This document shows, piece after piece, positions 1-26,415 of a stretch of 26,415 nt of DNA. The position numbers and the translations under genes are program-made. The stretch's first letter is position 1. Each line of letters starts with the position of its first letter. The DNA is from Lachnospiraceae bacterium (lineage in GTDB: Bacteria > Bacillota > Clostridia > Lachnospirales > Lachnospiraceae): assembly GCA_003489085.1 (NCBI GenBank), contig DNJM01000050.1, positions 22,549 to 48,963 on the forward strand, in the 5' to 3' direction. The notes beneath the pieces are model-generated. The model saw only the letters and a program-made list of their open reading frames with translations. It did no database searches and had not been told where the DNA came from.

Positions 1-387
1 ATAAGGTACATACATATGCAGTACGATCTCTTTTGCTCCCAGTAAATAGGCCAGATCCAGACGATTCTGTACCAACTCCACACCGGCAAGACGATTATAT
101 TCATTAAAAGATGTGTAATCCTTCCGATTGTTGTATTCCTTCCGAATTGCTGTTTTCAGGCGGCTGCCTTTTGATGCATGAAGCGACTTCGCACGCAGTC
201 CGAATTCCTGAAACCATTCCTGAAGCTGCTGCATCTCATATACAGAATAAATATATTCTCCGTCCCACTCATGGCACCAGTGTACATGTGTAAACCCAGC
301 CTCCCGAATCTGCTTTAACGTACTTCTGATCTCGTCTGTTTTTACACTTTGGCCCGCAAAATCGGATGAAATTCCTATTTCTGTCAT
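1..387 (-). CDS. Sugar phosphate isomerase/epimerase family (xylose isomerase-like TIM barrel) protein; runs off the window edge, so the C-terminus is missing
   Basis: Not in the ORF track; translated by hand from ATG at 387 (GGAG at 402-399): MTEIGISSDFAGQSVKTDEIRSTLKQIREAGFTHVHWCHEWDG...GLRAKSLHASKG...RLDLAYLLGAKEIVLHMY. The frame is open to base 1. 'IREAGF..V', 'SLHA' and 'A..LGA..IVLH' are typical of the AP-endonuclease-2/TIM-barrel family. Confidence 0.75.
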   Translation of the reverse strand, partial: MTEIGISSDFAGQSVKTDEIRSTLKQIREAGFTHVHWCHEWDGEYIYSVYEMQQLQEWFQEFGLRAKSLHASKGSRLKTAIRKEYNNRKDYTSFNEYNRLAGVELVQNRLDLAYLLGAKEIVLHMYVPY

Positions 388-455
388 TCTTATTTTGTCT
401 CCATTTCTATAGATTTATCTTTAGTATACCATGTTACTGCAGAAAAGGGAACGGA

Positions 456-1445
456 TTATCGGCCCTTCTTCCGGCTGTATTCCACAATCCTCCATTGGCT
501 TCTATACTCCATAACGATATGTACCTGCTCTTTTCGCGGCACGAGATTCTTATTATTATCTTTCAGAAAATATATCTGCACTTCAGCCGGTATCCGAATC
601 CGGTTCTTTCCTTCCTCGGCCATTCCGAAACGCACTGCCCCTACAGAGCAGTCACAGATGTCCGCATACCTTGAGAGCAAAAATCCAGGCTCCTCACAGC
701 CATACCGTTTCAGTTCTTTTTTATCTGTGACAAAATGAATCACTTTCAGCTGTGTATCCATTGCAGCCTTCATTTCCTTCACACTGATCTGCGGCCACTT
801 TTCCTTAATCTGCTTCTCCGTCTGTATTCTGGCTGCCTCCGCCCGACGTTCTCTGTAAGAATTCAGGCCATTTCTCATCAGACATAAAAGTCCGGCCAGA
901 ATCCACATCACAGGCAGCACGATAGCTACACAGAGCATGATATCTCTGAATCTATACCAGACGGTATTTATCGGTGTCGGCAGCATCATATATAACATCA
1001 CCACCGGAAACGCTGCAAGCTGATTTGCAATATAAAGATATCTCTTAAAGGAAGCTGTAAAATCCTCATGCATATAAAAAGCCGAGACCTCGCCCTCTGT
1101 CCAGGTAAGATTCGTCATACGCTGCAATGTCTTCTTATATAACATTCTGCCGTGCCGCTTAAAACTCTTTGTAATCTTTTTTTCCTGACGGACAGAAACT
1201 GCATCCTCCTCCTGATTCTGTACCCGGCCGGCACCATCCACCTGTTCAATAACCTCCCTGTATTCGATCTCCTTTTCTGCAAGTCTGGCAGCCTTCAGCT
1301 CCGTCAGACGGTAGAACTCGCCGTCCGCAATCTGGCTCAGATTTCCCTCTTCCTCCCAGTATGCCTGATACTGGCTCAGGAAATTCTGTTCCATATCTTT
1401 TATGTCCGTTTTATTCTGTTTCACTGCTTTCTTCCTCTCTTCCAT
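456..1445 (-). CDS. Hypothetical membrane protein (329 aa) with two central hydrophobic segments and soluble N- and C-terminal domains
   Basis: ORF fills the gap between neighbouring genes. Hydrophobic stretches LAAFPVVMLYMMLP and IMLCVAIVLPVMWILAGLLCL. No family confidently recognised. Confidence 0.7.
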   Translation of the reverse strand: MEERKKAVKQNKTDIKDMEQNFLSQYQAYWEEEGNLSQIADGEFYRLTELKAARLAEKEIEYREVIEQVDGAGRVQNQEEDAVSVRQEKKITKSFKRHGRMLYKKTLQRMTNLTWTEGEVSAFYMHEDFTASFKRYLYIANQLAAFPVVMLYMMLPTPINTVWYRFRDIMLCVAIVLPVMWILAGLLCLMRNGLNSYRERRAEAARIQTEKQIKEKWPQISVKEMKAAMDTQLKVIHFVTDKKELKRYGCEEPGFLLSRYADICDCSVGAVRFGMAEEGKNRIRIPAEVQIYFLKDNNKNLVPRKEQVHIVMEYRSQWRIVEYSRKKGR

Positions 1446-1571
1446 GTATATTTCTTCTCTTTTACAGAGCTATCATCTTGCAACTGCTACTATCATAACG
1501 CATTTGCGAATAAAAAAACAGAGAAACAGGCCGGTTTATTCTTATTTTATAGAAAAGAGCCGCTGTCTATC

Positions 1572-2339
1572 TTAATACCCCCATATTTCAAATGCCGTAT
1601 ACGCATGGTCATAGTGATATCCCAGCTTTTTTGCCAGTCCTACGGACCACAGATTCTGCGCATCCCAGCTTGGGTACCATCCCCGATCCAGGCATTCCAG
1701 AATCAGCCTCGCCCCGCAGGCAAATGCCAGTCCCTGGCGTCGGTACTTCATTTTCGTATCAATCTCAATTTCAATTCCATTCCAGAAGCTCGCATAAGAG
1801 GATGCTCCTGCTGCCAGTTCTTCTCCTTTCAGTACAGCCACACCAAGACCCATCTTAGCATAGGTCTGATACTCCGGATACTGCGCTACCAGATCCCGGC
1901 TCCACTCTTCGGCAAGACATCTTTCATAGAGTGCCTCATCGATCAGCTGCATCTGATATCCGGGAGGCAGCGAATCCGCTGCTTCCATCAGCCGTTTTCG
2001 ATCAAAGACATCCTTTTCCTTTAGAAACGCATAGCGGGTCACCTGCTTTGCTTTTTCTCCGTAGCATTCTCGGATGAGATGCCACCATCCTTCATGCTGT
2101 GGCACCATAATGGTAAAATTCTTTTTCCATTCCGCCGGTTTAAAACAAACCAGCTCCGGATCCGGTTCTCCTGCCAAAAAGCAAAAGTCTCCCAGCCTCG
2201 CCATTGCAGAACGCGGACACTCTGCCTGATCTGCATAAATATCCCCCATAACTCCCTGCAGGCAGGAAGTTATCAACATCTCCGGCCAATTTATGAACAG
2301 CTCCTGCGCCGCTTCTCTTTTTTCTAATTTTACTGCCAT
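1572..2339 (-). CDS. GNAT family N-acetyltransferase (PF12746-like)
   Basis: C-terminal IEIDT..KYRRQGLAFACGARLILECLDRGWYPSWDAQNLWSVGLAKKLGY contains the acetyl-CoA motif R-x-x-G-x-A and the PSWDA.N..S..LA.KLGY tail. GAGG RBS upstream. Confidence 0.85.
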   Translation of the reverse strand: MAVKLEKREAAQELFINWPEMLITSCLQGVMGDIYADQAECPRSAMARLGDFCFLAGEPDPELVCFKPAEWKKNFTIMVPQHEGWWHLIRECYGEKAKQVTRYAFLKEKDVFDRKRLMEAADSLPPGYQMQLIDEALYERCLAEEWSRDLVAQYPEYQTYAKMGLGVAVLKGEELAAGASSYASFWNGIEIEIDTKMKYRRQGLAFACGARLILECLDRGWYPSWDAQNLWSVGLAKKLGYHYDHAYTAFEIWGY

Positions 2340-2382
2340 TTTTCATCCTCATTTCTTCTAAAATAAAAGCTCATATCCCATT

Positions 2383-3708
2383 CTACGGAATAAGACGATT
2401 GATATCCCTGGGGAAAAGGGATGCATATCGTACATTTTCCTGTCCCAACAGCTTACTGGTAAACCGTTCCAGACCGAGTCCCAGCCCGCCATGTGGAGGC
2501 ATTCCATACTTATGCATCATCAGAAAGCTCTCGAAATCTTCCGCTTCCATCCCGCGGTTTTTCATTTTTTCCAGCTGCTCCCTGTAATTATGAATGCGCT
2601 GTCCGCCGGTTGTAATCTCCAGCCCCCGGAACAGTAAATCAAAGCTTAGCGTCTCTGCCGGATTCTCCCTGCTCTCCATTGCATAAAATGGTCTTTTCCT
2701 GCTCGGATAATGTGTTACAAATACGAATTCACTTCCCGTATGCTTCTGCATCCATTTACATAAAAGAGCTTCTTCTTCCGGTTCAAAGTCATCTCTTTCT
2801 CTGCTTTCTCTATGGTATTCTCCTGCGACCAGCTCCTTTGCCTCCCGGAACCGAATCGCCGGGATCGATTCCATCACCGGAAGCTTCACTCCAAGCAGAG
2901 CAAGCTCTTCCTGATATTCTTCCTGCAGCATCCTGAGCGCTGCCTTTAGCATACGGGTTTCTGTCTGCATCAGCTCTTCGAAGCCTGTGATATAGCTCAT
3001 TTCAAAGTCTACCCCGGTATACTCATTCAGATGCCGGGAGGTATCGTGCTTCTCTGCGCGGAAAACCGGTCCGATCTCATATACCTTCTCATATACGGCT
3101 GTCATCATCTGCTTATAGAACTGCGGACTCTGTGCCAGATAAGCCTGCTTGCCAAAATATTCCAGATAGAATACATTTGCGCCTCCCTCAGCACCTGCAG
3201 ATACCAGTTTCGGTGTATGAATTTCCGTAAAATGCTCCTCCTCAAAAAACGCACGAAATCCCCGGCAGATTCCTTCCTGGATTTTAAAAACAGCCCTCTG
3301 CTTTTCATTGCGCAGAGTAATCGGCCGGAAATCCAGCTGTTTTTCCAGCGATGCACTTAGCTGCTTCTGATTGATTACAATCGGCAGCTCCGCTTCCGGG
3401 GCGGACAGTACCTGCACTTCCAGCAGCCGAAGCTCGTAGCCGGCTCTGGAACGCTCCTCTTCTACCACCTGAGCCATGGCCACAATACAGCTTTCTTCCC
3501 GCAGCTCTTCCAGCGGAAACCCGGAAAACTCTTTGCTGTAAACACATTGCACGATGGCTCTTCTCATCCGCAGAAGAACGAACGCAAATCCACTCATTTT
3601 CCGCAGCTTATATACACTCCCATGAATCTGCAAGGTTTCTCCGATGTGCTTTTTCAATTCTTCTGCTTCCATTACACCCATTTTTCTGCTTCCTGTAATA
3701 TATTCCAT
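2383..3708 (-). CDS. aspS: Aspartyl-tRNA synthetase, short archaeal-type (no GAD insertion), 441 aa
   Basis: Class IIb motifs FTEIHTPKL, YLAQSPQFYKQ, GPVFRAEKHDTSRHLNEY, FDLLFRGLEITTGGQRIH, GMPPHGGLGLGLER. Start moved from 3747 to ATG 3708 because GGAGGAGG lies just upstream of it. Confidence 0.95.
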   Translation of the reverse strand: MEYITGSRKMGVMEAEELKKHIGETLQIHGSVYKLRKMSGFAFVLLRMRRAIVQCVYSKEFSGFPLEELREESCIVAMAQVVEEERSRAGYELRLLEVQVLSAPEAELPIVINQKQLSASLEKQLDFRPITLRNEKQRAVFKIQEGICRGFRAFFEEEHFTEIHTPKLVSAGAEGGANVFYLEYFGKQAYLAQSPQFYKQMMTAVYEKVYEIGPVFRAEKHDTSRHLNEYTGVDFEMSYITGFEELMQTETRMLKAALRMLQEEYQEELALLGVKLPVMESIPAIRFREAKELVAGEYHRESRERDDFEPEEEALLCKWMQKHTGSEFVFVTHYPSRKRPFYAMESRENPAETLSFDLLFRGLEITTGGQRIHNYREQLEKMKNRGMEAEDFESFLMMHKYGMPPHGGLGLGLERFTSKLLGQENVRYASLFPRDINRLIP

Positions 3709-3749
3709 ACGATTCCTCCTCCTTTCCCGTATGGTTACAATCCGCATTC

Positions 3750-3771
3750 AAAAAGGTCCACCGGACCTTTT
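3750..3771 (-). terminator. Second terminator-like hairpin in the aspS leader
   Basis: Perfect inverted repeat AAAAGGTCC-N3-GGACCTTTT with 5 U on the minus strand. Function uncertain. Confidence 0.4.
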
Positions 3772-3789
3772 CATCGCATGTCTGACAAC

Positions 3790-3835
3790 AAAAAAAGAAC
3801 CACACGGGTAACATGTAAATTTCTACCGGTGTGGT
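3790..3835 (-). terminator. Intrinsic terminator (attenuator) in the aspS leader
   Basis: On the minus strand ACCACACCGGTA...TACCCGTGTGGT pairs at 11 of 12 positions and is followed by TCTTTTTTT. It lies between the promoter and the aspS start. Confidence 0.8.
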
Positions 3836-3905
3836 CCCTATTATTCCTCCACACAGGTACAACGCTTTCAGCGCTTGTACCTGCAATTTCCTACAGCTAC
3901 AAGCG

Positions 3906-3956
3906 CTATCTATCGTCGTCCCTGTTCAGTTCTGTAAACAGTCTCTGGTTTCTCAT
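3906..3956 (-). CDS. Putative aspS leader peptide MRNQRLFTELNRDDDR (16 aa)
   Basis: ATG at 3956 with GTGAGG RBS upstream. Codons GAC GAC GAT then AGA TAG. It lies about 25 nt after the -10 box and directly before the alternative hairpins. Confidence 0.7.
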   Translation of the reverse strand: MRNQRLFTELNRDDDR

Positions 3957-3985
3957 AATAGCCGCCTCACTTTGCATTTTCAGCA

Positions 3986-4014
3986 AGTCTATCACAAATC
4001 CCCTGCTCTGTCAA
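3986..4014 (-). promoter_or_regulatory. Sigma-A promoter for leader-aspS
   Basis: TTGACA (4014-4009) - 17 nt - TAGACT (3991-3986), with extended -10 TG. Confidence 0.8.
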
Positions 4015-4023
4015 GCATTCTGT

Positions 4024-4053
4024 TTGACTTCCGGTTCGGCCGTATGATAGTAT
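4024..4053 (+). promoter_or_regulatory. Divergent sigma-A promoter for the MATE gene
   Basis: TTGACT (4024-4029) - 18 nt - TAGTAT (4048-4053) with TGn extension. Confidence 0.5.
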
Positions 4054-4077
4054 TAATCCATAAGGAGGTTGTTTCAC

Positions 4078-5388
4078 TTGCATATACAGAAAGAGTTTTT
4101 CAAATATGTTCTTCCTTCCATGCTGGCCTTCGCACTGTCCGGCGTCTACTCCATAGCAGACGGCTTCTTTGTCGGAAATGCCCTGGGCGATCAGGCATTG
4201 GCCGCGATCAACATCGCGTATCCTCTGACGGCCGTGATTCTGTCTGCCGGAACCGGTATCGGTCTGGGCGGAGCTGTGCAGTATGCCATCTGTCTGGGAA
4301 CCGGAAATACCCAAAAAAAAGACCAGTATTTTGGTCTTTCATCACTGCTGCTGGCCATAACCGGCATTTTACTGACTTTCCTGATTCTCATGACTGCGCC
4401 TTATGTTCTCGTACTGTTCGGAGCCTCCGGCGAGATTCTTGCACTGGCTGAGGAATACATCCGTTTTATTGCCTACGGCGCTGTCTTTCAGGTTATGGGA
4501 ACCGGAATGGTTCCGTTTATCCGGAATATGGGCGGAGCCATGGCTTCCATGTATGCCATGGTTGCCGGGTTTATGACCAATATCATTCTGGATTACCTTC
4601 TGGTATGGAAGCTCCCTTATGGTATGGCAGGCGCTGCAGCTGCTTCTTTTATAGGACAGGGGGTTACATTTTGGGTCTGTCTCATTTACCTGCTGCAAAA
4701 GAAGCAGAAGCTGCTTCTTCCCATGCGTTCTGAATGTTTTCTCATGCTGAAGCGGATCCTGACAGTCGGTATTTCTCCATTTGGACTGGCCTTTTCACCG
4801 AATCTGACCTTAATTTTGATCAATAAGAGTGCTGTCGTATCGGGCGGTAACTTTGCCGTTACCTGCTATGCGACCGTCAGCTACATTTCCTGTGTTGTCA
4901 TGCTTTTGCTGCAGGGCATCAGTGACGGAGCACAGCCTCTGATCAGCCTGTCCTATGGAAAAGGGGATGAAAAGACTGCGAAACAGTTCCGCAATCTTTC
5001 CTACCTCTTTTCTGCCGCCGTATCCGCCATCTGCATTCTGCTGCTCCTCCTGTGCAGAAGCCGGATTGCCGGATTATTCGGTGCTTCCGAAGCAGTTACC
5101 GCAGAAGTGTCAAAAATACTCCCACTATTTACCGTAGGCTTTCTTCTGGTCAGCTTTACACGCAGTACAACGGCTTATTTTTATGCTACGGAAAAGAATG
5201 CAGCAGCTTACCTGCTTATCTATGGAGAATCTCTGTGCCTGTTGATTCTGCTGCTGATCCTTCCTGTTCTCCTTGGTATCTGGGGAACCTGGATTTCTGT
5301 ACCTGCTTCACAGCTGTGTGTTCTGCTTCTTAGCATTGTCTTGCTCCGCTGGCCCCTGACAGCAAGGACTGCTTCTATCTCTCGATAA
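4078..5388 (+). CDS. MATE family efflux transporter
   Basis: KYVLPSMLAFALSGVYSIADGFFVGN...ALAAINIAYP, YGMAGAAAAS, GISDGAQPLISLSYG; about 12 hydrophobic segments. TTG start at 4078 chosen for its spacing from AAGGAGG (4062-4068). Confidence 0.92.
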   Translation: MHIQKEFFKYVLPSMLAFALSGVYSIADGFFVGNALGDQALAAINIAYPLTAVILSAGTGIGLGGAVQYAICLGTGNTQKKDQYFGLSSLLLAITGILLTFLILMTAPYVLVLFGASGEILALAEEYIRFIAYGAVFQVMGTGMVPFIRNMGGAMASMYAMVAGFMTNIILDYLLVWKLPYGMAGAAAASFIGQGVTFWVCLIYLLQKKQKLLLPMRSECFLMLKRILTVGISPFGLAFSPNLTLILINKSAVVSGGNFAVTCYATVSYISCVVMLLLQGISDGAQPLISLSYGKGDEKTAKQFRNLSYLFSAAVSAICILLLLLCRSRIAGLFGASEAVTAEVSKILPLFTVGFLLVSFTRSTTAYFYATEKNAAAYLLIYGESLCLLILLLILPVLLGIWGTWISVPASQLCVLLLSIVLLRWPLTARTASISR

Positions 5389-6730
5389 GAATACGGATTC
5401 TCCAGGGCGCTCTGACGGCTGCTGTTTCGGAAATTATATTCTGGTAACGGTAAATGCTAAGCATAATCCCCAGCAGGATGTAGGTTACAAGCATACCGCT
5501 CCTTCCGCCTGTAAAAAACGGGCAATATACTCCGCTCGGTATCAGTCCCAGATTGCCTCCCAGATAAAACAGAAACTGCAGGAACAGAACCGCAGCACAG
5601 CCAGCTCCCATCAGCATTCCCAACTGATTTTTCTGTCCCAGAGAAACCTTCAGAAAATGCAGAAGCAAAAATGCCAGGAGACCTGCCAGCACTACCGCTG
5701 CCAGGATTCCATAACAGGCAGCAATATAGGCCAGCACATAATCCCCACTGGCCGGAAGCAGCTGTTCTGAGGTCAGCCAGTCTGTCCCCCGACCTATTAA
5801 AGTACTTTGACGGAGCATGCCTCGCAGCATCCGGATCGTATAAGCTCCTTCATACTTCTCCGGATGCAATATCGCCAGCAGACGCATCTTCTGGTATTCC
5901 GCTCCAAACTGCCAGAGCAGGAAAGCAGCCAGTGCAGGAAGCAGCACCAGCAGCCCTCCGATTGCTGACAGCGTCTTCTTGCGCGGGATCTGAAACCAGT
6001 TTTTATATACTGCCGCACCAAAGATCAAAAGAAACGTCAGCAGCAGTATCATCCTGGTGACCAGGCCTATCCCCTGCGGCAGTATCAGAAATGCCGGCAG
6101 CATCCACACGATCCCCTTGAACAGTACTTTCCTTCCTTCTCCCCGAAATGCATAGAGCACAGCTGCATAAAGCGGTACAAAAAGAAGTGCCGTCATCTGC
6201 AGACTGATGCTTATTCTGCCTATACATATCCATCCCAGGGAACCATTGACCGTCCTTCCCCAGAACAGCTTGCCCAACAAGAGAAGCACGCACAGTCCAA
6301 TGGTAATCTGCTTTGCATACATACCAATCCGGCTGTAATCGAAAAAGCAGACGCCTATCATCACTCCAAAACCAACTCCCATCCAGAGCAGCTGTCTTCC
6401 TATTGCTCCCGGAAGGAATACGGCTTCCGGAACCTGCCGCTGGAACAGATACAGAATCAGAAATCCCACAAGACTCAATACCCCTATCAGTCCAATCATG
6501 CCCCAGGCCATCTGCGGACGATGAACCTGATCCAGTGCACTTCCGGCTTCTACCGGATCCCCCATCTCTTTTACCGCAGCCGCTTCTGCCTCCTCCTGCG
6601 CCATTCCCTGTCTGATGAATTCCTCCTTCTGATCTTCAATATGCCCCCGTACTTCATCCGCCACGCTGTCTCTCGCCCGCCTGCAGCGAATCTGCTCTGT
6701 TAGAATCTTTATATACTCCTCTGCTTTCAT
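5375..6730 (-). CDS. FtsW/RodA/SpoVE (SEDS)-like membrane protein with an N-terminal 'permease prefix' domain
   Basis: N-terminus EVRGHIEDQKEEF...EAEAAAVKEMGDPVE; then RQLLWMGVG, VNGSLGWI, LPASGDYVLAYI, PFFTGG. Start at ATG 6730 overlaps the padR stop (ATGA). Confidence 0.8.
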   Translation of the reverse strand: MKAEEYIKILTEQIRCRRARDSVADEVRGHIEDQKEEFIRQGMAQEEAEAAAVKEMGDPVEAGSALDQVHRPQMAWGMIGLIGVLSLVGFLILYLFQRQVPEAVFLPGAIGRQLLWMGVGFGVMIGVCFFDYSRIGMYAKQITIGLCVLLLLGKLFWGRTVNGSLGWICIGRISISLQMTALLFVPLYAAVLYAFRGEGRKVLFKGIVWMLPAFLILPQGIGLVTRMILLLTFLLIFGAAVYKNWFQIPRKKTLSAIGGLLVLLPALAAFLLWQFGAEYQKMRLLAILHPEKYEGAYTIRMLRGMLRQSTLIGRGTDWLTSEQLLPASGDYVLAYIAACYGILAAVVLAGLLAFLLLHFLKVSLGQKNQLGMLMGAGCAAVLFLQFLFYLGGNLGLIPSGVYCPFFTGGRSGMLVTYILLGIMLSIYRYQNIISETAAVRAPWRIRILIER

Positions 6731-7065
6731 ACAACCCCTCCTGCCAGACTCATTACATTTACAATCGCCTCTGAAAATATCTTCCACTCCTCCTGCTTCT
6801 GATCCAGGTACTTACGCCCCTCTTTCGTAATCCTGTAATACTTACGGACCTTTCCGGCTACTTCCTTCTCATACACAGTCAAAAGCAGCTTCTCCTCCAG
6901 TCCATGCAGCAGGGGATAGAGCGTTCCGGCCTTCAGCTCAAATACATTCTGCGATCGGTTCCGCAGCGTCTCTATCATTTCATATCCATACATATCCTTT
7001 TCTGACAGGAGCTTTAAGAGCAGCATTGTCGTACTTCCGGATACCAGACTTCTGTCAATCGGCAT
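6727..7065 (-). CDS. PadR family transcriptional regulator (112 aa)
   Basis: LLLKLLSEKDMYGYEMI...LKAGTLYPLLHGLE...RKYYRITKEG is the PadR signature. Start at 7065 follows AAGGAGG. Confidence 0.93.
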   Translation of the reverse strand: MPIDRSLVSGSTTMLLLKLLSEKDMYGYEMIETLRNRSQNVFELKAGTLYPLLHGLEEKLLLTVYEKEVAGKVRKYYRITKEGRKYLDQKQEEWKIFSEAIVNVMSLAGGVV

Positions 7066-7078
7066 TTCTTTCCCTCCT

Positions 7079-7137
7079 TTATATCGATTATCTATATATC
7101 GTAAGCTCATTATATATCGGTCATCGATATATGTCAA
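7079..7137 (-). promoter_or_regulatory. Consensus sigma-A promoter overlapped by two candidate PadR operator boxes
   Basis: TTGACA (7137-7132) - 17 nt - TATAAT (7114-7109). Perfect IR ATATATCG-N5-CGATATAT at 7112-7132; degenerate copy TTATATCG-N5-CTATATAT at 7079-7099. Confidence 0.8.
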
Positions 7138-7260
7138 CAGGAAATACCTATTCCTGGAATGACTTCACATTTTAACTGTTTTTCCATGCATTAGACCAAT
7201 TACAACTTTTTTCATTTATGGTATACTTTTCATAGAATTTTAGAGGACAGAGGTGCCGTT

Positions 7261-9447
7261 ATGAGTATTATCTATAATAAAGCAAGCAAAACCATTACCC
7301 TGCATACCAGACATACCTCCTACCAAATGAAAATCGGTAATCTGGACTATCTGCTGCATCTTTACTATGGTCCATCCATCTGTGATGCAGATATGAGCTA
7401 CCAGGTGATGCAGTATGACCGTGGATTCTCCGGGAATCCATACGAATCCAGAAATGCCCGGAAATTCTCTCTGGACGCACAGCCGCAGGAATTTACCACA
7501 CAGCAGCAGGGAGACTTCCGCACTGCCAGTATCGAAGTCGTAAACAGCGACGGAAGCTACTCCTATCATGGAAAGGCCGTTGATTTTAAAATCACAAAAG
7601 GAAAATATCAGCTGGAAACCCTTCCGTGTGTATTTGCAGCAGAAGGCGATACCGTGGATACACTGGAAATCACCTTACTGGATGCTGTCAGCAAGGTACA
7701 GGTCATTTTACTGTACAGTGTATTTGAAGCGGCGGATATTATCACCCGTGCCGTTAAGGTAAAAAATGCCGGCATCGAATCTATTCATCTGAAAAAAATC
7801 ATGTCCGTCTGTCTCGATTTCCTAAATGGCTCTGATCTTGACTTAATCAGCCTGCCGGGCCGCTACGGACAGGAAAGACAGGTAGAGCGCCAGAGAATGA
7901 CGCATCATATCCATACCATCGGCAGTGTACGTGGCTCCTCCAGCCATCAGCAGAATCCTTTTGTCATGCTGTGTGACAAAAATGCCACGGAGGACTATGG
8001 GAAATGTTATGGCTTTTCTCTGATGTACAGCGGAAATTTCCTTGCGGAAGCCGAACTGGATCAGTATGATCAGCTGCGCCTTGTAATGGGAATCCATCCA
8101 AAACAATTCGTTTATGAAATAAAACCACAGGAAGTATTTGAAGGTCCCGAGGTGGTAATGGCCTTTTCCGAGCACGGCTTCACCGGTCTTTCCCATCTGT
8201 ATCATGATTTCTACCGTACCAATCTATGCCGCAGTAAATTTGTAAAGGATGTACAGCGACCGGTTCTGATCAACAGCTGGGAAGCTGCCTTCATGGATTT
8301 TGATGATGTCAAGCTGGTAAATATCGCCAAAGCCGCTAAAAAAATGGGCGTTGATCTGCTGGTTATGGATGACGGGTGGTTTGGAAAACGTGACGATGAC
8401 AACAGCAGTCTTGGAGACTGGTATGTCAATGAAAAGAAAATCAAATGCGGTTTGCACAAGCTTGTAGAACAGATCAATGATCTGGGTATGAAATTCGGTA
8501 TCTGGTTTGAACCGGAAATGGTTTCAGAGGACAGCGAACTATACCGCGCACACCCGGAATGGGCTATGCAGATTCCGGGGCGGCATGCCGTACGCAGCCG
8601 AAACCAGCTGGCTCTGGATATGAGCCGGAAGGATGTGCAGGACTATCTGATCGAAAAGGTCAATACCATCCTGGACACTGCAAATATCTACTATGTTAAA
8701 TGGGATATCAACCGTTCCATTACCGACATCTGGTCCAATGAAATGCCTGCAGACAAGCAGGGCGAAGTATACCATCGCTACATACTGGGATTATATCGTG
8801 TAATGAATGAGATTATCCTGACACATCCTGACATCCTGTTTGAGGGCTGCAGCGGCGGCGGCGGACGTTATGATGCAGCCATGCTGCACTACTATCCACA
8901 GTACTGGGTGAGCGACAACAATCATCCAATTGATCGGCTGAAGCTGCACTATGGTACCTCCTTCGTATATCCGGTTTCCACGATGGGAGCCCATATCTCG
9001 GACAGCGGAAAGTTCGTTCCACTGAAAACAAAAGCAGTAGTCGCCATGTGCGGGACCTTCGGATATGAGCTGGATGCCACACATCTGACCCGTAAGGAGC
9101 AGAAGCTGTGTAAGGAGCAGAGTGACCTTTTCCGTAAATACTACCACATTATTTTTGAAGGGGATTACTACCGCTTAAGTAATCCATTTGAACTGGGCAA
9201 CATGACTGCATGGCAGCATGTCACCAAGGACAAAACGGAAGCCCTTCTGAGCGTTGTTGTTACAAATCTGACCTGCAATGGTCCTCAGGAATATGTCAAA
9301 GCAAAAGGGCTGGAGCCAAACTATATGTATACCATCAATAACAGTAAGGAAGCTTACTCCGGCGCTGCGCTGATGCATGCAGGACTTCCGATCGACCGTG
9401 AGGTACCGGAATATTCCTCCTTCCAGTTCTATCTAAAGAAAAAATAA
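7261..9447 (+). CDS. Alpha-galactosidase, glycoside hydrolase family 36
   Basis: PVLINSWEA, LLVMDDGWFGKRDDD, FGIWFEPEMV, YVKWDINR (nucleophile motif), FEGCSGGGGRYD, WVSDN (acid/base motif). Confidence 0.95.
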   Translation: MSIIYNKASKTITLHTRHTSYQMKIGNLDYLLHLYYGPSICDADMSYQVMQYDRGFSGNPYESRNARKFSLDAQPQEFTTQQQGDFRTASIEVVNSDGSYSYHGKAVDFKITKGKYQLETLPCVFAAEGDTVDTLEITLLDAVSKVQVILLYSVFEAADIITRAVKVKNAGIESIHLKKIMSVCLDFLNGSDLDLISLPGRYGQERQVERQRMTHHIHTIGSVRGSSSHQQNPFVMLCDKNATEDYGKCYGFSLMYSGNFLAEAELDQYDQLRLVMGIHPKQFVYEIKPQEVFEGPEVVMAFSEHGFTGLSHLYHDFYRTNLCRSKFVKDVQRPVLINSWEAAFMDFDDVKLVNIAKAAKKMGVDLLVMDDGWFGKRDDDNSSLGDWYVNEKKIKCGLHKLVEQINDLGMKFGIWFEPEMVSEDSELYRAHPEWAMQIPGRHAVRSRNQLALDMSRKDVQDYLIEKVNTILDTANIYYVKWDINRSITDIWSNEMPADKQGEVYHRYILGLYRVMNEIILTHPDILFEGCSGGGGRYDAAMLHYYPQYWVSDNNHPIDRLKLHYGTSFVYPVSTMGAHISDSGKFVPLKTKAVVAMCGTFGYELDATHLTRKEQKLCKEQSDLFRKYYHIIFEGDYYRLSNPFELGNMTAWQHVTKDKTEALLSVVVTNLTCNGPQEYVKAKGLEPNYMYTINNSKEAYSGAALMHAGLPIDREVPEYSSFQFYLKKK

Positions 9448-9457
9448 TACGATCACT

Positions 9458-9489
9458 GATACCGATGCCCTTCCGGCCGCATCGGTATC
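9458..9489. terminator. Hairpin between convergent genes, probable terminator
   Basis: GATACCGATGC-N10-GCATCGGTATC, a perfect 11-bp stem between the alpha-galactosidase stop and the 9496 stop. Confidence 0.7.
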
Positions 9490-9495
9490 GGCATT

Positions 9496-9849
9496 TTATT
9501 CCGTTTTGCCACTGTTTAGGGAAATACTATTTCGTAATACTTCTTTCGGTGCTTCAATTTCCCGGGCTATCGTATGCTCTGTCAGTTCGGACAGTGCCCT
9601 GATCTTCCGATTCAGCATCGCCCGCATACAATTCGGCACATGTTCTTCATGTGCCCTGTGTATAGCCACACATTCTTTACAATTCCCGTGATAGCGGCAT
9701 GCCTTCTGACAGGGACAATGGTCTTTCTGTGCATACTCCTCCCGAAAGCGGGCAGCGAATTCTTCCTGGATCCGCAGACCCTCCGCACGATTGCCCTTAT
9801 GAAATTCCCCCATTGCTGCTTTTTCAATTTCATTTCCATCAATCTTCAT
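9496..9849 (-). CDS. Small Cys/His-rich hypothetical protein (DUF6485-like), putative metal-binding
   Basis: Motif CPC-x3-C-x2-HG-x-C-x2-C-x3-H-x8-C. GGGAGA RBS. Divergent from the AraC gene. Confidence 0.7.
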   Translation of the reverse strand: MKIDGNEIEKAAMGEFHKGNRAEGLRIQEEFAARFREEYAQKDHCPCQKACRYHGNCKECVAIHRAHEEHVPNCMRAMLNRKIRALSELTEHTIAREIEAPKEVLRNSISLNSGKTE

Positions 9850-9899
9850 AGGTCATTCTCCCTTCATTTTCATCAATCACATAATATCCTCTTTCCTGC

Positions 9900-9928
9900 T
9901 TGAAATATAGCCATTTTCCCTCTATAAT
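9900..9928 (+). promoter_or_regulatory. Sigma-A promoter for the AraC gene
   Basis: TTGAAA (9900-9905) - 17 nt - TATAAT (9923-9928). Confidence 0.7.
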
Positions 9929-9969
9929 TTATCAATATATCACCAGATCACTCCAAGGAGGAAACCAGT

Positions 9970-10854
9970 ATGACAACGCAGTCCCCGATCTGTTCACATA
10001 ATCCCTACCACACTGCCCGCTTTCCTTTACTCGTCCTGGACGTCACACGGCAGATCTGCAATCCGCCGAATGAAGGCTTCCGCGTTCTGCACTGGCACGA
10101 CGAAATACAGTTGGTATATATTCTAAAGGGCGTAGTACATTTTAAAATCTATGATCAGGAAATCGACCTGTCTGCTCATGACTGTATGTTTATCAATCGA
10201 ACCGTCCTGCATCATATCACAGAAAAAGAGGATTGCCATTATCATAGCTTTATCATTCCGCCCCGTATGCTTTCCTTTTTTCCCGGAAGCATCATGGAAC
10301 AGGATGACGTAGGAAATATCATCAACAATCCTTTCCTGACACACTATCCGCTTTATGCCTCCCGGCCGGAATATCATGATTTTTTCAGACAACTGAAGCT
10401 TCTGGATGAGCTTTATTTCCAGGAAGAACAGCAGGCGCACCATGCCTATCGTCTGGCGATCCGTCTGTCCCAGGTCTGGCTGGAGCTAATTTCCCTGCTG
10501 CCGTCACAGGAAGCATCTCAGCCAGCAAAAAAATATGATCGGATCCGCACCATGCTTTCCTATATTCATACCAACTATCCACAGGAACTATCCCTGGCAG
10601 ATATTGCGGCTTCCGCTCACATCAGCCAAAGCGAATGTCTCCGCTGCTTTAACCGTTTTATCCACTGTTCTCCTTATCAGTATCTGATACAGTACCGGCT
10701 GCATATGAGTACCACTCTTCTGCTCACTACAGAGAGAACTGTTACGGAAATCGCTTTTCTGGTGGGATTCCATTCGGTCAGCTCCTATATCCGTTACTTC
10801 AGACAATACTATCGGACCACACCGCTAAAATATCGTTCTGCCAAAAATTACTGA
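9970..10854 (+). CDS. AraC family transcriptional regulator with N-terminal cupin domain
   Basis: LHWHDEIQLVYI cupin motif; C-terminal LSLADIAASAHISQSECLRCF and TVTEIAFLVGFHSVSSYIRYFR double HTH. AAGGAGG RBS. Confidence 0.93.
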   Translation: MTTQSPICSHNPYHTARFPLLVLDVTRQICNPPNEGFRVLHWHDEIQLVYILKGVVHFKIYDQEIDLSAHDCMFINRTVLHHITEKEDCHYHSFIIPPRMLSFFPGSIMEQDDVGNIINNPFLTHYPLYASRPEYHDFFRQLKLLDELYFQEEQQAHHAYRLAIRLSQVWLELISLLPSQEASQPAKKYDRIRTMLSYIHTNYPQELSLADIAASAHISQSECLRCFNRFIHCSPYQYLIQYRLHMSTTLLLTTERTVTEIAFLVGFHSVSSYIRYFRQYYRTTPLKYRSAKNY

Positions 10855-10889
10855 TATTCCATAATTTTTTCAGAATCTACAACTTCCCC

Positions 10890-10918
10890 CTTACATTTTT
10901 CTAATTCTCCTATATAAT
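10890..10918 (+). promoter_or_regulatory. Candidate sigma-A promoter for carB
   Basis: TATAAT at 10913-10918 with a weak -35 (CTTACA or TTACAT) 17 or 16 nt upstream. Confidence 0.45.
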
Positions 10919-10970
10919 AGGGAAAAGAAGAAATTAAGTTCTAAAAACCTACAAACGAGGAGGGTATCAT

Positions 10971-13900
10971 ATGCCACAGAGAACAGATATTCACAAAGTA
11001 CTGATCATCGGATCCGGGCCGATTATTATCGGACAGGCATGCGAATTTGACTATTCCGGAACGCAGGCGTGCAAAGCGCTTCGGAAGCTCGGATACGAAA
11101 TTGTACTTGTCAATTCCAATCCGGCCACTATTATGACCGATCCGGAGACTGCAGATGTGACCTATATCGAACCGCTGAATGTAGAACGTCTGGAACAGAT
11201 TATTGCCAAAGAACGTCCGGATGCACTGCTGCCGAACCTGGGAGGCCAATCCGGTCTGAACCTTTGCGCTGAATTAGCAAAGGAAGGTATTCTGGATAAA
11301 TATCACGTAAAAGTCATCGGTGTACAGGTAGATGCGATTGAACGCGGAGAGGACCGCATTGAATTTAAAAAGGCCATGGACAAGCTTGGTATTGAAATGG
11401 CAAGAAGTGAAGTTGCCTACAGTGTGGAAGAAGCACTGGCTATTGCAGATAAGCTCGGCTATCCGGTTGTTCTGCGTCCGGCTTATACCATGGGCGGTGC
11501 CGGCGGCGGACTGGTCTATAATAAAGACGAGCTCAGAACCGTATGTGCCAGAGGCCTGCAGGCCAGCCTGGTCGGACAGGTACTCGTCGAAGAATCCATT
11601 CTGGGATGGGAAGAGCTGGAGCTGGAGATCGTCCGCGACTCTGAAAATAACATGATCACCGTATGCTTCATAGAAAATATTGACCCGCTGGGTGTACACA
11701 CCGGTGATTCCTTCTGCTCTGCCCCAATGCTGACAATCTCCGAAGAATGTCAGAAACGTCTGCAGGAACAGGCATACAAGATCGTCGAATCCGTTCAGGT
11801 GATCGGCGGTACAAACGTACAGTTTGCACACGACCCGGTCAGCGACCGTATCGTTGTCATCGAAATCAACCCAAGAACCTCCCGTTCTTCTGCACTGGCC
11901 TCCAAGGCTACCGGATTCCCGATTGCACTGGTTTCTGCTATGCTTGCAACCGGTCTGACACTGAAGGATATTCCATGCGGGAAATACGGCACACTGGATA
12001 AATATGTTCCGGACGGCGACTATGTCGTAATCAAGTTTGCCCGTTGGGCATTTGAAAAGTTCAAGGGTGTAGAAGACAAGCTCGGAACACAGATGCGTGC
12101 TGTCGGTGAAGTCATGAGTATCGGTAAGACCTATAAAGAAGCCTTCCAGAAAGCGATCCGCAGCCTGGAAACCGGACGCTACGGTCTGGGTCATGCGAAG
12201 GATTTTGCAGACAGGAGCAAGGAGGAGCTGCTGCAGATGCTCATTACCCCAACCAGCGAACGGCATTTTGTAATGTATGAAGCACTTCGCAAGGGTGCGA
12301 CGGTTGAAGAAATTCATGAACTGACTAAAGTAAAGAACTGGTTTATCGAACAAATGAAGGAACTGGTAGAAGAGGAAGAAGCTCTGTCTGCATGCAAAGG
12401 TGCCCTGCCTTCCGATGAGATGCTGACACAGGCAAAGAAAGACGGTTTTTCCGACAAATACCTGAGCCAGATTCTGGAGATCCCGGAGGCGGATATTCGC
12501 AGCCACCGTATTTCCATCGGCGTAGAAGAGTCCTGGGAAGGCGTTCATGTCAGCGGCACCCCGGACAGTGCTTATTACTACTCTACCTACAACGCACCAG
12601 ATAAAAACCCGACTCATACAAACAAGCCGAAGATCATGATTCTGGGCGGCGGACCGAACCGGATCGGGCAGGGTATCGAATTCGACTACTGCTGCGTGCA
12701 TGCTTCTCTGGCATTGAAAAAGCTTGGATTTGAAACCATTATTGTAAACTGTAACCCGGAAACCGTTTCCACAGATTATGATACCTCCGACAAACTGTAT
12801 TTTGAACCACTGACTGCTGAAGATGTTCTCAGTATCTATAAGAAGGAACAGCCGGTCGGTGTTATCGCACAGTTCGGCGGGCAGACACCGCTGAACCTGG
12901 CTGCAGAGCTGGAAGCAAATGGTGTGAAAATACTCGGGACCTCCCCGGCTGTCATCGATCTGGCGGAAGATCGTGATCTGTTCCGTGCAATGATGGATAA
13001 GCTGGAAATCCCGATGCCGGAATCCGGAATGGCAACAACCGTAGAAGAAGCACTTGCCATCGCAAAAGAAATCGGTTATCCGGTTATGGTGCGTCCTTCC
13101 TATGTACTGGGCGGCCGCGGAATGGAAGTCGTTTATGACGATGAAAGCATGGAAAATTATATGAAGGCTGCTGTCGGTGTTACACCAGACCGCCCGATTC
13201 TGATCGACCGCTTCCTGAACCACGCCATGGAATGCGAAGCTGATGCGATCAGCGATGGAACTCATGCATTCGTACCGGCTGTCATGGAACACATCGAGCT
13301 GGCCGGCGTACACTCCGGAGACTCTGCATGTATCATTCCTTCTGCTCATATTTCACCGGAAAATGTGGAGACAATTAAAGAATACACCCGTAAGATTGCA
13401 GAAGAAATGCATGTCAGGGGTCTGATGAATATGCAGTATGCAATCGAAAATGGCAAAGTATATGTACTCGAAGCCAACCCGCGTGCTTCCCGTACCGTAC
13501 CGCTGGTATCCAAGGTCTGCAATATCCGCATGGTACCGCTTGCAACCGACATCATTACCTCTGAACTGACCGGACGCCCGTCACCGGTTCCGAAATTAAA
13601 GGAACAGGTAATCCCATACTACGGCGTTAAGGAAGCTGTCTTCCCATTCAATATGTTCCAGGAGGTAGACCCGGTTCTGGGACCGGAAATGCGCTCTACC
13701 GGCGAGGTACTCGGACTGTCCCCATCCTATGGGGAAGCCTTCTACAAAGCACAGGAAGCAACCCAGTCCAGACTGCCGCTTAACGGTACGGTACTGATTT
13801 CCGTCAACCGGAAGGATAAATCAGAGGTTATAGAAGTGGCAAAGAACTTTGCAGAGGATGGTTTCCGGATTCTGGCAACCGGAAATACCTGTGATCTGAT

Positions 13901-14195
13901 TCGCGAAGCCGGAATCGAAGCGGAAAAAGTAAAGAAACGCTTTGAAGGCCGTCCAAACGTGCAGGATCTGATTACGAACGGCGATATTCAACTGGTCATC
14001 AACTCACCTGTCGGAAAAGACAGTATCTATGATGACAGCTATCTTAGAAAAACAGCAATTAAAGCTAAGGTTCCTTATATGACTACGATCGCTGCTGCTC
14101 TGGCTACAGCAAAGGGGATCCACTCCATTAATAAAAATGGAAACAGCGAGGTAAAGTCCCTTCAGGAACTGCACAGCCAGATTCATGACAAATAA
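10971..14195 (+). CDS. carB: Carbamoyl-phosphate synthase large subunit
   Basis: IGSGPIIIGQACEFDYSGTQACKAL, NSNPATIMTD, GVHTGDS, EINPRTSRSSALASKATG, second half GGGPNRIGQGIEFDY, EANPRASRT, C-terminal MGS domain. Confidence 0.98.
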   Translation: MPQRTDIHKVLIIGSGPIIIGQACEFDYSGTQACKALRKLGYEIVLVNSNPATIMTDPETADVTYIEPLNVERLEQIIAKERPDALLPNLGGQSGLNLCAELAKEGILDKYHVKVIGVQVDAIERGEDRIEFKKAMDKLGIEMARSEVAYSVEEALAIADKLGYPVVLRPAYTMGGAGGGLVYNKDELRTVCARGLQASLVGQVLVEESILGWEELELEIVRDSENNMITVCFIENIDPLGVHTGDSFCSAPMLTISEECQKRLQEQAYKIVESVQVIGGTNVQFAHDPVSDRIVVIEINPRTSRSSALASKATGFPIALVSAMLATGLTLKDIPCGKYGTLDKYVPDGDYVVIKFARWAFEKFKGVEDKLGTQMRAVGEVMSIGKTYKEAFQKAIRSLETGRYGLGHAKDFADRSKEELLQMLITPTSERHFVMYEALRKGATVEEIHELTKVKNWFIEQMKELVEEEEALSACKGALPSDEMLTQAKKDGFSDKYLSQILEIPEADIRSHRISIGVEESWEGVHVSGTPDSAYYYSTYNAPDKNPTHTNKPKIMILGGGPNRIGQGIEFDYCCVHASLALKKLGFETIIVNCNPETVSTDYDTSDKLYFEPLTAEDVLSIYKKEQPVGVIAQFGGQTPLNLAAELEANGVKILGTSPAVIDLAEDRDLFRAMMDKLEIPMPESGMATTVEEALAIAKEIGYPVMVRPSYVLGGRGMEVVYDDESMENYMKAAVGVTPDRPILIDRFLNHAMECEADAISDGTHAFVPAVMEHIELAGVHSGDSACIIPSAHISPENVETIKEYTRKIAEEMHVRGLMNMQYAIENGKVYVLEANPRASRTVPLVSKVCNIRMVPLATDIITSELTGRPSPVPKLKEQVIPYYGVKEAVFPFNMFQEVDPVLGPEMRSTGEVLGLSPSYGEAFYKAQEATQSRLPLNGTVLISVNRKDKSEVIEVAKNFAEDGFRILATGNTCDLIREAGIEAEKVKKRFEGRPNVQDLITNGDIQLVINSPVGKDSIYDDSYLRKTAIKAKVPYMTTIAAALATAKGIHSINKNGNSEVKSLQELHSQIHDK

Positions 14196-14204
14196 GATTT
14201 TAGG

Positions 14205-14245
14205 AAATATGCAGCAGGAGAGAATTACTTCTGCTGCATATTTTT
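14205..14245 (+). terminator. Intrinsic terminator after carB
   Basis: AAATATGCAGCAG-N13-CTGCTGCATATTT followed by a T-run. Confidence 0.85.
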
Positions 14246-14328
14246 CTATTTTTCCCTGTTAGATTCCTCTGACTTTGTCATTAAATTGTCAACTGTTAAC
14301 AAAATTTCGTTTATCTGAGCATAAAATA

Positions 14329-14357
14329 TTGACGTGTTGCACATTTATTGCTAAAAT
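14329..14357 (+). promoter_or_regulatory. Sigma-A promoter for pruA
   Basis: TTGACG - 17 nt - TAAAAT with extended -10 TG. Confidence 0.75.
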
Positions 14358-14367
14358 GAACCTAGTA

Positions 14368-14514
14368 ATAAGTTCCCTGTGCATGGATTTCACTTCCATA
14401 AAGCTAAAATTGAATATGGATTCAGAAACAGAATGTTTCTGACAGGCGTATGACGGCCTGTTCTAACAGGTCATATCACAATTATTAAAAAACACAAATT
14501 TTTAGGGAACTTAT
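14368..14514 (+). ncRNA. Candidate structured 5' leader RNA of pruA (family not recognised)
   Basis: ATAAGTTCCCT (14368-14378) is the perfect complement of AGGGAACTTAT (14504-14514), enclosing several nested stems. It ends 6 nt before AGGAGG. Confidence 0.4.
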
Positions 14515-14535
14515 AGAATCAGGAGGAAAAAAAGC

Positions 14536-16086
14536 ATGCTAGAAGGATTCAAAAATGCCGCAGAACTGGATTTTTCATTAGCTGAAAACAAAAGAAAAAT
14601 CGAAGAAGCATTCCAGCAGGTAGACGCTGAAAAGGGCAGAGTATACCCACTGATTATTGGCGGAGAGCGTATTGAAACAGAGAAAAAAATCACTTCATTA
14701 TCTCCATCCACGAAAGAGGTACTGGGATATGCCTGCTCCTGCAGCCAGGAATTAGCAGAAAAAGCTATTCTTGCTGCCAACGAAGCATTTAAGAAATGGA
14801 GTCTGACTCCTGTCGATGAAAGAATCCGCTGTCTGAAAAAATTAGCTGTTTTGCTGGACGAGAATCGTTTCATCATCGATGCATGGAACGTAGAAGAAAG
14901 CGGTAAAAACTGGGGCGAAGCTGACGGAGAGCTTTGCGAACAGCTCGACTTTATTAACTCTTATGCAATGCATATGGCAAAGCTGGATCAGGGGCTGGAA
15001 CTGGTTCCAACCGATGAATATACCAAGTGCATCTACATACCGATCGGTGTAGGCGTGGCTGTTCCACCGTGGAACTTCCCACTGTCATTGCTCGGCGGAA
15101 TGGTTGCAGCAGCGGTTGTTACCGGTAATACAATCGTATGCAAGCCATCATCTGATACTCCAATCGTTGCATACAAGTTTATCGAGCTTTGTGAAAAAGC
15201 AGGCATTCCGGCAGGTGTTGTAAACTATATTCCGGGTTCAGGCTCTGATATTGGAGATTATATTGTTGAACATCCATTGACCAGATTCATCAACTTCACC
15301 GGATCAAAGAAGGTTGGATGCAGAATTAATGAACATGCTGCAAAGATTTCCGAAGGACAGAAATGGATTAAGCGCGTTGTCGCAGAGATGGGCGGCAAGA
15401 ATGCCATTGTTGTAGATTCTTCTGCGAATATCAAAAAAGCTGCACAGGGTATCGTAGCCTCTGCATTCACATTCCAGGGACAGAAGTGTTCTGCTTGTTC
15501 CCGTGCAATTGTTATGAGTGATGTTTATGAAGAGCTCGTAGCTGCTGTAGTAGAAGAAGCAAATAAGATGAAAGCAAACCAGGGCAGCGGAAGAAGCAAC
15601 GCTGCGATGGGTCCGGTTATCAACCAGGGCGCATATAACAGTATCACCAATTATATCGAAATCGGTCGTCAGGAAGGAACCATCGTTTGCGGCGGTAACT
15701 ACAGCGATGCAGAAGGATATTATATTGAACCAACTGTTATCCGCGATATTACAAGAGATGCAAGAATTGCAAATGAAGAAATCTTCGGACCTGTTCTTGC
15801 TATCATCAAAGTAGATTCCTTTGACGAAGCTCTGGATGTTGTAAATCAGACAGAATATGGTCTTACCGGCTCCGTATACAGCGAAAACCGTGAAAATATC
15901 ATGAAAGCGAAGATTGGATTCCATGTAGGAAATCTGTATTTTAACAGAAAATCAACCGCAGCTGTTGTACTGCAGCATCCATTTGGCGGATTTAATATGT
16001 CAGGTACAGATGCCAAGACCGGAACCAGCGATTATCTGACAAACTTCTTAAATCTGAAGTCTATTACAGAAGATCTGACAGACTAA
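14536..16086 (+). CDS. pruA: L-glutamate gamma-semialdehyde / 1-pyrroline-5-carboxylate dehydrogenase (RocA/PruA type)
   Basis: PPWNFP, INFTGS, AEMGGKN, catalytic FQGQKCSACSR, EEIFGPV, PFGGFNMSGTD. Length 516 aa and the N-terminal 'F.N....DFS' match the RocA-type family. Confidence 0.9.
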   Translation: MLEGFKNAAELDFSLAENKRKIEEAFQQVDAEKGRVYPLIIGGERIETEKKITSLSPSTKEVLGYACSCSQELAEKAILAANEAFKKWSLTPVDERIRCLKKLAVLLDENRFIIDAWNVEESGKNWGEADGELCEQLDFINSYAMHMAKLDQGLELVPTDEYTKCIYIPIGVGVAVPPWNFPLSLLGGMVAAAVVTGNTIVCKPSSDTPIVAYKFIELCEKAGIPAGVVNYIPGSGSDIGDYIVEHPLTRFINFTGSKKVGCRINEHAAKISEGQKWIKRVVAEMGGKNAIVVDSSANIKKAAQGIVASAFTFQGQKCSACSRAIVMSDVYEELVAAVVEEANKMKANQGSGRSNAAMGPVINQGAYNSITNYIEIGRQEGTIVCGGNYSDAEGYYIEPTVIRDITRDARIANEEIFGPVLAIIKVDSFDEALDVVNQTEYGLTGSVYSENRENIMKAKIGFHVGNLYFNRKSTAAVVLQHPFGGFNMSGTDAKTGTSDYLTNFLNLKSITEDLTD

Positions 16087-16099
16087 GCTATAATAAAAC

Positions 16100-16145
16100 A
16101 GTGCGTAAGAATCCTGGAAATAATATTCCAGGGTTTTTACGCACT
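16100..16145. terminator. Bidirectional terminator between pruA and truA
   Basis: AGTGCGTAAGAATCCTGGAA...TTCCAGGGTTTTTACGCACT forms a 20-bp stem with G-U pairs, flanked by A- and T-runs. Confidence 0.8.
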
Positions 16146-16147
16146 TT

Positions 16148-16912
16148 TCAGTTCTTCCTTTTCTCCTCTTCATATGCGATCTGAATCAGCATCAGCCCAT
16201 GCGCCGGCGCTGTCACCCCATCCTGTGTACGCTTCTTTGCTTCCAGCATGGTCTTTACTTTCTCCGGATCATAAAAACCGCGTCCCACACGGATCAGAGT
16301 TCCGGCAATAATCCGCACCATATTGTAAAGGAATCCATTTCCGGAAATCCGTATCGTAATCTCATCACCGCTTCTTATCACCTGCAGATCATAAATCGTC
16401 CGTACCGTATCCACCACATTGGTACGAATATTACAGAAGCTTGCAAAATCATGCTCTCCGATCAGATATGCCGCAGCTTCCTGCATTCGTCTTTCATCCA
16501 ACGGAAAAGAAACAAAATAATTCGTCAGTCGTTTTGTCGGTATCACGGTCCGACTGTTTATGATATGATATTCGTAGGTTTTGGTGCAATTCTGATACCG
16601 CGGATGCCAGTCTAACGGTACCTCATCCGACTCTGCTACTACAATATCCGCCGGCAGCCGCTGGTTCAATGCATAGGCAAAACGATCAGACGGAATAGAA
16701 GACCTTGTATCAAATACGGCCACATTTCCCAGCGCATGCACACCGGAATCTGTCCGGCTCGCGCCAAGCACATGAGTCTCCTCCCCGGTCAGCTTCTGAA
16801 TTGCTCTGTTCACTACTTCCTCTATCGTAATTCCATTCGGCTGCACCTGCCAGCCGCAATAATTTGTACCATCGTAGGCAATCCGCAGACGGATACGCTT
16901 CTGATTCTGCAT
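16148..16912 (-). CDS. truA: tRNA pseudouridine(38-40) synthase
   Basis: IAYDGTNYCGWQVQPNG, GASRTDSGVHA (catalytic Asp), GEHDFASF, GNGFLYNMVRII, TAPAHGL. Confidence 0.97.
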   Translation of the reverse strand: MQNQKRIRLRIAYDGTNYCGWQVQPNGITIEEVVNRAIQKLTGEETHVLGASRTDSGVHALGNVAVFDTRSSIPSDRFAYALNQRLPADIVVAESDEVPLDWHPRYQNCTKTYEYHIINSRTVIPTKRLTNYFVSFPLDERRMQEAAAYLIGEHDFASFCNIRTNVVDTVRTIYDLQVIRSGDEITIRISGNGFLYNMVRIIAGTLIRVGRGFYDPEKVKTMLEAKKRTQDGVTAPAHGLMLIQIAYEEEKRKN

Positions 16913-16959
16913 AGTGTTCTCCCTTCCGCAGATATCTAACCATCAAGTTTCCAATGAAT

Positions 16960-16989
16960 AGCTTACCATTATCCGGCTGCTACTGTCAA
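16960..16989 (-). promoter_or_regulatory. Candidate sigma-A promoter for truA
   Basis: TTGACA (16989-16984) - 18 nt - TAAGCT (16965-16960) with TGn extension. Confidence 0.5.
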
Positions 16990-17025
16990 TAAAACGATTT
17001 TTATACTTTTTTAAATTGGTTTTTA

Positions 17026-17053
17026 TTGCATTTTTTTCATTTTGTAGTATAAT
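17026..17053 (+). promoter_or_regulatory. Candidate sigma-A promoter for the PLP enzyme gene
   Basis: TTGCAT - 16 nt - TATAAT. Confidence 0.5.
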
Positions 17054-17109
17054 ATAGTTTAGAACCTATACTTGTACCCGTAAAATTTAAAACTAAGGAG
17101 GTTATTGTT

Positions 17110-18309
17110 ATGAAGTATGATTTTGATACTGTTGTCGACCGTGCAGCTGCTCCTTTTAGCTATAGCGCAAAATGGATGAGCGGAGATGGTCCCCTGAGCC
17201 GTATGTTCCTGCAAATGACAGGCTTTGACAGCTATCCGGAGGACAGGCTGTGTTTTCAGACAGCAGACATGGATTTCAAGTGTGCACCGGAAATTACAGA
17301 GGCGTTAATCAAAACAGCAGAGCATGGTATCTTTGGATATTCCGTTGCACCGGATGCATATTATGATGCTGTGTGCAAATGGTTCCACGACCGTTTTGAC
17401 TGGGATTTCAGCCCGGAGAGCATTTCCTTAGGATCTTCCGGAACACATGCGCTGATTGTAGACTGCATTAACAGCTTTACGCAGCCAGGAGAAGGCGTAA
17501 TTGTTCTTCTTCCATCTTATAACTATCACGCGGACATCGAGGATAACGGACGTGTCATGGTCGGCATCCAGATGCTGAATGACAACGGATACTATACCGT
17601 AGATTATGATGCGTTAGAGAAAGCATGCAGCGATAGGAATAATACGATGATCATACTGGTTCAGCCCCACAATCCAACCGGTCGTGTATTTACAGAGGAA
17701 GAGATCCTTAAAATTGGTGAAATCTGCAGAAAGAACGATGTCATTATCGTATCAGACGAGGTACATATCGACATCGCCCGTAAAGGAACTAAGATTTGTC
17801 CGGTTATGAAAGTTCTGGGACCACAAGGTGTGATCTCCGCAACCGCAGTCAATAAAACTTTCAACCTGGCAGGTCTTGCCATGTCAAACTTAATTATCGA
17901 AGACAAAGAGCTTCGCGCAAAGTTAAAAACCGGTTTCCCGATGGCAACACCATTCGGCATCACTGCAGTCATTACTGCTTATACACAGGGTGGCCCATGG
18001 GTTGATGAGCTGAATGAATATCTGGATCAGTTGATTGATTATGCAATGGAACGCTTTGCAAAAGACTTACCGAAGGTTCGTATTGCAAAACCGGAAGGAA
18101 CCTATGTTTTATGGGCAGATTTCTCCGGATATGGTCTTTCTGATGAAGAACTGGCAGAACGGCTCAGGGCAACACATATTTTCATCGGTGATGGAGTGGG
18201 ATTCGACCAGCCTAACGGAAAGCAATATCGCAGATTCTGTCTCACCTCACCTATGTCTCAGGTAGAGGAAGCATTTGATCGCCTTGCTGCTCAGTTCCGC
18301 GATTGCTAA
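17110..18309 (+). CDS. MalY/PatB family PLP-dependent enzyme (C-S lyase / class I-II aminotransferase fold)
   Basis: MKYDFDTVVDR, ADMDF, HGIFGY, PHNPTGRV, SDEVH.D, PLP-lysine motif NKTFNLAGL, PEGTY..W.DF. Confidence 0.9.
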   Translation: MKYDFDTVVDRAAAPFSYSAKWMSGDGPLSRMFLQMTGFDSYPEDRLCFQTADMDFKCAPEITEALIKTAEHGIFGYSVAPDAYYDAVCKWFHDRFDWDFSPESISLGSSGTHALIVDCINSFTQPGEGVIVLLPSYNYHADIEDNGRVMVGIQMLNDNGYYTVDYDALEKACSDRNNTMIILVQPHNPTGRVFTEEEILKIGEICRKNDVIIVSDEVHIDIARKGTKICPVMKVLGPQGVISATAVNKTFNLAGLAMSNLIIEDKELRAKLKTGFPMATPFGITAVITAYTQGGPWVDELNEYLDQLIDYAMERFAKDLPKVRIAKPEGTYVLWADFSGYGLSDEELAERLRATHIFIGDGVGFDQPNGKQYRRFCLTSPMSQVEEAFDRLAAQFRDC

Positions 18310-18341
18310 TATGTAATATCTGACCCTTACGATACAAAATG

Positions 18342-18413
18342 AAATATTCCCACAGGAAGCCAGAGCTGCTTTAAAAGGCTTACAAGCATCACTCCAGTCC
18401 TGTGGGAATATTT
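18342..18413. repeat. 16-bp perfect inverted repeat with 40-nt spacer, probable bidirectional terminator
   Basis: AAATATTCCCACAGGA (18342-18357) / TCCTGTGGGAATATTT (18398-18413). The right arm lies inside the last codons of jetD. Confidence 0.65.
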
Positions 18414-19645
18414 TCTATAGAACCAGAATGCCCGGTTTCTTCATAATAACTCACAATCTCCTGTTCCAGTTTCACGTCCTGCTCAAGCATATACTTCACT
18501 GTTTCCTGATAGCCATCATGTTCAGACAGCTTTTTCAAACGTCTCCTGTCATTTAGTGAAAGACTGCGCAGACAACTTTCATATCGAGGATCTTGCAGCT
18601 CATTTACAGACATTCGGTAAAGCCCAAAAGGGATTCCTGTAATTCTGCACAGATTCTCATGTATGTAAAAGCCGCCGGCATCAATATCTCCAAAGTGGAA
18701 GCACTGGACTCCAGGATTATTCGCGTACATCATCCTCAAGAAATCCCGCTGAAACCGATTTGCATATCCGCCCAGATAAAAATAAGCTGTATCTGCTTCT
18801 CCGCACCGCATATAGGACGCCTTATTCTCCACAGTAATAAATCGCCGATCATGAACTATAATCCTTTCCATTTCATCCAATTCATCTGCATAGAACTCTA
18901 CGCCGCTTTGAATCCCTCCAAGCTCCAGCGTCTTTCCGGATTTTACAATTACGATATTCCCTTTCACACAGATTTTCTGTTTTTCCTTCACAATTCGATA
19001 GTCGCTTAGTATTTCGTCCGGAAGCTCATTTTCTTTGCAAGGTTTTTCCCAGAATTTTCGAATCAATCCACACACCGTATCCAGAGTATTATCCTCCAGA
19101 TACTTCGAGCTTCCATAAATCAGCATGGAAGCCTCGCGTACAAACAGAGGGTGCTTATTCCGCTCAATGAAAATCAATGCCCTTAGCACCTCTTCTGTCT
19201 GCTCATAGTCCTTGGGAACCATATTTTTATCCAGGCTTGTCTGAAGCTTTGCACATTCCCGATCCGCAACCGGAGAATAACCACTATACTTTTCAATGAT
19301 TCTCTTTACCTGGTTCATTTTTTCATGCTTCGATGTATACTGATAGTGTTCCGTCAAATAGCATTCTGCTTCCTCCACTTTCTCATCAACCAAATAGATC
19401 GAAGAAATCTCGTTACTGAATTTCTTCATTTCATAAGTCAGAAAACCTTTTTCCTGGTATTTACCGGCAATCTCATTAATAGCATTGATTTGTTCCAGAT
19501 CTCCATCATTCCGACTATATCCTCTGTACAATTCCGTTGGCTTAATCTGTGTTCTCCTGTTGATGCGGCCGATCCCATTATCTTTTTTGCTCTTTCTGTA
19601 TTTTTCAACCAGAAGAAGCAACATCTTTTCTTCATAATCATGCAT
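18389..19645 (-). CDS. jetD: Wadjet nuclease JetD (topoisomerase VI-like Toprim, DUF2220-type)
   Basis: RFITVENKASY (conserved Glu), YFYLGGY, FHFGDIDAGG (DxD), C-terminal KLEQE. Start at ATG 19645 after AGGAG, overlapping the jetC stop by 8 nt. Confidence 0.88.
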   Translation of the reverse strand: MHDYEEKMLLLLVEKYRKSKKDNGIGRINRRTQIKPTELYRGYSRNDGDLEQINAINEIAGKYQEKGFLTYEMKKFSNEISSIYLVDEKVEEAECYLTEHYQYTSKHEKMNQVKRIIEKYSGYSPVADRECAKLQTSLDKNMVPKDYEQTEEVLRALIFIERNKHPLFVREASMLIYGSSKYLEDNTLDTVCGLIRKFWEKPCKENELPDEILSDYRIVKEKQKICVKGNIVIVKSGKTLELGGIQSGVEFYADELDEMERIIVHDRRFITVENKASYMRCGEADTAYFYLGGYANRFQRDFLRMMYANNPGVQCFHFGDIDAGGFYIHENLCRITGIPFGLYRMSVNELQDPRYESCLRSLSLNDRRRLKKLSEHDGYQETVKYMLEQDVKLEQEIVSYYEETGHSGSIENIPTGLE

Positions 19646-22600
19646 AAGTTTTCTCCTCATGGAACTGCACAATGCCAAGCTGCATACTGTCCGGCCGAAC
19701 TCGAAGTACCGGCAAAATCACTTCACATTCGTTGCCAATTGATTCTGTCTTATCCGGCGAGCAAAAAATCACCTGCAGATTTTGCTTTTTCATAAAATCC
19801 AGCATCAATTTCACATTCCCTGGATCCATCTTAGCGAAGGGCTCATCAATGAATACCAGTCTCGTAGAATTCACCTTCTGATTATAAATCATAAGCAATG
19901 CAGATGACAAAATCAGCAAATATGGAATCTGTACTTCCGCACCTGAGTTAAACCCTGTCTGACGCGATAATTTTGCGCGATCCAAAATGTGGTTGCTCAT
20001 AAGAATTTCATATGTCATATAATTTCGATAATCTGCAAAACGTGCAATAGTTTCATCATTGCTTTTCTCTATAATCCGATTCATGATCTGTTTCAACTCC
20101 CACTCCAGCTGCTCACCATACTCATCCGAAATAGAAGTTACCATACCAAGGGTCATTTGCCCGGAGGTATCTCCCAGCTTTTCTCTTTCATCCAGATACT
20201 TTGCATATTCGATAATCTTAGCGTACTCCGATCCATCTTTCACATAATGAACATCAAACTGATATCGAGTTGAAAAATTCAGTTTCGCCAATTCTGCATT
20301 GATTTGTCTTAAATCGTCCTGTGCATTGTCACATGTCTTTAGAATTGTCAGCACAAATTCGTTTTTGAAGATATCTTCATAATGTTTCGTCTGCACATCC
20401 AACTTTTCACGTATTTCCTGCAGATCATCCATCCAAATGCGATCTTTTCGCTTTGCATATACATCCCGGTCATTCTCACCAACCGGCATCAGGCTGTCTG
20501 GATGCTTTACGTTATAGCCAGATTGCAAACCAATCAGTTCTTTCCTATGCTGTTCAATACTTCTTGATAAACGACTTCTTGTCTCCGGAGCAAAAAGTCC
20601 TCCTGCCCCCGTCATTCCGGCCTCCACATATTTTTCATATGCTTCAACTGCCCGCTGCACAACCGGATACGCCGAAATCTCATATTCTCTGAATTTTTCT
20701 TTATCCTTATCAATCTCCTCCGTTTTCGTTTCAATGGTTTGCCTGCAAACCTGAATCGTTGTCTCCAGCTTACTGTTCTCGCTCATTACCTCCTTCTGCT
20801 CATTTTTCACCGCATTCTGTTCATCCGTAAGACGCGATACCTGCTGACTCAGTTCCAGATATTCTCTGTTATTTTCCTGTGCCTTTTTCAGTTTTTTCAA
20901 CTGTTTTTGTGATTCTTCCAATTTCTCCGCTGTCTTCTGATACTTCGCATGCACATCATAATCATACTCTTTAAAAAATTCCTTATCCTGACTCAGACGT
21001 TTTTTTCTATCTGCAATCTTTTTCCGGACAGAAATTTTTTCCCCACGCTCTGCCTGCAATCGTATCATTTCCTTTTCTGCCCGTTTTCGGTTCAGTTCAA
21101 ATGTTTCCTGTCCAAGATAGTAGGAACGAATGCGGTCAAACTTCAGGAAATAACTATCCATGGCAACAGACACACGGCCTTCCACAGAAATTGCATTTTC
21201 CCAGTTTCTGACCTCTTCCATCTTCACAGCATGCATTCTTCCCAGCTGATACTCAAAATACCGTTTTGCCACCACATTTTTAATGTTCAGGAAATGCACC
21301 ACAGAATCTTTTTCCGATTTCATTTCTTTTTTCATCAACAGTTTTGTATTAAACAAATGTGCATATCTATACTGAGAATGATTCAACACATCATCTGCAA
21401 TATCATAATACTCCGGATCCACCAGAATTGTATACCGACGAATACCAAGAAATGCCTCAATTGCATCCCGCCAGGATTCATCCGTAATACCAATCACATA
21501 TTCACAGGCAAATTTTGCCTCTGCCGTAAGGTTCCGTTTTACAAACTCCCTATTTATCTCCTCTTTCAATCCCACATACTCCGGAATCTGTGTATATGTA
21601 TTCCTGTGCTTTTTGGCTTCTTCCAGAATTTTCTCCTGCTCGCCTAACTTTCCCTCCAATTTTTCGATTTCCTGCCCGATCAATGCACCCTGTTCCGTGA
21701 AATTATCATAGCTCGCGTTTACCGCCTGCTTTAAACAGGAAACTGCACGCTCCTTTTCAAACGCAGAACAACGACTGCTACAGAGCGAAGTCAGCATTTC
21801 CTTTTTTTCTACTTCACATCCATCCTCTGAAAATTCGAAGAGAATTTCACTTACCTTTACCTGAAACTGTTCCAAATCATTTTTTGCCAGAGAAAGCTGT
21901 CTTTTTTCCGCCATTAATACATCGAGATGTTTTTCTTCTTCCTGAACCATTTTTGTACTGTCTAGCTGATCCAGACTAATCTTGGCTGTAAGCAGTCTTT
22001 GATTAATTTCATCGCTTCTTCGCTCCAGCACCTCCAGCGTCTGTACTATCTCACTCTTTTTTCTGGATGCAAGATTCTGCCTACGGTTTAGTTCCTCAAT
22101 CTCTGCATTTAATTTTTTTATTCTTCGGTAAATAAGCTTAATATCATCTGCAAGCAAACGGTTCCTCTCATTTTCACAAGTATCATACTCATTCAGAATC
22201 TTTTCCAGTTCTCCAACCTCTTCCTGAATAAGTGAAAAGGTATCATTCAACCGTTCAATGTTTCCTTTTGCCTCAATCAATTTGGTAAAATCCACATTTC
22301 GTTCCTCCAGAACGCTCTCCCTGATGAATTTATCAATTTTCGCATTGGGATCATAAGACATGATACCTCGTAGTTTACGAAGATAGGCATTAACTTGATT
22401 GATATTAAGTTTCAAACCAGTCATCTGCATAAACTTCTGAATTCCCGGTTCCCGCAGCAGCAGAGTAAGTCCATATTTTTTCTGCAGCTGTGAAGCTGAA
22501 TATGGCATTTTCATTCCATTTTGCACATATAAATGTTCCATATCATCCAGCGTTGTTTTGTCCACAACATATCTCAGCGTCTGACAATTGTTTGAAGCAT

Positions 22601-22946
22601 TCGTCTCAATCACTGCTCCGAGAATAAACGATTTTTCTTCCACGTTATCATAATATTCTTGTACAATGTGGCTGTATACATTAGGCACCTTGTCGGCCGG
22701 ACGCATATAGGTTCCGGCAGTTGCATCAAGAAGCCCCCTTGTATATGAAGAAAGTGTTCTGCTCCCTTTATTTTCTGATGACTTATTAAAAATCGTATCA
22801 CCAAATGCCGCATATTTAATAGCGTCCAGCATAACCGACTTTCCATTTCCATTTTTTCCAGCAATCAGTGTAAAAAAACCGACAGGTGCAGTTACGTTGG
22901 AAAATCCATACCAGTTGATCAGGCGAACCTTCTTCAATAAAATCAT
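19638..22946 (-). CDS. jetC: Wadjet SMC-like ATPase JetC
   Basis: LKKVRLINWY, Walker A GKNGNGKS, long coiled coils around a central hinge-like region, signature SGAE, Walker B/D-loop FIDEPFAKMD; 1102 aa. Confidence 0.9.
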   Translation of the reverse strand: MILLKKVRLINWYGFSNVTAPVGFFTLIAGKNGNGKSVMLDAIKYAAFGDTIFNKSSENKGSRTLSSYTRGLLDATAGTYMRPADKVPNVYSHIVQEYYDNVEEKSFILGAVIETNASNNCQTLRYVVDKTTLDDMEHLYVQNGMKMPYSASQLQKKYGLTLLLREPGIQKFMQMTGLKLNINQVNAYLRKLRGIMSYDPNAKIDKFIRESVLEERNVDFTKLIEAKGNIERLNDTFSLIQEEVGELEKILNEYDTCENERNRLLADDIKLIYRRIKKLNAEIEELNRRQNLASRKKSEIVQTLEVLERRSDEINQRLLTAKISLDQLDSTKMVQEEEKHLDVLMAEKRQLSLAKNDLEQFQVKVSEILFEFSEDGCEVEKKEMLTSLCSSRCSAFEKERAVSCLKQAVNASYDNFTEQGALIGQEIEKLEGKLGEQEKILEEAKKHRNTYTQIPEYVGLKEEINREFVKRNLTAEAKFACEYVIGITDESWRDAIEAFLGIRRYTILVDPEYYDIADDVLNHSQYRYAHLFNTKLLMKKEMKSEKDSVVHFLNIKNVVAKRYFEYQLGRMHAVKMEEVRNWENAISVEGRVSVAMDSYFLKFDRIRSYYLGQETFELNRKRAEKEMIRLQAERGEKISVRKKIADRKKRLSQDKEFFKEYDYDVHAKYQKTAEKLEESQKQLKKLKKAQENNREYLELSQQVSRLTDEQNAVKNEQKEVMSENSKLETTIQVCRQTIETKTEEIDKDKEKFREYEISAYPVVQRAVEAYEKYVEAGMTGAGGLFAPETRSRLSRSIEQHRKELIGLQSGYNVKHPDSLMPVGENDRDVYAKRKDRIWMDDLQEIREKLDVQTKHYEDIFKNEFVLTILKTCDNAQDDLRQINAELAKLNFSTRYQFDVHYVKDGSEYAKIIEYAKYLDEREKLGDTSGQMTLGMVTSISDEYGEQLEWELKQIMNRIIEKSNDETIARFADYRNYMTYEILMSNHILDRAKLSRQTGFNSGAEVQIPYLLILSSALLMIYNQKVNSTRLVFIDEPFAKMDPGNVKLMLDFMKKQNLQVIFCSPDKTESIGNECEVILPVLRVRPDSMQLGIVQFHEEKTYA

Positions 22947-23608
22947 ATCTCGTCCTCCTCATAATCATCCGAATTGATCTGCTGTCTTTTTGCCTCAGGA
23001 TTATCAGCATTCTCTTCATCTGCCTCATTTCGTTTCAAATATTCATCTGCAACTGTCTGAAACTGTGGAATATCCCAACCAAACTGCAATGAGGGGTAAA
23101 GCTGGATTTTCATATCTTCCCCATGGTCATCCTCATCAAAATTAATCAGACTGTACTTTTTAAATAGTTTAAAAGCCACATTCAGTTCCTGTTTCAGCGG
23201 CATCACCCCGTAAGATTTGATTTTATCAATCAGATCACCCTTTGTGATAAAATTCCCTTCGTTATACCCCAGATTTTCCAGATAAACCTTCCACAGAACC
23301 AGAAGCAAGTGATATTGAAGCGTAGAAAATGTAATTACATTAGCGCGTTTCAGTCCCACTGTTTCCTCATCCTCTTCACTGACAATCAGCATACCCACAC
23401 CCGTTTTGTCATCCACCAGAATATCAAAACCTATCATTCGAAGATATTCAGAAATGTCTTGCCGGTTCGATTCTCTGGATACAAAAGAATATAATTTCTC
23501 ATCCTTCTCCCGGAGAATAAATGTAGATTCCAGCAATTTACGAATACATCGTTTAAATAAAATACCATTTTCTTCTCTTATTGTAATCTGTAAACTGATA
23601 TCACTCAT
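22943..23608 (-). CDS. jetB: Wadjet JetB (DUF4194-like KITE subunit)
   Basis: 221 aa; 'I.EYLRMIGFDILVD..TGV', 'LLLVLW..Y', 'F..FKKYSLI', 'LYPSL', acidic tail. Sits between the jetA-like gene and the SMC gene with 8-nt and 4-nt overlaps. Confidence 0.8.
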   Translation of the reverse strand: MSDISLQITIREENGILFKRCIRKLLESTFILREKDEKLYSFVSRESNRQDISEYLRMIGFDILVDDKTGVGMLIVSEEDEETVGLKRANVITFSTLQYHLLLVLWKVYLENLGYNEGNFITKGDLIDKIKSYGVMPLKQELNVAFKLFKKYSLINFDEDDHGEDMKIQLYPSLQFGWDIPQFQTVADEYLKRNEADEENADNPEAKRQQINSDDYEEDEI

Positions 23609-25016
23609 CGCATTTCCTCTTTATATTTATTTTACTGATTGTCGCAACCTCTGTCTCAACCGTCCCCTCTTCGAATTCTACCTCATATGGAAATCCGGCT
23701 GTACCTGAATAAATCATACTGGCTGCCACCATCATCGCATCATCCCTTGTACGCACTCCGTATTCATCCACACTTAGCTTATTCTCTAAGAATGTCAACC
23801 GGTCAAAATAATCTTTTACATGCTCAAGACTGTACCTGTCTGGTGTCTCCATCATCAGTTCATCCGTCAGCCGCTTTCTCTCCGCCTCTGAAAGTTCATC
23901 CGTAACAATTCCGGTATTTATCAGATTCGGATTGGCCTTTTTCCGACGCTCAAAAGATTTTCTGCTGATAAATCCAACACTTTGCAATTGATGTGCCTGC
24001 GCCAGCTGCAGCAAAATGGGTTTTCGATTCTCTTCATCCATATCTTTTATCAGCATCAAAATCCGGTTTATGACATGTTCAAGATTTGTGCCGTTGCTTA
24101 ACACCATCATCATGCGGGTCGCATACAAATTGTAATACGTATTGATTTTGTTATCAATATAATTCATTTCCTGTTCGTATTCAAAATTGATAAAACTTTC
24201 CAGCTCACCAAACTGGCGATCAATTATCTCTTTCGCCCTGACTTCATCTGTATTCTTCAGTTTTTTATATTCGCTAAGCATTTTATTATACAACTCGGAA
24301 TGTCTGAGCCGACGTAACATTCTGTCGATCTCAGAAATATACGAGGGAATCAGACCACTCTTTTTTATAAAGAAATAGTCATTGAAAAAACGGGTCAGCA
24401 ATTCATCTTTAATCAGGAACTGCCCAAAACTATTTACATCCGGCATTCTCATGACTACACGCATGATCTCACGAATACTGTCTTTTAAGATTAAAAGTTC
24501 ATTTTTCAAGTCACATTCATTTTCTACCAGAGGCACAAGGATATTGGAATATGGCCGAATCGCACGGACACTTTCTTTCCCCAAAGATGTTTTCAAAATC
24601 TCATAAATGGAAAAAATGTGATTTGTGATTGCACCATTCGTATCCTGATCAAAAATTCGATGAATCGCATCAATTAATTTGCGGCAATATGCGGAAACCG
24701 AGGCAATATTATCTCCGGTACGCCCAATTTCCTTCGGAGTAATCCAGCCACATACGCGGAAATATCGCAAAATTGCGGATGCATTTTCCTGCGGACTCCG
24801 CACACTGCTGATTTCCTCTCCAATATCCTCTGTCTCTATAGAATACAAACAATTTTGCAAATAGATAATCAGACACTGTCTGGCATCCGTCTCATATAGA
24901 ATTGGGATTTCCTTTGATTTTTCAATCAGCAGGCTAATACATTCAAAATAGACCTCCCGATTTCTGCAGCAAAATGGATTGAAAAATTTATCATTCACAC
25001 TATCAAAATATGACAT
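23601..25016 (-). CDS. jetA: Wadjet JetA (kleisin, DUF5716-like)
   Basis: 471 aa from ATG 25016 (GAAGGT RBS). N-terminus 'F...FFNPF...NREVY..C', winged-helix-like 'AILRYFRVCGWI'. First gene of the four-gene cluster; the call rests mainly on gene context. Confidence 0.75.
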   Translation of the reverse strand: MSYFDSVNDKFFNPFCCRNREVYFECISLLIEKSKEIPILYETDARQCLIIYLQNCLYSIETEDIGEEISSVRSPQENASAILRYFRVCGWITPKEIGRTGDNIASVSAYCRKLIDAIHRIFDQDTNGAITNHIFSIYEILKTSLGKESVRAIRPYSNILVPLVENECDLKNELLILKDSIREIMRVVMRMPDVNSFGQFLIKDELLTRFFNDYFFIKKSGLIPSYISEIDRMLRRLRHSELYNKMLSEYKKLKNTDEVRAKEIIDRQFGELESFINFEYEQEMNYIDNKINTYYNLYATRMMMVLSNGTNLEHVINRILMLIKDMDEENRKPILLQLAQAHQLQSVGFISRKSFERRKKANPNLINTGIVTDELSEAERKRLTDELMMETPDRYSLEHVKDYFDRLTFLENKLSVDEYGVRTRDDAMMVAASMIYSGTAGFPYEVEFEEGTVETEVATISKINIKRKCDE

Positions 25017-25150
25017 TTCTTTACCTTCTTTGTTGTTATTTATCGTAAAATGGAAATGTAGATAATATAAGTCCCTGTACACCGATGCTGCCGTCTGCTG
25101 AACAGCTTCGCCAGAGCACTTCCTGGTTGATATATGTTCAATTCTCTTTT

Positions 25151-26317
25151 CTATTCTTTAATTCCCAAAACCCCCAGCTTCTTCAAATACCAATACAGTT
25201 CTTCCGAATACTGTACCATAATGATGTCATCCAACTTATAATGCCAAAGAAAATATTCTTTGTTTTTATGATAACCCTCTAGCGGCTTTCTGGCAAAATA
25301 GATGTAACGGGTATCACTATACCGAATCCCCCCTCTGCCTTCAAACATAACATCATCCCCAAATACTGCGCATTCATAAATCTCTTCCCATGTCCAATGA
25401 ACCTTTTTCCACTTTTTCCTACATTCAATTCCTGTTTTACTCACTTTAATTTTCTGAAAAAATTTTACTGAATAAAAAATCACATAAAATAGATACAGTA
25501 GCCAAATAGTGCTAGCGATATCTGCTACATGTTCCAAATTGGTAAACTCTACTAAGAACAAAGCAATAAAAAAAATCAGGTAACTTCCATCAAATAAATG
25601 CTCTATCAGCCATCTCATTCCCCGCTTCCAGCTTAAGAAGTATACCAGTTGGTTTTCCAGATCAACTTCTTTTTTCTTTCTCTGATCCAGAGGGACAATA
25701 CGATCTTCTATTCCATACTGGAACTGTTCTTGCTTTCTTTCGCCTAATTGTTGGAATTCCGTATATAGCTTCACATACAGTTTATCTGAATATGGAAAAA
25801 CAATGATACCCGGCGACAGAAACTGCGCTATGTATATCTTGTTTTTTTCTTCCGCAGAAAGCCTTCTTTTACTGAAATAGATAAATTTCTTCATATATTT
25901 TCTCTCTTTTTTCTGTAAAAAACGTTCTTCCTGAGACGGCAGAATAACATATTCTTTCCCTACAGCATTCTTATCATTCCAGCCAATTCCCCACTCTTTT
26001 AATGCATCCCAGGCTATATACTGCTTGGTTTTCCACAAAAATTTAAGATAGATTCCATCCTCCTGAATGATCGGGATATGTGCTTCTCTGTACGCCATAC
26101 GCAAAAAATACCACGCCATTCCTCCTGTGAAAATTCCAAATACAGCCATATTAATCTTAAGCATGAAAAGATAAAGAAATTCCCCCTCAATCATTGTATC
26201 AAAAACAAAAACTATTGATATCACACACAAACCTCCAAAAAGACCTATGAATAATACATAAACAATTATATCCACCAAAACAGAAATCTTATTTACTTTT
26301 ATATCATTTGTTTTCAT
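25151..26317 (-). CDS. Hypothetical membrane protein built from two [2 TM + PH-like domain] repeats
   Basis: AAGGAG RBS; AT-rich; two pairs of hydrophobic helices, each followed by a similar soluble module (see findings). Confidence 0.8.
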   Translation of the reverse strand: MKTNDIKVNKISVLVDIIVYVLFIGLFGGLCVISIVFVFDTMIEGEFLYLFMLKINMAVFGIFTGGMAWYFLRMAYREAHIPIIQEDGIYLKFLWKTKQYIAWDALKEWGIGWNDKNAVGKEYVILPSQEERFLQKKERKYMKKFIYFSKRRLSAEEKNKIYIAQFLSPGIIVFPYSDKLYVKLYTEFQQLGERKQEQFQYGIEDRIVPLDQRKKKEVDLENQLVYFLSWKRGMRWLIEHLFDGSYLIFFIALFLVEFTNLEHVADIASTIWLLYLFYVIFYSVKFFQKIKVSKTGIECRKKWKKVHWTWEEIYECAVFGDDVMFEGRGGIRYSDTRYIYFARKPLEGYHKNKEYFLWHYKLDDIIMVQYSEELYWYLKKLGVLGIKE

Positions 26318-26415
26318 GCTCTGCTCCTTTATGAGACAAGCCTTTTCACAATGGATCTTTGGTCTAAAAGTCTTGTCCCGCTATGACTATATTTTAAAAT
26401 CATGAGTACTGTCCC

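Follow-up and report, generated by a model that had tools for sequence, protein, structure and literature searches.

Synthetase genes of Firmicutes are textbook targets of the T-box, and leader-peptide attenuation is a textbook mechanism of Proteobacteria. In E. coli, pheST is subject to attenuation through the pheM leader peptide, which senses charging of the cognate tRNA. For the archaeal-type aspartyl-tRNA synthetase (AspRS), Saad et al. are said to have described in 2012 T-box control of the AspRS and GatCAB genes of C. acetobutylicum. An "aspS motif" is reportedly to be found in Weinberg et al. 2017; the main text of that paper leaves aspS unmentioned. A leader peptide with cognate codons has been predicted in Firmicutes by Naville and Gautheret (2010), who placed a His leader peptide before the hisS paralogs (hisS*, hisZ) of bacilli, which by their account was the first such amino-acid-specific leader peptide beyond Proteobacteria and Actinobacteria (PMC2965389). 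In an incomplete coverage of the literature, neither an Asp-codon leader nor control of aspS by a leader peptide was found described, and a sequence-only reading of this DNA had likewise known of no such attenuator for clostridial aspS. The novelty is smaller than that reading assumed, because the hisS-paralog prediction in Firmicutes had already been published (PMC2965389).

Here we analyze a leader on the minus strand of a 26,415-nt stretch of Lachnospiraceae DNA, the whole of which we call the window. The comparative and modeled folding evidence described below points to a ribosome-mediated transcription attenuator that would sense the supply of Asp-tRNA(Asp) and control an accessory archaeal-type aspS, a reading to which we assign a probability of about 80%.

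Anatomy of the leader and its predicted states

The features of the leader and of the gene that follows it are collected in Table 1. The promoter, the ribosome-binding site and the 16-codon upstream ORF (uORF) are all present as the sequence-only reading had placed them, and the −10 hexamer is in addition preceded by a TG. Transcription is predicted to start ∼20−25 nt upstream of the uORF. An extended −10 element (TGnTAnnnT) lies upstream of the uORF in 58/74 relatives, mostly 27−32 nt before the ATG. An in-frame ATG farther upstream, at 3977, was considered as the uORF start and rejected, as it lacks a Shine-Dalgarno (SD) sequence and relatives do not conserve it.

Table 1. Positions of the leader elements, the two further hairpins and the aspS gene in the window
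Feature	Position	Strand	Basis or location
Sigma-70-type promoter TTGACA-17 nt-TAGACT, TG ahead of −10 hexamer	3986..4014	−	sequence
SD sequence GAGG of the leader ORF	3965..3968	−	sequence and relatives
Leader ORF, 16 codons plus stop, ATG at 3956, TAG at 3908-3906: MRNQRLFTELNRDDDR	3906..3956	−	
Regulatory run GAC GAC GAT, Asp codons 13-15 of the leader ORF	3912..3920	−	
Outer helix (putative anti-antiterminator), 5′ strand over the Asn/Arg/Asp codons; partner 3864-3853	3914..3925	−	RNAfold
Segment 1, inner hairpin 5′ arm; overlaps the uORF stop codon	3891..3907	−	
Segment 2, inner hairpin 3′ arm; segment 3 as alternative partner	3870..3886	−	
Segment 3, predicted switch strand with three alternative partners	3849..3866	−	
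Segment 4, terminator 5′ arm and antiterminator 3′ strand	3824..3837	−	
Segment 5, terminator 3′ arm (3810-3797) and seven-U tract (3796-3790)	3790..3810	−	
Second hairpin AAAAGGUCC-GGU-GGACCUUUUU, perfect 9 bp, flanked by A and U runs	3750..3771	−	between attenuator and aspS
Hairpin CCAUACGG/UCGUAUGG; aspS SD in loop, aspS AUG in stem	3705..3734	−	
Archaeal-type aspartyl-tRNA synthetase paralog, 441 aa	2383..3708	−	NCBIfam NF003483, 545 bits

The pairings that had been proposed among the segments hold up in the sequence. Of the 14 positions of segment 1 at 3907-3894, 13 pair with segment 2 (3883-3870), in a hairpin that extends to a GAAA loop. RNAfold places the Asp codons of the free RNA (3925-3914) on 3864-3853 as the base of one long stem, the upper part of which is the 1:2 helix (3907-3891 with 3886-3870, GAAA loop). 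The region as a whole is unusually stable: the fold of 3990-3780 has a z score of −5.66, and 0/200 shuffles fold equally well. Once segment 1 is masked, RNAfold predicts the alternative 2:3 hairpin, of 13 bp with one bulge. For the antiterminator, the sequence-only reading had paired GTGTGG (3854-3849) with CCACAC (3834-3829); this pairing is present, and the helix is longer than claimed, with 10 of 11 pairs between 3859-3849 and 3834-3824. Segment 3 is predicted to pair with the Asp codons in the free RNA, with segment 2 when a ribosome sits at the stop codon and with the terminator 5′ arm in the antiterminator. The terminator proposed between the leader ORF and aspS is likewise found, as a predicted intrinsic terminator spanning 3837-3790 with a 13-pair stem (3837-3824 with 3810-3797) and seven T in the DNA (seven U in the transcript) at 3796-3790.

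From these helices we propose that the leader, transcribed from about 20 nt 5′ of the 16-codon ORF, would take one of three states. In the free RNA, the Asn-Arg-Asp-Asp-Asp codons would hold segment 3, with the inner 1:2 hairpin stacked on that helix; with segment 3 locked, the 4:5 terminator would form and transcription would end at 3790. If a ribosome stalled with its A site on an Asp codon, it would keep the outer helix open and leave the 1:2 hairpin intact, so that the free segment 3 could take segment 4 once it is made, no terminator would form, and aspS would be transcribed. Should the ribosome instead reach the stop codon, located within segment 1, it would melt the 1:2 hairpin; segment 2 would then capture segment 3, and the terminator would form. 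The proposal supposes that a shortage of Asp-tRNA makes ribosomes stall, with termination and read-through responding as modeled.

Conservation, covariation and folding in relatives

A protein-guided search gave 80 related loci with 55−71% identity, almost all of them labeled Lachnospiraceae, and a covariance model (alignment A1, model R1) was built from 35 leaders. R1 matches 77/80 related loci on the sense strand. In the window's own genome the window leader is its single match, and this search found no second copy elsewhere in that genome. Among loci without an R1 match, the contigs of L034 and L053 give only about 230−275 nt upstream, L077 has the second uORF described below alone, and L079 has a T-box in the leader's stead.

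The conservation of the uORF and of its Asp run, which the sequence-only reading had named as a check, turned out in its favor: relatives preserve the uORF as a translated frame in which the Asp run keeps its codon position. An SD match of at least 4 nt with an in-frame ATG is found in 70/77 leaders and in 0/77 for either other frame. The leader peptide is 13−24 aa long, and its N-terminus varies while the frame stays open. Codon 12 or 13 encodes the first Asp in 70/74 complete uORFs, and the run is DDD in 69/74, with DND in 3, DTD in 1 and DAD in 1; synonymous versions in relatives include GAC GAT GAT, GAC GAC GAC and GAT GAT GAT. A run of three is short compared with those of hisL or pheL. 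Relatives strongly conserve the LNRDDD end of the peptide. Where the Asn and Arg codons ahead of the run change (to YG, HR or NW), the bases they pair with change as well, the Asp run remaining unchanged. In one subclade, for instance, Asn-Arg is replaced by Tyr-Gly or His-Arg and the pairing strand changes from CCUAUG to CCGUG, with DDD retained. The stop codon directly follows the last Asp in 12/74 leaders; therefore, the predicted stall and termination positions are one codon apart there.

Since the Asp codons are nearly invariant in nucleotides and also lie inside a helix, structure could account for some of their conservation. The same near invariance around the run, within a long and very stable hairpin, would also be expected if the leader were a structured RNA recognized by a factor, be it AspRS, uncharged tRNA or another protein, with the short ORF incidental or modulatory. 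The thrS gene of E. coli, where the synthetase autoregulates through mRNA mimicry, is a precedent for such control. We regard this explanation as very unlikely, because the fixed in-frame SD and ATG (70/77 against none in other frames) are hard to explain without translation, tRNA-like and T-box features were not found, and the exchange of the codon run with the downstream synthetase, described below, fits decoding rather than protein binding.

Every helix named in the sequence-only reading is kept in relatives and shows compensatory changes. Pairing was scored with shuffled versions and partners slid by 1−3 columns as controls. Paired cells amount to 95.6% for the outer helix over the Asp codons (35 sequences; 1 pair changed on both sides), 94.6% for the inner 1:2 hairpin (5 pairs), 90.8% for the terminator (8 pairs), 91.4% for the antiterminator 3:4 (3 pairs) and 96.3% for the 2:3 hairpin (3 pairs). 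All five helices exceed the shuffled controls, and the slid-partner versions pair in only 19−52% of cells. Covariation links the third base of the Asn codon to its segment 3 partner (UA 26, CG 5, UG 4), and the same segment 3 column covaries with the terminator 5′ arm (AU 26, GU 4, GC 3). A single column thus takes part in three alternative helices.

When the full-length leader is folded by minimum free energy, the terminator always wins, whatever part is masked. The model therefore rests on kinetics, as is expected for a kinetic switch, and because full-length thermodynamics cannot test it, we folded transcripts cut just before the terminator 3′ arm, with a ribosome mask that ends 10 nt beyond the first base of the A site. 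In these folds, segment 3 of the free RNA sits on the Asp codons as a protector helix in 49/63 leaders, and the antiterminator is predicted instead in 14/63. Placing the A site on Asp codon 1, 2 or 3 gives the antiterminator in 48, 49 and 45 of the 63, respectively. A ribosome at the stop codon leads to the 2:3 hairpin in 44/63. The window leader matches the free, stall and stop pattern exactly in silico. The masked folds thus reproduce, for the window and for most of the 63 relatives, the logic first proposed, in which a ribosome at the stop frees segment 2 for segment 3 and a stalled one leaves the 1:2 hairpin in place. That logic was incomplete, as it missed the pairing of the Asp codons themselves with the antiterminator strand; the prediction that untranslated RNA is also locked in a terminating form is our addition to it. 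Metatranscriptome runs that contain the organism gave few contigs of low depth, none over 3780-4000, with no readable ends, and weigh neither for nor against termination. The sequence features and their recurrence in relatives confirm the observation, and the modeled folds and the alignment together support its interpretation as an attenuator.

Because Firmicute synthetase genes are usually controlled by T-boxes, and because the distant homologue L079 does carry one (L079:313-558, with an AAC (Asn) specifier), a divergent T-box riboswitch missed by Rfam has to be weighed. The sequence-only reading had seen no T-box consensus, and the searches agree: Rfam gives no match at gathering score across the whole window, including the His_leader, Trp_leader and Leu/Phe leader families, and the T-box model (RF00230) has no match at E ≤ 10 on 3650-4120 (471 nt), yet this model does detect 11 T-boxes at other sites in the genome of the window. 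The other leaders behave alike, with no Rfam match at 19 related loci (0/19). The L079 T-box, moreover, stands before an archaeal-type aspS of the other paralog clade, recognized by a His/Pro signature. We give the T-box explanation almost no weight. The L079 locus and the leader-bearing loci present different sensors on paralogous synthetase genes.

The putatively regulated synthetase and possible reuse of the scaffold

The target had been named as aspS, and the gene does encode an AspRS; it is to be refined to an accessory archaeal-type paralog rather than the housekeeping aspS. A GNAT acetyltransferase gene lies downstream of it, and a MATE transporter gene diverges upstream. The genome of the window, a 2.3-Mb assembly that is 78% complete, holds a second archaeal-type aspS just upstream of gatB (L104, L105; contig C95:906-5835 of G000), 54% identical to the window copy. 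This gatB-linked copy carries the His/Pro signature, and neither the leader (by R1) nor a T-box was found at it. A bacterial-type aspS is present on contig C5, directly downstream of a gene that we take to be hisS, and asnS is also present. With these, AspRS genes number three, and both routes to Asn-tRNA are represented. Because the bacterial-type aspS and the second archaeal-type copy are there, the leader-controlled gene is an accessory copy. The leader would mark it as a starvation-induced one, which suggests a reason for the retention of three AspRS genes.

Residues at two sites separate the paralogs. In leader-linked orthologs, residue 32 is Tyr in 69/80 and residue 88 is Lys or Arg in 67/80 (Tyr32 and Arg88 in the window), whereas the other archaeal-type paralog has His in 17/17 and Pro in 16/17 at sites 32 and 88. 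From the work of Feng, Tumbula-Hansen and Soll (W26H/K85P), His plus Pro is said to mark a nondiscriminating archaeal AspRS, and an aromatic residue plus Lys a discriminating one. If this rule is right, the residues give a lead that the leader-controlled AspRS would charge tRNA(Asp) only, which would fit an Asp-only sensor. Standard annotation names this extra AspRS copy a tRNA(Asn)-charging enzyme.

Two more hairpins follow the attenuator, one ahead of aspS and one that takes in its start codon (Table 1). The one at 3750-3771, not seen in the relatives examined, may be a weak second terminator or a two-way terminator. The one at 3705-3734 has a CCAUACG...CGUAUGG arrangement that in relatives surrounds the start codon region of a second uORF; from this likeness, the window aspS seems to be placed where relatives have the second uORF. 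That uORF is conserved between the first terminator and aspS in 52/80 relatives (L010:1400-1500 and 51 others) and is absent from the window. Its SD (GAAAGGnnGUGAU) is very strong, and the peptide has a conserved start of the form M-G/R-H-x-D-D/Y-V/A-x-x-D and a variable tail; its codons 2−3 and 7−8 form a covarying hairpin with a 7-nt loop that contains GAY, and at several loci its stop codon overlaps the start of aspS or directly adjoins it. It has no Rfam match. It may add Asp sensing at a second level, that of translation.

Six of the 150 genera sampled from the family carry the leader, always next to an aspS gene. In five of these genera it directly precedes an ortholog with an identity of at least 60%. 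In the sixth (G041), a DDD leader, MYRLKFAKLHRDDDIWRL, precedes a bacterial-type aspS (706 bits). None of the ∼50 genera of the sample that have only the other archaeal-type paralog has the leader. Cultured carriers include Lachnoclostridium phytofermentans, Kineothrix alysoides, Lacrimispora xylanisolvens and Fusicatenibacter saccharivorans.

Outside the family, R1 finds a leader that shares the inner hairpin and the KQRL ending; its run is HHHH and the gene that follows is hisS. A pattern scan places HHHH leaders in seven genomes labeled Clostridiaceae; hisS downstream was confirmed by similarity in four genomes, and by a family scan at L125, which has an identical leader. The His-run leaders (e.g., MKTTIMLNQLHHHHKQRS) at L125 and L146-L152 stand before PRK12420-type hisS in Clostridiaceae assemblies. 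At L125, hisS is split into two overlapping ORFs (114 and 325 aa), from a frameshift or an assembly error. In another genus, leaders with Asn-rich runs that end in LNRGDNI or LNNGYNI precede genes resembling bacterial-type aspS, L124 alone being confirmed (454 bits); R1 matches 17/38 species, 14 of them with leaders of these types. Weak R1 matches (36−44 bits) also lie directly before a lysS-like gene at L140-L145, with a conserved uORF, MRNVANLQYKRYRQRLI. We discounted the lysS-linked matches as support for the scaffold, as that uORF has only one Lys codon.

The identity of the codon run changes with the downstream synthetase, being HHHH before hisS and DDD before bacterial-type aspS. This bears on another explanation of the conserved LNRDDD end, in which the uORF is translated and the cue is something other than Asp-tRNA: the acidic DDD/LNRDDD nascent chain would destabilize or arrest the ribosome and report Mg2+, translation rate or another cue (cf. 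mgtL). Early acidic runs in ORFs do affect ribosomes through intrinsic ribosome destabilization. Against it, the target of the DDD leader is always an AspRS, of two enzyme types; an HHHH run stands before hisS on the same scaffold; the middle Asp can be replaced by Asn, Thr or Ala; and the Asn and Arg codons vary with their RNA partners, which puts their conservation at the RNA level. We judge the acidic-peptide explanation to be unlikely and retain the attenuator that senses Asp-tRNA(Asp) as the preferred reading.

Taking the loci together, we lean slightly toward a wider proposal, that one homologous Clostridia scaffold has been retargeted among class II synthetase genes by rewriting of the first-strand codons, which would be Asp for archaeal- and bacterial-type aspS, His for hisS, Asn-rich for another aspS and perhaps a variant for lysS, with the second uORF adding further control in most relatives. 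If this is true, the scaffold would be a translation-based, evolvable alternative to the T-box. Its specificity seems to be switched by a few codons (Asp, His, Asn), which would make it a compact natural case of amino-acid sensor reprogramming.

Comparison with known attenuators

By the preferred reading, the element would be a leader-peptide attenuator that is specific for Asp and conserved in gut Lachnospiraceae. It shares with trpL, hisL, pheL, thrL, leuL and ilvL of E. coli and Salmonella a short translated leader with a run of cognate codons, the position of these codons in the first strand of mutually exclusive helices, the choice between an antiterminator and an intrinsic terminator, and, as predicted here, termination of the untranslated RNA (superattenuation). 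Unlike these classical leaders, it would sense Asp and regulate a tRNA synthetase rather than a biosynthetic operon, its host belongs to a Clostridia family in which T-boxes are the norm, and it has an extra 2:3 hairpin that would secure termination with the ribosome at the stop codon.

Leader-peptide attenuation of a synthetase gene is what it would have in common with pheM-pheST. The latter is proteobacterial and uses Phe codons, and, judged from the absent Rfam match, the two have no sequence or structural homology. With the T-box-controlled archaeal-type AspRS, the likeness is in the kind of target and in the coupling of synthetase expression to tRNA charging. The T-box, in contrast, reads uncharged tRNA directly and without translation, and the one at L079 has an AAC (Asn) specifier and belongs with the other paralog clade. 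Compared by description, the hisS-paralog leader of bacilli is alike in that a Firmicute synthetase paralog has a run of cognate codons in the stead of a T-box (PMC2965389). A His-run version of the scaffold analyzed here also stands before hisS, in Clostridiaceae. The published case (PMC2965389) is His in bacilli, whereas the case in the window is Asp in Lachnospiraceae.
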